Shown: one piece after another, positions 1 through 64,000 of the stretch
Position numbering within the stretch: position 1 is the first letter of the stretch
Layout: every line of letters begins with the position of its first letter
Source: Rhodothermales bacterium
Lineage (GTDB): Bacteria; Bacteroidota; Rhodothermia; Rhodothermales; DASSAV01
NCBI GenBank assembly: GCA_041690215.1
Contig: JAWLHQ010000003.1
Span: 193,792-257,791, forward strand
Reading direction: 5' to 3'
DNA: 64,000 nucleotides
Position numbers and translations under genes: made by a program
The notes under the pieces: generated by a model
The model's database searches: none
Told to the model about the DNA's origin: nothing
Seen by the model: only the letters and a program-made list of their open reading frames with translations

Positions 1-2
1 CT

Positions 3-74
3 CCAGGCGTACCGCCAGGGTCCTACCAGCTATCGGTCGAAGTGAATGCACAGGTCGTGGTGGTGGTGCCCTGA
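3..74 (+). CDS. possible 3' end of an upstream CDS (PGVPPGSYQLSVEVNAQVVVVVP*)
   Basis: Open frame from the window edge to TGA at 72-74; the PGSY + beta-strand pattern resembles the tail of an Ig-like domain; too short to verify. Confidence 0.3.
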   Translation, partial: PGVPPGSYQLSVEVNAQVVVVVP

Positions 75-220
75 CCAGCTGCGGTCCGCCATCCGGGGAT
101 TGATCTTCATGATCTGTAGCGGAAATTGGAACTTATTTTGATACAAATGCTTGATGCGTTCCGATCCTCTATCGTAAACAGTGACCTGACAAGTTGACCT
201 AAACGACAAGACAAAAGACC

Positions 221-481
221 ATGCCGACCTATGTTTATCGCCGCGAGGACGGCACGACGTTCGAAATACAGCAGCGTATTACGGAAGCGCCGCTGGAAGT
301 GGATCCGGAAACCGGCCAGAAAGTCACACGCGTCATTAGCGGTGCCGGCCTGATCTTCAAGGGTGATGGCTTTTACCTGACAGACTACGCCCGGAAATCG
401 AACGGCAACGAAAGCAAGAGCAATTCAACGGATTCCAGCAGCTCGACCGAGACCAAATCGGAGACGAAGAACGCGGCTTAG
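221..481 (+). CDS. FmdB-family zinc-ribbon-like small protein (cysteine-less variant)
   Basis: MPTYxY...FE..Q......DPETG....R..SG.GLIFKGDGFYLTDY matches the FmdB consensus; S/T/K-rich tail. Confidence 0.85.
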   Translation: MPTYVYRREDGTTFEIQQRITEAPLEVDPETGQKVTRVISGAGLIFKGDGFYLTDYARKSNGNESKSNSTDSSSSTETKSETKNAA

Positions 482-508
482 ACAGCCCGAACTTGCTACT
501 AAGATTCG

Positions 509-548
509 ATGCACCGGCGTTACGACACGCCGGTGCATTTTTCTTTTT
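509..548 (+). terminator. Rho-independent terminator (possibly bidirectional with tpiA)
   Basis: Perfect 12-bp stem ATGCACCGGCGT/ACGCCGGTGCAT, 6-nt loop, followed by a T-tract. Confidence 0.85.
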
Positions 549-622
549 GCTTGCTCCATCTAAGCCAGGCGGAGCGCCTCGATACGATATACTCCCGCCT
601 GATACCAGGCCCCGCTACGGAT

Positions 623-1387
623 TTACTTCGCCGCTTCGACGGCAGAACGAACGATGGAGAGGAAATCCGCGGCCTTGAGGCTGGCGCCGCCGATGAGGCC
701 GCCGTTGACGTCAGGCTGCGCGAGGAGCTCCGGAGCATTGGACGGTTTCATGCTGCCACCGTAGAGAATGCGAACCTCGGAGGCAACGTCACTGCCGAAC
801 TGGTCTTGCAGGAGTTCACGGATGAACGCGTGCATCTCCTGTGCCTGCTCCGATGTAGCCGTCCGCCCCGTCCCGATAGCCCAGACGGGTTCATAGGCAA
901 TGACGAACTGGTCGGCGGATGTACTGCCGATTCCTTCCAATCCACGCCGGACCTGCTCTTCCACGACCTGCCGTTCCTTGCCCGTCTCTCGCTGCTCCAG
1001 CGTTTCGCCGACACAGACGATAGGCACCAGACTGTGCGCGATGGCCTGCTTTGCCTTTTTATTTACTCCTTCGTCCGTCTCTCCGAAGTACTGGCGGCGT
1101 TCCGAGTGACCGAGGATGACATACCGGCAGCCGACGGAGCGAAGCATCGATGCCGACACCTCACCCGTATAAGCTCCCTCCTCTTCGTAAAACATGTTCT
1201 GCGCGCCGAGGCGAACGCCCTTATCGTCCAGAACTCTCCCGACCGCATCAAGCGCTATAAACGGAGGGCAGACGGCTACATCAACACGACCGGTTTCAGG
1301 GAGACCTTCGACAACTTGCCGGGCGAGGTCGACCGCTCCGGCGAGGTCGGTGTTCATCTTCCAGTTTCCGGCGATCAGCATGTCCAT
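623..1387 (-). CDS. tpiA: triosephosphate isomerase
   Basis: AGNWKMN, GAYTGEVS, LGHSERR, AYEPVWAIGTG, YGGS and GGASL motifs. Confidence 0.98.
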   Translation of the reverse strand: MDMLIAGNWKMNTDLAGAVDLARQVVEGLPETGRVDVAVCPPFIALDAVGRVLDDKGVRLGAQNMFYEEEGAYTGEVSASMLRSVGCRYVILGHSERRQYFGETDEGVNKKAKQAIAHSLVPIVCVGETLEQRETGKERQVVEEQVRRGLEGIGSTSADQFVIAYEPVWAIGTGRTATSEQAQEMHAFIRELLQDQFGSDVASEVRILYGGSMKPSNAPELLAQPDVNGGLIGGASLKAADFLSIVRSAVEAAK

Positions 1388-1599
1388 TTGAGCGTGAAGA
1401 CTAGGATGAGAGGGAAACGAGAGCCCATGAAACTAGGAATCGAAGAGGCTGCGAAGAGACATGCCCGGGCGATTCTTCAATTCTTCGATCCGGCAACGCG
1501 TACCGGGCGGAACGCAACATCACTCCGGGAACGTTGCCGAGTAGGCATGAGGCACGCCCTACCCCACGGGCACCCTCGAATGCGCTCACCAGGACCGGG

Positions 1600-2985
1600 C
1601 TATCCCCGCTGCTCCTCGCTCGCGAACAGTGCAGAGATCTCCTGGATGATGGCACGCAAATAGGGGCCTTCGTAGTTGCTTACGATATTACCCTGCCGAT
1701 CGATGAGAATGCGTTTGGGCAATGCACGAACGTTATACCAGCTCGCAACCCTGCTCTGGAGACCGCCCGGAGCCACTGCGAGCGTTCCGGGAAAATCGAC
1801 GTTCTCGAGGAAGGCCTGGTTGATGCGCGGATCGCCTTCAAGCGAAATGGAAATAATCTCGAAGTCCTGATCCTCGGCGGCATTGACGAGCGCACTCCTG
1901 AGCGGAATTTCTTCCAGGAATTCGCGCTGCTGCGGCGCATAGAACTCGACGAGGACATACTTGCCGCGAAGGCTATCGAGCGAGACGGTCTCCCCCTGGA
2001 TCGTCATTACCGTGAATGAAGGAGCCTTCATGCCCGGCATGAGATGTTCGGCATCGTAGATGATGCGGCTTGCCCAGGTCGCCCACTCCGACTTCGGATA
2101 TGCCTGCGTGAGGATGCGTGCATACTGCAACGTTTGCTCCGGGAGGCCGGCATCCATGTAGGTCACGACCCGCTCCGCATCGAGGGCAGCACGCTGCTCG
2201 TCTGTCGCGGCTTTGCCTTTGAACTCATCCAGAATGTCCAGACTGCCATTCAGACCGCGCAGACGGCCTTGCGCACGGCGTGCGGCACGAGCCACTTCAA
2301 CATAGTTCGGATTCTCGGGTGATATCATGCGGGCGCGATCCAGCAGGAGGCGGTCATCGACCCCTTCCAGCATCACGACCGATTCGGCCATGGCCAATTC
2401 ACCTGCGAGCGTGTTCGGATACACCTCGCGCATACCCCAGAGCGTCGATACCGTGCGGCCTACGCTATGCTCCAGCTCCTGCGTATTCTGATTCCCGGCA
2501 TTCACGAGTTCAGCAATGGAGCGTTCATATTGAATACGGGTATTCATGTAAGCGATGAGCGCCGCATTCTCTCGCGAACGAATGATGAGCGGGCGATTCC
2601 CCATCGGGAATTTTGCCTTGAAGGTAGCTGTATCCTCATGCGCTACAACGATGTCGGCAAGCGTGAGAAGGCTATCGCTGCGTGTGATGGCGAGCGTATA
2701 GATGCCCCGTTCCGGAGCATCCACGGCCATGCTGAAAGCACCCTGTTTATCCGTACTCGCAAAACCCAGTGTGTCTACCAGCCCGCCACTCGTCGTGCGG
2801 AACACGAGCACTTCATAAGGGCTGTTACCGAATATGGAATCGACCCGAGCATCTCCGGTGATCTCGCCGGTTACAACCGTCTGGACACCGGACTTTATTG
2901 CATCTTTCCCGGTACAGGCAGCCACGGCAAGGGTCAGGACAGCCAGCAGAACGAGGGAAAATCTGCCACGAACGAGGTGCAGCAT
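1600..2985 (-). CDS. lipoprotein with C-terminal TlpA/redoxin-like thioredoxin fold lacking CxxC
   Basis: Lipobox LAVAAC; PGMKAPSF...SLDSLRGKYVLVEFYA and YNVRALP..ILIDRQG; start re-chosen at ATG 2985. Confidence 0.75.
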   Translation of the reverse strand: MLHLVRGRFSLVLLAVLTLAVAACTGKDAIKSGVQTVVTGEITGDARVDSIFGNSPYEVLVFRTTSGGLVDTLGFASTDKQGAFSMAVDAPERGIYTLAITRSDSLLTLADIVVAHEDTATFKAKFPMGNRPLIIRSRENAALIAYMNTRIQYERSIAELVNAGNQNTQELEHSVGRTVSTLWGMREVYPNTLAGELAMAESVVMLEGVDDRLLLDRARMISPENPNYVEVARAARRAQGRLRGLNGSLDILDEFKGKAATDEQRAALDAERVVTYMDAGLPEQTLQYARILTQAYPKSEWATWASRIIYDAEHLMPGMKAPSFTVMTIQGETVSLDSLRGKYVLVEFYAPQQREFLEEIPLRSALVNAAEDQDFEIISISLEGDPRINQAFLENVDFPGTLAVAPGGLQSRVASWYNVRALPKRILIDRQGNIVSNYEGPYLRAIIQEISALFASEEQRG

Positions 2986-3191
2986 CTTGGCTAGGATTAC
3001 TAATGAGGAGGCGACCGCCGACAACTGATTCCGGATCTTAGAGTCGGGGCACGTTCTGGATCATCTGGAACCGATGCGTGCGGAGTAATGCATCAGAATC
3101 ATTACTCCCTCTCTGCGGAGCTATGAGGTATGAACGAACCCTCCTCGCAGAGAGGACACAACACAATCACATATATTACAACAATATACGC

Positions 3192-4691
3192 CTAAACACG
3201 CTGCGCTTCCAGTGCTTCCAAGAGTATCTTGCGGACCAGTTTGGGATCAGGAGACCCGGGGAATGTGCGCATGACCTGTCCGACGAAAAAGCCGATCAAA
3301 GCCTGCTTGCCGCCCAGGAAACTCTTGACCTCTTTGGGATTGGCTTTGATGACGTCATCCACGACGGCACGGATAGCACTCTCATCGGATACCTGCAGCA
3401 GATTACGGCGCGTGGCGATCTCCTCGGGAGCGGCTGCATCCTCCAGCATCGCATTGAAAATCTCCGCGGCGCCGGTTGAACTGACCTTATCCTCCAGACG
3501 CATGGCGATGAGCCCGGCCATGCGTTCAGGTTGAATGGGAAACTGACTGAGGTCGATGGCCTGCTCTTTCAGGACGCGCAGCACATCCGTCATGATGTAG
3601 TTTGATACAGCTTTGGCACGTGCGCGGTCGTCCGCCCCTGCCCCACGTTCCTTCAAGGCAGAGAAAGTCATGTCGAAGTAGTCCGCTGTGGCGCGATCTT
3701 CCGTCAGGATGGTGGCGTCGTACGCCGGCAGGCCAAGTTCCCCGATCAGACGTTCTCGCCGTTGCTCCGGCATTTCGGGCAGGGAAGCGCGAACCCGGTT
3801 CATCAGCTGCTCATCTACGACGACCTGCGCCAGATCCGGGTCGGGGAAATAGCGGTAGTCGTGCGCCTGCTCTTTCGTACGCATCGGCCGCGTTTCCATC
3901 CGGTTGGCATCCCAGAGGAGCGTCTGTTGTACGATGCGGCCACCGCTCTCCAGCACCGCTATCTGCCGTGCGATCTCATATTCGAGCGCACGCTCGACGT
4001 TACGGAAGCTGTTCATGTTCTTCACTTCTGTCTTGGTGCCGAACTTTTGCTCTCCCCGGAGCCGTACGGAAACGTTGGCGTCACACCGCAATGAGCCCTC
4101 TTCCATGTTGCCGTCACATACCCCCAGGTACCGTACGATCTGCCGGATCTTCTGGAGATAGAGATAGGCCTCACGGGGCGAGCGAATATCAGGCTCCGAG
4201 ACAATCTCGATGAGGGGCACCCCGCACCGGTTAAAGTCGAGCAGGGAATCATACGGGTCCTGATCGTGAATGGACTTGCCCGCATCCTCCTCCATGTGAA
4301 TACGGGTGATGCCGATGCGCCGCACCTGACCGGCCTGCCCATCACCTTCGCCATCCAACACGATTTCCACATACCCTCCATGGCAGATGGGATCCTCGTA
4401 CTGGGAAATCTGATATCCTTTAGGAAGGTCCGGATAGAAATAATGCTTGCGTGCGAAGACAGAGCGTGGTGTGATCTGGCAGTGCGTCGCGATACCGACC
4501 CGCAGCGTATACTCCACGACGTGTTCGTTCAGCACCGGTAGCGTACCGGGGTGACCGAGACTGATGGGATCGACATGTATGTTCGGATCCGCGCCGAACG
4601 CGGCGGACTCGGGACTAAAGGCTTTCGAACTCGTAAGGAGCTGGCAGTGGACCTCCAGACCGATGACGGGTTCGTACTTTTCGTGCAACAT
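3192..4691 (-). CDS. gatB: Asp-tRNA(Asn)/Glu-tRNA(Gln) amidotransferase subunit B
   Basis: IGLEVHCQL, YFYPDLPKGYQISQ, HMEEDAGK, LRCDANVS, EVKNMNS, YRYFPDPDL; start chosen at MLHEKYE. Confidence 0.97.
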   Translation of the reverse strand: MLHEKYEPVIGLEVHCQLLTSSKAFSPESAAFGADPNIHVDPISLGHPGTLPVLNEHVVEYTLRVGIATHCQITPRSVFARKHYFYPDLPKGYQISQYEDPICHGGYVEIVLDGEGDGQAGQVRRIGITRIHMEEDAGKSIHDQDPYDSLLDFNRCGVPLIEIVSEPDIRSPREAYLYLQKIRQIVRYLGVCDGNMEEGSLRCDANVSVRLRGEQKFGTKTEVKNMNSFRNVERALEYEIARQIAVLESGGRIVQQTLLWDANRMETRPMRTKEQAHDYRYFPDPDLAQVVVDEQLMNRVRASLPEMPEQRRERLIGELGLPAYDATILTEDRATADYFDMTFSALKERGAGADDRARAKAVSNYIMTDVLRVLKEQAIDLSQFPIQPERMAGLIAMRLEDKVSSTGAAEIFNAMLEDAAAPEEIATRRNLLQVSDESAIRAVVDDVIKANPKEVKSFLGGKQALIGFFVGQVMRTFPGSPDPKLVRKILLEALEAQRV

Positions 4692-4809
4692 CGAGACGCT
4701 TACTTGAGAGTTCCTGCCCCGAGGCCGTTTCACATCGGCGTCCCGGGAAACCATCGGCTGCGAGAGCACTCACCCTCACGAACCGTTTGAGAATCTGAAA
4801 TTACAGACA

Positions 4810-5268
4810 ATGCCTGCAAAAGTTCGGCTTTTTTCCTCCTCCCTGGTCTGGCTGAGTCTTGCTATGGCGATCACACTGACCGCAGGGTGCAGAAGCAGAT
4901 CAGCCAATGAAACCGAAGACGGGGAAGAACAGAACATCGTATCCAGCCGGTTCGGCGATCCGTACCAGATCGTGACCAATTTCGCTCCTGCCGACCCAGA
5001 CTTCATGCCGCAACTCGTCGAAGATACGCTCGTCGCGAAGATCACGTATAGCGGAGGATGCAAAGACCACGATTTCGAGCTCCGAGACGAGGTTGCACAG
5101 GATACGGCCAAGCTATGGTTGCGGCATAGAGCCCACGGAGATGATTGCGAAGCACTCGTACAGGACGAGATACGGGCAAAGGTGCCGGACGAAGCGATGA
5201 GAGCACCCGTGATCGTACTCCTCCCTCCCGAGGGAGGCCCCCCTATCATCGTAAAATGGCGAGACTGA
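4810..5268 (+). CDS. hypothetical lipoprotein (YSGGC...HDF...CEA motif)
   Basis: Signal peptide with lipobox LTAGC; two Cys that could form a disulfide. Confidence 0.7.
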   Translation: MPAKVRLFSSSLVWLSLAMAITLTAGCRSRSANETEDGEEQNIVSSRFGDPYQIVTNFAPADPDFMPQLVEDTLVAKITYSGGCKDHDFELRDEVAQDTAKLWLRHRAHGDDCEALVQDEIRAKVPDEAMRAPVIVLLPPEGGPPIIVKWRD

Positions 5269-5359
5269 GCATGCGAGCCCGCGTTGCAATGTGTACAGGA
5301 GCCGGCGGGTCCGATTTTCAAATGTCATCAGCCCGCAGGCTCCTGTACTCAACCCGTTC

Positions 5360-5872
5360 CTACTTCTTGGCGGCCGATTGCTCCGTGCTCGAATCAGCCA
5401 GGCCGAACTTCCTCAAAATCTCACCGGCGTGATCTTCCACGTTGGGGCGTTTGAAGACGTGCACGATCCGGCCTTCCTCATCGATGAGGAACGTGGTGCG
5501 CTTGATTCCCATGAACTTATTCCCGTACAGGTTGCGCTCCCCCCACACACCGTACTCATTCACGATGTGCTTGTCGGTGTCTGCCAGCAGCGGAAACGGA
5601 AGCGAATATTTATCGGCGAATGCTTTGTGGGACTCCTCGTCGTCTGCAGAAACCCCGATCACGGCGATGTCTTTGCTGAGCAACAGACTGTAGTTGTCTC
5701 TCAGGTTGCACCCCTGTTTCGTGCAGCCCGGGGTATCGTCCTTGGGGTAGAAGTAGAGCGCAACCTTGCGGCCCCGATAGTCGGAAAGGCGGACGGTGCT
5801 GCCGTCCTGTGTCCGACCTTCAAAGTCCGGCGCCAGTTGCCCTTTCTCAGGCATGGTCACTGTTTCGGCCAT
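5360..5872 (-). CDS. bcp: thioredoxin-dependent peroxiredoxin (BCP/PrxQ)
   Basis: LYFYPKDDTPGCTKQGC (peroxidatic and resolving Cys), GVSAD, RTTFLIDEEG; start chosen at MAETV. Confidence 0.93.
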   Translation of the reverse strand: MAETVTMPEKGQLAPDFEGRTQDGSTVRLSDYRGRKVALYFYPKDDTPGCTKQGCNLRDNYSLLLSKDIAVIGVSADDEESHKAFADKYSLPFPLLADTDKHIVNEYGVWGERNLYGNKFMGIKRTTFLIDEEGRIVHVFKRPNVEDHAGEILRKFGLADSSTEQSAAKK

Positions 5873-6005
5873 GGTTCGTTCGTATTCTCTCGGTAGGTGG
5901 TGATAACGGATGCGCTGACCCGGCATGGAGACACTGCGCCACCAGGCAGTCCAGACGCACCTAAGATGATACGTACACTGAAACAGGCTGTTCTGGTAAT
6001 AAACG

Positions 6006-7214
6006 ATGCGCATTACGCTCCGACGTAAACAAGAGAAGGCTCTCCGCAGAGGATATCCCTGGGTTTTTTCGAATCAGATCGAGGATGTCACCGGCAATCC
6101 GGCCAGCGGCGACGTGGTTGAGATCGCCGATGCCGGCGGTACGGTTTACGGCCTCGGACTCTACCACAGCGAGTCGCTCATCGCGGTGCGGTTTCTCACC
6201 CGCGACCTCGATGCGACGATTGACGGCGCCTTCTTCGAGGCCCGCCTCCGGCGTGCCCTGGCCCACCGTGAGACGGCGTTTCAGGGCATCGACCATTACC
6301 GGCTGGTCTACAGCGAAAGCGATGGCCTACCGGGCACCATCATCGACCGGTACGGGGATGTACTGACGTGGTCTACGTTGAGCTACGGTATGGAGCAACG
6401 GCGCGAGCTCATCCTCGACGCACTGGAAGCGATGTTGAAACCGGGCGCTATCATCGAGCGCAACGACAATCCGCTTCGCGCGAAAGATGGACTACCGGAA
6501 GCACGAGGCGTACTGCGCGGCACCTATCGGGGCCCGGTACGGATCGAGGAGCACGGGCTGACCTTCGAAGTCGATCCGCTGAACGGCCCGAAGACAGGCT
6601 ACTTCATGGACCAGCGGCACCATCGCGCGCTGATGCGGCGTTTCGCCGCAGGACGGCGGGTACTCGACGTGTTCTGTGCAGATGGAGGTTTCGGACTGCA
6701 CGCCGCAGCAGGAGGCGCGGCCTCTGTCCACATGATGGATATCTCCGGATACGCGCTGGATCGTGTGCTGGAGAATGCGGAACGGAACGACCTGCGTGAC
6801 CGGATTACCGTAGAGCAGGCCGATGCACTGGACCGGCTCGGTGAGATGGCCGACGAAAGGCGGAAGTACGACCTCGTCATTCTAGATCCTCCGGCCTTCG
6901 CCAAGAGCCGGCGGCACAAAGAGTTCGCCACGAAAGCGTACCAGCGCATCAACATCAACGCCTTCCAGATGCTGCCGCCCGGTGGCATCCTGGCAACCGC
7001 CTCCTGCTCTCAGGCGATAAACGAGGATGATTTCCTGAAGATCGTCCTCTACGCGGCTCGAAAGACGGGTTCACCGATCCGGCAACTCTACCGGGGCACG
7101 CAGCCGCCGGACCACCCTATCCTGGAGTCGATGCCGGAAACACACTATCTCAAGTTCTATGTATTCCAGAAACTGGGTGACGAACTCCCGTCCGGTGAAG
7201 GAACCGTAGCCTGA
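6006..7214 (+). CDS. RlmI/YccW-family class I SAM-dependent rRNA m5C methyltransferase
   Basis: N-terminal PUA-like GYPWVFSN, SESDGLPG, KTGYFMDQR, VLDVFC..GGFG, ILDPPAF, ASCS. Confidence 0.9.
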   Translation: MRITLRRKQEKALRRGYPWVFSNQIEDVTGNPASGDVVEIADAGGTVYGLGLYHSESLIAVRFLTRDLDATIDGAFFEARLRRALAHRETAFQGIDHYRLVYSESDGLPGTIIDRYGDVLTWSTLSYGMEQRRELILDALEAMLKPGAIIERNDNPLRAKDGLPEARGVLRGTYRGPVRIEEHGLTFEVDPLNGPKTGYFMDQRHHRALMRRFAAGRRVLDVFCADGGFGLHAAAGGAASVHMMDISGYALDRVLENAERNDLRDRITVEQADALDRLGEMADERRKYDLVILDPPAFAKSRRHKEFATKAYQRININAFQMLPPGGILATASCSQAINEDDFLKIVLYAARKTGSPIRQLYRGTQPPDHPILESMPETHYLKFYVFQKLGDELPSGEGTVA

Positions 7215-7539
7215 CGCGGTACACCGGCCGCCAGCTTGTAATTCGGTGTTGCTCCTTCCCGTCACGTGATGACGAGTTCCTGGCGCTGAAGCCCATCACG
7301 AGTAACCGGCCCAGAGGAGGATGCGGGCAGCAGGCTCCAGGGCTGCGCCCTTTCCAATGCACCTGTGCTACCCGCAAAGCCACGAAACAAGGCATCCCAG
7401 GCATTTCCGTCAACGTAGGGCCGGTGCATGTTTCAACATCTGCGCAACCTCGTCGCAGGTCGTGGACAACTTGCGGATGCAAAACCATGTACACCGACCT
7501 CAGTGACGGCCGCCTTACAAAAAATTACAGGCAAAAACA

Positions 7540-7950
7540 ATGACAAAATGCATGCCCTCCACTGTGCTGGCGCTTCTGGTCGTGACGGGCCTTACGGGAT
7601 GCGCTAGTATGAAAAACCTCGACTGGCCTCCCGACGTGCAGGACACGAATGCGCTCATGTCCTATTTCGACCACCGGAACGTGGGCTTCATGTATGAAGG
7701 CCCCTCCGTAGCTCCTCGATTCTCCGTTCCAGCGAAGCAATTCACCGTAGGCAACGGCGCTACGATGCAGGTATTCGAATATGCGAATGACGGTGCTTTA
7801 CTGCTGGACGTAACGTCACTGGACGACTTCATGAACGGCCATAATGCGCCCCATCTGTATCGTGGCACCCACATCATCGTGGTCTATTATGGCAATGATA
7901 TCGGTGTGATGAACGCGCTTTCCGACGTGCTTGGCTCGCCCGTCGCATGA
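7540..7950 (+). CDS. hypothetical lipoprotein
   Basis: Signal peptide with lipobox LTGC; A-rich upstream region; downstream hairpin. Confidence 0.7.
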   Translation: MTKCMPSTVLALLVVTGLTGCASMKNLDWPPDVQDTNALMSYFDHRNVGFMYEGPSVAPRFSVPAKQFTVGNGATMQVFEYANDGALLLDVTSLDDFMNGHNAPHLYRGTHIIVVYYGNDIGVMNALSDVLGSPVA

Positions 7951-7971
7951 TACACCGACGAGTGAAGCACG

Positions 7972-8016
7972 GGGGCTGAGCTGGGCGGCATGTCGATCCC
8001 ACCTCAGCCCCTTTCT
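7972..8016 (+). terminator. hairpin terminator between convergent genes
   Basis: GGGGCTGAG...CTCAGCCCC stem followed by TTTCT; overlaps the rsmB stop. Confidence 0.55.
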
Positions 8017-9338
8017 CGTTTGCGGAGACGCGCTCCGAATGCGCCGTCAGTCTGGTCCCGTGGCGGGAAGGTTCGGTAGTATCCTTCCGGTGTGACCATC
8101 GCTTCGGGGACGTACCCCTTCGCAGATTCCACCGAAAAATCGGGGTGGCGATTCAGAAAGGCCACGACACGCTCCTCGTTTTCCTCCGGCTCGATCGTAC
8201 AGGTGCTGTACACGAGGAGACCGCCCGAACGAACGGCCTGCGCCGCCGCGTCGAGAAGCTCGTCCTGTAACTGCGTAAGCTCCCGGACCTCTTCGGGCGA
8301 ACGGTTCCAGCGCAGATCAGCGCGCTTGGAGAGCACACCAAGCCCCGAGCAGGGAGCGTCCAGCAGCACCCGGTCGGCCTGAAAATCCTCCTGCGGGGCC
8401 ATCTCCCTGAAATCGCCTGCACGCGTCTCAATAATGGGGATGCCCTGATCCCGGGCACTTTGTTCTACCAGACGTAAGCGGCCTTCGTGCACGTCGCAGG
8501 CGATGATCCTGCCGGTATTCTGCATGCGCTGCGCCGCGTGGGTCGCCTTGCCTCCCGGCGCGGCGCACGCATCCACGATCGTCTCGCCGGGCTGCGGATC
8601 GAGAAGCGCGACGACCAATCCCGCGCTCTCATCCTGTACTGCACAATACCCTTCCGCCAGCAGTCCGGCCCGGACGAGCCCCTGGAGCTTCGGTACGCGT
8701 ACGAAATAGTCCAGGTACGGGGACGGCATGAAGGCGATGCCACGTTCATTCAACACCTGTTGGAAGTCCTGGACGGCGTTCTTCAGCGTATTGATACGGA
8801 CGCCGTACACCGGACGGCTGTTGTTCCACGCCAGCAAGGCGATCGTTGCATCCCGACCGTAGCGGTCCAGCCACCGCTCCACCATCCAGGTCGGATGCGA
8901 ATAGCGAATGGCCAGATCCTCAGCGACGCGCCCGGTATGCGGTTCCGGCAAGTCCTCCTTCCGGCGCAGCAGGTTGCGCAGGACGCCGTTCACTAATCCG
9001 CCTGCCCCCTGGCGAACGCGCTTCTTCGCCAGTTCAACCGCCTCGTTCAACGCCGCGTGAGGTGGCGTCGCGAGAAAGAGGAGATCGTACAGACCGATTC
9101 GAAGCACCTGCCGCAGCGAAGGCTCCATGGTCTCGTAATCGCCTCGATATGCCGAGGCGAGGAGAAAATCCAGCCATCGCCGCCAGCGTGTGACACCGGC
9201 GATGTACTCCAGCGCCTGCCGCTCTTCGCGCGGGTCCATCTCCAGGAGGTCTTCTTCCCCGGCAAGACCGATGAAGGCTCCCTCCTGCTCGATCCGATTC
9301 AACTGGCGAAACGCGTGGCTGCGGGCAGATTCCGGCAA
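8004..9338 (-). CDS. rsmB: 16S rRNA m5C967 methyltransferase RsmB/Sun
   Basis: N-terminal NusB-like domain (P.HAALNEAVELAK, VNGVLR); VQDE, DACAAPGGK, DAPCSGLG, YSTCT. Confidence 0.93.
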   Translation of the reverse strand: MPESARSHAFRQLNRIEQEGAFIGLAGEEDLLEMDPREERQALEYIAGVTRWRRWLDFLLASAYRGDYETMEPSLRQVLRIGLYDLLFLATPPHAALNEAVELAKKRVRQGAGGLVNGVLRNLLRRKEDLPEPHTGRVAEDLAIRYSHPTWMVERWLDRYGRDATIALLAWNNSRPVYGVRINTLKNAVQDFQQVLNERGIAFMPSPYLDYFVRVPKLQGLVRAGLLAEGYCAVQDESAGLVVALLDPQPGETIVDACAAPGGKATHAAQRMQNTGRIIACDVHEGRLRLVEQSARDQGIPIIETRAGDFREMAPQEDFQADRVLLDAPCSGLGVLSKRADLRWNRSPEEVRELTQLQDELLDAAAQAVRSGGLLVYSTCTIEPEENEERVVAFLNRHPDFSVESAKGYVPEAMVTPEGYYRTFPPRDQTDGAFGARLRKRERG

Positions 9339-9450
9339 GGTAAGATGTGTCAGGTTTGAGTTTTCCGGATTGAGCGTCTGACCGCAGTCTATTGCCGGTC
9401 AGATCCTTACTTTCGGGTCATTCGACCCGTATATCGTCCCCATTCCGTCC

Positions 9451-9888
9451 ATGCAGAAGATCACATTCGAGGAGAAGATCCACACGTTCCAGATCGACTT
9501 TAACCGGCACGTGAGCAATATCGTGTACGTGCAGTGGATGGAGATCGGACGATTAAAGCTGCTGGAGGCAACCGGCCTGCCTATCCACGAGATCGACAAA
9601 GCGGGCTTCCTGCCCGTCTTGGCAGAGACGCAGATCGCGTACAAACGCCCCCTCTACATGGGCGATGTCGTACGGGTGGAGGTGTGGCTCTCCGAGCTAA
9701 CGCATGCAACCGCCTGGATGGAGTTCAGGTTCTACAACGGCAGAGATGAACTTGCGGCAACTGGAAGGCAGCGAGGCGTCTTCGTCAGGACCGACACGAA
9801 CCGTCCTCTTCGTCTGTCCCCGGAACAACGTGCCGCGTTCGAGCCTTTCCTAGATGCAACATCCGGTCCCCGACTACCGCGCTCTTGA
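9451..9888 (+). CDS. acyl-CoA thioesterase (4HBT/YbgC hotdog fold)
   Basis: IDFNRHVSNIVYVQWMEIGR, IAYKRPL..GD. Confidence 0.88.
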   Translation: MQKITFEEKIHTFQIDFNRHVSNIVYVQWMEIGRLKLLEATGLPIHEIDKAGFLPVLAETQIAYKRPLYMGDVVRVEVWLSELTHATAWMEFRFYNGRDELAATGRQRGVFVRTDTNRPLRLSPEQRAAFEPFLDATSGPRLPRS

Positions 9889-9980
9889 CTTCAGGACCCA
9901 GCACATGCGGCCCGTAGCTACCGCGGAGCATGGCCCTACTCCCACCGGAGGACGACGTACAACCGAGTTAACGAACCCCA

Positions 9981-10313
9981 ATGCCCGGCCCGATCCTACA
10001 CGATGATGGAAGCAGTGTTTCGCTGGACTTACACGGCATGAGCGTGGATGAGGCGCTTCACCTTGCCCGCGCCTTGATCCGGGAAGCCTCACGGCGAGGG
10101 CGGCAGATCGTGAAACTTATCCATGGCACTTCCACGAGCAGCACGCTCTACCGCAACCGGACGATCAAACACGAACTGCAGTCAATGCTCGAAGACCGTG
10201 ATGTTTCGAGCTACGTATCGACACAGTGGCAGGATGAGGGTGTGTTGCTCCTGGGTATAGCGGCTCACGGGAGCAATCCGGCACGTATTCGGATCGGGGA
10301 TATCATGCGATAA
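9981..10313 (+). CDS. stand-alone Smr/MutS2-domain protein
   Basis: LDLHGM and LIHG motifs. Confidence 0.82.
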   Translation: MPGPILHDDGSSVSLDLHGMSVDEALHLARALIREASRRGRQIVKLIHGTSTSSTLYRNRTIKHELQSMLEDRDVSSYVSTQWQDEGVLLLGIAAHGSNPARIRIGDIMR

Positions 10314-10478
10314 CCGGTTCCAGTGACCGGACGAAAACTCCCTGGAATAGCGCTTGCCAGATCGCCATGAAAACCTTTTATTGATCCCCGCGCGAAGGTA
10401 CACATACGATTCGTTCTCAATGCATGAGCGACGTGTACCGACAGGCCGTTCCATGTACCGGAAATCATTTCCACATCC

Positions 10479-10487
10479 TGTTATAAT
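10479..10487 (+). promoter_or_regulatory. candidate extended -10 promoter (TGnTATAAT) for the peptidase C26 gene
   Basis: Exact TGTTATAAT in an AT-rich island about 130 bp upstream of ATG 10618. Confidence 0.4.
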
Positions 10488-10617
10488 ATTTTCTCTTATA
10501 CCAAGGAAATATGTTGCAGGACACGTGGTAATTATGGCCGGGCGGAGGCGAACTTGGAGCGAGAGATCGTGTTAGAACCACAGGCAGCGAACCACAAGCC
10601 GCTACCTCCTTCCGACC

Positions 10618-11322
10618 ATGTACGCTCGCATCGGGATTACAACATCTTTCGAAGAGGGGGAACAGCGCCTCAGCCACGCCTACGTGCAAGCGGTTGAGCG
10701 AGCGGGCGGATTGCCAGTGATCGTTCCCATGCTGGCATCCCGGGAGGGTTATACGGCATTTGCGAAAGAGATAGACGGGTTAGTCATGACAGGGGGACCG
10801 GCCATCGTGGACGGCCTGATCGGAGCGCTGCCCTCCGATATCTCTGAAACGGATCCGATTCGCCTGCGATCTGACAGGTGGCTGCTGGATGCGTACCTGG
10901 CTGAAAGAAAGCCGATGCTGGGTATTTGCTACGGCATGCAGATGCTGAATGCCCTGGCTGGAGGCACCATTTATGCGGACGTTCAGCATCAAATAGAGGG
11001 CACTCTCGTCCACAGCACTAAACGAGGCGGCGTGTCCCACGAAATCCAGATTGCGCCAAAAACGCACCTGCATGGCATCCTGGAGCGGGAGACGATGCAG
11101 GCCAATACGCGCCATATTCAGGCAATTGCGCGTATTGGAACCGGATTTCGCGTGGCCGCGACCGCCCCTGACGGCGTAATCGAGGCCATCGAGAACGAAG
11201 ACGGCACGGTGATTGGAGTACAGTTCCATCCGGAGCGGATGGACGAGATGCTCCCTCTTTTTCGCCATCTGGTAAAACAGGCCGAACAGAGCCGGTTGAT
11301 ACCAGTGGAGAGCGGCCCCTGA
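10618..11322 (+). CDS. gamma-glutamyl-GABA hydrolase family (peptidase C26) glutamine amidotransferase
   Basis: AVERAGGLP, TGG, LGICYGMQ nucleophile elbow, APDGVIEAIE, GVQFHPE. Confidence 0.9.
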   Translation: MYARIGITTSFEEGEQRLSHAYVQAVERAGGLPVIVPMLASREGYTAFAKEIDGLVMTGGPAIVDGLIGALPSDISETDPIRLRSDRWLLDAYLAERKPMLGICYGMQMLNALAGGTIYADVQHQIEGTLVHSTKRGGVSHEIQIAPKTHLHGILERETMQANTRHIQAIARIGTGFRVAATAPDGVIEAIENEDGTVIGVQFHPERMDEMLPLFRHLVKQAEQSRLIPVESGP

Positions 11323-11419
11323 CCTGTTGCTACGGAGTGTGTCCTGCCCCCTGCTGCAGGTCGCATGCTGCCGGTCCTGGAAGTAAGATTGACGTATAAC
11401 GGAGCGTAGTACGACCGAC

Positions 11420-13318
11420 ATGCAAGAGCAACTCTCTCGAGGCGCCGGTCCTGGAACCGGAGAGCCGCCTGCGGGCATCCAGCCAATCGTGGAGCCCGTA
11501 GCCAGCGAGAATAAGGAGGCCCGAAAACTGGGACGCCATCATCTGTTTCTCGCTACAGTAGCCGTATTCGTCATTTTGTTCGTGTTGTTTGCGGTGACCG
11601 GGCGTATCGATACGCTCGCCCGAAACATCGCAGAGCGATTTGCCAGCGCCGAACCGGCTGTGGCCGAGGTAGAAGAGATCGTCGGCGCGGCGAAAGAGGA
11701 AGTATCGACCCTGTTCCGGTTCAAGGATCTCGACATCCACCCGGACCGTCTGTACACGCCGTATACCGCGGGTCCCATTCTGGAGGCCGGAGCGAACACC
11801 AACGGGCACCAGATCCGCCAGTTCAGGGAACTCATCGAACTGTACCAGCAGCGCCAGGGCCAGGACGACAACTTTACGATACGGGTCATCGACAACCGGA
11901 CAAACAAGCTCCTGGAGCTCTTTGTGCTGGAAGACGCCCGTAACAAGTACCATGAGACCGGCCGCGCCGACTGGAACGCCATCGACCGGCTCCGGCGTCA
12001 GGAGACGCGGCGACTCGTAGACAAGTACGCCGCCCGCGGCATCCCTCGAAAGGCGGTCACAGTGAAGTGGGGCCGTGCCAACCAGGTAAAGGAGGCGCGA
12101 CAGAGTGAGCTCTCTACGATCGAGTATGAGGTCCAGCTGGCTCGCTACCTGGATCTGAGCCTTCTCCCCACGGAGATTGGTACGGTAGAAACGTTCAACC
12201 AGGACCACCTGGTCTCCTCGGTCGGCGCGCGCAGCCGATATCAAATGATGCCATATCTGCTGCGCCAGCACGGCATCCGTCACTACGACCTACGCACCGC
12301 GGCGGGCAACATCGTGCCCGTCTATGAGGAGTGGCATCCGCTCATTACCATGGAGCCATCCTTCCTCACGCTCAAGAGCTACATCAACGCCGTAGGCCAC
12401 GAGATTCCCGGTATTTCCGCATACCACACCGGACCGGGCAACATCTACATGGTCTACCGCTCGTACCTCGCGAACAAGCGAAACCACCTTTCTCCTTCCA
12501 GCTCGGTCATGGATGCGTATATGTGGGCCGTAACGGACGGCTTCGAAACGGTTTCCAAGGGAACGAGCTTCGGAACCTACTCGCGTGGATACGTGGCGTC
12601 AGCATACGGGTCGTTGAAAGCGATGGAAGAAGAACCCATCGACACGAGCCATACCGTGCTGGCGGAGCGGGTACAACTCAAGACAGGACGGCAAATATTC
12701 CTTAGCCAGCTGCTCCGGACGCTGGGCAAGCACCGTGACATGCTCTTGATCCGAGGTGATCAGGACCGGCACCTGTATGATGTTTTCCGGGAGTTAAACC
12801 CGCATATCCAGCTTCCGGAAGCCTCAGACGATCAGGCAGTACCCGTACGCGGCGACATCAGCCTCTCTTCAAAATCCGGTGCAGCAGATGTCCGGTTCTT
12901 CCTGCCTCTCGGAGCTTCCCGAGCGCTGGCCCAGGCCGGTCTGAATATCCTGGACGAGAAGAAAACGTTTGTCTTCAACCATGACACCTACCGCGATCCC
13001 AACCTCGGCCTGAAGACGATGTGGGACCGCGAGTACGAAGAACTCGTGCGGGAAATCGGTAAGTTCGGGTTCACCCTGGCGAATCGCGCCCGGCTCTCCA
13101 GGCTCGTATCGCGTTTCGAGCAACTGGCGGAAAGCGACCCGTCGCACTACCGCAAGATGCAGCTATACATCATCAAGCAGCACGCAGGTATCTGGCAGAC
13201 GGGACCGTGGAACAATATGGCTGCTGCCGTGAGCGAGGTGGCTCCCCGCCTGATGCCGCAACCCATGTCCCCCTTACCGGCTGCTTCCGGATCGGATCTC
13301 CTGGGGCTGGCCCGGTAA
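11420..13318 (+). CDS. membrane-anchored protein with divergent lytic transglycosylase (SLT-like) motifs
   Basis: N-terminal TM helix; VETFN...VSSVGARSRYQMMP and SAYHTGPGN resemble SLT motifs I-III. Confidence 0.6.
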   Translation: MQEQLSRGAGPGTGEPPAGIQPIVEPVASENKEARKLGRHHLFLATVAVFVILFVLFAVTGRIDTLARNIAERFASAEPAVAEVEEIVGAAKEEVSTLFRFKDLDIHPDRLYTPYTAGPILEAGANTNGHQIRQFRELIELYQQRQGQDDNFTIRVIDNRTNKLLELFVLEDARNKYHETGRADWNAIDRLRRQETRRLVDKYAARGIPRKAVTVKWGRANQVKEARQSELSTIEYEVQLARYLDLSLLPTEIGTVETFNQDHLVSSVGARSRYQMMPYLLRQHGIRHYDLRTAAGNIVPVYEEWHPLITMEPSFLTLKSYINAVGHEIPGISAYHTGPGNIYMVYRSYLANKRNHLSPSSSVMDAYMWAVTDGFETVSKGTSFGTYSRGYVASAYGSLKAMEEEPIDTSHTVLAERVQLKTGRQIFLSQLLRTLGKHRDMLLIRGDQDRHLYDVFRELNPHIQLPEASDDQAVPVRGDISLSSKSGAADVRFFLPLGASRALAQAGLNILDEKKTFVFNHDTYRDPNLGLKTMWDREYEELVREIGKFGFTLANRARLSRLVSRFEQLAESDPSHYRKMQLYIIKQHAGIWQTGPWNNMAAAVSEVAPRLMPQPMSPLPAASGSDLLGLAR

Positions 13319-13413
13319 GATCAAAAGATCGTCGACCACGCTTCCGCACAGGGACATGGCGTATTGCGTCATGTCCCTGTTTTCATTTGTGCGGAATCCA
13401 GATTCCCGCAGTT

Positions 13414-13926
13414 TTACAGGCACCGTATCGGATCGCCCTGCCGCAGAATGCCGCCCTGCCGGACGGTGAAGAGTGCACCTCGGAACCATTCCCTGCTGAT
13501 GGCAGCGAACGCCTCGGGAGAGGTACGGTCACGAAACACGGTACAGGGCCGGTGTTCGCGTGAGCTGCGCTCCAGAATGATGCCTCCCGCCTCGACCAGA
13601 TCTCCTGGTTCCAGTGCCGCCAAGTCAAAACCCTCCGTAATGAGGTTATCGCCCACGACGATCGGATCGACGCCGAGAACCTGGAGCACTTCCAGCGAGA
13701 CCGCCGTTACCTCGCGCCCGGGCACCAGTTCGCCCTTATAAAAGGATTTGCGCTCGTGGTCGCCTGCGAACCCTTTGCCGGGTATCACCTGCACGCTCGA
13801 CCGGCTCAGGTGCGTGCCCGGAGACGGTGTTTCGACGAGATGTGCGACCCGTCCGTTACGTCCAAACTCGAGTGCAACGAGCCGGGCAACAAGCTCGCTA
13901 ACCTGGATCGTCTGCGCTAATCCCAT
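13414..13926 (-). CDS. MOSC domain protein
   Basis: GFAGDH, GDNLITEG.D....L.PGD, RPC (conserved Cys), RG...V..GG.LR.GD; start re-chosen at MGLAQ. Confidence 0.8.
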   Translation of the reverse strand: MGLAQTIQVSELVARLVALEFGRNGRVAHLVETPSPGTHLSRSSVQVIPGKGFAGDHERKSFYKGELVPGREVTAVSLEVLQVLGVDPIVVGDNLITEGFDLAALEPGDLVEAGGIILERSSREHRPCTVFRDRTSPEAFAAISREWFRGALFTVRQGGILRQGDPIRCL

Positions 13927-14012
13927 TGTTTCCCTACGAATGCGTACAGGCAGCGTGTGCTGCCGTGACTTTGACGCGCTCCGGCGCGTTTGCATATAGA
14001 TTGTGAGGTACT

Positions 14013-14291
14013 ATGAAACGCCACCGTTCCCTGCGCCGCGCGGCGCAGGATCAGACGCTCCGTTGGACGATGCGGGTAGTCGGCCTCGTGCTGGCGATCA
14101 GCTCCGCCGTCTTTCTCAACCAGGACATCTTTACCAGCGAGGCCAGTACGTGGTTCTTCGGCCTGTGCATCGGACTCGGCCTCGTCACGGCGCTTACGAG
14201 CTGGCTCCCGGATGCCAAGACCCGGCTACAGGAAGAACCCGTCGTACGCCCGGTACCCCGCCCTATCGACCGGTACCGGAAGCCCATGTAA
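14013..14291 (+). CDS. small two-TM membrane protein
   Basis: Two hydrophobic segments; GAGG RBS-like sequence upstream of ATG. Confidence 0.65.
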   Translation: MKRHRSLRRAAQDQTLRWTMRVVGLVLAISSAVFLNQDIFTSEASTWFFGLCIGLGLVTALTSWLPDAKTRLQEEPVVRPVPRPIDRYRKPM

Positions 14292-14758
14292 GCGTTCGCT
14301 TATTGTATAGCGTAAGGACCCTGCCCGGAGATTCCGGGCAGGGTTTTCGGTTTAACCTGATCTCCCATCCTCTTGCTTCTTACTCGATCCGGAGCCGCCT
14401 CAATCCGAGCAAGAAGTCTTGGTTGCGATTGATCGCCTGAACCGGCATCTTGCCTGGAGCACCGCTACTACAACACTCCAGGTCAATCCAGGCAGGTCTA
14501 TGAACCACGTGCGAACCGCGTACCGCAGGCTGCGCAAGAACAGAGGCGGCAACCGCGATGGTCGCACTTGTGTGCGCAGCCTTACCGGTGGGTATCCAGG
14601 CGGTCCGAATAGCCCTGGCTAACCCAGCGGAGTCGATCCGGCAGGAGCAGGCGATCTCGCAGCCTGCCTGCAGGAAGAGCCACGGGACAGGCCGACCGGT
14701 TGGTCGGCTGTGATCCGTACGGCCCGGCACTCGGGCTACTCCGTAGCCCGTCCCGTCG

Positions 14759-16978
14759 CTACTTGATATCCCAGGGCGTATCCGCTTCGGTCATACGCTG
14801 GAGCGTGCGTTGCATCAGGACCTCCTGGAAACGGACTTCCTCCTCTCCGGGCTGTGGACGGCGCTGGACGTAGCACCCATCAGGACCAAGGTCCCATGCA
14901 CTTCGATTATCATTCAAGGCAAACTCCAGGATGCGGATGAGGCGCGCCTGAAGAGCGGGATCATCCACCTGGACGATCGTTTCGACCCGGTCATCCAGGT
15001 TGCGGCGCTGCCAGTCGGCACTGCCAATGAGCACCCTGGGATTGCCGTTGTTGCCGAAGTAGTAGATCCGGCTGTGCTCCAGGAACCGGTCGATGATACT
15101 CATCACGCGGATATTCTCGCTGTAACCTTCGAGTCCCGGACGCAAGCGGCAATGGCCGCGCACGATGAGATCGATCTGGACACCGCCCTGCGACGCACGG
15201 TACAGTTCCTGGATCATCTCTACGTCGTCCAGCGCGTTCATCTTGGCGATGATCCGACCGTTCCCGTACTTCTTCTGGTTGGCAATTTCCTGCCTGACGA
15301 GGCGAATGAACGCGTTCCGCATCTCGCGGGGGGCCGTGATGAGCCGCTGGTAGTGCTGTGCGGGCGCGTAGCCGGTCAGGTAATGAAACAGGTTGATGAG
15401 GTCGTATCCAAGCTCAGGCTGGCAGGTGAAGAAGCCCAGATCGGTATAGATACGGGCCGTGGACGGGTTGTAGTTCCCGGTCCCGAAGTGGCAGTACGGC
15501 CGCAGCAAGCCACCTTCCTCGCGGATGACGAGAGTCACTTTCGCGTGCGTTTTGAGGCCGACGAGCCCGTACGTCACGTGAACGCCCGCTTTCTCCAGCA
15601 TCTGCCCCCATTCGATGTTGTTCTCCTCATCGAAACGAGCCTTCACCTCTACCAGCACGGCTACCTGCTTACCTGCCTCGGCCGCCTTCATCAACGCTTC
15701 CACGATCGGCGATTCGTCCGAAGTCCGATAGAGCGTCTGTTTGATGGCCAGCACATTTTCATCGTCGGCAGCCTCCTCCACGAACCGTTGTACGCTGGCG
15801 CGGAACGACTCGTAGGGGTGGTGTACCAGCAGATCGCCATTGCGAATCACCGTGAAGATGTCCGGGCGGTCTTTCGCTTCTCCTTCGTGGAGCAGGCGCA
15901 TCGGAACGACCGGCTCCCAGGGGGAGAACCGATGCTCCGGGAGCGGGAGGTCGGCCAGCTTCATCACGTCATTGACGTTGATAAGCCCATCCGTCTCATA
16001 CACATCCGCCGGTTCCAGATCGAGCTCACGCATGAGGAGTTGGCGGACGTGATCCGGCATGGCCCGTTCTACCTCCAGGCGCACGACCGGAGCGAACCGG
16101 CGCTCGCGCAGCTCTTCCGTGATCAACTCGGTGAGGTCTTCCGCCTCTTCTTCATCCCGGCGGATGTCCGCGTTCCGCGTGATCCGAAACACGTTCACGG
16201 ATACGATCTCCATGCCCCGGAACAGTTCGGGCAGGTTGCTGATGATGACCTGCTCCAGCGGGATGAAGTGCAGGGGCGCATCGAGCGGCACCCACCGATC
16301 CCGACTCGTGGGGACCTTTATACGCGCGAAGTGCTCCGTGCCGCGCTTCGGATGCCGCAGAAGGACCGCAATGGAAAGGCTGAGGTTCGAGATGAACGGG
16401 AACGGGTGACCAGGATCAACGGCAAGCGGCGTAAGAATGGGAAAAATCTGATCGTGAAAGTAGGTCTGCAGCATCCGTTCCTGGGAAGGCGTGACCTGCG
16501 TGTAGTCCAGGATGTGAATACCCGCCGCTTCCCGCAGTTGATGCTTCAGAACATGCTCCCACGTATCAGAGATGGTGTGATGCATGGGCCGCACGGCTCG
16601 CTCGATGAGTTGTAATTGCTCTTCCGGCGTCCGGCCGTCCGGCGAAAGCATTCGAACACCGGCATGGTGCAGCCGTTTGAGACCGCCCACACGCTTCCGA
16701 AAGAACTCGTCCATATTGGACGAAGCAATGGCCGTGAACCGCACGCGTTCCAGTAGAGGCGTGCGCTCATCGATGGCCTGATACAGCACGCGCCAGTTGA
16801 AATCGAGCCAGCTTAGCTCCCGGTTGAAGTAGAGGTTCGGGTGATCCAGTTCCGCCCGCTTAGGCACAGGTCGCGGCGAGGTGGCTTTCGGCACGCAAAA
16901 ATCCGGCACCCCGGTAGTCCCTCCCGTGCTCGTCGTTTCCACGACCTCACTCACCATTACGTCATCTTTCGCTTCCAT
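14759..16978 (-). CDS. ppk1: polyphosphate kinase 1
   Basis: NRELSWLDFN, DEFFRKRV, HPFPFISNLS, HHPYESF, KQTLYRT, KARFDEENN, KTHAK, RFLEHSR, GSADW. Confidence 0.97.
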   Translation of the reverse strand: MEAKDDVMVSEVVETTSTGGTTGVPDFCVPKATSPRPVPKRAELDHPNLYFNRELSWLDFNWRVLYQAIDERTPLLERVRFTAIASSNMDEFFRKRVGGLKRLHHAGVRMLSPDGRTPEEQLQLIERAVRPMHHTISDTWEHVLKHQLREAAGIHILDYTQVTPSQERMLQTYFHDQIFPILTPLAVDPGHPFPFISNLSLSIAVLLRHPKRGTEHFARIKVPTSRDRWVPLDAPLHFIPLEQVIISNLPELFRGMEIVSVNVFRITRNADIRRDEEEAEDLTELITEELRERRFAPVVRLEVERAMPDHVRQLLMRELDLEPADVYETDGLINVNDVMKLADLPLPEHRFSPWEPVVPMRLLHEGEAKDRPDIFTVIRNGDLLVHHPYESFRASVQRFVEEAADDENVLAIKQTLYRTSDESPIVEALMKAAEAGKQVAVLVEVKARFDEENNIEWGQMLEKAGVHVTYGLVGLKTHAKVTLVIREEGGLLRPYCHFGTGNYNPSTARIYTDLGFFTCQPELGYDLINLFHYLTGYAPAQHYQRLITAPREMRNAFIRLVRQEIANQKKYGNGRIIAKMNALDDVEMIQELYRASQGGVQIDLIVRGHCRLRPGLEGYSENIRVMSIIDRFLEHSRIYYFGNNGNPRVLIGSADWQRRNLDDRVETIVQVDDPALQARLIRILEFALNDNRSAWDLGPDGCYVQRRPQPGEEEVRFQEVLMQRTLQRMTEADTPWDIK

Positions 16979-17121
16979 GTATATCAATCGTTCAATATTC
17001 GAAGTAACACTGTGTCCGGGTGTTAATCGGTTCAGATATGCCGTCAACCGATGATCGGATCAGATACGACTGAACCGATCATCGGACACACCAGGATACG
17101 AGCACATTACAAAACGCCACG

Positions 17122-19068
17122 TTACTCCGCCTTATTCCATTGCAAAAACTCTCGTTGCTCAATCTGGCGGCGCAACGTTTGTAATTCCATTAACTCCGCC
17201 AATACGTCCCGAAGATCCGGGCTATCATCCGTTAGCTGCCGCTGTTTCTGTTTTACACGTTGGATCAACTCATCCACCCGGTCGAGTTTCAGCAACGTCA
17301 TGGCGCTGGCAGCCGCCTCATACGGATCCTCGTTGAAGCGGGGTACGGGGATCTTGGCCTTACGCTCCCAATTTTCAGACGGTTCGTGCTGATCGAGCAG
17401 CACGTCCGCCACAAAATTCTGAACTGCCTCACCATATCCTCCATCAAGCAGTTCCTGTGCACGTACGTACCCGGCCTGATACTGCTGCAAAAAGCACACC
17501 ACGGATTCCCGCGCGGGGCCCTCTGTAAACTCTTCCAGGCCCATATTCCCCAGAATGAACTCGACCAGTGGGAGGCCATGCTCCAGCATCACCCGGATCA
17601 GAATGCGTTCTTCAGGCAGCACGTCTGAAACCGCCGTTCGCTCACGTTCCGGTAGCTGTTCGTTTCCGTGCGCCGCGTCAACGCCCGGCAGTGATTCAGA
17701 ACCGGGCGTGTGGGACGGGCCGGCCGGTACGCGACGCCGAGCGGCACGCGTCTCATGCCGCCGTTGCTCCAGCATCACCTTCTCCAGCGCGCTATACAGG
17801 ATGATGTCCGGCTTATCCAGGAGGTCGCTCATTTCATGGACGTACGCGTCACGTACGAGCGGGTCATCGATCGTGGCGATCAATTCCAGAACGTCATTCA
17901 GGGCCTGCGCTTCGCTCTCCGGATTCAGCAGGCGTCCATCCTGCCGCGCACGGATCAGCAAGAACTGAACGAAGCTCCACCGGTATTTGCGAAGGTACTC
18001 CTCGAACGTCTCACGTCCGTGTTTCTGCACGAAGGAGTCCGGATCCTCTTTCTCGGGGAGTTCGACCACGTAGGGCACCAGCCCGCCTTTGAGCGCCAGC
18101 CCGATACCCCGAACCGTCGCATTATCTCCGGCTGAGTCCGCGTCGTTGATGAAAATGATGCGCTTCGCATAGCGGAGCAGAGACTTCACGTGCCCGTCCG
18201 TAAGAGACGTACCACAGGCGGCAACGGCATTCTCCACACCCGCCTGATAGAGCGAGATTACGTCCGTATAGCCTTCTACCAGAATGACTTCTTCCGCTTT
18301 CCGGATTGCCTGTTTGCCCTGATACAGGCCATAGAGAACGCGGCTCTTGGAGTACACCTCCGTCTCCGGAGAGTTGATGTACTTGGGCTGTTCGGGATCC
18401 GCCTGGAGAATGCGCCCGCCAAAGCCGAGAACCTTTCCTACCGGGGAGAAAATGGGAAAGATGACCCGCCCGCGATACCGGTCGTAATAACCACTTCCGT
18501 CCTTCCGCGGAATGACGAGTCCGGCCCGCTCCAGCACCTCGGGGGCAATCTGACCCTTTACCGCCTCGTTGAGCAGCCGATCCCACGCTTCCGGCGCGTA
18601 ACCCAGGCCGAACTGCTTGATCGTTTTGCCCGTGAACCCACGTTTCTTGAAATAGTCCAGCCCGACTTTCCCCTGTTCCGACTGGGTGAGTTGATCGAAA
18701 TAGAATCGGGCGGCAAAACGCAGCGCGTGATAGATGGCCTCGGTGCTCGACGCGTTTTCCGATAGATCGTTTTGCTCCAGGTTCAGCGTAATACCCGCGC
18801 GTTCGGCCAGCACGCGGACCGCCTCGGGGAACCCGACGTTTTCCATTCGCATGATGAACTGGAAAACGTTCCCTCCCACCCCGCAACCGAAGCACTTGAA
18901 GATACTCCTACCCGGATTGACGTTGAACGATGGGGTCTTTTCGTCATGAAAGGGGCAGAGACCGACGAAGTTCGAGCCGCGCTTCTTTAACTGGACGTAC
19001 TCCCCTACGATGTCCACGATATCAGACGCGGCGCGTACCTCCTCAATCTTGTCGTCGGGAATGTACAT
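17122..19068 (-). CDS. dnaG: DNA primase
   Basis: CHC2 zinc finger CPFHDEKTPSF...CFGC, KYINSPET, TOPRIM VEGYTDV and DAD. Confidence 0.97.
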   Translation of the reverse strand: MYIPDDKIEEVRAASDIVDIVGEYVQLKKRGSNFVGLCPFHDEKTPSFNVNPGRSIFKCFGCGVGGNVFQFIMRMENVGFPEAVRVLAERAGITLNLEQNDLSENASSTEAIYHALRFAARFYFDQLTQSEQGKVGLDYFKKRGFTGKTIKQFGLGYAPEAWDRLLNEAVKGQIAPEVLERAGLVIPRKDGSGYYDRYRGRVIFPIFSPVGKVLGFGGRILQADPEQPKYINSPETEVYSKSRVLYGLYQGKQAIRKAEEVILVEGYTDVISLYQAGVENAVAACGTSLTDGHVKSLLRYAKRIIFINDADSAGDNATVRGIGLALKGGLVPYVVELPEKEDPDSFVQKHGRETFEEYLRKYRWSFVQFLLIRARQDGRLLNPESEAQALNDVLELIATIDDPLVRDAYVHEMSDLLDKPDIILYSALEKVMLEQRRHETRAARRRVPAGPSHTPGSESLPGVDAAHGNEQLPERERTAVSDVLPEERILIRVMLEHGLPLVEFILGNMGLEEFTEGPARESVVCFLQQYQAGYVRAQELLDGGYGEAVQNFVADVLLDQHEPSENWERKAKIPVPRFNEDPYEAAASAMTLLKLDRVDELIQRVKQKQRQLTDDSPDLRDVLAELMELQTLRRQIEQREFLQWNKAE

Positions 19069-19151
19069 CGCGTACCATCCTGGAGAACAACTACGTACAA
19101 TGATCCGGCAAGATCGGCACTGCGGGGCCGATCAGAACCCAACGCCGAGAC

Positions 19152-19271
19152 TCAGCCCGCGTTCTCCTGATCCTGTCCTTCGATGGGATCCATCGGCGGC
19201 GGATCGGCACAGCGGCAGGACTGGAGGGTAACGGCGAGGAGAAGTGAAACCACCAGCAGGACACGTCGCAT
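19152..19271 (-). CDS. putative 39-aa lipoprotein (MRRVLLVVSLLLAVTLQSCRC...)
   Basis: Basic N-terminus, hydrophobic core, lipobox LQSC; co-oriented between the permease gene and dnaG. Confidence 0.55.
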   Translation of the reverse strand: MRRVLLVVSLLLAVTLQSCRCADPPPMDPIEGQDQENAG

Positions 19272-19392
19272 AAGATGTAAGTAATTAGCCATTTCCAAAT
19301 ATCCGTGTCGGTGGTTCAAAATACGTCCCACCCGACACTTTAGCCTGCAAGCGGCTGATTTTTTGCGAGCCGGTCTTGCTGCGCGTGAACGG

Positions 19393-20424
19393 TCACCCGA
19401 ACTGGTAGGCACGGCGTCGCAAGAGATAGAGAAAGAAGGGCACCCCGCAGACCGCCGTAACGATACCTACGGGAAGTTCCTGTGCGGGAAGCAACGTGCG
19501 TGCGACCAAATCCGCCCAGATCATGAAGACGGCTCCCGCCAGAAAGCTCACAGGAAGTACACGCCGGTGCGGCACGCCGGTGATGGAGCGTACCGCATGC
19601 GGAACGATCAATCCGACGAAACCGATGACACCGACAGCCGCGACGAGCGTGCCCGTCACGAGTGCTGTAATGGCCAGTATGACACGTTTAATCACCTCCA
19701 CGCGGAATCCCAGATTGAACGCGGGCTCCTCCCCGAGGAGAAAGGCATCCAGCGAGCGCGAAAGCCCTACAAATACCAGCAACCCGGCGCAGGTCGTAAC
19801 GGTAGGCAGCCATACCATTCCCCACTGTGCTCCACTGAAAGAACCCAGCAACCAGAAAAGCACTGCCCGGATGCGGTTCAGATCCGGCGAGGCCAGTGTA
19901 ATCAGCGAAGTGACCGCCGCCATCAATGCCGAGATAGCCACCCCGGCCAGTAACAGGCGCGCAACGGACACGGTAGGCCCGGTACGGGCGACGAGATATA
20001 CCAGCGTGATGGCGAGTAACCCGCCGAGAAATGCAGCGAGGGGCATCGAGAGGGTCTGGCTGAGCAGAGGCGGCAGGAGCCCCAGGTAGAACAGCGAAGC
20101 TCCGGCGGAAGCACCACTGGATATGCCCAGAATGTACGGCTCGGCAAGCGGGTTACGGACGAGCGCTTGCATCACGACACCGGACACGGCCAGCCCACCT
20201 CCCGCCAGCAATGCCAGAATGACCCTCGGCATGCGCAGGTCCCAGAGGATACGCTCGTCCACCGTCTGCGGCGTCTCGGCTCGCACGGAGGAGATGAAAC
20301 GGTGCCAGAGCATCTGAAACACCTCACCGAAAGCTATCTGCTCACTGCCGAAAGCGGCCCCTGCTCCTACAGAAACTACGAGAAGGACCAACAGCGCGAC
20401 GTAAATCCAGATCAATCGACTCAT
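19393..20424 (-). CDS. FecCD/BtuC-family ABC transporter permease
   Basis: LRMPR, Q...RNPLAEPYILGISSGA, LGEE.A..LG, G.IGFVGLIVPH, LPVGIVT; ATGA overlap with the binding-protein gene. Confidence 0.93.
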   Translation of the reverse strand: MSRLIWIYVALLVLLVVSVGAGAAFGSEQIAFGEVFQMLWHRFISSVRAETPQTVDERILWDLRMPRVILALLAGGGLAVSGVVMQALVRNPLAEPYILGISSGASAGASLFYLGLLPPLLSQTLSMPLAAFLGGLLAITLVYLVARTGPTVSVARLLLAGVAISALMAAVTSLITLASPDLNRIRAVLFWLLGSFSGAQWGMVWLPTVTTCAGLLVFVGLSRSLDAFLLGEEPAFNLGFRVEVIKRVILAITALVTGTLVAAVGVIGFVGLIVPHAVRSITGVPHRRVLPVSFLAGAVFMIWADLVARTLLPAQELPVGIVTAVCGVPFFLYLLRRRAYQFG

Positions 20425-21413
20425 AGGCGCTCCGCAGCAACGGCCGAACCAGGTGGCTCGCTCCCCTGCGATGGGTGATCGGATGGGAAGAGATCAGGGT
20501 GTATGAGTCGCACGAGGCGCTGCACGCCCTCGACGAGACGAGGACCGGGACGACTGATGAAATCTCCCGAAAGGTTGTACACCCTGCCCTGCTGAACGGC
20601 GGGGAGGGCGTCCCACGTAGGGTGGAGTGCCAGCAGCCGATCGACATCGTATGCTTCACCCCAGGTGCCGATCAGAATATCCGGCGCGGCTTTCAGAACG
20701 AACTCCTCGCTCAGTACCGGGCTGTTTCCAAGGTCCTTCGTCAGACTGCGTCCTCCGGCCAGTTCGATCAGGTCGTGGACATGGCTCTCTTTGCCGAATG
20801 CATTGAGCGTCTCAGCTCCAATCAATACGATCACGCCCGGCTTGTTGCTCACCTGCTCTGTCAATGTTCGAAGCGAATAGAGCTCGGCTTCGAGGCTGTC
20901 GGCCGTTGCGGTTGCCTCATGGACAGTGCCCATGATCTCGCCAGCCTTTCGTATCCCCGCAATGACATCTTCCAGCGAGGAGAAACGGAAGAAGAATGTG
21001 GGCATGCCGAGCGATTCGAACGTGCCGGCATCACGCGGACTATTGACCTGATCCGTCGCCAGTACGACATCCGGTTTGAGCGACAGCACCTTCTCGAAAT
21101 CAACGGGTAGCGCCGAGAAGCGCGGCAGCGTATCGACGGAAGGCGGGTAGTCGTCCGCTGTCGTTACACCAACGAGTTTGTCTCCCCCACCCGCCGCATA
21201 CACGATCTCGGTCAGGTTGGGTGCGAGCGTAACGACGCGCTTCACCGGACCGCGCAGTGCTACAGAACGTCCAAGATCGTCCGTATACTGGGTTGCCCAT
21301 TGCTCAGAACGCTCTTCTCGCTCCGTACAGGCCGTCAACGTCCCCGTGAACAAGAGTCCCAAGCACAGGAGGACTCGAATCAAAACGGGTACACGTGAAC
21401 CGGATCTGCGCAT
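20421..21413 (-). CDS. BtuF-like cobalamin/iron-chelate binding lipoprotein
   Basis: Lipobox LTAC; TDDLGR.V....RVVTLAPNLTEIV, DYP, EKVLSLKPD, SEE, RPGPRL. Confidence 0.88.
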   Translation of the reverse strand: MRRSGSRVPVLIRVLLCLGLLFTGTLTACTEREERSEQWATQYTDDLGRSVALRGPVKRVVTLAPNLTEIVYAAGGGDKLVGVTTADDYPPSVDTLPRFSALPVDFEKVLSLKPDVVLATDQVNSPRDAGTFESLGMPTFFFRFSSLEDVIAGIRKAGEIMGTVHEATATADSLEAELYSLRTLTEQVSNKPGVIVLIGAETLNAFGKESHVHDLIELAGGRSLTKDLGNSPVLSEEFVLKAAPDILIGTWGEAYDVDRLLALHPTWDALPAVQQGRVYNLSGDFISRPGPRLVEGVQRLVRLIHPDLFPSDHPSQGSEPPGSAVAAERL

Positions 21414-21576
21414 GAGTACGTACTGAAGCAAGTGGTATGGAAACAGGACTGCCTGTGCGCCGCAACGCATTGCTCTAGGAGCAAAATACAACCTCTGTCC
21501 GCCCGGTGTATGAGAAGAGCCGATGGCGTACGTTGCGCGGCACCTCACAAAACCATACGCTACCCTTCTCTATCAC

Positions 21577-22506
21577 GTGTGTACGCGGTATGCCTTCATT
21601 CTGAATCCGGCAGCAGGACATGGACGGGCTGGCCGGAAGCGCGCCTTGCTGGAGCGCCGCCTGAGCCGCATGGGGATGGAGTACGAGCTATATGTCACGC
21701 AGGGTCCTGACCATGCCATGAAACTGGCCGAACAACTGGCTGGATCAGTGGACGCCGTCATAGCCGTCGGTGGGGATGGGACAATCCGGGAGGTCGGCGG
21801 AGGACTGATTGCGAGCCGTGCGCCGGTCCCCTTTGGCATCGTTCCACTAGGAACGGGTAACGACCTCGCCCGGAGCCTGAAAATCCCTCGTTCCATCAAC
21901 GGCGCCCTGCAGCTGCTACGCAGGGCGCGTCCCATGCCCATCGACTACGGGACCTTGCACTGGACCGGGGAAGGCGGAGCAGGCCAGACGATCTTTATTA
22001 ATGCTGTGGGGACAGGTTTTGACGCGGCAGTAGCGCTTGCTTCGGAACGATTTAAACGGCTGCCAGGCAAAGCGGCCTACCTTTGCGCCGTGCCGCAGGT
22101 TCTAAGGCACTGGACGACACCGTCTGTTCGAGTCACGCTAAACCGGGAAGGCACTCCATCCGAAGCGCTTTCTGTGGAGCAGCTATTCATGATGACAGTG
22201 GCTAACGGGACCTCTTCCGGCGGAGGCATCCGTCTCACGCCGGATGCCTCCGTATCCGACGGCTTGCTCGACGTATGCCTCGTGCGAAAGCCGTCCGCCT
22301 GGCGCCTGGTTCGACTCTTTCCCCGAGCACTACGAGGAACGCACGTCAACGCTCCCGAGGTGTATATACGCACCCTTACCAGTCTCGCGTTCGAGACCGA
22401 GACGCCCCTTCCCGTACATGCCGATGGCGAGGTGATTACGCAAACCATGCAGCAGATGGAGGTCCGCGTCGTTACAGGCGGCCTGTCCATACTTGGTCCG
22501 CAGTAA
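21577..22506 (+). CDS. diacylglycerol/lipid kinase family (YegS/BmrU)
   Basis: NPAAG, GGDGT, PLGTGNDLAR, GFDA, GGG, DGLLDV, ADGE; start uncertain (21523 or GTG 21577). Confidence 0.9.
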   Translation: MCTRYAFILNPAAGHGRAGRKRALLERRLSRMGMEYELYVTQGPDHAMKLAEQLAGSVDAVIAVGGDGTIREVGGGLIASRAPVPFGIVPLGTGNDLARSLKIPRSINGALQLLRRARPMPIDYGTLHWTGEGGAGQTIFINAVGTGFDAAVALASERFKRLPGKAAYLCAVPQVLRHWTTPSVRVTLNREGTPSEALSVEQLFMMTVANGTSSGGGIRLTPDASVSDGLLDVCLVRKPSAWRLVRLFPRALRGTHVNAPEVYIRTLTSLAFETETPLPVHADGEVITQTMQQMEVRVVTGGLSILGPQ

Positions 22507-22614
22507 CTTTTCGAAATGGAATGAGGGGCATTTAATCCCAACCCGGACCATCCGATACCTGAGACACGCCTTGAGATTACGATTCTACCCCCTCCACCAT
22601 TGCGTGTCTCCTCC

Positions 22615-24000
22615 GTGAAAAAGAAGATTTACATCGTCGACGACGAGCCCAAACTCGGTGAACTCTTCGCGACCGTTCTGCGCCGTGACGGGTTCGATGC
22701 TCAGTCCTTCGTGAGCTCGATTCCGATGCTGGAGCAGATCGATGAAGGTCAACTGCCGGACGTCATCCTGACCGACCTGATGATGCCCGGGCTGAATGGC
22801 ATCGAGTTGATCGAGGCCCTGAAGGAGCGCAAGCTGCACGTTCCAGTCATCATCATGACGGCGCATTCGTCCGTGCAGACGGCCGTGGAAGCCATGCGGC
22901 TGGGGGCATTCCACTACCTCCAGAAGCCGGTGAACCTGGAGGAGATGCGCACGCTCCTGAACAAGGCGCTCGAACTCTACGATGTGAAGCAGGAGCTGGA
23001 GGAGATCAAAAGCACGCAGCGTGCATCCTTCCCGATTAGCGGTATCCTCGGCGAAAGTGACGCAGTGGAGCGTGTACGCGAGACGATCCGTACTCTTCGC
23101 GACGTGCCAAACACCATCGTGCTGATCCGGGGTGAGACGGGCACCGGTAAAAACCTCGTCGCAAAGACGATTCACTACAACTCGGTGTACAATGCCGGGC
23201 GGTTCATGGAGATCAACTGCGCGGCCCTGCCCGACAACCTTCTCGAAGCTGAACTGTTCGGATATGAGAAGGGGGCCTTTACCGATGCGCGCGCCTCAAA
23301 ACCCGGCCTTCTCGAAGTAGCCGATGGCGGCACGGTGTTTCTGGATGAGATCGACTCGATGAGTATCTCGCTGCAGGCGAAACTGCTCTCTTTCCTGGAA
23401 AGCCGGACGTTCCGTCGCCTGGGCGGCGTGGAGGACCTCCGCGTAACCACGCGCATTCTCTGCGCCACGAACGCCAACCTGGAAGAGAACGTCGCCGCCA
23501 AGAAATTCAGGAAAGACCTCTTCTTCCGCATCAACGTCGTCAACGTATACCTTCCTCCCCTCCGGCAGATGGGGCGGGATATGCTTTTAATCGCTTCCGA
23601 GATCGTCAAGACGTTCAACAAAGAACTCGGACGAGACGTACGAGGGTTCACGCCTGCAGCGGAGGAGCGGCTCGTTGAGCATTCCTGGCCCGGCAACGTC
23701 CGTGAGCTTCGGAATGTGCTGGAGCGTGCCATGATCTTCACTCGCGGTCCCTACATCGACGCGAATGACCTTGTCTTGACGCCCATTGACCGCATCGAGG
23801 AGGTCGAAGAATCTGGCGACATGTTCCGTTTCCCCAGCGGGGCGACGCTCGAAGAGCTCGAATGCGCGTACATCAAGCATACCCTCCAGCGTTCCCGCTC
23901 CAGCTACGGTGACGTGGCACAAACCCTGGGAATCTCGAAAAAGACGCTGTGGGACAAGCGTAAGCGATACAACCTGGACGAAATAACGGAACGGGTTTGA
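22615..24000 (+). CDS. sigma-54-dependent response regulator (NtrC/AtoC family)
   Basis: Receiver domain (DDE, D.MMP, KP); AAA+ GETGTGK, ELFGYEKGAFTDA, FLDEI, WPGNVREL; C-terminal Fis-type HTH. Confidence 0.95.
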   Translation: MKKKIYIVDDEPKLGELFATVLRRDGFDAQSFVSSIPMLEQIDEGQLPDVILTDLMMPGLNGIELIEALKERKLHVPVIIMTAHSSVQTAVEAMRLGAFHYLQKPVNLEEMRTLLNKALELYDVKQELEEIKSTQRASFPISGILGESDAVERVRETIRTLRDVPNTIVLIRGETGTGKNLVAKTIHYNSVYNAGRFMEINCAALPDNLLEAELFGYEKGAFTDARASKPGLLEVADGGTVFLDEIDSMSISLQAKLLSFLESRTFRRLGGVEDLRVTTRILCATNANLEENVAAKKFRKDLFFRINVVNVYLPPLRQMGRDMLLIASEIVKTFNKELGRDVRGFTPAAEERLVEHSWPGNVRELRNVLERAMIFTRGPYIDANDLVLTPIDRIEEVEESGDMFRFPSGATLEELECAYIKHTLQRSRSSYGDVAQTLGISKKTLWDKRKRYNLDEITERV

Positions 24001-24121
24001 TGCGGCGGTATGGTGCTCACGTCGGGATTGAGCTGATACCAGCCCCTTTGCGGACCTGAACCGGAGGAGGTTTAGAATTCTCTGAGGTCTGTAGGGAAGG
24101 GTGGGGCGCGTCCCTACATTC

Positions 24122-24889
24122 ATGGGTGACGCTATCCAAACCTTGTATGCCGTGAGCACCCTTCCCCCGTCGCTACCCCACATTCCGGCAGGTGAACTTG
24201 CCCGCATGATCGACCATACCCTGCTCAAGCCGGATGCAACCGAGCAGGAGATCCGCCACCTCTGCACCGAAGCCAGGCAATACGGCTTCGCCACTGTCTG
24301 CATCAATCCTTGCTATGTCTCGCTCTGCGCCGACCTCCTGAACGACGCACGTTCCGGTATATGCACCGTCATCGGCTTTCCACTCGGCGCGAACGTCACG
24401 GCCATCAAAGCTGCGGAAACGGTCCAGGCGATTCGGGATGGCGCGACGGAGGTCGACATGGTCATCAACATCGGCAAGCTTAAGAGTGGCCGGTATGAAT
24501 ACGTGAAGGCGGATATCCGCGGCGTGGTAGAGGCGGCTCGTTCCGTGACAGCATCGAACAGCGCCCGTGCAGAGGACCACGTCGCCGTCAAAGTCATTAT
24601 CGAGACGGCACTGCTTACGAACGATGAAAAGGTGATAGCCTGCGAGCTGGCGCGAGAGGCCGGCGCGGACTTCGTCAAGACCTCTACCGGATTCGCCGCC
24701 TCCGGCGCAACAGCCGAAGATGTCGCGCTCATGCGCAAGGTCGTTGGCAACCAGCTGGGGATCAAGGCTTCCGGCGGTATCCGTACCTACGAAGCCGCAC
24801 TGCGCATGATTGCCAGCGGCGCCAGCCGGATCGGTGCCAGTGCATCGGTCGCCATCCTCACCGGTGGCGCGGGTTCAGGCCCCTACTGA
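24122..24889 (+). CDS. deoC: deoxyribose-phosphate aldolase
   Basis: [46 protein letters not shown]; start uncertain. Confidence 0.95.
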
Positions 24890-24900
24890 CACCGGCAGAT

Positions 24901-25710
24901 TCAGGTCGGCGCCCCGATCCGGTGCGCCTGGATGAAGGCGATGGCATACTGATTGAAACGCTCGGGAGCCTCTACGTTGCACACGTGACCGGCGTGCTCG
25001 ATGATTTTCAACACGCTACTCCGGTGCCGTTCCACGCTGCGGCGCACCTCTGGGAGGAACATATGGTCATGCTCTCCCATGAGGTAAAGAACCGGTACGG
25101 GTGGTTCGTGTGCTTCGAACCTGCGGAGAAGCGGATTCACGCCCCACGCAAGCTGGAACCAGCGTACAAACTCGGCTTGCTTGAGCTTGCGCGCTTCACG
25201 TATGAAGACAGCACGGGCCTCCCGATTTTGCCGCCGGGGCATGAGAATCCACGCGGCAAGCCGGTAGATCCAGAGGTATGGCAATACCCGTTTAAACACA
25301 TTCCCGAGTGCGATCAACACCCTGGACCGCAGATTGAGCCGTATCACGGCTCCGCCCAGTACCATGCTGGCCACTCGCTCGGGTGCCAATTCATAGAGCG
25401 AACGAATGATGACGGACCCTAGCGAAATACCGATAAAATGTGCACGTTCGATCCCCAGGTGGTCGAGCACATTCAACACATCGCGACTGATCTCCTCAAA
25501 CGTGTAGACCGAATGTTTCGCCGGTTCGGCTTTCAAGCGTGAGTCGCCGTGCCCACGGAGATCAATGAGCAGAACATTGAAGTACTTCTGGAACGCACGG
25601 ATCTGCTTGAACCAGATCGCAGAACTCCCCCCTGCACCGTGGATGAACACGACCCAATCCGCCTCAGGCGCGCACTCATACGTCCGGTAATGTAGCAGAA
25701 CGGGTTCCAC
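24901..25710 (-). CDS. alpha/beta hydrolase
   Basis: HGAGG, DLRGHG, GISLG nucleophile, GEHD, AGHVCN. Confidence 0.88.
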   Translation of the reverse strand: MEPVLLHYRTYECAPEADWVVFIHGAGGSSAIWFKQIRAFQKYFNVLLIDLRGHGDSRLKAEPAKHSVYTFEEISRDVLNVLDHLGIERAHFIGISLGSVIIRSLYELAPERVASMVLGGAVIRLNLRSRVLIALGNVFKRVLPYLWIYRLAAWILMPRRQNREARAVFIREARKLKQAEFVRWFQLAWGVNPLLRRFEAHEPPVPVLYLMGEHDHMFLPEVRRSVERHRSSVLKIIEHAGHVCNVEAPERFNQYAIAFIQAHRIGAPT

Positions 25711-26033
25711 GTAGGACGGAGATCAGGACGTGCTACACATAGCCAACGCAACCGCTACGCGATACTTCCATCACATCACAGCGGTTTCTCAGCCAGACGT
25801 ACACCTCAGCTTCTCTCCAGTAAAGTGGCCCAATTTCTGTGGCCGACGGTGTAGTATCCGGACACGATAGGTCTCATGCATGCCCCTCGATGCATGAACG
25901 CGTCGGCATCTGAAGAGCCAGACGCTTGAGCACACCATGCCTCGGCCCGAAGTCAACACTGGATAGGCTGATCGGCTGGAACAAAAGAGCGCACAGGGGC
26001 TAGACTCGAATCGCACAAGTAACTAGAACCTCC

Positions 26034-26576
26034 ATGCGTAAGCTCGGCTTATTCTTCCTCTTCTCCTTCTTGCTCACGGCCTGTAGTACCACCGGTCCCA
26101 TCCGGGATACGGATCGAGGGTCCCAGGACACGATCGAACCCGCTCCTGAGCAGCCCATCGATTATGCGGCGTTCGAAGACTTCGATCCCACTCCGTATGC
26201 CGACGAACCTCTCGGCGAAAGCGTCCTCCAACACGACGTTCCTGCAGAACTCATGGAAAACCGTGCTGCAGCGAGTGTTGCACGTACGGGCCGGGGATAC
26301 CGCATCCAGATTACCCAGACGCAGGATAAATCCGCCGCCGACGCCATGCTGGCGGAAGCCGTGGCATGGTGGCGTGAACAAGCGGCCAAGCCTGACTCTC
26401 CCTCATTCTTCGATCAGGGTGAGTCTCCTGTCTATATCCTCTACCGGCAGCCCTACTACCGTGTGCGCCTCGGCAACTTTGTTTCACAAGCCGACGCCCT
26501 GAGCGCCCTGAGCCACGTCAGTGCTCGTTTCCCTGGCGCCGCCGTCGTGCCGGATACGGTCACGCTGCCGCGCTGA
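26034..26576 (+). CDS. SPOR-domain lipoprotein
   Basis: Lipobox LTAC; GYRIQI...PYYRVRLGNF. Confidence 0.82.
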   Translation: MRKLGLFFLFSFLLTACSTTGPIRDTDRGSQDTIEPAPEQPIDYAAFEDFDPTPYADEPLGESVLQHDVPAELMENRAAASVARTGRGYRIQITQTQDKSAADAMLAEAVAWWREQAAKPDSPSFFDQGESPVYILYRQPYYRVRLGNFVSQADALSALSHVSARFPGAAVVPDTVTLPR

Positions 26577-26584
26577 TCAGCAAT

Positions 26585-26640
26585 AAGGCTGAGAAGCCGA
26601 GCGCCTACATCATCGCAGCTCGCCTCCTCAGCCTTTGGTT
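26585..26640. terminator. hairpin between convergent genes (probable terminator)
   Basis: AAGGCTGAG...CTCAGCCTT stem with inner GAGC/GCTC pairing. Confidence 0.6.
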
Positions 26641-26655
26641 CTTGTCCGGACGCTC

Positions 26656-27531
26656 TTACCGCAATGCCGACTCGAGTGTGGTCGCGGCATCCGTCCGTTC
26701 ATCCCGGTATTTCACGATCATGGGCGCATAAAGTGAGATCCCGTGCTCTTTAGCGAAAGCACTGGATACCGCTCGCGAGCCTGGCACGACCACAGCCCCC
26801 TCGGGAATCTCAAGCGGACCATTCTCGGTCCTGGAAAGCACGCGCTCATTCACGAGATCGTACACACGCATGGACCCGGTCAGAATGACACCGGAGGCCA
26901 GCACCGCACGTGCACGGACGATGCAGCCCTCGTAGACCCCGCACCCGCCCCCGACAAACACGTCATCTTCGATGATGACCGGTACTGCACCGACCGGTTC
27001 CAGAACGCCTCCTATCTGGGCCGCAGCCGAAAGGTGCACCCGCTTGCCGATCTGTGCGCAGCTCCCGACGAGCGCATGCGAGTCCACCATCGTGCCCTCG
27101 TCTACATACGCCCCCACGTTGATGTACATGGGCGGCATGCAGACGACACCCGGCGCCACATACGCCCCGCTCCGGATCGTGGAGCCCCCCGGAACCACTC
27201 GCACGCCGTTCTCCAGGCTCAACGGCTTGGTCGGATAGGTGTGTTTATCGAAGAAAGAAAAAGGCGGATTCGAGAAGTCACGCATTTCGCCAAGCCGGAA
27301 GCCGAGCAAAATGCCCTGTTTCACCCAGGCATGTGCCGTCCAGGTGCCATCCGCATTGCGCGACGCAGATCGGATGGTGCCACTATTGAGTGCTTCGAGA
27401 AACTCTTGAAAAACCGACTCTGCCTCCTTTCGATCCAGCGTATCCGCCGTTTGTGCTGCCAGCGATTCGATGCGTGTACGTAACTCTTGCACGTCGTCTC
27501 CAGAATTGATGGGTAAGAGTGATTGGCTCAC
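26656..27531 (-). CDS. dapD: tetrahydrodipicolinate N-succinyltransferase
   Basis: [44 protein letters not shown] hexapeptide repeats. Confidence 0.95.
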
Positions 27532-27690
27532 GTGTTGAAAATAGCACCGGCTTGCATGCAGGTGAGACTCGCGGCTCCGTAATACACCCGGGTGCCGCGT
27601 GTATTACCCTGTTTTTGCCGGTATTTCATCCGGCAGCCAGAGGGAACACAGCGCGCCGATCTCCTGGTGATCCGGAATCCGAAACCGGCA

Positions 27691-28200
27691 TCACACCCGC
27701 ATGAATCCTCCCACGATAGGATCAGACCGCAACGCCTCGATATCGCTTTCGCTCGGACGAATCGGACGATCACGGTCGCAGGCTACCAGGCACAGGAAAC
27801 CGAGCGGCTCCGATTCGTGCGCGTGGAACTGGTGCCAGGTCATCGGAGGGATATACACCAGATCGAAAGCCGAGATGTCGGTGATCGTGCCCCCGACGAG
27901 CACGCGGCCGCGTCCCCGGAGAATGAGCACCGCATGGACGTGCTGATGCTTCTCGAATGTAGAGTGACCTCCGGGCGCTACCTCGAAATACCGCAGTTCC
28001 GTCGGCAGGCCAGCCTCCTCGCCAAAGAGCACCTGCCGCGTGATATCCTTGAAGTGCGTCCCGGTCTGCTTGTATGCCAGGAGATCGACGTCATCCCAGC
28101 GGTACCCTTCCGGCGTACGCCGAAACTTGCGCACTCCTGGTTGCATGGGGGCCACGTCCTGACCAGAAGCCGGTACGTTTTCGTGTGTCTTGCTATTCAT
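27691..28200 (-). CDS. cupin protein, probable MTXu-5P methylsulfurylase
   Basis: RWDDV...YK...F..ITRQVLF, LRYFEVAPGGHSTFEKHQHVH, WHQF, GFLCLV..DRDRP; lies directly downstream of the RLP; start chosen at ATG 28200. Confidence 0.82.
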   Translation of the reverse strand: MNSKTHENVPASGQDVAPMQPGVRKFRRTPEGYRWDDVDLLAYKQTGTHFKDITRQVLFGEEAGLPTELRYFEVAPGGHSTFEKHQHVHAVLILRGRGRVLVGGTITDISAFDLVYIPPMTWHQFHAHESEPLGFLCLVACDRDRPIRPSESDIEALRSDPIVGGFMRV

Positions 28201-28286
28201 TACAGCAGCGATTCCAGGGAAATCCGGTTGGCACCGAAAGCTAACGAGCCGGATGCCGGAAAGTCCCCCCGTGTATATGATCTTTG

Positions 28287-29402
28287 TTATGCTTTCGCCT
28301 GCTCGAGCGCGGCCTGTTCGACGCTGAGCATGAAATCGCGCGTGCGCTCCGTAAGCGCCTCGCCCGCCTCCAGCAGACTGCCGCCAACGAGCAGCATCGT
28401 ATCGATCCCAAAGAACGCGGTCAGTTCGGCTGACCGCTGCGCACTCATACCGCCCGCAGGCACCGGCATGGCAGGCCGAACCGCTCCCCATTCGGCCCGG
28501 AGCGTTGTTGCGATGCCGGCGCATGTCTCCTGCGACGAACTGAACCGTCCGCCGTAGTTGGCAAAGATGACGGCGTCCGCTCCGTAGAGCCGAAAGATCT
28601 TGCCGAGCAATGTACGCTCCGCGATCCGTGTGGCCCCGGCAAAACTCGGGTGAGCCAGTACCGGTACGTCCAGATGATCCCGCACGAGCTGATAAAAGAA
28701 CGGCAGACCGAGCAGCATCGGAGCAGCCATCACCGCACCCACTCCTTCATTCTGGGCAAATGCGGCCTGGCGAAACACCTCGTCCGGCGTGCCCGAAAGG
28801 TTCGGCACGTACACGGCGCGGTGACCGGTCCGCTCCGCCACATCGTTCACCGCCTGCTGGCACGCCCGCACTCGCTCTTCAAAGGGACAGAACGGGTGAT
28901 CGCCCAGATAGTGATCATCTTTGATGAAGTCGATCCCCCCTTCCGCGAACCGGCGGCACAGATCGGCCAGTTCCGTAACCGTGAGCCCCACCGGTTTCAG
29001 CGCCGTGCACGTGAGCGGGCGGTCGTACGCACCGGTCAGGCGACGAAGGCCCTCGATGCCGAACCGGGGACCGCTGAATCTGTCTCGTACCGAGGCCGGC
29101 AGTTCGAAATCCAGGAATACGACCTCTTCGTGCAGCGATGCGTTGCCGTATAGCACATTCAGAAACTGCGCTGCATCCACGGAGGCGGTAATTGTGGGCA
29201 GTGCGATTACCGCCCGGTACCCCCCCTCCCCATCCGGAGTAAGGCTACGGATCTGTCCCAGCATGTGCTCCCGGACGAATGGGTACCGCTGCGCAACCGT
29301 CAGTGGCGTCTCGATGCTCTGTTCCACCATGACGGACTCAGCAAATGCCGAGACCTCTCCCTCAGGTGTCCGGATTTGATAGACGATCTCGATGTATTCC
29401 AT
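28287..29402 (-). CDS. RuBisCO-like protein (form IV), probable MTRu-1P isomerase
   Basis: EQSIE, GP.FGI.GLR, ALKP.G, GGIDFIKDDH, LAHP, PAGG, GGSL; KDDH and loss of the loop-6 Lys (GGRF) argue against carboxylase activity; start MEYIE. Confidence 0.9.
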   Translation of the reverse strand: MEYIEIVYQIRTPEGEVSAFAESVMVEQSIETPLTVAQRYPFVREHMLGQIRSLTPDGEGGYRAVIALPTITASVDAAQFLNVLYGNASLHEEVVFLDFELPASVRDRFSGPRFGIEGLRRLTGAYDRPLTCTALKPVGLTVTELADLCRRFAEGGIDFIKDDHYLGDHPFCPFEERVRACQQAVNDVAERTGHRAVYVPNLSGTPDEVFRQAAFAQNEGVGAVMAAPMLLGLPFFYQLVRDHLDVPVLAHPSFAGATRIAERTLLGKIFRLYGADAVIFANYGGRFSSSQETCAGIATTLRAEWGAVRPAMPVPAGGMSAQRSAELTAFFGIDTMLLVGGSLLEAGEALTERTRDFMLSVEQAALEQAKA

Positions 29403-29582
29403 CAGGTGTAGATGCTTTACAGAAACGTACAGCCCCGTAGCCCGCCCTACCTTGTAGCAGACCAACCAATATCGTAGATAGAGAAGCCAAATTGGATGTC
29501 CAAGTGGCAAGCGCGTGCCAATTCCCTTCCCATTCACGTGGCACGGTCAACCTGCCTCTTGAAACAGATACGATGAGCGCAC

Positions 29583-30278
29583 ATGTCCTTACAGAACCGT
29601 AAAGTTGTTATCATTGGCGGTAGCGCAGGGATCGGCCTGGCTACGGCGGTAGCCGCCGCTGCTGCCGGCGCGCACGTCGTAGTCGGCGCCCGAGATGCAC
29701 GGGAACTCAGTAAAATGTCGAGCGAAGCCAGGGCCAGCATCGACTTCTGTAAACTGGACGTGCGCGACGTGCGCGGGGTGGACTACTGCATCGACCAGAT
29801 CGGTCCTTTCGACCATCTGGTCTACACGGCCGTGGAGCCTCACAACGCGCCATTTCTCGAGATGGAAATCGAGGAGGCCCATAAGGTATTCGACGTGAAG
29901 TTCTGGGGAGCGATGGCCGCCATCCAGAGCGCTGCGCCATCCATCTTAGAAGGGGGGTCGGTCACCCTGTTCTCCGGCGTATCCGCCCACAAACCGATCC
30001 GTGGTCTATCCCTGCTTGCGGCTGCGAATGGCGCTATCGAAGCCCTCGTTCGCTCACTTGCCGTCGAACTGAGTCCAATCCGGGTAAATGCTGTCTCACC
30101 GGGGCTCGTGGATACACATGGCATGCGTGACGAGCAGCGAGAAGCGCTTGCCTCCACCCTTCCCACCCGGCGCGTCGGGACGGCCGCCGATGTCGCTCAG
30201 GCTGCTCTTTTCGCAATGCAAAACACGTTCATGACGGGCACCGTGATCCACGTAGACGGCGGCGACAAGCTGGTGTAA
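29583..30278 (+). CDS. short-chain dehydrogenase/reductase
   Basis: GGSAGIG, KFWG, RVNAVSPG.VDT, VDGG; lacks canonical YxxxK (LAAAN). Confidence 0.88.
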   Translation: MSLQNRKVVIIGGSAGIGLATAVAAAAAGAHVVVGARDARELSKMSSEARASIDFCKLDVRDVRGVDYCIDQIGPFDHLVYTAVEPHNAPFLEMEIEEAHKVFDVKFWGAMAAIQSAAPSILEGGSVTLFSGVSAHKPIRGLSLLAAANGAIEALVRSLAVELSPIRVNAVSPGLVDTHGMRDEQREALASTLPTRRVGTAADVAQAALFAMQNTFMTGTVIHVDGGDKLV

Positions 30279-30461
30279 ACACGTATACCGTATGGATCCA
30301 AACACCGATGAACCGGCGAAACAGAAGCCGCGCAGGTAGCCCTTGAACGGCTAACACCTCATTACAAATTACTTTCAATTGAAAGCCCGTAATTCCCAAA
30401 CCTTCGTCGATCTGGAAAGGTCATACTAGCAACCAACATCGATAGCACAGACGAAACGACG

Positions 30462-30854
30462 ATGCCAAATACTTCAGAAGCGCTCAACTGGTCACCCGTA
30501 CACGACCTTGCGCTCATCTATCTAGCTCTGACACATGGAGCTGATGCCGAGATCGATCCGAACGAAATGTCCGTCATGTCGCAGAAGCTGCGCCAGTGGA
30601 CTCCAGAGGATTCGATCCGCAAACTAAACGACGTCCTGGAGGAGGTCATGCTCGTCTACGTCGGCGAATCCAGAGCCCAGATGCTGGATACGTCCGTCGC
30701 TTCACTCCGGGAGACCATTCCCAGAAAGCAACGCATCGCGATCCTCAACGACCTGGCCGATATCGCCTCGGCAGACGGCATGATCGTGCCCGGAGAGGTG
30801 GGCTTCATTCAGCACCTCGCCCAGCAGTGGGAGGTCGACAAGGATATCAACTAG
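30462..30854 (+). CDS. TerB-family protein
   Basis: [11 protein letters not shown] and IASADG.I.PGE duplicated metal-binding-like motifs. Confidence 0.8.
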
Positions 30855-31632
30855 CGGCGGAAACGATCGGATTGAGCGGCGTGGCCGTATTCGTACGTGC
30901 GATCACACTGTAGGCCGCACCTACGATACCTGCGTGGTTCTGCAACTCCGCGGGGACGAGCTCGGCTTGTGTTTTCAGCAGGTCGAAAAATTTGGCGCGT
31001 TTCTTCGGCTTGCTGGCGCCTCCACCAAAGATGATCAGGTCTGGCGCGAGGAGGAATTCGATGCGGTCCAGGTATTCCTGTACCCGCTTAGCCCAGCGTT
31101 TCCAGCCCAACTTTTTATCACGACGGGCCCGGTCGGAAGCATAGTGCTCGGCCACCATACCGTGTAGCGCGATGTGCCCCAACTCCGTGTTTGGAACCAG
31201 CGTCTTGTTCACGAATAGCGCCGAGCCGATCCCCGTTCCAAACGTCAGGAGCAAGACGACATCCAGCCGATCGCGACCCGCTCCGAAGCCCATCTCGGCC
31301 ATTCCCGCCGCGTCTGCATCGTTGATGACGGTGGCCGTAAGCCCGGTCTTCCGGTACAGGATCTCCTCCACGTTCGTCCCGATCCACGACGAGTCGATGT
31401 TCGCTGCCGTGAGGGCCGTACCCTGCTTGATGCGCGCCGGGAAGGCACACCCGAAGGGCCCTTTCCAATCGAAGTGCTGTACGATCTCGACTACGACGTC
31501 CGTGACGGCGTCCGGAGTTGCCGGCTTCGGTGTCGGCACTCTGAACCGTTCGGCTGTAAGCGTACCGGTCGTGACGTCCACGGTCGCGCCCTTGATGCCT
31601 GAGCCTCCGATATCAATGCCCAGTATCTCCAC
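30847..31632 (-). CDS. ppgK: polyphosphate glucokinase (ROK family)
   Basis: [47 protein letters not shown]; no ROK Cys-Zn motif. Confidence 0.88.
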
Positions 31633-32044
31633 GATATTGAGGGGAAGGATGAGTAGGTGATGCCGTTCGCATGTTAACCAGAAATCCTGGCTTCAATCAA
31701 TGCCGCGGTGTGAAGCAAACGCAAAGTCCAGCATACCGTATGCTGCGGTTCGTCCCCTCCTGCCCTGTTCGGAGCCGTTGAAGACTGCAGGAAATCCCCC
31801 GCTGCATCGACATGAGTGCCTTGCCGGCGCATAACGTACGCCACGAAACGTCATTCGACGACGCCAGAATTGCACTCACCTCCACTCTGACGCACTATCG
31901 CATGGTTAGTTTGTTTATTTTGCGACGCCTTACTACGGACTCGTGTCCTGGTCTTACGAGCCAGGGGTGCATTGCGTAAAACTTCTCCCCGATGGACGCG
32001 TACCATCCCCGGAGCAATTTTCATTTTTTTCTGAAAGCATAGTC

Positions 32045-33085
32045 ATGCTCGATAGCACACAGGTGAATGCTGGGGGAGATGGCTACGGTGTGATCACGTC
32101 CGCGCCGGTCCGCCCGATGGCCTTGAGCGAGCTACGGCGTCCGGTCGAACAGGAGCTAGCGGCGTTCAAGACGTACTTCCGTGAAGCCATGCGCTCACCT
32201 GTGGGACTGCTGGATAAAGTGACGCAGTATGTCTTGAGGCAGAAAGGCAAGCGCGTCCGCCCCCTCCTCGTCCTGCTGTCGGCCAAGACCTGCGGTGAGA
32301 TCACAGAGTCGAGTTACCGGGCTGCCGCACTCGTCGAACTGCTCCATACTGCTACGCTCGTCCATGATGACGTCGTGGATGAAGCCGACCGGCGCAGGGG
32401 GATGTTCTCGATCAATGCCCTGTGGAAGAACAAGATCGCCGTACTGTTCGGCGACTTCCTGTTGAGCCGCGGATTGTTGCTTGCACTGGATTACCGCGAG
32501 TACGACCTCCTGCATACGGTGTCCGATGCCGTGCGCCGCATGAGCGAGGGTGAACTGCTCCAGATCGAGAAGTCCCGTCTCCTCGACATCGACGAAGAAA
32601 CCTATTTCCGCATCATTTCGGACAAAACGGCGTCCCTCATTTCTGCCTGTACGGCCTCCGGTGCCATCAGCGTCACCTCGGACGAAGAGGTCATACAGTG
32701 CATGCGGACGGTCGGCGAAAAGTTGGGGCTGGCATTCCAGATCCGGGACGACCTGTTCGACTTCGGTGTCGCAGACGTGGGCAAACCGCTCGGCATCGAT
32801 CTGAAAGAAAAGAAAATGACGCTTCCGCTCATCTACGCGTTGCGCGAATCACCGCGAAGCGAGCAGCAACGTATCATGAAGATCATAAAGCAGAAGCGAA
32901 AGAACAGCGCTGACGTGCGCGAGGTCGCGGCCTTCGTAGAGCAGGCGGGCGGTATAGCCTATGCACGGACCATGATGAAGACCCTCGCGCAGGAAGCCCG
33001 CTCGCTACTCCATCAGTTTCCCGACAGCGAAGCACGCCAGGCCTTGATCGGACTGGTGGATTACACCGTCACACGAACCAAGTGA
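32045..33085 (+). CDS. long-chain polyprenyl diphosphate synthase
   Basis: GKRVRP, ELLHTATLVHDDVVD..RRG, GD, KTASL, FQIRDD, GKP.G.DL.E.K.TLP; start uncertain. Confidence 0.93.
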   Translation: MLDSTQVNAGGDGYGVITSAPVRPMALSELRRPVEQELAAFKTYFREAMRSPVGLLDKVTQYVLRQKGKRVRPLLVLLSAKTCGEITESSYRAAALVELLHTATLVHDDVVDEADRRRGMFSINALWKNKIAVLFGDFLLSRGLLLALDYREYDLLHTVSDAVRRMSEGELLQIEKSRLLDIDEETYFRIISDKTASLISACTASGAISVTSDEEVIQCMRTVGEKLGLAFQIRDDLFDFGVADVGKPLGIDLKEKKMTLPLIYALRESPRSEQQRIMKIIKQKRKNSADVREVAAFVEQAGGIAYARTMMKTLAQEARSLLHQFPDSEARQALIGLVDYTVTRTK

Positions 33086-33172
33086 TTCGGGGTTTTGAAT
33101 GTTAGATTTTGGATTCCCATTCCGGGCATTCACTTTATCCTGATCCAGAATCCGCAGTTTAAAATCCAAAAT
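33086..33172. repeat. inverted heptamer tandem arrays (TTTTGGA/TCCAAAA family)
   Basis: TTTTGAA TGTTAGA TTTTGGA ... TCCAGAA TCCGCAG TTTAAAA TCCAAAA. Confidence 0.65.
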
Positions 33173-33178
33173 TGACGC

Positions 33179-33925
33179 ATGCCCACCCTCCACCTGCTCG
33201 GAACCGGAGCCGCCGTCAGTGATCCGCACCGTACGACGACGATGCTGGCCCTGGCACACGAAGCATCCACGATCGTGGTGGACTGCGGCGGTGATGTGAT
33301 CCAGCGGCTACAGGCGACTGGCATCGACCCGGATACCATCACCGGCCTGATTGTCACGCATGAACACCCGGACCACGTCAGTGGCTTTCCGCTTTTCATG
33401 GAGAAGATCTGGCTGGGCGGGCGGCGCAGGCCCATCCCCGTGTACGGGATCCACGCAGCAATCGACCAGGCACGGCGCTGCTTCGAAACGTTCAATACCA
33501 AGGGCTGGGCGGAGATGCCCGAAATCGAATGGAATGAAGTCCCGCTCGACGAGGACGTAACCGTACTGGAGGATGCCGTCTGGCGCGTGACGGCTACGCC
33601 GGGCGATCACGGTGTACCGGTCATCGCCCTTCGCTTCGAACACCGGGAAACGGGACGCTCCGTTACGTATTCCTGCGACACCAAGCCGTCCGAAAACGTT
33701 GCCCGGCTGGCACGCGGTACGGATATCCTCGTACATGAGGCTACCGGAGAGGGACCGTGGCACTCTTCCCCCGAAGAGGCCGCCCTCATTGCGGCACAGG
33801 CCGGCCCCCGGCAGCTTCTCCTTGTCCACCTCCCGCCCGGCCTCACGGATGCCGACCTCTCGCAAGCCCGGCGCACGTTTGCCGAGACCTACGTGGGCGA
33901 AGAACTCGGAACGTATCCCTTTTAG
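33179..33925 (+). CDS. MBL-fold metallohydrolase, RNase Z-like
   Basis: LGTG, VDCG, THEHPDH, YSCDT.P, HEAT, HS, VH. Confidence 0.85.
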   Translation: MPTLHLLGTGAAVSDPHRTTTMLALAHEASTIVVDCGGDVIQRLQATGIDPDTITGLIVTHEHPDHVSGFPLFMEKIWLGGRRRPIPVYGIHAAIDQARRCFETFNTKGWAEMPEIEWNEVPLDEDVTVLEDAVWRVTATPGDHGVPVIALRFEHRETGRSVTYSCDTKPSENVARLARGTDILVHEATGEGPWHSSPEEAALIAAQAGPRQLLLVHLPPGLTDADLSQARRTFAETYVGEELGTYPF

Positions 33926-33977
33926 CGGCGAACTCCTTGCCGCGTAATGACGAACAGATGGGGGCTCCTGCCCTGCT

Positions 33978-35957
33978 TCAGACAATCTGCTCGCGCGGCT
34001 GCCACTGATCCAGGAATTCGATGGCCTTCGGCGTCAAGAGGTACGAGCCGGTAGCATCCCCCTTCGACCGCAGGTACCCCTCTTGCAAGAGCCAGTCTAT
34101 CAAACCGTCAACCTGCGTTGCTGCAACCTCCTCCTGAAGCCTCCACGCGGTACGCGGCTGGCCGTTACGAGCCTGAACCAGAATCTGCCGGAGCAATGGC
34201 TCCGCCTCTGGAGTGATCTGCACACCGTGATTCCTGCCGAGACATATGTCGCACGCGCCGCAACCGTCGGCGCATGCCTCCCCGAAGTACGTAAGCAGGA
34301 AGTGACGCCGGCAGGAAACGGACCGCGCGTAACGAAGCATATCCTCCAATCTCGCCTCAGCACGCCACAACGACCGCTGAACGGCCGCTCCATCGACAGG
34401 AAGTTTCGTGGGACGGGCCGCGTTGAAAATCACCCGTAACTCATCTCCAGGAGCATACCAGTCTATCACGCCACGCTGCTTCAAAAAATCGAGGCCGCGC
34501 AAGAGCCTCACACGCGGCAAGCGGGTACTCCGCTCCAAGCGACGGAGATCGATCTCCCACCATTCGGAAAAGGCATCGGCATGGACCGTGCGCAACAGCG
34601 CGCTCACGAAGGCCGCCAGCGATCTGTTCTCCAGGTCGGCAGCCATTTCCCGGATGGTACGGGCAGGCTGCCGGAACCGGACCTGGGCATGATGCCCTCT
34701 CGATACCGGCACGGTCCACGTCTCTTGCCTGACCAGCAGGTCCACCGCCGTCCGGATCTTGCCGGCGCCGAACCCCGTGAGCCGGGCCACCGCCTCGTAG
34801 CTGGTGCTGACGGGTTTCTCCGGACGGGAGCCGATGGCGATGCGTCCCAGGTTGCATACGGCCTCATACACCTGCTGAACGGCCTTGACGTCCGGGTGGG
34901 ACTCCATGAGCAGTGCGCGCTGCGTAACCTCGTCGCGCGCATCATACAGTAGAACGGCGTAGGCCTTCTGCCCGTCTCGACCCGCACGGCCTGCTTCCTG
35001 GTAGTACATCTCCAGCGACCCCGGCATATCCACGTGAACGACGAAGCGAACATCCGGCTTGTCGATCCCCATGCCGAAGGCGTTCGTCGCCACGACGAGC
35101 CGTACATCCCCCCTCAGCCACGCATCCTGAACTTCGGAACGGCGCTCACTGCTTAACCCGGCGTGGTACGGCGAGGCGATCTCTCCTTCCTCATTCAGCC
35201 ATTCCGCCCATTCTTCGGCCCCTCGCCGCGTAGCGGCATACAGGATGCCGGAGCCAGAAACACCGCGAACCACATCCAGAACTTTCGCCCGTTTATTCTC
35301 GCCCCGGAAGATGGACCACACGATATTAGGGCGGTCGAACCCGTGGACGAACACGCGCGGCGCGCGCAGATCGAGGTGCTCTACGATGTCCCGCCGAACT
35401 TCGGGAGTTGCAGTGGCCGTCACTGCCATCGTGGGGGGATCGCCCAACAGGCGCCGAGCCGCCTTGATCTCCAGGTAGGCACGGCGGAAGTGGTGCCCCC
35501 ACTCGCTGATGCAGTGTGCTTCATCCACGACCAGCCGCTCTACCTTCAGCCGGCCGGCCCTCGCCAGAAACAACTCCGACCGGAGCCGTTCAGGAGCTAC
35601 GTACAGGAGTCGGTACCGCCCGAACTCGGCATCCGTCCAGCATTGATCGATGGCACGCGCAGACAGGGTGCCGTTGATGAAGGCCGCCGGAATACCCCGT
35701 GCATTCAACCCGGCTACCTGATCCTGCATGAGAGCGACGAGCGGTGAGATAACCAGGGTCAATCCCCCACTGCACACGGCAGGAAGCTGGTAGCAGAGTG
35801 ACTTGCCGCCCCCCGTCGGTAGAACGGCCAGAACATCCCGCCCTTCCAGTGCTGCTTCGATAATCTCCCACTGACCCGGCCGAAACGTCTCATGCTTCCA
35901 GTGTTTCCGGAGCACCGTCTCCGCCTGGTTCTTCGATGCGATGGGATCAGCGGACAT
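33978..35957 (-). CDS. RecQ-family ATP-dependent DNA helicase
   Basis: FRPGQ, PTGGGKSLCYQLP, DEAHCISEWGH.FR, ATNAFGMGIDK, YYQEAGRAGRDG, Zn site CRR...CG.CD.C. Confidence 0.93.
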   Translation of the reverse strand: MSADPIASKNQAETVLRKHWKHETFRPGQWEIIEAALEGRDVLAVLPTGGGKSLCYQLPAVCSGGLTLVISPLVALMQDQVAGLNARGIPAAFINGTLSARAIDQCWTDAEFGRYRLLYVAPERLRSELFLARAGRLKVERLVVDEAHCISEWGHHFRRAYLEIKAARRLLGDPPTMAVTATATPEVRRDIVEHLDLRAPRVFVHGFDRPNIVWSIFRGENKRAKVLDVVRGVSGSGILYAATRRGAEEWAEWLNEEGEIASPYHAGLSSERRSEVQDAWLRGDVRLVVATNAFGMGIDKPDVRFVVHVDMPGSLEMYYQEAGRAGRDGQKAYAVLLYDARDEVTQRALLMESHPDVKAVQQVYEAVCNLGRIAIGSRPEKPVSTSYEAVARLTGFGAGKIRTAVDLLVRQETWTVPVSRGHHAQVRFRQPARTIREMAADLENRSLAAFVSALLRTVHADAFSEWWEIDLRRLERSTRLPRVRLLRGLDFLKQRGVIDWYAPGDELRVIFNAARPTKLPVDGAAVQRSLWRAEARLEDMLRYARSVSCRRHFLLTYFGEACADGCGACDICLGRNHGVQITPEAEPLLRQILVQARNGQPRTAWRLQEEVAATQVDGLIDWLLQEGYLRSKGDATGSYLLTPKAIEFLDQWQPREQIV

Positions 35958-36027
35958 GTCGGCCCTTTCCGTCGTACAACAACCAGGGACTTACAAAGCA
36001 GAAAGATACGGCGCAGCCTCGGACAGA

Positions 36028-37344
36028 TCAGGAGGGGAAGAGAATCCGTTCGCGTAGACGTTCCGCATCGCCGCGAGTGACCGCCACAAAGATGTCATCC
36101 CGATTACGCCACACGAGCACGCGCTCCGCCCCCAGGTCGTGCAAATCGAAATGCTCGTCATCTTCGATTTGCCTCAGGATATCCGCAGCGAGGGTCACAC
36201 GCGTGCGATTGCGGTCCAGAAGAGCATAGCTATACGCAAAAAGAAGAAGCGGCTGCTCGGATACCTCGTCTTCGTAGTAAAAGACCGGCATCTTCACATC
36301 GCTCGTGACCTCGGTGATGCTTACACCACGCAGCGGCGCCTGGTCGATTTCGGGCAGCGTCAGCCGGAGGCCGAACGTGTCCAGCACGTATCGCTCCGCA
36401 TCTTCCGGACTGGACGTTTCCATATCGATCTCCACGTCGCCGGCATGTTGTGCCACCAGCGTAATCAGGTTCTGTTCTCTCGGAGAGCTCACGTGCCGCG
36501 ACACGAAATACGCTGCGAGCCCGGTCGCGAATACGAGCACAATGGCGAACAGCACACCCCGAAGCCGGGCTCCCTGGTTCCGTTGGGGCGGCAATGCAGG
36601 CCCTCGGTCAGGTGGACGGGCGTGAGCGGGCCGGGCGACCTCATGGCCATTAGAAACGCCGGCCGTTGCTGCTGCGGCGTCTACGGACATCCGCAGCGCG
36701 GAAGGCAGCGGCGCGAACTCGCTTCGGAGAACGTGCCTGAGCGATCCTAGCATCCAGTTGGACGACAGACTGGCCGACAGGAGTTGCCATTCGTGACCGG
36801 TCGCACCGGCATGGATCGCTTCGTAAACCCGCTGGTGTGCCTCGTCCAGCTTCCGGCATGCAGATTCCGGTTCGATCCCCAACACATCCGCCGCACGCTC
36901 ACAGGGCATCCCTTCGACGTCGCAGAGCAGAAGCAGCGCCCGCAGTTCGTCCGGGAGAGCCATGATGGCCACTGGAAGAATGCGTTCCAGGACGTGCTCG
37001 GCCACACGACGTCGATAGTCCGGAACGTTTTCTCCTGGTCCTGCTTCCGCATCCGGCGCCGCCTGCTCCTCTTCCACGGTATCCGAGGTGGATTCCATGG
37101 ATGCATCCCGGTACAAGGTCATGAGAATCTGGTACAATCGCTGCCGCTTCTGATCATCTGGTGTTCCGGGAGAAACCTCGCGTGCTGCGCGATGGCAGGT
37201 TTCCTCTACCAGTATGGTTGCGCGCGCTTCATCCAGTGTCAGTGCCTGGGCAAACCGGTACAAGCCATCCAGGTAGGGCTGAAACCATGCGCCTGGCTTA
37301 TTGGACGGACTCAGTGAGGTATGATCAGAAGATTCATGCATCAC
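36028..37344 (-). CDS. fusion: degenerate ECF sigma-like domain + TM helix + anti-sigma-type C-terminal domain
   Basis: PYLDGLYRFA..LT (region 2), LPDELR..LLL.DVEG......A.VLGI (region 4), TM GVLFAIVLVFATGLAAYFV, C-terminal LPEI...LRG...P.FYYED...VWR. Confidence 0.72.
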   Translation of the reverse strand: MMHESSDHTSLSPSNKPGAWFQPYLDGLYRFAQALTLDEARATILVEETCHRAAREVSPGTPDDQKRQRLYQILMTLYRDASMESTSDTVEEEQAAPDAEAGPGENVPDYRRRVAEHVLERILPVAIMALPDELRALLLLCDVEGMPCERAADVLGIEPESACRKLDEAHQRVYEAIHAGATGHEWQLLSASLSSNWMLGSLRHVLRSEFAPLPSALRMSVDAAAATAGVSNGHEVARPAHARPPDRGPALPPQRNQGARLRGVLFAIVLVFATGLAAYFVSRHVSSPREQNLITLVAQHAGDVEIDMETSSPEDAERYVLDTFGLRLTLPEIDQAPLRGVSITEVTSDVKMPVFYYEDEVSEQPLLLFAYSYALLDRNRTRVTLAADILRQIEDDEHFDLHDLGAERVLVWRNRDDIFVAVTRGDAERLRERILFPS

Positions 37345-37377
37345 GACAGGTACCCTGCTCGATGACCGGAGCGGACG

Positions 37378-38181
37378 TCACGTACGTTTATCGACAAACA
37401 CGATATTAACGGAAGCGCCCTTTCGAATGCTGAACAGACTGGAGGCGTTCCCGGTATTCACGGCGATCTCCAGGACATCTCCGCTGCCAAACAGCATCAG
37501 CGGCTCTCCAGCAGCTACGTCTGCGTACGTCGTAGATAACCCCGCAACAATCGCCGTTCCGACATAGCATTTCACTGCCCGGCCGGCCCTGCGATCCTCG
37601 AAAAGTTTGCGCGGTATGTTCGTAATACAGTTACCGAAGTGATCGACGTGAACCACCCAGCCCTGTATGCCCTGTTCGTCGGCGATGGGCAAGGCCCAGT
37701 GGAGCGGTTCGAGCGCCTGCCCCGGCGAGCCCACTTCGTCCAGCGAGTGCCCTCCGGCCAGATGCGCCGCGACGGGCGCGAAAATGTCCCGGCCATGGAA
37801 GGTGGTGCTGGGTGTTTCAGTACGCCAGAACTCAGGCTTATCCAGCACGACCAGCTTATCCGGTTCCCGGCTACCCACAAGCAGCGTGAACAGCCCGTTA
37901 TCCGGCCCCACGAAGATCTGGCCGCCATGAGAAAGCGCGACGGCCCGGCGGCTGCTCCCTACCCCGGGATCCACCACGGCCAGATGGACCGTACCCGGTG
38001 GAAAATGCGGAGCGGCATCCCTCAACACAAAAGCTGCCTCCATGACATCTTGCGGCGCAACCTCGTGTGTGACATCGACGAGTGTTGCGGAAGCATGAAT
38101 CGAAAGCATGACGCCCTTCATCGCCGCTACGTAGGCGTCGCGTGAACCAAAATCCGTCGTTAACGTGATGATGTGAGCCAC
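37378..38181 (-). CDS. DUF62 SAM hydrolase (SAM hydroxide adenosyltransferase; fluorinase/chlorinase superfamily)
   Basis: ITLTTDFG..D.YV..MKG, VVDPGVG..RR, GPDNG, STTFHGRDIFAP, D.FGN..TN. Confidence 0.92.
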   Translation of the reverse strand: MAHIITLTTDFGSRDAYVAAMKGVMLSIHASATLVDVTHEVAPQDVMEAAFVLRDAAPHFPPGTVHLAVVDPGVGSSRRAVALSHGGQIFVGPDNGLFTLLVGSREPDKLVVLDKPEFWRTETPSTTFHGRDIFAPVAAHLAGGHSLDEVGSPGQALEPLHWALPIADEQGIQGWVVHVDHFGNCITNIPRKLFEDRRAGRAVKCYVGTAIVAGLSTTYADVAAGEPLMLFGSGDVLEIAVNTGNASSLFSIRKGASVNIVFVDKRT

Positions 38182-38377
38182 TGAACAGGGATTGACTGAT
38201 ATCTACAGAACTAACCGAGTGATGAGAATATAGCGGGGGACATGATACGCAACGGTTCCTGCCTCCGCATACGTTATCTTCAACGACGCGAGGTCTACGC
38301 TCGAACGGGCGGAACAGGACCCGGCAGCAGCGGTCTCAGGCAAAGGTACGGCGCGACGCAGAGATTCAGCCCTTCTG

Positions 38378-39037
38378 ATGAGCAAACAGGAAAATTCCAT
38401 AGCGGACGACGAGCCTTCTCCGGCGGGGTCTGCGCCGGAGCATAGCCCGCGGTATCAGGAGGCACTGGACAGGTTCATCCTGTTCTGGGGAGAAATGGCG
38501 TCCAGCTGGGGCATCAACCGTACCATGGCGCAAATTCACGCCCTGCTCTACGCCTCCGAGCATCCTCTGGATACGGATGAGATCATGCAGCGGCTTCAGA
38601 TCAGCCGCGGCAATGCAAACATGAACCTGCGTTCGCTCATCAACTGGAATCTCGTCCGCAAGATCCACCTCTCTGGCTCCCGCAAGGATTACTACACGGC
38701 TGAGAAGGACGTCTGGGAGATCACCTCGCAGATCGTGCGCGAACGTGAGAAGCGGGAGATTCGCCCGGTCATGCAGCAGTTGGAGGAGTGCCGTTCGATC
38801 CTCTCAGATACCGGCCACCCGCTGGACGCATCGGAAGAACAACTCAAAGAGCGCATCGAAAGCCTCATGCAACTCATGCAGGTATTCGAAGGAGTCTCCA
38901 AGACGTTCCTCCCACTCATCCAGAAACGGAACGCAGCCATGATCCGCCAGCTCATTGGCTTTGCCTCCACCCTGCAAAATCACACCGAAGAGATGGATGA
39001 GAACGTGTGGCAGGAAACGCATAAAGGCGAGAGATGA
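38378..39037 (+). CDS. GbsR/MarR-family transcriptional regulator
   Basis: FILFWGEMASSWGINRTMAQIHALL...DEIM..LQISRGN....LR.L..W. Confidence 0.88.
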   Translation: MSKQENSIADDEPSPAGSAPEHSPRYQEALDRFILFWGEMASSWGINRTMAQIHALLYASEHPLDTDEIMQRLQISRGNANMNLRSLINWNLVRKIHLSGSRKDYYTAEKDVWEITSQIVREREKREIRPVMQQLEECRSILSDTGHPLDASEEQLKERIESLMQLMQVFEGVSKTFLPLIQKRNAAMIRQLIGFASTLQNHTEEMDENVWQETHKGER

Positions 39038-39459
39038 GCGGGCATTACGTTCCAAGAATGGAAGCAGGACGGTTCACCATGTCAACTACGAAGCTCGGAG
39101 CCACAGGCGAGGATATTGCAGCACAATACTTGGAAGGGCTCGGATACTATGTTCTGGAGCGCAACTATCGCTTTGAAAAAGCAGAGGTAGACCTCGTCTG
39201 TTTCGAGCCGGCGGAAGTGTATGAACAGGGAGGAGAACTGGTTTTCGTGGAGGTCAAAACCCGTCGAGGAGTCGGGTTCGGCTTACCCGAAGAGGCCGTC
39301 ACCCCGGAAAAACAGCGTAATGTCATCAAAGCGGCCAAAGCGTTCCTCTACGAGCGTCACCTGGAAGGCTCCCCGTGTCGCTTCGATGTGATCAGTATCC
39401 TGCTCAAAAACAATCAGCCCAAAATCGAGCACTTCAAGAACGCATTCTGGAGCTTCTGA
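39034..39459 (+). CDS. YraN (UPF0102) family nuclease-like protein
   Basis: G..GE..A..YL...GY..LERNYR, EVDLV, FVEVKTR, CRFDVI; ATGA overlap with the upstream stop (alternative start 39079). Confidence 0.92.
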   Translation: MSGHYVPRMEAGRFTMSTTKLGATGEDIAAQYLEGLGYYVLERNYRFEKAEVDLVCFEPAEVYEQGGELVFVEVKTRRGVGFGLPEEAVTPEKQRNVIKAAKAFLYERHLEGSPCRFDVISILLKNNQPKIEHFKNAFWSF

Positions 39460-39476
39460 CGACAGCCGCAGGGCCC

Positions 39477-40574
39477 CTACTCGGGACGGTATTCTTTCGG
39501 AAGCTGATCGGCAACGCGCTCGAACGCAAAATAACCGTAGACGGTCACGCCATACGGATCAACGACCTCGCCGGCTTGATCGACGGCCGTGGGGCCGTCA
39601 GTCAACTCGATCCAGGAGGTCTGCACGCGGTCCGCTCGTCTACGTGCCGCTATCCAGTTCGGAAACGACTTATCCTCCGGCTCATTCAGGTACACGATCT
39701 CCACGACACCGTTGAAATCCAGTTCTACCTCCGGCGCATCCCGGTCTCCATCCAGGAGGTACTTGGCCGGCATCGGATATTTCTCCGTGCTCCAGTGATC
39801 GAAGCCAATCGCATGACGCCCATAGGTTCGGAAACCGGCCTCGTGTGCAGAATCTGCCAGTACCGAAAGCATGAAGTGCCGGAACGAACCATAGAAGGCA
39901 CGCCTACGGTTTTCTTTCCAGCGCATAGCCTCTTCCGCATTTGCCGGCTCCAGCGGTTCGAATAACGGCTCTCCATCGTAACGGACCAGAGTTCCTCGTG
40001 CTTCGAACTCTTTCAGGAAGAAACGAACGCGGTACCCTAGCGCGCGATTTGTGATGATGAGCGGCGCGCTGGCACGCGCAATGAGCCGCCACCTGGGCGA
40101 TTCGAAATCCAGCACATACGGGTTCTCGATTTCCGTAAAGGCTGCTGCGGGCGATTCACCGATGAAGAGTCGCTCGAACTTTTCGAGCCGCTTCCGCCAA
40201 CGCCGGTTCTCCCGGTCCGACACGATGACCTCGGGGATCTCGACCAGGGTTGGCTTGAGCCGGAAAGAAAACGTAAGTTCATCCCCGCGCCGGATCAGGA
40301 GTTCTTTCCGCACCGGCTCGTAGCCCAGCATCGACACGTACAACCGGTGAGCACCTTCGGGCACGTTCGAAAGTGTGAACCGCCCTTCCGCGTTTGCCAC
40401 CGTGCCCATCATGGAGCCAGCGATGAAAACAGTTGCCCCTTCCAGCGGCATGCCGCTCACACTGTCGGCTACCACGCCGGAAAGCGTAACAGACGCTCCC
40501 CCCTGGGCCAGGACCCCCGGCACACCGACCTGGAACCAGACGGCAAATAGCAATAGGAGGACACGGGCACGCAC
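39477..40574 (-). CDS. exported protein with carboxypeptidase-like regulatory (CarboxypepD_reg-like) domain
   Basis: Signal peptide, SG.V.D...G.PL.GATV, G.F.L..VP.G...L.VS.LGY; N.ALGY, YGS.RHF; start uncertain. Confidence 0.75.
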   Translation of the reverse strand: MRARVLLLLFAVWFQVGVPGVLAQGGASVTLSGVVADSVSGMPLEGATVFIAGSMMGTVANAEGRFTLSNVPEGAHRLYVSMLGYEPVRKELLIRRGDELTFSFRLKPTLVEIPEVIVSDRENRRWRKRLEKFERLFIGESPAAAFTEIENPYVLDFESPRWRLIARASAPLIITNRALGYRVRFFLKEFEARGTLVRYDGEPLFEPLEPANAEEAMRWKENRRRAFYGSFRHFMLSVLADSAHEAGFRTYGRHAIGFDHWSTEKYPMPAKYLLDGDRDAPEVELDFNGVVEIVYLNEPEDKSFPNWIAARRRADRVQTSWIELTDGPTAVDQAGEVVDPYGVTVYGYFAFERVADQLPKEYRPE

Positions 40575-40823
40575 GGCGAGAAGCACGTAGGCGGGTGAGA
40601 AGGAATCGGCAAGACACGCGAGCGGCACTCCCTCAGGATGCACGAATGAGCCCGGTGAAAGATCCATCCCGTACGCCTCATCCTGATTAATCCAGGTGAC
40701 AACAATGCTCCAGGCTCGTATTTTCGGCCCGTGTTCGGGCTGACGTATCGAGAATGTTCCGACTGTATTGAACTCTACCACACTGACGCCTAGTGCGTTG
40801 GCGCCAAACCACCGCGAATCCTC

Positions 40824-42344
40824 ATGCCTTACCTGCTCGGAATAGACGTCTCAACGACGGCAACCAAAGCGCTGCTCATCGATGATAGAGGCGATGTCGT
40901 CTCCGTCGCCGCGACGGAGTATTCGTACGAAACACCCCACCCGCTGTGGACGGAACAGGAACCTGCGCTATGGTGGGAAGGGGCCACGCAGAGTATCCGG
41001 CGTGTGTTGCAGCAGTCGCGCATCCGGCCCGATGAAATCGTGGGTATCGGGCTGACCGGTCAGATGCATGGTCTCGTGTTGCTCGACGAAGAAGGCGAAG
41101 TGCTCCGCCCATCGATCCTGTGGAACGACCAGCGTACCGGCAAGCAGGTAGAAGACATCCGTAACATCATCGGGCGCGAACGGCTCATTCAGATCACCGG
41201 TAATGATGCCGTGACCGGCTTTACCGCTCCGAAGATTCTCTGGGTGAAAGAGCACGAGCCGGAATATTTCGAGCGGGCCTGGCATGTGCTGCTGCCGAAA
41301 GACTACATACGCTATCGCCTGACGGGTGAGTTCAAGACGGACAAGGCAGGCGCGGCGGGCACGCTTCTCATGGACATCCGGCAACGCGACTGGTCGTCTG
41401 AAATTCTTCAGGCACTCGACATCCCTGAAACCTGGATGCCGCCTACGCACGAAGGGCCCGAGGTCACCGGTGTCGTTACCGAACAGGCCGCCCGGGAAAC
41501 CGGTCTCGTGCCCGGCATCCCGGTCGTGGGCGGCGGCGGCGATCAGGCTGCAGGCGCCGTCGGTGTGGGCGCTATCCGGGAAGGGGTCGTCTCCATCGTG
41601 CTCGGTACGTCAGGCGTCCTCTTCGCAACGTCGAATGAGCCGTTCATCGAACCGGAAGGCCGTCTGCACTCCTTCTGCCATGCGGTACCGGGCCGGTGGC
41701 ATCTCATGGGCGTCATGCTCTCGGCGGCAGGGAGCTTGCGCTGGTACCGGGATACCCTGGCGCCGGGCATGGATTACGATTCACTCCTGAATGAAACAGC
41801 CCATGTACCCGCAGGTAGCGACGGACTTCTCTTTCTCCCCTATCTCACGGGCGAACGCACACCCTACCCCGATCCACTCGCTCGCGGCGCTTTCGTCGGG
41901 CTCACCGTACGCCATACCCGTGCGCACCTGACCCGATCCGTTCTCGAAGGGGTAGCCTACGGGCTGCGCGACAGCTTCCTGCTCATGCAGCAGGCCGGCC
42001 TTCCGGCACCCGACCAGGTCCGTGTCTACGGCGGGGGCGCCCGGAGTTCGATCTGGCGCCAGATCCTCGCCGACGTACTGAATACGGAAATCGTAACGGT
42101 GAATACGACCGAGGGTGCCGCCTATGGAGCCGCGCTCCTGGCAGGCGTAGGAGCCGGAATCTGGCCCGACGTAGATGCCGCATGCGACCGGACCATCCGC
42201 ATCACCGGCAGCACCATGCCCGACCTGGATAACGCCCGCATCTACACGGCCTACCACCACCGCTACCGCGAGCTCTACCCTGCCCTCAAGCCGACCTTCG
42301 ACCACCTGGCAGAGATATCAACGCAAGAACAAATAGGGGTATGA
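40824..42344 (+). CDS. xylB: xylulokinase (FGGY family)
   Basis: GIDVSTT, TGQMHG, ILWNDQR, GFTAPK, LLPKDY, GGGDQ, LGTSG, FLPYLTGERTP, LEGV, GGGARS..W.Q. Confidence 0.92.
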   Translation: MPYLLGIDVSTTATKALLIDDRGDVVSVAATEYSYETPHPLWTEQEPALWWEGATQSIRRVLQQSRIRPDEIVGIGLTGQMHGLVLLDEEGEVLRPSILWNDQRTGKQVEDIRNIIGRERLIQITGNDAVTGFTAPKILWVKEHEPEYFERAWHVLLPKDYIRYRLTGEFKTDKAGAAGTLLMDIRQRDWSSEILQALDIPETWMPPTHEGPEVTGVVTEQAARETGLVPGIPVVGGGGDQAAGAVGVGAIREGVVSIVLGTSGVLFATSNEPFIEPEGRLHSFCHAVPGRWHLMGVMLSAAGSLRWYRDTLAPGMDYDSLLNETAHVPAGSDGLLFLPYLTGERTPYPDPLARGAFVGLTVRHTRAHLTRSVLEGVAYGLRDSFLLMQQAGLPAPDQVRVYGGGARSSIWRQILADVLNTEIVTVNTTEGAAYGAALLAGVGAGIWPDVDAACDRTIRITGSTMPDLDNARIYTAYHHRYRELYPALKPTFDHLAEISTQEQIGV

Positions 42345-42350
42345 AAAGCC

Positions 42351-44021
42351 CTACTTTTCCTTCCGTAGCACCCATCCTTCCGGATCGACGGTGATGTTCT
42401 GACCGGCTGGAATCACCGCCTCACCGCCGGACATCTCTATGCGCTGCACGCGGTTGCCGATCTTGACGTCTATCGGCATCGGGAACGGCAGATCGTTCGG
42501 GGTCTCCCAGGAAAGCCTGAGCCCATCTCCCACGCGCTCCTGCTTCAACACGGGCAGCGCGGGCTGGCGGAGGTAGACCTCGAAGAACCAGTCCAGGTCG
42601 CGCCCGGAGACCTCCTCGGCCAGCCGGGTGAAGTCCTCCGTATCCACGAACCGGGTCTGACTCCCATCCGTCACGCGCTCCATCTCGGGGGTGGGGTAGG
42701 CAAACCGGCGGAGCAGGGTAAAGAAAGCCTCGTCGCCAATAAGGTAGCGAAGCGTGTGTAGCACGACTGCCCCTTTGTAGTAGATGTCATTGTTCGAGAC
42801 ACCTTTCTGCGCTCCGATGAAATAGACCTGATCCGTCGTTTGCGATTCACGCGGCGCGACGGGCTGGATGTTTAGCAGGTTGCTCTTGAAGCCGGAGATC
42901 ACCTTGTGATACGCTTCCTCGCCGAACAGCTCTTCACTGTAGAGCGCCTGCATGTACTCGGCAAGCCCCTCGTGAAGCCAGAAGTCCTTCCAGTCCGCCG
43001 CCGTCACCAGATTGCCCCACCACTCGTGGGCTAGCTCGTGGAAGTGCAGCCAGTCATAGCCCCAGGGCTCGTCGGAAAAGTTGCTGCCGTACGCGATGAT
43101 CGTCTGGTGCTCCATCCCGAGGTAGGGCGTATGGGCCACTCCATACTTATCGGCTCGAAACGGATACGGCCCCAGCATCTTTTCGAAATAAGCCAGATGA
43201 TCCAGTATCTGCGGGAAGAGCTTCTGGCCCTTCTCATAGGCTTCAGGCAACACCCAGAACGTGGCAGGCACCTCCTCCCCCGTAATGCTACGAAACGTCC
43301 CTTCGATGGTCCGGTACGGCGCGATGTTCAGCGCAACGTTGTAGTTGTTGATCGGCGTGGAGATGAACCAGTGGTAGGTCTTCGTACCGCCTTCGTTCTC
43401 CGTTACGCCGCGCAGGCGGCCGTTCGAGGCGGCTACGAGAGTTCCAGGGACGGTGATGTGGATCGCCATGGAGTCCGGCTCGTCCGACGGATGATCCTTG
43501 ACCGGCCACCACAGATCGGCTCCTTCCCCTTGCAGCGAGGTAGCGATCCAGGGTTCCCCGCTCGCTGTCTGCGTCCATGTGAAGCCACCTCCCCACGGAG
43601 GATTGTCCGCCTCGCGGGGTTTTCCGGCATATCGCACACGCACACGCACTGGCTCCCCTGCTTCATAGCCCCGCCCGAGGTCGATCCACAGCCGCCCTAC
43701 CTGCCGCTCGAACGATACGGATCGTGCGGCGCCGTGTGCATCCAGCACGTCGATGGCTGAGATCGTGAACACCGTGTCGAGGTCCAGGACGAGATACCGG
43801 ATGGGGTTAACGACGTTCGCCTCTGCCGTCAGTACACCTGCAATGGCCCGCTCGTCCGGGTCCACCGTCACGTCGAGATCGTAGTACGTCACATCGTATG
43901 CGGCCTGCTCCGGCAGGAGCGGCCCACCCGAGTCCATGATATCGACGGATTGCGCGCACAGCGGCATGCCACAACCGAGCAGCAATGAACACGCGAGTAG
44001 AAATGAGAATCGATTCGGCAT
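42351..44021 (-). CDS. M1-family zinc aminopeptidase (exported)
   Basis: GMEH, HELAHEWWGN...WLHEG, YYKG; signal peptide; start chosen at MPNRF. Confidence 0.9.
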   Translation of the reverse strand: MPNRFSFLLACSLLLGCGMPLCAQSVDIMDSGGPLLPEQAAYDVTYYDLDVTVDPDERAIAGVLTAEANVVNPIRYLVLDLDTVFTISAIDVLDAHGAARSVSFERQVGRLWIDLGRGYEAGEPVRVRVRYAGKPREADNPPWGGGFTWTQTASGEPWIATSLQGEGADLWWPVKDHPSDEPDSMAIHITVPGTLVAASNGRLRGVTENEGGTKTYHWFISTPINNYNVALNIAPYRTIEGTFRSITGEEVPATFWVLPEAYEKGQKLFPQILDHLAYFEKMLGPYPFRADKYGVAHTPYLGMEHQTIIAYGSNFSDEPWGYDWLHFHELAHEWWGNLVTAADWKDFWLHEGLAEYMQALYSEELFGEEAYHKVISGFKSNLLNIQPVAPRESQTTDQVYFIGAQKGVSNNDIYYKGAVVLHTLRYLIGDEAFFTLLRRFAYPTPEMERVTDGSQTRFVDTEDFTRLAEEVSGRDLDWFFEVYLRQPALPVLKQERVGDGLRLSWETPNDLPFPMPIDVKIGNRVQRIEMSGGEAVIPAGQNITVDPEGWVLRKEK

Positions 44022-44123
44022 GGCTACCCCCGAGGCAACGTCAACTCCAACCGGCATCCCGTGCACGGACGCTCGCGGCATCCAATCAAGACCCGAAATG
44101 CCGGATGCGGAACTACGAACGAA

Positions 44124-46241
44124 CTAACGAACTACCGCTCCGTTTTCTCCCTCCGAGGTCACCGGGAACACCCTGCCTTCCCGGTCTTCTGCCATGAGGA
44201 GCATGCCCTGGCTCTCGAATCCACGCATCTTACGAGGTGCGAGATTCGCCACGACGACCACCCGCTGTCCGACCAATTCCTCCGGCGCCATGAACTCCGC
44301 CACCCCGGCCAGGATCTGACGCTGTTCGAAGCCGAGATCCACCTCCAGGCGCAGGAGCTTGTCCGACTTTGGAACGCGCTCGGCCGTTTTCACTGTCCCC
44401 ATGCGAAGATCTAGCTTCGCGAAATCGTCGAACACGATCTCTGGCTTCAGCGGCTGGTACGGCTTCTCTCCCGGCGTGGTCTCTGCCTCAGTGCCACTTG
44501 CGGCGGCGGCTTCGTGCAGCTTATCGATCTGTGCTTGTATCACGTCATCCTCGATCTTTGTGAACAGAATTTGCGGTTCCCCGAGCACGTGGCCTACCTC
44601 GAGAAGCGGTTTACCGGCATCATCCCAGCCGATCCCGGCACGCACATCGGCGCCAGGACCGCTGGAGCGTACACCCGTCAGATTGAGCATCTCCCGAAGC
44701 CGTGCTGCCGAGAACGGCAGCACCGGCTCCATGAGCACGCTCAACGCCGCACAGATCTGGAGTGAGATGTGAATCGTGTTCGCGGCCTGCTGCGGGTTCG
44801 TCTTGCGCGCGTGCCAGGGCTCGGTGTCGTTGAAGTACTTGTTTCCAAGGCGAGCCAGGTTCATCGTTTCGAACACAGCCTCCCGCATGCGGTAGGATTC
44901 GTACGCCTGTCCGATCCGCTGTGGAAACTCGGCCAGCAGGACAAGCGCCTCACCATCCATCACGGAAGGATTCTCCAGCGGCGGCACTTTCCCGCCGAAG
45001 TACCGTGCGGCAAACGTCGTGGTGCGGTTGACGAAGTTGCCCAGAACGTCGGCCAGTTCCGAGTTCACACGCTGCTGGAAGTCCGACCAGCTGAAGTCGG
45101 AATCTTTCGTCTCCGGCAACGTACACGCCAGCGCATAACGGAGGAGGTCAGGCGGAAACTCATCCAGGTACTCCTGAAGCCAGACGGCCCAGCCTCGGCT
45201 CGTGGATAGTTTGCGGCCCTCCAGGTTCAGGAATTCATTCGCGGGCACGTTGTCCGGCAGCACGTAATCCCCATGCGCCATGAGCATCGCCGGAAACATG
45301 AGGCAGTGGAAGACGATGTTGTCCTTACCGATGAAATGAACGAGTTTCGTCCCCTTATCCTGCCAGTATCGCTTCCATAGGTTCGGGTCGCCCTGTTGCC
45401 TGGCCCACTCCCGTGTGAACGAGATGTACCCGATGGGCGCATCGAACCAGACGTAGATTACCTTTCCCTTTGCGTCCACGCCCACCTTCTGAGCCACATC
45501 TTCCGGCACGGGCACGCCCCAGGAGATATCCCGGGTCATCGCCCGATCCTTGAGCCCCTCCTGCAACCAGCTCTTCACCTGGCCCAGCACGTTCGGCTTC
45601 CAGTCCTGGTGCGTCGCAAGCCAGGCTTCCAGCTTCGGCTGCCAGTCACCCAGCGGCAGATACCAGTGTGTCGTCTCACGCAGTTCCGGCGTGGCATTCG
45701 TCAGGGCACTCCGCGGGTTGATGAGTTCGGTCGGGCTCAGCGAGGAGCCACAGCGCTCGCACTGGTCCCCATACGCATCCTCATAGCCGCAAACGGGGCA
45801 GGTGCCTCGCACGAACCGGTCGGCCAGAAAGATGCCGGCTTCCGGATCGAAGAGCTGCAGTTCCCGCTTGAGCTTGAAGTCCCCCTTCTCGGCAAGCACG
45901 CGGAAGAAATCCTGCGTCGTCTCCCGATGAATGTCACTCGTCGTCCGCCCGTAATGATCGAAACTCATCCCGAAACGGCGGAAACCATCCTCGATCATGG
46001 CATGGTAGCGATCTACCACGTCCTGTGGCGTCACCCCTTCGTTGTACGCCCGCATCATGATCGCGACGCCCAGCTCGTCCGAGCCGCAGATGTAAACGAG
46101 GTCGCGCCCCTTCAGGCGCTGATAACGGCAATAAAGGTCGCCGGGCAGGTAGGCCCCTGCAAGATGGCCCAGGTGAATGGGGCCGTTCGCATACGGGAGT
46201 GCCGACGTGACGAGGATTCGCTGGTATTCCGTTTCGGGCAT
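44124..46241 (-). CDS. metG: methionine--tRNA ligase with C-terminal tRNA-binding domain
   Basis: ALPYANG..HLGH, CPVC/CERC, YVWFDA, GKDN, KLSTS, C-terminal FDDFAKLDLR...RQI. Confidence 0.97.
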   Translation of the reverse strand: MPETEYQRILVTSALPYANGPIHLGHLAGAYLPGDLYCRYQRLKGRDLVYICGSDELGVAIMMRAYNEGVTPQDVVDRYHAMIEDGFRRFGMSFDHYGRTTSDIHRETTQDFFRVLAEKGDFKLKRELQLFDPEAGIFLADRFVRGTCPVCGYEDAYGDQCERCGSSLSPTELINPRSALTNATPELRETTHWYLPLGDWQPKLEAWLATHQDWKPNVLGQVKSWLQEGLKDRAMTRDISWGVPVPEDVAQKVGVDAKGKVIYVWFDAPIGYISFTREWARQQGDPNLWKRYWQDKGTKLVHFIGKDNIVFHCLMFPAMLMAHGDYVLPDNVPANEFLNLEGRKLSTSRGWAVWLQEYLDEFPPDLLRYALACTLPETKDSDFSWSDFQQRVNSELADVLGNFVNRTTTFAARYFGGKVPPLENPSVMDGEALVLLAEFPQRIGQAYESYRMREAVFETMNLARLGNKYFNDTEPWHARKTNPQQAANTIHISLQICAALSVLMEPVLPFSAARLREMLNLTGVRSSGPGADVRAGIGWDDAGKPLLEVGHVLGEPQILFTKIEDDVIQAQIDKLHEAAAASGTEAETTPGEKPYQPLKPEIVFDDFAKLDLRMGTVKTAERVPKSDKLLRLEVDLGFEQRQILAGVAEFMAPEELVGQRVVVVANLAPRKMRGFESQGMLLMAEDREGRVFPVTSEGENGAVVR

Positions 46242-46577
46242 AAGGGTGAATACACTCCTTCCGGAGCAATCTCAAATTTCCTGGCTTGACAGTAGACGAC
46301 CGTACCTGCTCCATGCCATACCGCCGCTGCACACGTGATGCGATACGCCGACAGCAAACCATTTCGACGCATTCCGCATTGCTCGAACTCGGCACAGAGG
46401 CACGCCGTTCGCCGATGAACAAAGCTACTACAGAACGACGTCGGCGCTTGCAAGTTCGTCAAGATCCTTCAAACTGACCGGGCCGGCGCTCATTCACATT
46501 ATATTAAACACACACTCGGTTCAGATTGTGTAATTCCTGTTCCCTCCGGGACACCAGATTCACGAGACCCCAAGTCC

Positions 46578-47183
46578 ATGCAAGGCGACGTGTTCCAGCC
46601 CAGGCAAGCCGAAGTCAGTCGTAACACGAACGAAACCCAGGTATCCGTAACGCTGGGCCTCGACGGCACAGGCCGTTACCAGAACGCGACGGGAGTCGGA
46701 TTCCTCGACCACATGCTGGACCTGTTCGCCCGTCATGGCGGCTTCGATCTAGACGTGCGCTGCAAAGGCGACCTGCATATCGATGAACACCATACCGTTG
46801 AGGACGTCGGTATCACGCTCGGCCAGGCCTTCCGGCAGGCACTCGGCGACAAAGCCTATATCGCACGATACGGCCATGCCTACGTCCCGATGGATGAATC
46901 GCTTGCGCGCGCCGTGGTAGACCTTTCCGGGCGCTTCTATCTCCATTTCGATGCCACCTTCACGCGGGAGCGCGTAGGCGACCTCTCCACGGAACTGGTG
47001 CGGCACTTCTGGTACTCCTTTGCCGAACACCTCGGCTGCAACCTTCACATCTCCGTTCTTCACGGCGACAATACACACCACCAGATCGAGGCGATCTTCA
47101 AAGCAACGGCTCGTGCCCTGCGCACCGCGGTGCACCGGGACGTCGCGCTGGGACAGGTACTCTCAACCAAGGGCGTGATCTGA
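46578..47183 (+). CDS. hisB: imidazoleglycerol-phosphate dehydratase (monofunctional)
   Basis: [37 protein letters not shown]. Confidence 0.96.
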
Positions 47184-47212
47184 CGCTTTCGGCTGCCACA
47201 AACGAGTACGAA

Positions 47213-47278
47213 GTGTCCACGTGTTCGGGTATTCAGGTAAGAGCACTCCGACACATGGACACATGAACACCCGAACAC
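47213..47278. repeat. inverted octamer tandem arrays (GTGTTCRG/YYGAACAC family)
   Basis: GTGTCCAC GTGTTCGG GTATTCAG ... ATGGACAC ATGAACAC CCGAACAC. Confidence 0.65.
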
Positions 47279-47288
47279 TCTCTTCAAC

Positions 47289-48107
47289 ATGCTCAAAAAC
47301 CACACTGTCGCCATTATCGGAGCCGGCAATATCGGCCGGGCACTCATCGGCGGCCTGTTCAGAGGGCAAGACCTCGATCCGTCGCAGATCCGGGTCACCC
47401 GGCGCTCTCCGGTCCTGCTGGAAGAGATGGAACGGCAATTCCCGGGCATTCATACCGGAACGGATAACGTGGAGGCTGTACGCGGGGCCTCTATCGTCGT
47501 GCTCGCCGTAAAACCGCAGGGTGCTCATGAGGTCATCTCCAGCATTCGAGACCATCTTCGTGATGACACGCTGTTCGTGTCAGTGCTCGCAGGGCTCACG
47601 ACCGAGGCATTGCTGCAGCAGCTCGGGCGGCCAATGCCTATCGTGCGTACAATGCCCAACACACCGATGCTCGTAGACGAAGGCGCTACGGCCATCGCGG
47701 CGGGCCAGTTCGCCACGACGCATCACCTGAACGTCGTCCGTCAGATGTTCGAGGCCGTAGGCAAGGTGGAGGTCGTGCCGGAATATCTAATGGACGCCGT
47801 TACGGGCCTTTCCGGCAGCGGCCCGGCCTATGTCTACATGTTCGTCGAGGCACTCACCGATGCGGGCGTCAAGCAGGGCATCCCCCGCCCCACCGCTCTC
47901 CGGCTGGCCGCACAGACCGTCTATGGTGCAGCCAAGCTCGTGCTGGAAACAGGCAAACACCCGGCTATCCTGCGCGATGAAGTAACCACGCCCGGTGGCA
48001 CTGCCATCGCCGCCGTCGCCGAACTCGAAAGCCACGGCCTTCGTACCATGCTCATCAATGCCGTCGCGACAGCCACCCAGCGATCCAAAGAATTAAGCCA
48101 GGTATGA
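47289..48107 (+). CDS. proC: pyrroline-5-carboxylate reductase
   Basis: IGAGNIG, LAVKPQ, RTMPNTP, TGLSGSGPAY, VTTPGGT. Confidence 0.95.
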   Translation: MLKNHTVAIIGAGNIGRALIGGLFRGQDLDPSQIRVTRRSPVLLEEMERQFPGIHTGTDNVEAVRGASIVVLAVKPQGAHEVISSIRDHLRDDTLFVSVLAGLTTEALLQQLGRPMPIVRTMPNTPMLVDEGATAIAAGQFATTHHLNVVRQMFEAVGKVEVVPEYLMDAVTGLSGSGPAYVYMFVEALTDAGVKQGIPRPTALRLAAQTVYGAAKLVLETGKHPAILRDEVTTPGGTAIAAVAELESHGLRTMLINAVATATQRSKELSQV

Positions 48108-48143
48108 CCGGTCACTTCCCTCCGGCGACCGATCGCAGAGTAT

Positions 48144-48178
48144 TTTGAGATTTCAGATCGTAGATTTTGGACTTTGAG
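48144..48178. repeat. heptamer tandem array (TTTTGGA family)
   Basis: TTTGAGA TTTCAGA TCGTAGA TTTTGGA CTTTGAG. Confidence 0.55.
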
Positions 48179-48239
48179 TTGCCTGCCGCCAGCGCGCTTC
48201 CTCTCTCCTTGCTGACGGCCGAGTGCTGACAACCCCTTC

Positions 48240-48932
48240 ATGATGGTCACAATCATAGACTACGGCATCGGCAACCTGCGCTCGATCGAAAAGGCGTTCC
48301 AGGCGGTCGGAGTCGACGTGTTGCGGACAGATCGGGCGGAGGACATCGAGCGTGCCGAACGGCTGGTGCTCCCCGGAGTAGGCGCGTTCGGTGCCTGTGC
48401 GGACGAGATCCGGCGGCGTGACCTCGAAACTCCGATCCTGGAAGCTGTCGCATCCGGCAAGCCGTTCCTGGGGGTCTGCGTAGGAATGCAGCTCCTCTTC
48501 GACGAAAGTGAAGAGATGGGGGCCCACAGAGGCCTCGGCATCCTGCCGGGACGGATCGTCAAATTTGCACGAGAACTGGTTGCGGCGAGCGGAGCATCCT
48601 GCGAAGCGGCGCCCGGCACCCCCGAATGGGCGGAAGCGGCACCGGAAAAGCCGCTCAAGGTCCCGCACATGGGGTGGAACCGAACCGTATTTGAACGATC
48701 CTCCCCTCTTCTCACCGGCATAGAGGATGGAGCCTACTTCTACTTCGTTCACTCGTACCACGCGGTCCCCGATAATCCGGCGGATATTCTCGCATCCTGT
48801 ACCTATGGCACGGCTTTCCCGGCCATCGTGGAACGGAACAACGTCTATGGCATCCAGTTCCACCCGGAGAAGAGCCAGCAGGCAGGGCTGGATATCTTGA
48901 AAAACTTCAGCATGATACCCGCAAAGACCTAG
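48240..48932 (+). CDS. hisH: imidazole glycerol phosphate synthase glutaminase subunit
   Basis: DYGIGNL.S, LPGVGAF, GVCVGMQ, VPHMGWN, YFVHSY, QFHPEKS. Confidence 0.96.
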   Translation: MMVTIIDYGIGNLRSIEKAFQAVGVDVLRTDRAEDIERAERLVLPGVGAFGACADEIRRRDLETPILEAVASGKPFLGVCVGMQLLFDESEEMGAHRGLGILPGRIVKFARELVAASGASCEAAPGTPEWAEAAPEKPLKVPHMGWNRTVFERSSPLLTGIEDGAYFYFVHSYHAVPDNPADILASCTYGTAFPAIVERNNVYGIQFHPEKSQQAGLDILKNFSMIPAKT

Positions 48933-48968
48933 AAGGCAGGTGATCTTTCCAGATCCACCTGCCTTTTG
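48933..48968 (+). terminator. Rho-independent terminator after hisH
   Basis: AAGGCAGGTG-ATCT/AGAT-C-CACCTGCCTT stem followed by a short T-run. Confidence 0.65.
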
Positions 48969-49076
48969 TCATGTTCAGCCGTGTGTAGCACGTTGGGCAC
49001 GCCGTTTGAACAAGTTCTTATATTACAAGGTTGTAATACCTGACCTTACGCACAGGCATAGCATACGTACGGAATT

Positions 49077-49886
49077 ATGATTCTCGTCATTCCGGCTATC
49101 GATCTTCGCGGCGGAAAATGCGTGCGACTCTATCAGGGCTCCTACGCCCAGGAAACCGTCTACTTCGACGATCCGGTCAAGATGGCGAAGTTGATGCGGG
49201 TCCAGAACGCTCGCACCCTTCACCTGGTCGATCTCGATGCCGCTCGTGGCGGCTCGGAAGACTGCTCGGATAACCGCGATGTCATTAAGGCGATCAGCGA
49301 CACACTCGACATCCCCATCCAGTTGGGCGGTGGCATTCGTACCATCCAGGATGTAGAGGCGGCGCTCGAACTCGGTGTGTACCGGGTCATCATCGGGACG
49401 GCCGCCGTTCGCGATCCCGAAATCGTCTCGGAAGCCGTCGCCCGCTTCGGATGTGGCCGCGTGGCAGTAGGCATCGACGCCCGCGACGGTGAGGTCCGCG
49501 TGCATGGCTGGACGGAAGGAAGCGGCATCGATGCGATCGATCTTGCGCTGGACATGGAGCAGCGTGGATGCCGGCGCATCATCTATACCGATATCAGCCG
49601 TGACGGTACGCTCGCAGGCCCGAACATCGATGCATATCGTGCGCTAGGCGAACGCCTCACGGAGGCCCGTATCACCGTCTCAGGCGGTATCGGCGGGTTC
49701 CAGGATCTCCTCCGCGTGAAAGAGTTGAAGCCGTACCGCGTCGACTCTGTGATCATCGGGCGGGCCCTCTACGAAAACCGGTTCCCCTGCCAGCAATTCT
49801 GGTGCTGGCACCGCAAACAGGACGTCAACCTGGAGCAATTCTCGACCGCCCGGCTCAGAACTGAAGTCGCCGCACAAGATTGCTAA
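49077..49886 (+). CDS. hisA: ProFAR isomerase
   Basis: [44 protein letters not shown]. Confidence 0.95.
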
Positions 49887-49892
49887 CCGCAA

Positions 49893-49962
49893 TTTTGGAT
49901 TGTCGACCCCGGATTGTCTCCCTGGCAGTCCCGTCTCAATAATCCAACATCCAAAATTCAAA
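49893..49962. repeat. inverted heptamer arrays (TTTTGGA/TCCAAAA family)
   Basis: TTTTGGA TTGTCGA CCCCGGA ... TCCAACA TCCAAAA TTCAAA. Confidence 0.6.
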
Positions 49963-49968
49963 TCGTTT

Positions 49969-50793
49969 GTGCTTGCTAAACGCATCATTCCCTGCCTGGA
50001 TGTCAACCAGGGCCGTGTTGTCAAAGGAGTCAATTTCGTAGATCTGGTAGACGCGGGCGATCCCGTGGAGCAGGCGCGATTCTACGATAGCGCGGGCGCC
50101 GACGAACTCGTCTTTCTGGACATCACGGCCACCCACGAGGAACGTGGCATCATGCACGACGTCGTGCGCCGGACCGCTGATCAGGTGTTCATTCCACTCA
50201 CGGTGGGTGGCGGACTTCGGACAGTGGAAGATATCCGGGCCATGCTGCAGGCCGGTGCGGACAAGGTATCCCTCAACTCCGCTGCGCTACGCGATCCCGA
50301 CCTTATCTCCAGAAGTGCAGAGGCATTCGGGACGCAGTGTATCGTCGTGGCCATTGATGCCAAGCAGGTGTCCGGCGACGAACCCCGATGGGAGGTATTC
50401 ACGCATGGCGGGCGGAAGTCTACGGGCATCGACGCCATCGAATGGGCGCAAGAAGCCGAGCGGCGCGGCGCCGGTGAACTCCTCGTCACGTCCATGGACC
50501 GGGATGGCACGAAGGACGGCTACGATCTGGCCCTGCTGCAAACGTTGAATGCCTGCGTCAACATCCCGGTAATCGCCTCCGGGGGTGCCGGAACACTGGA
50601 CCATCTCGTAGAAGCCATCAAGATCGGCGGTGCGGATGCTGTGCTCGCTGCCTCGATCTTCCACTTCCGCACCTACTCCATTGCCCAGGCAAAACGCCAC
50701 ATGGCCGACGCCGGCATCCCGGTCCGCCTGGATGTAGCAGACATGGCCGCATCGGCCATCGACGATCCGATGACCGGCACGGAGCCGACCTGA
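49969..50793 (+). CDS. hisF: imidazole glycerol phosphate synthase cyclase subunit
   Basis: [50 protein letters not shown]; GTG start. Confidence 0.96.
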
Positions 50794-50969
50794 CGGGCAT
50801 GCATACAGCTTTCAACCCGGCCCTGCTAGCTGTTATCCTGATCATGTAGGAGTTTGATTGATCAACCCCCGGCCTCCGATTTTACATTTGCAGCAGTCAC
50901 CGCGCCAGATTTTCGTTCTGAAGTGTGCAATCTGTGCCATTTCCACTGCAACCATTTTCAAAATGAGTC

Positions 50970-51266
50970 ATGCCGGCCCACAATAATTCGTCCAACCCCG
51001 CGTTATTGCTGAAGGGCGCCGCCACCGTCTTCGCGCTCATCGGGCTGGGGATCGTCGTATGGCTGGCGGACAATGCCGTACGGCACCCGGAAATCCGGGC
51101 CAGCCAACTGGGCAACGAGGCGCCGTTGTGGCTGCCCATGATCGTGTTCGTAGTGGCCTGTACAGGTGCCGCAGTGCTGCTCTTCCTTCGGGCGGCACAA
51201 CGTGTGGCTGAGGGAGAAGACCTCTTCGGGAACCGGCACCGAAAGAGCAGGCAGCTCGAACGATAA
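50970..51266 (+). CDS. small two-TM hypothetical protein
   Basis: Two hydrophobic helices, basic C-terminus. Confidence 0.65.
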   Translation: MPAHNNSSNPALLLKGAATVFALIGLGIVVWLADNAVRHPEIRASQLGNEAPLWLPMIVFVVACTGAAVLLFLRAAQRVAEGEDLFGNRHRKSRQLER

Positions 51267-51336
51267 CGAAACCATACGATCCGAAGGACCGGCGACCACG
51301 TACGCCGGGATCGTGAACACAAGCCAGCACTCAGCC

Positions 51337-51888
51337 ATGCGCATGGTGTGCCGAACCTCCGCTATCCTGGGCCTGCTTCTGTTCCTGCCAGCTGCCGCGC
51401 ATGCCCAGCAATCACCCGACCTTCCGGACGACGTCGACCGCTTCTACCAAGCCCGCAATACCATTGCGACGATCAGCACGCCGATGGAACGCGCCGCTCT
51501 GGCCACGAACACGACGGACATCCCCCTCACGGAGCGACTGGCCAGAGCCAGATCCCTGCTCCGGTCCATCGCCGCACACGAGCTCCCCATCGACCCTGGG
51601 ATGATCGTCCAAACGGACGGTGCGTTCCCGTTCATCCCGTCTGCCATTCTGGAGATAGTAGCCGTTCGCAAAAAGAGCGAAGATGAACTGGAAGTGGAGG
51701 CGACAGCATACCACTTGGACCACGAATACGTGCTCCTGTATATCCAGGCGTACGAATCCGGCAAAAAGTTGGAGGCACCGCATCAATTCAGCCTCTCACC
51801 CGTAACCTCTCGGGAGGTGCATACATGGCGTCGCATTGGAGGCCGCTGGCTGCGTGAATCGGCTGGCATGACCCTTCTTGCCGACTAA
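51337..51888 (+). CDS. exported hypothetical protein
   Basis: Signal peptide ending AHA-QQ; C-terminal W.R.GG.W. Confidence 0.6.
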   Translation: MRMVCRTSAILGLLLFLPAAAHAQQSPDLPDDVDRFYQARNTIATISTPMERAALATNTTDIPLTERLARARSLLRSIAAHELPIDPGMIVQTDGAFPFIPSAILEIVAVRKKSEDELEVEATAYHLDHEYVLLYIQAYESGKKLEAPHQFSLSPVTSREVHTWRRIGGRWLRESAGMTLLAD

Positions 51889-51961
51889 GCCGTACGAGTT
51901 ATACACCTCACGGGTTGCCGTCCCAATCTACATTCTTGATTTTGGTACGCCGGAGATCCAT

Positions 51962-52312
51962 ATGAAGCGCTCGAACACATACACCAGGGGTTCACTGGTG
52001 CCGACACTGGGATTTATCGCGCTCTTCCTCTTTGGGCTCAACTTCTATACGGCCCTCTCCCGCAACTGGGATGATTGGAAGATGTATCGCCCGAAGTGCT
52101 GGACCGCCGAAGCCCGGCCGGCTCACTTCCGGTTCCATCATACGATAGACAGTGACCGGATAGAACGTGAAGTAGCTCGTTCGAAACGGGAAATGGCGCG
52201 CGTCGAGCGTGAGATGGCTCGGTACGAACGCAAGCTGCGGCGGTTGGAACCAGGCTTAGCTCCTCCGCCTCCGGCTCCACCCCAGCCGCCTCAGGTCATC
52301 ATCCTGCGGTAA
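51962..52312 (+). CDS. hypothetical membrane-anchored protein with coiled coil and Pro-rich tail
   Basis: GGAG upstream of ATG; TM helix, repeated EREMAR, PPPPAPPQPP. Confidence 0.55.
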   Translation: MKRSNTYTRGSLVPTLGFIALFLFGLNFYTALSRNWDDWKMYRPKCWTAEARPAHFRFHHTIDSDRIEREVARSKREMARVEREMARYERKLRRLEPGLAPPPPAPPQPPQVIILR

Positions 52313-52524
52313 GGTTCTCCGTACCCCGGACGCGCGGGGTTGATCGTGTAGATAATGACGTCGTCCAGGCGAAGGTAGGCCCCGAGATCAGAGTTGCGGA
52401 GCTGATGCCGGCCTCGCGTGCCCGGCGGGTAAGTCCTGACGTGCGTGGTGCATGATCAAACCTCTTCGAGGCCAGGCTGTGTGAATACAGAGGATGCAAC
52501 GCCGCTAGCCCCGCCTCCTCTGCA

Positions 52525-52989
52525 TCAGGTCGATTGCAAGCGCCTGAAAAGAGCCCTCAAGAAAATCCTAGCTGCATCGTATCCCTCCGGTGCTTCACTC
52601 GCTCGAGGTCCCGCCACGTTGAGCACCCGGATCTGATTCGACGAGACCCACGCTGCGGCCCGTTGTAGATCACCTCCACTGGACCGCTCCAGCACGAGCA
52701 GTGGTTTGCCGAGCCGCTTTGCCACATCTATCGTGAGGTCCGTTCCTCCGCTCCGGGCTCCGCACCGCAGCACCAGCGTTCCGTCGCTGTCGCGAACATT
52801 CCATTCCGTACGCTGGTCATACTCCGGCGAGGGCGTTTCGGTGAGCGAATAACGATCCGGAATGATGCCGTCCTCTGCCCGCCTCCCCTGCGGGCACCAT
52901 CCACCGATCGGTATCCCGGCTTCCAGCCCGGCATCCAGTGCAGCCCGGTCGACGCCCGTCTGCCCTCCCGAAACGAGCCTGTGTAGCAT
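52525..52989 (-). CDS. SLOG-superfamily 'putative molybdenum carrier' (circularly permuted YpsA-like)
   Basis: SGGQTGVDRAALD, GGWCP.GR.AEDG, RTEWNV.DSDGTL, GGT..T, LNVAGPR.S. Confidence 0.85.
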   Translation of the reverse strand: MLHRLVSGGQTGVDRAALDAGLEAGIPIGGWCPQGRRAEDGIIPDRYSLTETPSPEYDQRTEWNVRDSDGTLVLRCGARSGGTDLTIDVAKRLGKPLLVLERSSGGDLQRAAAWVSSNQIRVLNVAGPRASEAPEGYDAARIFLRALFRRLQST

Positions 52990-53006
52990 AGCAATTCCTC
53001 ACGCTA

Positions 53007-53567
53007 ATGGCCGACGCTCATAAAAAGACCAGGCACCGGCTGTTCGTTGCGCTTTCTGTGCCTCAGGCGCACGCCTCGAAGCTTTCTGCCTGCCGGGACG
53101 AGCACATCAGAGCGCGATGGACCTCTCCGCAACAATACCACCTCACGCTACAATTCATCGGCTATGTGGACACGGACCACCGCAGCGCCATAGCCGAGGC
53201 CCTGCGCCACATCCACGCGAAACGCTTCACGCTCGAGGTATCCGGCATCGGCGCGTTTCCCTCTCCCCGCCAGCCGCGCGTAATCGTGGCATTCGTCCGC
53301 CCGAACGACAGGCTGGCACACCTCCAGCAAGCAGTCGTGCACGCACTCTCCGGTGTAGGGATTGAACCGGAAGCCCGCCCCTTCAAAGCCCACCTTACCC
53401 TGGCTCGCTTGAAAGATACCGGCGCCCGGCAGATCCAATCTTACCTGCACGAGCATGAAGACTTCCACCTGAAGCCGTTCCGGGTATCCACGTTCCATCT
53501 CTACGAGAGCACCCTGCACCCCACCGGCGCCGTATACCAACAGATTGAAACGTACCCCCTCGTATGA
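53007..53567 (+). CDS. thpR: RNA 2',3'-cyclic phosphodiesterase (2H phosphoesterase, LigT/ThpR)
   Basis: RLFVAL, two HxT motifs (HLTL twice), G.FP, F.LYES.L...GA.Y. Confidence 0.88.
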   Translation: MADAHKKTRHRLFVALSVPQAHASKLSACRDEHIRARWTSPQQYHLTLQFIGYVDTDHRSAIAEALRHIHAKRFTLEVSGIGAFPSPRQPRVIVAFVRPNDRLAHLQQAVVHALSGVGIEPEARPFKAHLTLARLKDTGARQIQSYLHEHEDFHLKPFRVSTFHLYESTLHPTGAVYQQIETYPLV

Positions 53568-53664
53568 ATGCTCTGTGTTCAGGTGGAATGCACCCGGCTA
53601 TCGGTGTCCATAACCCCTCCCTGAGGTCGCTCAATCCCTTCCATTAGCACATCAACACCGGAAT

Positions 53665-53706
53665 ACAACAGAAAGGGACCCACCCGAATAGAGTGAGTCC
53701 CTTCTG
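53665..53706 (-). terminator. terminator for the OMP gene
   Basis: Minus strand reads AGGGACTCAC...GTGGGTCCCT followed by TTCTGTTG. Confidence 0.65.
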
Positions 53707-53728
53707 CCAGTGATACGAGCCTGTCGTT

Positions 53729-55342
53729 TTAGAACATGTACTTCAGCCCGATCGCAAACCGATTGCGAATGATCTCCTCGGATACGACCGGAGCGGGACT
53801 CACACTTACGACATCCTGGTATTCCTGCGTCAGCGAGTATGGCGCCCACTGGTCGTCAAACCGCTCCTGCATGAAACCGAAATCTAGCTGTAGCTGCTCG
53901 GCAAACCGGTAGCCGATGCCCGCCGAGAGGAAGGTCTTCGAGCGATCGACGCCTCCATCATCGACCGGATCGGGCTGGAAGGCGAGACCTGCACGTAGCG
54001 CGACATTGCCCAGCCAGACCTCACCGCCCAGATGCGTATTCAGGACGGCATTGTAGTCCTGGCGAATAATGGCGTTTTCTCTGTCGAAGTACCCATGACT
54101 CGACGATGCGTCCAGTTCGAGTTGCGACCAGTCTACATACTCCGCTCCCGCGCTGATGAGTACACGCGGGGTCGTATACGAGAGACCGGCTCCAAAGCGC
54201 CAGGGCGTCCTGATCTGGTATTCGAAGCTACCGTTGCCTGCATCTCCTGCCAGATCGCCATAGCGGTACGAATCGGCATTGTCGAATACGGTCTCCAGGA
54301 AGGTGTAGTAATCTTCGTCGATGTTGTAGAACGTAGGCGTTTCGATGGTAAGTCCTGCACGAAGTCCCCGCGTCAGTTCCGCCGAGAGCCCACCCCGCAA
54401 CACGATACCGACGATGTCCGACTCGAAGCCTTCTTCATACGTCAGGTAGTCGAAATCGGTCGTATTTCCAGTTCCGTCGTTATCGTCGTAGATATCGTCC
54501 TCTTCAAAACGGCGGTCGAACCGATACGTCCCGAAGGGTACGCCGAGGGAGAAACCGACCAGCACGCCCCGCGCGGCTTCCCACCCGCCTCCGATAGTGA
54601 TCTCGTTTATGCGCCCGCGTTCCGTAACCCACTCCTTCTGACGCACCGTCCCGGCAGAAACAGCCGGAAGGAAGGGAAACGGATCATTTGCATAATACAG
54701 ATCCGGGCTGAAGTCGATGGCAAACGTTTCCCATGCCGCGAGCGAAAAAGGATCGCTGTTGCTAAGGTCTATATCGAACTCGTCATCCGCCGTCCCCAAA
54801 ATGCCGTCAGGCCCCGGGGCGGCATCTATGGTATAGCCACCTACAGGTACGAAGTAGTCGGTGATCGAATTACCCGGGTTCTCCGCCTCATACACGAGTT
54901 CACGATCGAAGCTGGCGACCTGGTTGTATGAGGCACCGATGACGAGCGCCCCCCGCGTAGTAGGAAATTTGTACGCATATGCCAGGTTCGTCAGCCGGGT
55001 GTTCCGCAGATCGTTCTCGGCAGAGGTCTTGTTTCCGGCCACCTCGAACGTCGCATTGTCCTGCGCGGAGAACCCGGTCAATGCGCCCGCTGCCGTCGAA
55101 CGCGTAAAGAGCCCGAGCCCGGCGGGGTTGTAGATGAGCGCAGTATAGTCGGAGATACCGGCGTACCGCCCTGCCCCGGCCATACCCATCATCCGGGGAC
55201 CCGTAGCCGGTTCACGATTTGAAAAGCGTAGTGCGTCGATGCCGGTCTGAGCAAGCGCGCTTCCGGGCAGCACCAGCATCGCGACGAAAAGACCTGCCAG
55301 AAAGAACCTGTATTTCCGGTGAGTCAAGGGAACGATGGTCAT
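53729..55342 (-). CDS. FadL/OmpP1-like outer-membrane beta-barrel
   Basis: Signal peptide, DALRFS....GPR.MGMAGA......D......NPAGL, alternating beta-strands, C-terminal IGLKYMF. Confidence 0.82.
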   Translation of the reverse strand: MTIVPLTHRKYRFFLAGLFVAMLVLPGSALAQTGIDALRFSNREPATGPRMMGMAGAGRYAGISDYTALIYNPAGLGLFTRSTAAGALTGFSAQDNATFEVAGNKTSAENDLRNTRLTNLAYAYKFPTTRGALVIGASYNQVASFDRELVYEAENPGNSITDYFVPVGGYTIDAAPGPDGILGTADDEFDIDLSNSDPFSLAAWETFAIDFSPDLYYANDPFPFLPAVSAGTVRQKEWVTERGRINEITIGGGWEAARGVLVGFSLGVPFGTYRFDRRFEEDDIYDDNDGTGNTTDFDYLTYEEGFESDIVGIVLRGGLSAELTRGLRAGLTIETPTFYNIDEDYYTFLETVFDNADSYRYGDLAGDAGNGSFEYQIRTPWRFGAGLSYTTPRVLISAGAEYVDWSQLELDASSSHGYFDRENAIIRQDYNAVLNTHLGGEVWLGNVALRAGLAFQPDPVDDGGVDRSKTFLSAGIGYRFAEQLQLDFGFMQERFDDQWAPYSLTQEYQDVVSVSPAPVVSEEIIRNRFAIGLKYMF

Positions 55343-55413
55343 ATCTATCCTCAGCTATCAGGCTGTTAGAGCTAAAACATCCGGTTGCAACCCGAGAATC
55401 GGGGCTGTACGGA

Positions 55414-55451
55414 TACAGGAAAGGCCCGCGCGATGGCCGCACGGGCCTTCC
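55414..55451 (-). terminator. hairpin after the low-complexity lipoprotein gene
   Basis: AAGGCCCG...CGGGCCTT stem with a short T-run on the minus strand. Confidence 0.5.
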
Positions 55452-55493
55452 GAACTCCAGATCAACACGGCATGATGGTACGTTTAGTCAGGC

Positions 55494-56666
55494 TCACCGG
55501 CGACTGCCGCGGCTGCTGCTACTGCTCCCCGAGCTTCGGGATGAGCCGCTAGACGAGCGGCCTGTACTGCCGGAGGACGAACTCCGGCTGGGCGCACTCC
55601 GCACGGCGGGGCTGCTACGCGGGGCCGGTGAAGATGAGCGGCCCACGCTGCCACTGCTGGATCTGCTCGGAGCACGCTGAACCGTCCGTCCACTACTGCT
55701 CTCACGTCCGCGAGTATAGGTCCCGGACGAGGACGAACGGCTGCTGGGCGTTACATTCGTACGCCCGGTGCGCGTACGTGTACCGCGGCTCTCTACCGAG
55801 CCGGGCGCGGTACCTACACTGCCAGATGAACTCCGATCATCATCACGGCTGCGCGTCGTGCTCCTGCCACGCGTGGCGTCGGAATCACTGCTGCCCGTCC
55901 GTCCCGTGGAACGACCCACCGCGCCACGCCCACTCTCACCCCGCGTATTCGTGCGGCCCACCGTACCGTTCGATGTACCCGGATCGGTGCGGCGCGTACG
56001 CGTTCCCTCCACGGTTGAACCGCGCGTTCCGGAACCAGGACTTACGGTGCCCCGGGTGGCGCCGCGCCCCAGATCGGTGTCCGTCACGACACCACGCCCG
56101 GTCCGCCCGCGCACATCGTCGTCATCGAAGCCTCGTGCGCCCCGTCCAACCTGCGTCAGACCACGCCGGCCCATCGTATTGCCGCGCGGTCCCCAGTCTC
56201 CGCCACGCCGGCGAATGGTGCCGGGATAGTCATAGCGCCAGCCGCCGTAGTACGGCGAGTGCGAATAATAGTATGGGTAGTACGGACGGTAATAATATCC
56301 CCAACCGTAGTAGAAGAAAGGATCGTAGTAGTAGGGACGCCACCAGTAGTAGGCATCCCAGTACCGGGGCGCCCAGTGCCACGAGCCATACCAGAAAGGA
56401 TCGAAATAGAAGCCCAGGTGGAAACGGTCGAAATACCGGCGATAGCGGTAGTCGTCCTCGTAGTAATACTCGCGGATGATCGTCTCATCCCCACGTTCTT
56501 CCACTTCTACGTAGTCCGGCTCCCGTTCGTGGCGATCCACGTACACCGTACGCTCTACGGTGGCCAGTTGCGTATAGCACCCGGAAAGGCTTAGAAAAGC
56601 GATCCCGAGTGCGGGAAAGAGCGCGTAGCGCCGAACGAAATCGGGAAGGTAAGCGGAAGAAGCCAT
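55494..56666 (-). CDS. lipoprotein with Tyr/Trp-rich segment and Arg/Ser/Gly-rich disordered tail
   Basis: Lipobox LSGC; YYWWRPYYYDPFFYYGWGYYY; tail RSSSGSSRSSGSSSSSRGSRR. Confidence 0.78.
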   Translation of the reverse strand: MASSAYLPDFVRRYALFPALGIAFLSLSGCYTQLATVERTVYVDRHEREPDYVEVEERGDETIIREYYYEDDYRYRRYFDRFHLGFYFDPFWYGSWHWAPRYWDAYYWWRPYYYDPFFYYGWGYYYRPYYPYYYSHSPYYGGWRYDYPGTIRRRGGDWGPRGNTMGRRGLTQVGRGARGFDDDDVRGRTGRGVVTDTDLGRGATRGTVSPGSGTRGSTVEGTRTRRTDPGTSNGTVGRTNTRGESGRGAVGRSTGRTGSSDSDATRGRSTTRSRDDDRSSSGSVGTAPGSVESRGTRTRTGRTNVTPSSRSSSSGTYTRGRESSSGRTVQRAPSRSSSGSVGRSSSPAPRSSPAVRSAPSRSSSSGSTGRSSSGSSRSSGSSSSSRGSRR

Positions 56667-57011
56667 GACTCGCAGCGTTTTAAGACATACAACCGGAACG
56701 ACAGCGATCGGTATACAAGGTACTACTTCCAGGCATGCCGAAGGTTACAGTCCCGCCAGTTTTGCGCGATTTACTTCGTTTGGAGTTCCGTCGCGAGGGC
56801 AGGTATATTAAATGGTTTCACCGGCGGCTACCTCGCGAAAAATCGGCTACGTTCACTCATTAAGCCGCTTCAAATCGCCATGAGGTAACGACGGCGCCCG
56901 CCCATCTACAAAGCACAAATTCCGGACCAACTAACTGGTTGGTTTCATTCAGATCTACGGGTAGCACTAGCTGCTATTCCTGTACTCATTAGACACCATC
57001 CGTTGTATACA

Positions 57012-58484
57012 ATGGCCGACGTTATCACGCCCCGCTCCCAGGATTATTCGCAGTGGTACCTGGACGTAGTCCGCAATGCGAAGCTGGCAGACTACTCCCC
57101 CGTGCGTGGTTGCATGATCATCCGCCCCACCGGCTATGCCCTCTGGGAGAACATGCGCGATGTGCTGGACCGCATGTTCAAAGAAACCGGACATGAAAAC
57201 GCCTACTTCCCCGTGTTCATCCCGGAGTCGTTTCTGGCCAGAGAAGCCGAGCACGTGGAGGGATTCGCAAAGGAGTGCGCCATCGTCACCCACTCCCGCC
57301 TGAAGGTGACGGACGAGGGCGAACTCATCCCGGACCCCGAGTCGAAGCTCGAAGAAAATCTCATCGTGCGCCCGACGAGCGAGACGATCATCTGGGACAC
57401 GTACAGCAAGTGGGTCCAGTCCTGGCGCGATCTGCCCATTCTCATGAACCAGTGGGCTAACGTCGTGCGCTGGGAGATGCGCACGCGCCTGTTCCTCCGC
57501 ACGATGGAGTTCCTCTGGCAGGAAGGCCACACGGCACATGCCACCCAGGAAGAAGCCGTCGAAGAAACGGTACGGATGCTCGGTGTCTATACCAAGTTCG
57601 CGGAAGAATACATGGCTGTGCCGGTCATCCAGGGTGTAAAAACCCCGAGCGAGCGGTTCGCGGGTGCCGTGGAGACATACTGCATCGAAGCGCTCATGCA
57701 GGACGGCAAGGCACTGCAGGCCGGTACGAGCCATTTCCTGGGGCAGAACTTCGGCAAAGCCTTCAACTGCCAGTTCCAGAACCAGAACAACGAGCTCGAA
57801 TACGTCTGGGGCACCTCCTGGGGTGTCTCCACACGACTGATTGGCGCCCTCATCATGGTCCATTCGGATGACCAGGGTCTCGTTCTCCCGCCTCGCCTGG
57901 CGCCCACGCAACTCGTCATCGTGCCGATCTACCGAAAAGAGGAAGAGAAAGCCACCGTACTGGAAGCCGCCGAACGGATCGAGCGCGAGCTAAAGACGGC
58001 AGGCGTCCGGGTAAAGCTCGATGCCCGTGAGTCCCAGCGCCCCGGCTGGAAGTTCAATGAGTATGAAGTCCAGGGTGTCCCCCTCCGCATCGCCATTGGT
58101 CCCCGCGACGTGCAGAATGGTGAGGTAGAACTGGCCCGGCGGGATACACGCTCTAAAGAAACGGTTCCCCAGGCGGGGCTCACCCAGCACGTGACGAACC
58201 TGCTGGAAACCATCCAACAGGACCTGTTCAACCGCGCCTTGGCCTATCGTGAAGCCAATACCAACCGGGTAGACAGCTACGACGAGTTCAAAGAAATCCT
58301 CGATACAAAAGGCGGCTTCATCCTCGCACACTGGGATGGCACCGCCGAAACCGAAGCCCGCATCAAGGATGAAACCAAAGCCACGATCCGGTGCATCCCG
58401 CTCGAACGCGAACTGGAACCCGGAAAGGATATGGTTACCGGCAAGCCCTCGGCTGGCCGCGTTATCTTCGCGCGGGCCTACTGA
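57012..58484 (+). CDS. proS: proline--tRNA ligase (archaeal/eukaryote type)
   Basis: [61 protein letters not shown]-terminal ARAY. Confidence 0.97.
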
Positions 58485-58760
58485 TGCGCTATCCCTGATA
58501 GCTGACGCCGCTTTACACTGCCTCACTCGTGGGTACTATCGGACGTCCACGAGTGAGGCATAAGGCCCGAAGTTCATCCACCGGACGCATTGTTCTGCCG
58601 GGAAAGCGAACCACTGGATTGAACGGCAGCCAGGTGCTTTTGAGGGATCATGTTCAGGATGTATGATCCGTTACGTCGTGAGCGAAGACGCGGGAACTAA
58701 CGAGGCACAGGTGCCCACAGCGCTGCATGCACCCCGGCGACCTGGCACATACGGGTAACC

Positions 58761-59483
58761 ATGAGAGCCCGCACGGACGTGTACGAATCAGCAAAAAAGA
58801 GCGAGGCCGCACTGACCGGACAGACGGGATGGGGTTTCCATGCCGCGAACGTCGTGTCCTACGTGGTAAACCCCTTGATCCTTCCCCCCATCCTGTTCGG
58901 TCTCGTGCTCAGCCATTACGGTATCCCGCCTCGGGAGATTGGCTCGACGATGCTGATGGTTACGCTGTTCTTCGGCGTCATACCGCTCGGCTACGTCGCG
59001 CGGCTGCTCCGCCGGAATGAAGTGGAATCGATCAACGTTGAGGTACGGCAGAAGCGCAACCGGCCCTATGCCGTAGCCATCCTTAGCTCGCTCGCGGCGG
59101 CTCTCCCGGCGTTCTTCGTCGCACCCTCCACGTCCAGGCTGGTAGCCGCCCTCGTGCTCTGCTATGGACTGAACACGACGCTGGCGGCGCTCATCAATCT
59201 CCGGTGGAAAATCTCCATCCACCTGCTTTCTATTGCCGGCTTCCTGTCCTTCCTGTTGTTCATCACCTACCCGCCCTTGCCAGCGCCCTCCCCACCGCAA
59301 TCCCTCCTGAATGCCGAGTGGCTCGCCTGTGTGGCAGTACTGGTCCCTCTGCTCATGTGGGCGCGAGTCCGGGTGGGCGCACATACCCCGGCACAGGTCG
59401 TTGCCGGTGCCGCTTTCGGACTCGTCATCCCCTACGCAGAGTTGTTTTTGCTCTACCGGACGGGTATTTTACCGGGGTTTTGA
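58761..59483 (+). CDS. PAP2-superfamily-like integral membrane protein
   Basis: Multiple TM helices, KISIH and WARV...AH...QV..G. Confidence 0.72.
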   Translation: MRARTDVYESAKKSEAALTGQTGWGFHAANVVSYVVNPLILPPILFGLVLSHYGIPPREIGSTMLMVTLFFGVIPLGYVARLLRRNEVESINVEVRQKRNRPYAVAILSSLAAALPAFFVAPSTSRLVAALVLCYGLNTTLAALINLRWKISIHLLSIAGFLSFLLFITYPPLPAPSPPQSLLNAEWLACVAVLVPLLMWARVRVGAHTPAQVVAGAAFGLVIPYAELFLLYRTGILPGF

Positions 59484-59615
59484 TTGATTTAAGCCCGAAG
59501 GGATGCCCACCGATACCCGGCATTCAGAGGGACGACACACATCCTCTAGCCTGAACCCCTATCGCCTGACGGATACGACGCACTATTCCTGAGATTGTAT
59601 TTCCTCCGGGTCCAC

Positions 59616-62084
59616 ATGCGCCTGTCCGCAGCTCTGACAGCAGGCTTTCTGTTCCTCTTGCTCGCCGCTCCTACCCGTGCCCAGAGTTGGGGTACCGTAA
59701 CCGGACGCATCACAGAATCGACTTCTGGCGCCCCCATTCCCGGTGTAACCATCGTCGTGGCTGGAACGGACTTCGGCACGGCCTCGAATCCGGATGGCTG
59801 GTATGAACTTCGCCTGCCTGCCGGTAGCCACCTGCTCCGGTTCTCCGCTATCGGCTATGAGCCTCGCCTGGATTCCGTGGTCATTGCCCGGAATGAGACA
59901 TCCCAGTTGGATGTCCGGCTGGTTCCCGCCGTGATCGAAGTCGAGGGCGTGACGGTCGAAGATCGAAGGTCGGCAGAAGAAGCAGGGGTTCACGCGCTCG
60001 ATCCGGCGGATGTCCAGAACATCCCCTCCCCCTTTAAGAGCGGGTTCGGTGCCCTCATGGTCATGCCGGGGGTGGCAACCAATAACGAGCTGTCCAACCA
60101 GTATTCGGTGCGGGGAGGCGGCTTCAACGAAAACCTCATCTTCCTGAACGGATTCGAGGTATTCATGCCGTTCAGGCCCCGGCAGGGCGAGCAGGAAGGG
60201 CTTGGCTTGCTCAACCCGGACATGGCCCGGAACATCACGTTCTACACGGGGGGCTTCCCCGCACGCTACGGCGGCAAGCTTTCCTCTGCCCTCGATGTCC
60301 GCTATGCCCACCCGGACGGCGAGCCGCTACGCGGCTCCGCCTACGTCTCGCTGCTGGATGCGGGCGCCACAGCCAGTTCGTCCGCCTTCCATGGACGCCT
60401 CGGCTGGGTAGCCGGCATCCGGCGGGCACAGGCACGCCGCTTCTTCAGCACGCAGGAACTGAAGGGCAACTATCAGCCGAATTACGCCGACCTGCAGGGT
60501 GCGCTCACCTTCCGCATCGCTACGGGCCATGAGATCGAAGCCCTCGGCATATGGGCAGATCATGAGTTCCTGCTGGACCCGCGCACGCGGAAAACCTATT
60601 TCGGCACGTTCAGCCTGGCCGGCCCTTCGGACATCCGTTCCCTCTGGGTTTCCTACGGAGACGACAGCATGGAGCGAGACGGATACGCCACCCGTTTCGG
60701 CGGCGTGCGGCTCTCCAACCAGCTCTCTGGCCGTTTCCGCATGGAGCACGATGCCGCCTGGTTTCAGACGACCGAAACCGAGCACCTCAACCTCAGCGGA
60801 TCGGCTATCCTGTATCAGGTGGACGTAACCGGGGGCAGCCCCGGTACCGGAGAAGGTCACCTGCCCCTCGGCAACTCGCGCCAGGACGACTTCGCGGACA
60901 ACAAGGTTCGCGTTGGTATGATTACCGGGCAGGGCCGCTACCTGCTGCTCGCAGGGCGGCACGGGGTGGAAGCGGGCTGGTCCACACGCCAGCTACGGTT
61001 CGAAGACCACCTGTACGAAACCTCCAGCGTAACCGGCCGCTTACGGGAAGGCGATCTGGTCCGCGTCGTCGTGGACAGCCTGAACGACACCGCCACCCTG
61101 GATGCCATGCAGTACGGCTTCTACGTGCAGGACGCCATCGATATCCTGCCTGTTCGGGACAAGCTGGTCCTCACGGGAGGACTGCGTACGGACTACTTCT
61201 CCTTCAATGAGGAGTGGACGATTTCCCCCCGGCTCTCGGTGAAATACCGTCTGTCGGACCAGGCGCTGCTGCTCGGCTCCTGGGGCATCTATTACCAGGC
61301 TCCCACGTACCGCGAGTTGCGCGGGGAACCCGATAGCAGCATCATCGGCTCGATCAACCAGGATATTCGGTCGCAGCGGTCTATGCAGTTTGTCGGTGGT
61401 GCCGAGTACTTCCTGGCGAGCAAGCGGCTCTACCTGCGTGGCGAGGCTTACTTCAAGGATCTCTCCAACCTGATCTCCTACGACGTCGAGAACGTCAGGG
61501 TGAACTACTCCGGCCGCAATGATGCGGATGGATACGTCTACGGACTAGACCTCCAGGTACGCGGAGAGTTCGTACCGGGGCTGGAAAGCTGGGCCAACTA
61601 CAGCTTCATGGTGGCTCGCGAGCGCATGCGGCCCGAGTTCGTCACCCGGTACAACGGCGGCCTTGTCCCCCGGCCTACCGACCAGCGACATACCTTCTCC
61701 GCCTACGTGCAGGATTATGTGCCGGGTGATCAGACGTGGAAAATCCACCTGCGTGCCCTCTTCGGCAGCGGACTCCCTTATACGCCGCCTGTACCCGGCA
61801 GACGCGTAGGCAACGTTACCGAGCAGGTACCCGGCCCACGCCTTTCCGGACGCTATCTCGAGTACAAGCGGCTGGACATGGGTATCACGAAGGAACTGAT
61901 CGCCTTCGACAAGGGCTTCTCCGCTCCGGTGCGCCTCAATCTCACGGCGGAAGTGCTCAACGTGTTCGATATGGTCAACACCGTGGCCTACAACTGGGTC
62001 CCTACCGCCAACGGCATCTGGAACCGCATCCCGACACGCCTCACGCCCCGAACTATCAATGTGCGCATGCTGGTGCAGTTCTGA
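59616..62084 (+). CDS. TonB-dependent receptor
   Basis: Signal peptide, carboxypeptidase-like N-domain, plug PGV.....Y.VRGG...EN, GGF.ARYG..LSS.L, C-terminal F. Confidence 0.88.
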   Translation: MRLSAALTAGFLFLLLAAPTRAQSWGTVTGRITESTSGAPIPGVTIVVAGTDFGTASNPDGWYELRLPAGSHLLRFSAIGYEPRLDSVVIARNETSQLDVRLVPAVIEVEGVTVEDRRSAEEAGVHALDPADVQNIPSPFKSGFGALMVMPGVATNNELSNQYSVRGGGFNENLIFLNGFEVFMPFRPRQGEQEGLGLLNPDMARNITFYTGGFPARYGGKLSSALDVRYAHPDGEPLRGSAYVSLLDAGATASSSAFHGRLGWVAGIRRAQARRFFSTQELKGNYQPNYADLQGALTFRIATGHEIEALGIWADHEFLLDPRTRKTYFGTFSLAGPSDIRSLWVSYGDDSMERDGYATRFGGVRLSNQLSGRFRMEHDAAWFQTTETEHLNLSGSAILYQVDVTGGSPGTGEGHLPLGNSRQDDFADNKVRVGMITGQGRYLLLAGRHGVEAGWSTRQLRFEDHLYETSSVTGRLREGDLVRVVVDSLNDTATLDAMQYGFYVQDAIDILPVRDKLVLTGGLRTDYFSFNEEWTISPRLSVKYRLSDQALLLGSWGIYYQAPTYRELRGEPDSSIIGSINQDIRSQRSMQFVGGAEYFLASKRLYLRGEAYFKDLSNLISYDVENVRVNYSGRNDADGYVYGLDLQVRGEFVPGLESWANYSFMVARERMRPEFVTRYNGGLVPRPTDQRHTFSAYVQDYVPGDQTWKIHLRALFGSGLPYTPPVPGRRVGNVTEQVPGPRLSGRYLEYKRLDMGITKELIAFDKGFSAPVRLNLTAEVLNVFDMVNTVAYNWVPTANGIWNRIPTRLTPRTINVRMLVQF

Positions 62085-62193
62085 CGCTCTTCCTGATCCA
62101 GCACCCGCCCCATGCACCTTCCGTATACAGCCCCGGCGTTGTTCGGAACGGTTGGCGTTCTTGCAATCCGGCGCACCTGCTATGCCCCACCTA

Positions 62194-63258
62194 TCAGTGT
62201 AGCACCGCGGGGTATATCTCCTGCGATTGAGGACCTTCATTTCCGAGCAGACGCCGTTTGTATCGCTCTAACAGCGAGCGATCGATCTCGAACGAAACGT
62301 ACTGTTGCCGGAAGTCCTGCAACCGCTCCGGATTGCCCGGCTCAGGCAGTAGCTCGAAGCTGAATGCGTACAGTCCATCTCCTCCCAGCCACAGATCCGC
62401 CCGGCCAAACCGCACATCGTGAAAGATGAGCGCCCCCTCCTGCTCTGAAACCGTGTAGTAGCCGCGCGAGAACCAGAAGAGCCGCTCCAACACGGGATCG
62501 CCCTGATAGATCATGAGGAGATCACTGTGGCGGGGGATACGCTCGAACGCAATGGAGCGGTTACCGTCAAACAACGAGTACAATCCCACGTACAGCGTAT
62601 CCTCGTGCAACGCCATGCCGCTCCACAGAATGCTGTTCAAGGGCATCGGGGTCGTCAGTAGCCGCTCAGCCGGTATGTCCGCTCGGGCAAGAGCATCCTT
62701 GAAAGCAGATTCCGCCACCTGCTTATTGACGAACGTCACCAGCAGGTACAGAGTGCTGACGGCCAGTCCCGCATAATTGGCGATGCGCCGTCGCCGGGGT
62801 GTGCGCGGCAGCCACAGGGCGATGGCCAGCCCGATGGCCAGCGGTACCGTATAGAGCGGATCGATGATGAAAATGGAGCCGATACTCACCGGGTAATCAC
62901 TGAACGGCCAGAAAACCTGAGTGCCGTACGTCGTGAACGCATCGATCGCGAGATGCGTCACAAAAGCGAAGAAGGCGAGCACGGACCAGCGTTGCCAGGA
63001 TATGCCGGCCTTTCGATGCAACCGGGCAATCAAGAACCCGACGAGCGGCGCGGCGACAAAGGAAAAGAATAGCGAGTGGGTCGCGCTGCGATGGATGGCG
63101 AGCGCCTGCGCTTCTGAAACGAACGGAGCAACGAACACATCGAGGTCCGGTAACGTGCCGAGCACTGCACCCCAGAGTGCAGCCTTGCGCCCGGCCTGCC
63201 GCCCGGCAACCGCCTCACCGACAGCCGCCCCGAGAACCGCCTGTGTTATAGAATCCAT
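62194..63258 (-). CDS. inner-membrane metal-dependent hydrolase (YdjM-like)
   Basis: MDSITQ..LGA, PDLD, HR..THS, H...D..T.YGT, IIDP, D.RF. Confidence 0.85.
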   Translation of the reverse strand: MDSITQAVLGAAVGEAVAGRQAGRKAALWGAVLGTLPDLDVFVAPFVSEAQALAIHRSATHSLFFSFVAAPLVGFLIARLHRKAGISWQRWSVLAFFAFVTHLAIDAFTTYGTQVFWPFSDYPVSIGSIFIIDPLYTVPLAIGLAIALWLPRTPRRRRIANYAGLAVSTLYLLVTFVNKQVAESAFKDALARADIPAERLLTTPMPLNSILWSGMALHEDTLYVGLYSLFDGNRSIAFERIPRHSDLLMIYQGDPVLERLFWFSRGYYTVSEQEGALIFHDVRFGRADLWLGGDGLYAFSFELLPEPGNPERLQDFRQQYVSFEIDRSLLERYKRRLLGNEGPQSQEIYPAVLH

Positions 63259-63277
63259 TGATATCGACTATATGCAA

Positions 63278-63418
63278 GTATTCGGGTGTTCAGGTGCCTG
63301 AGCGTCCTTGCACTCGCCCCCACGGCGAACCGTATCATTCGCGACATACCATCCTCGATAACGCCTGCCGAACGACGAACCACGAACAACCAACATAAAC
63401 ACTTGAACACGTGAACAC
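63278..63418. repeat. inverted octamer arrays with an internal heptamer run
   Basis: GTATTCGG GTGTTCAG GTGCCTGA ... GACGAAC CACGAAC ... ATAAACAC TTGAACAC GTGAACAC. Confidence 0.6.
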
Positions 63419-63424
63419 GCCCCC

Positions 63425-64000
63425 TCACCCGTTCTTACTATAGAGATGGGCCTGCCGGGTCGGCTCGGGGATCTTGTATTTCGTAGTACAGGCGAGCGTG
63501 ATGGCTACGGCATCATCGAGTGTCATGCAGTTCCCCACGCTGACGAAGACAGGATTCACCCTGGCGCGGGTTCGCAGCGCAACCCCTACGGTTTCGCCCT
63601 TATCTATCAGCGGTACGTGCGCGCCGGCTTCTTCCGGTAGATCGTGATATCGTCCCGTCAGCAGCGTCTTGGCTACGCCCAGCGTCGGATGGCCCAGGAC
63701 GACGCCCAGGTGGCAGGCCAGCCCGAAACGGCGTGGGTGGGCACGGCCCTGGCTATCCGTCATGAACACGTCGGGCCAGACCTGCAATTTCTCCAGAGCC
63801 GGGAGAATAGCGGGCATCTCTCGGAAACTCAGGAGGCCGGGTATGTAGGGAAACGGCACGTCGCATTGCCAGAGCGCCCGGTCGACGACCTCGAACTCGG
63901 GGAGCTTAAGGACCACAATGGCGGCCTGCGCCCGGTCACCCCGCACGCTCACATCCACCCCGGCCACTGTCTCCACCGGTCCGGTCAACGGCTCTTCACG
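63425..64000 (-). CDS. nfi: endonuclease V (5' end truncated by window edge)
   Basis: GVDVS, PYIPGLLSFRE, G.AHPRRFGLACH, GVAK, PEPTR.AH; frame is open to the window end. Confidence 0.93.
   Translation of the reverse strand, partial: REEPLTGPVETVAGVDVSVRGDRAQAAIVVLKLPEFEVVDRALWQCDVPFPYIPGLLSFREMPAILPALEKLQVWPDVFMTDSQGRAHPRRFGLACHLGVVLGHPTLGVAKTLLTGRYHDLPEEAGAHVPLIDKGETVGVALRTRARVNPVFVSVGNCMTLDDAVAITLACTTKYKIPEPTRQAHLYSKNG

Follow-up and report, generated by a model that had tools for sequence, protein, structure and literature searches.

A fused, degenerate sigma/anti-sigma membrane protein in a Rhodothermales bacterium and its relatives

The 64,000-nucleotide stretch of DNA from a Rhodothermales bacterium that we analyzed (the window) contains, on the minus strand at 36028..37344, a gene for a fused pseudo-sigma/anti-sigma membrane protein. 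The gene starts with GTG and encodes 438 amino acids, and the list of open reading frames confirms that this frame is real and uninterrupted. It lies between two co-oriented genes, as the initial annotation had described: upstream, across a gap of 33 bp, the gene for a SAM hydroxide adenosyltransferase (SAM_HAT or DUF62; 37378..38181, minus strand), whose product matches PF01887 (E 1.7e-58) and PF20257 (E 1e-25) in Pfam, and downstream, across 70 bp, a RecQ gene (33978..35957, minus strand). The SAM_HAT gene is a conserved neighbor: among the 28 genomes of the host order with examined loci, 27 have it immediately upstream in the same orientation, and none of 7 loci from outside the order shows such adjacency. 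A promoter scan of positions 33800-38600 returned 0 promoter-like sites (1.1 expected) for a host whose promoter type may differ from the one modeled. The same interval holds two terminator-like sites (2.9 expected), neither of which falls on the minus strand between the SAM_HAT gene, the fusion gene, and RecQ. Contigs from the RNA-Seq metatranscriptome run X19 match positions 36487-37224 and 37472-37922 at ≥99% identity, although such contigs cannot demonstrate a transcript, and contig X17 (37051-37403) crosses the start of the fusion gene with fewer than 31 letters on the far side.

The protein begins with a degenerate sigma2-like domain (residues 17-84; 37093..37296; this and all features below are on the minus strand), whose three modeled helices (17-35, 39-56, and 63-84) have pLDDT values of about 84-92. 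An acidic linker (residues 85-106; 37027..37092), disordered with pLDDT below 50 and carrying 0.58 bits of column information, joins it to a degenerate sigma4-like helix-turn-helix domain (residues 107-180; 36805..37026) marked by a sub-threshold match to Sigma70_r4_2. Next comes a three-helix anti-sigma domain remnant (residues 183-230; 36655..36798), with modeled helices at 183-192, 197-209, and 215-230 (pLDDT 82-85), from which the zinc ligands are absent. It is closed by a conserved PLPPxLR motif, with P214 invariant among the 19 members of alignment A1. A disordered Pro/Arg-rich juxtamembrane linker (residues 231-256; 36577..36654; pLDDT 40-46, 0.64 bits) then leads to a single transmembrane helix (residues 257-284; 36493..36576). 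This helix had been proposed from the sequence, and both the structural model and hydropathy bear it out, the Kyte-Doolittle peak of 2.39 at residues 263-281 falling within the modeled helix. The remainder is a predicted periplasmic alpha/beta sensor domain (residues 285-438; 36031..36492; domain model pLDDT 92.4). With a sigma domain, an anti-sigma segment, a membrane helix, and an extracytoplasmic domain in one open reading frame, the protein is a single-chain hybrid; neither the Pfam and NCBIfam scans nor the structural model of the 438-residue protein contains a receiver domain.

The sigma likeness of the N-terminal half, first noted from the sequence alone, holds as homology and fold but not as family-model matches above cut-off. 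In Pfam, Sigma70_r2 does not match the query protein, and Sigma70_r4_2 and PhyR_sigma2 reach 22.7 and 20.3 bits against cut-offs of 25.7 and 27, respectively. TIGR02937 scores 20.7 against a cut-off of 42.9, which 18 places in the source genome exceed. Only 2 of 19 family members match Sigma70_r2 at E ≤ 0.1. The family profile nevertheless matches Mycobacterium tuberculosis SigH with an E-value of 1.1e-14, and hhalign aligns it to the source genome's own ECF sigmas (Prob 98, E 2.5e-13). The AlphaFold2 model has a sigma2 plus sigma4 fold for which Foldseek returns SigH, SigE, SigW, and SigL. By fold and homology, then, the domain belongs with the ECF (group 4) sigma-70 proteins, but it falls under their family-model cut-offs and lacks their conserved residues. 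The modeled arrangement of sigma2 and sigma4 superposes on anti-sigma-bound sigma chains with TM scores of 0.61-0.67 (SigW-RsiW, RpoE-NepR, CnrH-CnrY, and PhyR-NepR), whereas its fit to polymerase-bound sigmas is poor (TM 0.30-0.38, rmsd 22-28 Å), and the pseudo-sigma is thus predicted to adopt the closed state. Public annotation names some members "RNA polymerase sigma factor."

Residues in regions 2.2, 2.3/2.4, and 4.2 that are conserved in ECF sigmas serve in core binding and in contacting the -10 and -35 elements. Alteration of such residues had been read from the query, and alignment with M. tuberculosis SigE agrees: AEDLTQET in SigE is ATILVEET in the query, WL is RL, and GTVRSRIHR is ESACRKLDE. 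Comparing 147 aligned family members with 16 true ECF sigmas position by position, we found these changes to be common to the whole family rather than peculiar to one protein. In region 2.2, an aspartate present in 69% of ECF sigmas gives way to arginine (27%) or alanine (14%), a glutamine (75%) to glutamate (39%) or arginine (16%), and a glutamate (81%) to alanine (31%) or arginine (17%). Region 2.3/2.4 bears a four-residue deletion in 95-97% of the 147 members, and an arginine found there in 100% of ECF sigmas remains in 24% of the family. The recognition-helix threonine (88% in ECF sigmas) is replaced by a mixture of glutamate (20%), threonine (16%), and aspartate (15%). The net charge of this helix is 0 in the query and averages -0.29 in the family versus +3.25 in true ECF sigmas, with a charge of at least +3 in 2 of 147 members versus 10 of 16 ECF sigmas. 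Positions of sigma4 that are still sigma-like comprise an LP pair, R135 (85% of members), and an AR..L motif. Because the residues that contact core, -10, and -35 are lost, the protein is most likely no longer a promoter-recognizing sigma. Atypical ECF groups exist, and inactivity cannot be proved from missing consensus residues alone.

The helical segment behind the sigma-like domain had been likened to the end of an anti-sigma domain, and profile alignment supports this. Family residues 176-438 align with zinc-finger (ZAS) anti-sigmas collinearly from end to end (hhalign Prob 99.6, E 9.7e-25, 253 columns), with the segment opposite the helices of the anti-sigma domain. Aligned alone with the corresponding domains of related ZAS anti-sigmas, the remnant helices give a p-value of 8e-4 (0.37 for the reversed control) and Prob 24.6, a weak indication of homology when taken in isolation. 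Homology to ZAS (zf-HC2) proteins thus extends over helices, membrane span, and periplasmic domain but not to the zinc motif: zf-HC2 matches neither the query nor any of the 19 members of A1 in Pfam, and in the alignment to ZAS relatives the family has a gap where HxxxCxxC should lie.

Residues 285-438, which match no Pfam family, had been likened to the extracytoplasmic part of RsiW/PrtR-type anti-sigmas. The anti-sigma affiliation stands, since the domain is the periplasmic domain of true ZAS anti-sigmas; the specific likeness to RsiW/PrtR does not, as Pfam, NCBIfam, PDB sequence, and fold searches gave no such match. The closest folds are the C-terminal domain of MucB/RseB (Z 7.1 and 6.9) and TM1622 (PDB 1vr8; Z 6.5, Foldseek E 7.5e-5), over 93-104 aligned residues at 7-16% identity, where Z-scores below 8 may mean only a common arrangement. 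At such middling Z-scores the resemblance would be one of fold, with no sequence relationship, and would not imply shared function. In the ESM Atlas, residues 285-438 hit unnamed clusters, a further cluster auto-named "anti-sigma factor (fragment)" (0.91), and DUF3379 (0.88), which serve as leads only. The source genome (G000) encodes no second protein with this domain, the search giving one match only.

Outside the host order, the periplasmic domain occurs in anti-sigmas of 280-306 residues with a zf-HC2 domain (36-47 bits), whose genes immediately follow canonical ECF sigma genes and overlap them. The partner sigmas score 67-70 bits with Sigma70_r2, 62-65 bits with Sigma70_r4_2, and 190-193 bits with TIGR02947. 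Our family sigma-like profile matches these three partners at 82.6-85.1 bits; it gives at most 45.8 bits to the 20 sigma-family proteins among its best matches in the source genome. Other lineages of this class and phylum still have the unfused pair (loci L033, L034, and L038), a SigH/SigR-type sigma with a ZAS anti-sigma, whose sigma, anti-sigma helices, and periplasmic domain are all orthologous to those of the fusion. Unlike the fusion, the pair is encoded by two genes, keeps its motifs and zinc site intact, and lies away from SAM_HAT. In the 41 related genomes we found no canonical unfused ortholog of the ancestral sigma: the best candidate scores 90.6 bits, and identity reaches no more than 39%, compared with 58% for a pair of true orthologs. 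Two separate intact genes in relatives had been named as a sign of a recent fusion or an artefact; such pairs exist outside the host order but not within it, and since they are confined to other orders, they reveal the origin of the fusion and not an artefact. These sequence comparisons trace the fusion protein to a SigH/SigR-like ECF sigma and ZAS anti-sigma gene pair.

Family members occur in 35 of the 41 related genomes and in 214 database clusters (50% identity) at E ≤ 1e-30. The fused arrangement is kept in most of the best 150 database representatives, and the fusion is old and stable, neither an artefact nor of recent date. A genome of the same genus (G001; 93% complete, 580 contigs) gave no family match. 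The closest relative (P0002) is 67% identical to the query; other relatives are about 40% identical, a saturated distance. Twenty-three of the 35 carrier genomes match over both halves of the protein, 5 from about residue 100 onward, and 7 over the C-terminal part only. The short forms occupy the same locus behind SAM_HAT, where the spacing falls from about 800-950 nt to 158-417 nt, and two intermediates, of 364 residues (L018) and 316 residues (L039), still carry remnants, so that in some lineages the sigma part has been lost in place. A tree of the periplasmic domain (26 rows) leaves 14 of its 23 inner branches open and cannot separate a single loss from repeated loss.

With 2.03 bits of column information, the periplasmic domain is the best-conserved part of the protein. 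Because the sigma-like columns carry 1.6-1.7 bits versus 0.6 for the linkers, the cytoplasmic part does not behave as a neutral relic in these alignments, and purifying selection appears to have preserved its sigma-like fold across 147 clusters or more. In the fused family, identity over relatives P0003-P0019 is 18-45% in the sigma-like parts and 32-57% in the periplasmic domain, as opposed to 58-80% for the sigma and 21-67% for the periplasmic domain among canonical pairs. By these identities, constraint is reversed relative to the canonical pairs, with the sensor domain now the slower part. Branches of the periplasmic domain are longer in short forms (0.83-1.93) than in full forms (0.15-0.85), suggesting that the whole protein, and not the N-terminal half alone, is relaxed there.

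The architecture had been considered undescribed, a view that published single-chain membrane hybrids, namely IutY and groups ECF48, ECF52, and ECF53, overturn (PMC8999054 and PMC5411451); what is new is its order-wide degenerate version. As portrayed there, IutY of Pseudomonas putida (ECF243) unites a cytosolic N-terminal ECF sigma, a single span, and a periplasmic anti-sigma domain in one polypeptide, the layout of our fusion. It differs in being an active sigma that Prc and RseP set free, in being FecI/FecR-like, and in having a TonB-dependent receptor as partner, whereas the sigma part of the fusion is SigH/R-like and degenerate and its periplasmic domain is unrelated and without a Pfam family. 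The actinobacterial groups ECF48, ECF52, and ECF53 (for example SCO4117) join a sigma to a C-terminal zinc-finger anti-sigma, one or two membrane helices, and an extracytoplasmic domain, according to PMC8999054; regulated intramembrane proteolysis has been proposed for ECF52/SCO4117. Like the ancestor of the fusion, they are built from a sigma and a ZAS anti-sigma. They retain the zinc finger and their sigma is regarded as functional in the literature, whereas the fusion has HxxxCxxC deleted and the sigma contacts lost; phylum and sensor domain differ as well. The ECF reclassification (PMC7826278) does not contain "Rhodotherm" in its main text, although its supplementary group tables may list the family, and a literature search for work on sigma and anti-sigma factors of Rhodothermales found nothing.

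PhyR, the anti-anti-sigma of Alphaproteobacteria, resembles the fusion in that its sigma-like domain is degenerate, retaining the fold without sigma function. The query matches the PhyR model NF006623 with an E-value of 3.3e-10, far under its 240-bit cut-off, and PhyR structures are among the fold matches. Unlike PhyR, the fusion is membrane-anchored, has no receiver domain, and has no NepR partner that we found. The initial annotation had cited PhyR as an established sigma mimic; a special kinship with it is rejected: the family profile is nearer to SigH (1e-14) than to the PhyR sigma-like domain (1.2e-5), and canonical sigmas match PhyR_sigma2 too. Because true ECF sigmas are nearer in sequence than PhyR, the degeneracy of the fusion would have arisen independently.

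Taken together, we think it probable that the family is an order-wide, presumably Rhodothermales, fused pseudo-sigma that no longer recognizes promoters. The genes for a canonical ECF sigma and a single-pass ZAS anti-sigma fused to encode one membrane protein. Thereafter the sigma half kept its fold and lost the surface residues for core, -10, and -35, and the anti-sigma domain lost its first helix and zinc site. On our model, the product would be a transmembrane sensor in which pseudo-sigma and anti-sigma remnant form a closed module at the cytoplasmic end, a module acting, if at all, through protein-protein contacts. Since its sigma half is stripped of the residues for transcription, it would probably signal by binding protein and not DNA. 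The binding of the remnant helices to the pseudo-sigma of the same chain is suggested by a single AlphaFold2 model; from the sequences we infer the lack of sigma activity and, with it, any signaling output of the fusion protein.

A different reading, which we consider unlikely, is that of an active one-component ECF sigma, in which a periplasmic signal would trigger regulated intramembrane proteolysis and the released N-terminal domain would bind core and read an unusual promoter. The known hybrids have a matching architecture, and IutY, as reported in PMC5411451, is a precedent for a fused sigma released by proteolysis. The domain also descends from a true sigma, is modeled with high confidence in a sigma2 plus sigma4 fold, and seems to be under purifying selection at 1.6-1.7 bits versus 0.6 for the linkers, and some members bear the public label of a sigma factor. 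Against these points stands the family-wide lack of core, -10, and -35 contacts, together with a recognition helix that is neutral to acidic, a query that Sigma70_r2 fails to match, and a TIGR02937 score under cut-off. In addition, the sigma-like domain changes more quickly than the sensor domain, the opposite of canonical pairs, and several lineages have trimmed or dropped it in place and kept the rest of the protein. Overall, the evidence disfavors the proteolysis-released sigma that had been offered as one reading of the locus.

A membrane-anchored sigma mimic or anti-anti-sigma, the second of the two readings first offered for the locus, would by analogy resemble PhyR-NepR with the sensor in place of the receiver domain; it is a specific form of the fused pseudo-sigma and seems to us rather improbable in that form. 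Here the pseudo-sigma and remnant helices would compete with a free sigma or anti-sigma, and a periplasmic signal would set the activity of another ECF sigma. Such a role would fit a domain that is degenerate yet folded, as in PhyR, and predicted to be closed, and no canonical unfused ortholog of the ancestral sigma was found in the 41 related genomes; the PhyR family is also the top NCBIfam match of the query, and 15 of 19 members match it. These PhyR matches, however, reflect general sigma homology, we found no partner, the source genome has no second protein bearing the periplasmic domain, and there are lineages without the sigma-like domain. Equally speculative, in our estimate, is a self-contained transmembrane partner switch, in which the pseudo-sigma would act as a decoy that holds the remnant helices of its own chain until a periplasmic signal, sensed by the conserved periplasmic domain, releases either partner to bind an unattached ECF sigma or a soluble anti-sigma elsewhere in the cell. 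Least probable is a cytoplasmic half that is a decaying, functionless relic on a protein whose work is done by the anchor and the periplasmic domain, for instance in envelope biology and possibly with the putatively co-transcribed SAM hydrolase: the high conservation of the periplasmic domain, the persistence of short forms at the same locus, and the remnant-bearing intermediates would suit it, but 230 residues of neutral sequence would not remain folded and conserved across 147 clusters (50% identity), and the periplasmic domain of the short forms is itself long-branched.

Few bacterial signaling devices are as widespread as ECF sigma factors, and to our knowledge the standard example of a sigma domain repurposed as a protein-binding mimic has so far been PhyR. 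If the sigma-like domain of the fused pseudo-sigma family binds a partner, it would represent a second origin of sigma mimicry. Were the partner switch true, this second mimicry, evolved independently beside PhyR-NepR, would be wired directly to the envelope, and the pairing with the SAM hydrolase might tie the switch to methyl-donor or adenosine metabolism. For annotators, the label "RNA polymerase sigma factor" on entries of this kind is probably wrong and calls for caution. Separate genes, fusion, degeneration, remnants, and loss can all be seen in living lineages, which together offer a natural progression in which to study what a sigma fold can do after it has ceased to be a sigma.

The 438-aa ORF (36028..37344, minus strand) opens with a GTG start, runs uninterrupted and is flanked by two co-oriented genes, a SAM hydroxide adenosyltransferase (SAM_HAT) gene 33 bp upstream (37378-38181, minus strand; Pfam SAM_HAT_N and SAM_HAT_C) and a RecQ gene 70 bp downstream (33978-35957, minus strand), as the initial annotation had described. 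A divergent MarR-like regulator (38378-39037; MarR_2, 26 bits, slightly below the cut-off) lies nearby, and after it comes a UPF0102/YraN-like gene (39034-39459). The block 37378-39459 is conserved in the window and in loci L001-L020 from related genomes, and in many related loci a regulator-like ORF again adjoins SAM_HAT. Many loci also carry, convergent and downstream, an ≈450-aa protein starting M(K/R)AYR.SVNLKLGLI, at the place that RecQ takes in the window. Another ORF of 434 aa (39477-40781, minus strand) has a hydrophobic N terminus and then a CarboxypepD_reg-like domain (71 bits), with no family match in the remainder. Several studies have metagenome runs of compost, fertilizer, and soil that contain DNA near-identical to window positions 35900-38300 (97-100% of sampled words), which makes a compost dweller the probable source organism.

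Standard family models score the N-terminal half of the protein faintly. Sigma70_r4_2 gives 22.7 bits (cut-off 25.7) and PhyR_sigma2 20.3 bits (cut-off 27), Sigma70_r2 has no match in a Pfam scan, and TIGR02937, which exceeds its cut-off of 42.9 bits at 18 places in the source genome, reaches 20.7 bits. A 19-member family profile, however, finds Mycobacterium tuberculosis SigH (E 1.1e-14) and SigE (E 6.5e-14), and hhalign aligns the family to 16 of the source genome's own ECF sigmas (Prob 98, E 2.5e-13). Judged from these profile comparisons, homology of this half to ECF sigmas is beyond doubt despite the faint scores, and the altered sigma residues listed in the initial annotation reappear in the HMMER alignment to SigE.

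An AlphaFold2 model of the whole protein, built from a 19-sequence alignment (mean pLDDT 78.5), comprises a three-helix sigma2-like part (residues 17-84; pLDDT about 84-92), an acidic disordered linker (85-106; below 50), sigma4-like helices (107-180; about 87-96), three further helices (183-230; 82-85), a disordered stretch (230-257; 40-46), one long helix (257-284; 73-77) that contains the sole strong hydrophobic segment (263-281; Kyte-Doolittle 2.39), and an alpha/beta domain (about 290-438; about 75-95). Foldseek groups the predicted N-terminal half with ECF sigmas. The modeled sigma2/sigma4 arrangement matches the sigma chains of the SigW-RsiW, RpoE-NepR, CnrH-CnrY, and PhyR-NepR complexes (TM 0.61-0.67), and its superposition on polymerase-bound sigmas is poor (TM 0.30-0.38, rmsd 22-28 Å).

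Folded by itself, the C-terminal domain reaches a pLDDT of 92.4. It has no Pfam family, and its closest structural matches are the small C-terminal domains of MucB (Z 7.1) and RseB (Z 6.9), with TM1622 next (Z 6.5; Foldseek E 7.5e-5). Such middling Z scores of a predicted structure would point at most to a common fold. The extreme C terminus, LRxRIxFPS (window 36031-36045), is kept in most full-length members and missing from unfused anti-sigmas; speculatively, a PDZ protease or a tail-specific one might recognize it.

The family is widespread. A protein database search returned 19 relatives of 403-438 aa, and an exhaustive profile search gave 214 cluster representatives at E<=1e-30; 15 of the best 150 are shorter than 380 aa and almost all others span 380-480 aa. 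A search of 41 genomes drawn from the genus, family, and order of the source gave matches in 36, one of them (G040) weak and confined to the sigma region, leaving 35 carriers. Together, these relatives, representatives, and carriers rule out the assembly artefact or recent fusion considered initially. Both halves are covered in 23 carriers: without a break in 20, as two same-frame pieces in one, across two frames in another, and over two contig ends in the last. Five carriers match from about residue 100 onward only and seven in the C-terminal part only. The two-frame case (L013; G018:C1:2612500-2618000), in a one-contig genome, has the sigma-like and C-terminal parts in overlapping frames, reflecting either a sequencing error or a linker-region frameshift, in which case the gene would be a pseudogene. 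At L020 (G025:C1:1766500-1771000), one in-frame TAA falls inside the match, and the ORF called there, a short form of 197 aa that starts shortly ahead of the membrane helix, may be the product of a recent truncation. Members are publicly named 'RNA polymerase sigma factor', 'sigma24 family protein', or 'hypothetical protein', and two homologues carry the source name Rhodocaloribacter sp., from which we take the order to be, presumably, Rhodothermales.

With the C-terminal domain alone as query, 31 of 301 genomes of the phylum were positive: the source genome and 15 others within the order, 2/2, 4/4, and 7/49 genomes in three families of the same class, and 2/7 in one other family of the phylum. 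At L033 and L034, from one of these outside families, and at L038, from another, the domain sits in a 280-306-aa protein that has a single membrane helix and, at its N terminus, a zf-HC2 zinc finger (36-47 bits). The gene for this protein directly follows, with an overlap, a fully canonical ECF sigma gene, whose product scores 67-70 bits with Sigma70_r2, 62-65 bits with Sigma70_r4_2, and 190-193 bits with its top NCBIfam model, SigH_actino. The family's sigma-like profile scores 82.6-85.1 bits against these three partner sigmas and <=45.8 bits against 20 sigma-family proteins drawn from the best source-genome matches, and signature stretches such as LPHLDxLY and LCD(L/V)EG are common to family and partners. 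In hhalign, family residues 176-438 and the entire anti-sigma are collinear (Prob 99.6), with a gap at the HxxxCxxC motif; the helical part by itself gives P 8e-4 versus 0.37 in a reversed control. A search of the 41 related genomes found no canonical ortholog of the partner sigma (best match 90.6 bits, at <=39% identity), whereas the partner sigmas from the two outside lineages share 58% identity. The profile scores, common stretches, collinear alignment, and missing ortholog show that the fused protein is descended from a cognate sigma/ZAS-anti-sigma pair. Orphan anti-sigma-like proteins of 275-298 aa carry the domain in another two families of the class (L035-L037 and L040); they are devoid of cysteines, those of the zinc ligands included, and have no ECF sigma gene within the fetched 6.5-kb stretches, and one matches RseA_N weakly (22.9 bits).

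We then aligned 147 family members (380-480 aa, from 166 proteins) with 16 true ECF sigmas, 13 from the source genome plus the three partners, omitting seven source-genome sigma-family proteins (other group, long, or atypical). The family keeps the core hydrophobic positions (A42 95%, L45 91%, L70 82%, P124 88%, R135 85%, and L138 87%). The compared positions of regions 2.2, 2.3/2.4, and 4.2 serve core binding and promoter contact, and these are not kept. In region 2.2, D (69% of ECF sigmas), Q (75%), and E (81%) give way to R 27%/A 14%, E 39%/R 16%, and A 31%/R 17%. In region 2.3/2.4, four positions, one an N in 69% of ECF sigmas, are gaps in 95-97% of the family, and an invariant R (100%) falls to 24%. 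In region 4.2, T (88%), V (75%), and K/R (75%) are replaced by E 20%/T 16%/D 15%, A 53%, and C 22%/R 18%. The recognition helix has a mean net charge of -0.29 (sd 1.49) versus +3.25 (sd 1.44) in ECF sigmas, and reaches at least +3 in 2/147 members versus 10/16.

Constraint is also redistributed. The sigma evolves more slowly than the periplasmic domain in the canonical pairs (58-80% versus 21-67% identity), whereas the fused family shows the opposite: relatives P0003-P0019 are 18-38% identical to the query in the sigma2-like part, 22-45% in the sigma4-like part, and 32-57% in the periplasmic domain, now the most conserved. Column information is 2.03 bits in the periplasmic domain, 1.61-1.67 in the sigma-like parts, 1.49 in helices 183-230, and about 0.6 in the linkers. 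From this reversal and the column information, selection appears still to maintain the sigma-like half as a folded domain but to have ceased maintaining it as a sigma.

Of the 28 genomes of the order whose locus was compared, 27 have SAM_HAT immediately upstream in the same orientation (the exception, G024, is 62% complete), and in several loci it overlaps the family gene by a few bases; outside the order it is present in 0/7 loci within the fetched stretch. This link is one of conserved gene order only, and we make no claim of binding between the two proteins. Measured from the SAM_HAT match end to the periplasmic-domain start, distances form three classes: about 730-950 nt in full forms, 549-635 nt in two remnant-bearing forms (L018, 364 aa; L039, 316 aa), and 158-417 nt in short forms (197-269 aa, plus one locus without a set start). 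The short forms' proline- and acid-rich cytoplasmic tail retains little beyond a PxPP motif, and they have long branches in a periplasmic-domain tree whose resolution is too poor to count independent losses.

Membrane proteins that join sigma and anti-sigma in one chain have been reported before: Pseudomonas putida IutY is processed by Prc and RseP (PMC5411451), groups ECF48, ECF52, and ECF53 combine a zinc-finger extension with membrane helices (PMC8999054), and 19 groups carry C-terminal extensions in the ECF reclassification (PMC7826278). The architecture is thus not new, though the initial annotation knew of no such case, but its degenerate sigma domain is borne out across the 147 members; what appears new is the degenerate, order-wide version, of which our literature searches, with a term count in the main text of the reclassification, turned up no account. 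The IutY precedent and the retained fold would suit an active sigma set free by proteolysis, yet the lost contact residues, reversed constraint, and in-place losses of the sigma-like part make this unlikely. A partner-switching sigma mimic is attractive but somewhat less likely still, as no partner was found, and a functionless relic is quite improbable given the conserved sigma-like domain.

The best-supported reading of these comparisons is a pseudo-sigma, a sigma/anti-sigma hybrid whose sigma would have retired from transcription. The retired sigma would persist as a folded cytoplasmic module, probably clasped, as the model suggests, by the remnant anti-sigma helices; the main constraint rests on the periplasmic sensor domain. 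The value of the family lies in its complete evolutionary series, and it may represent a second origin of sigma mimicry.
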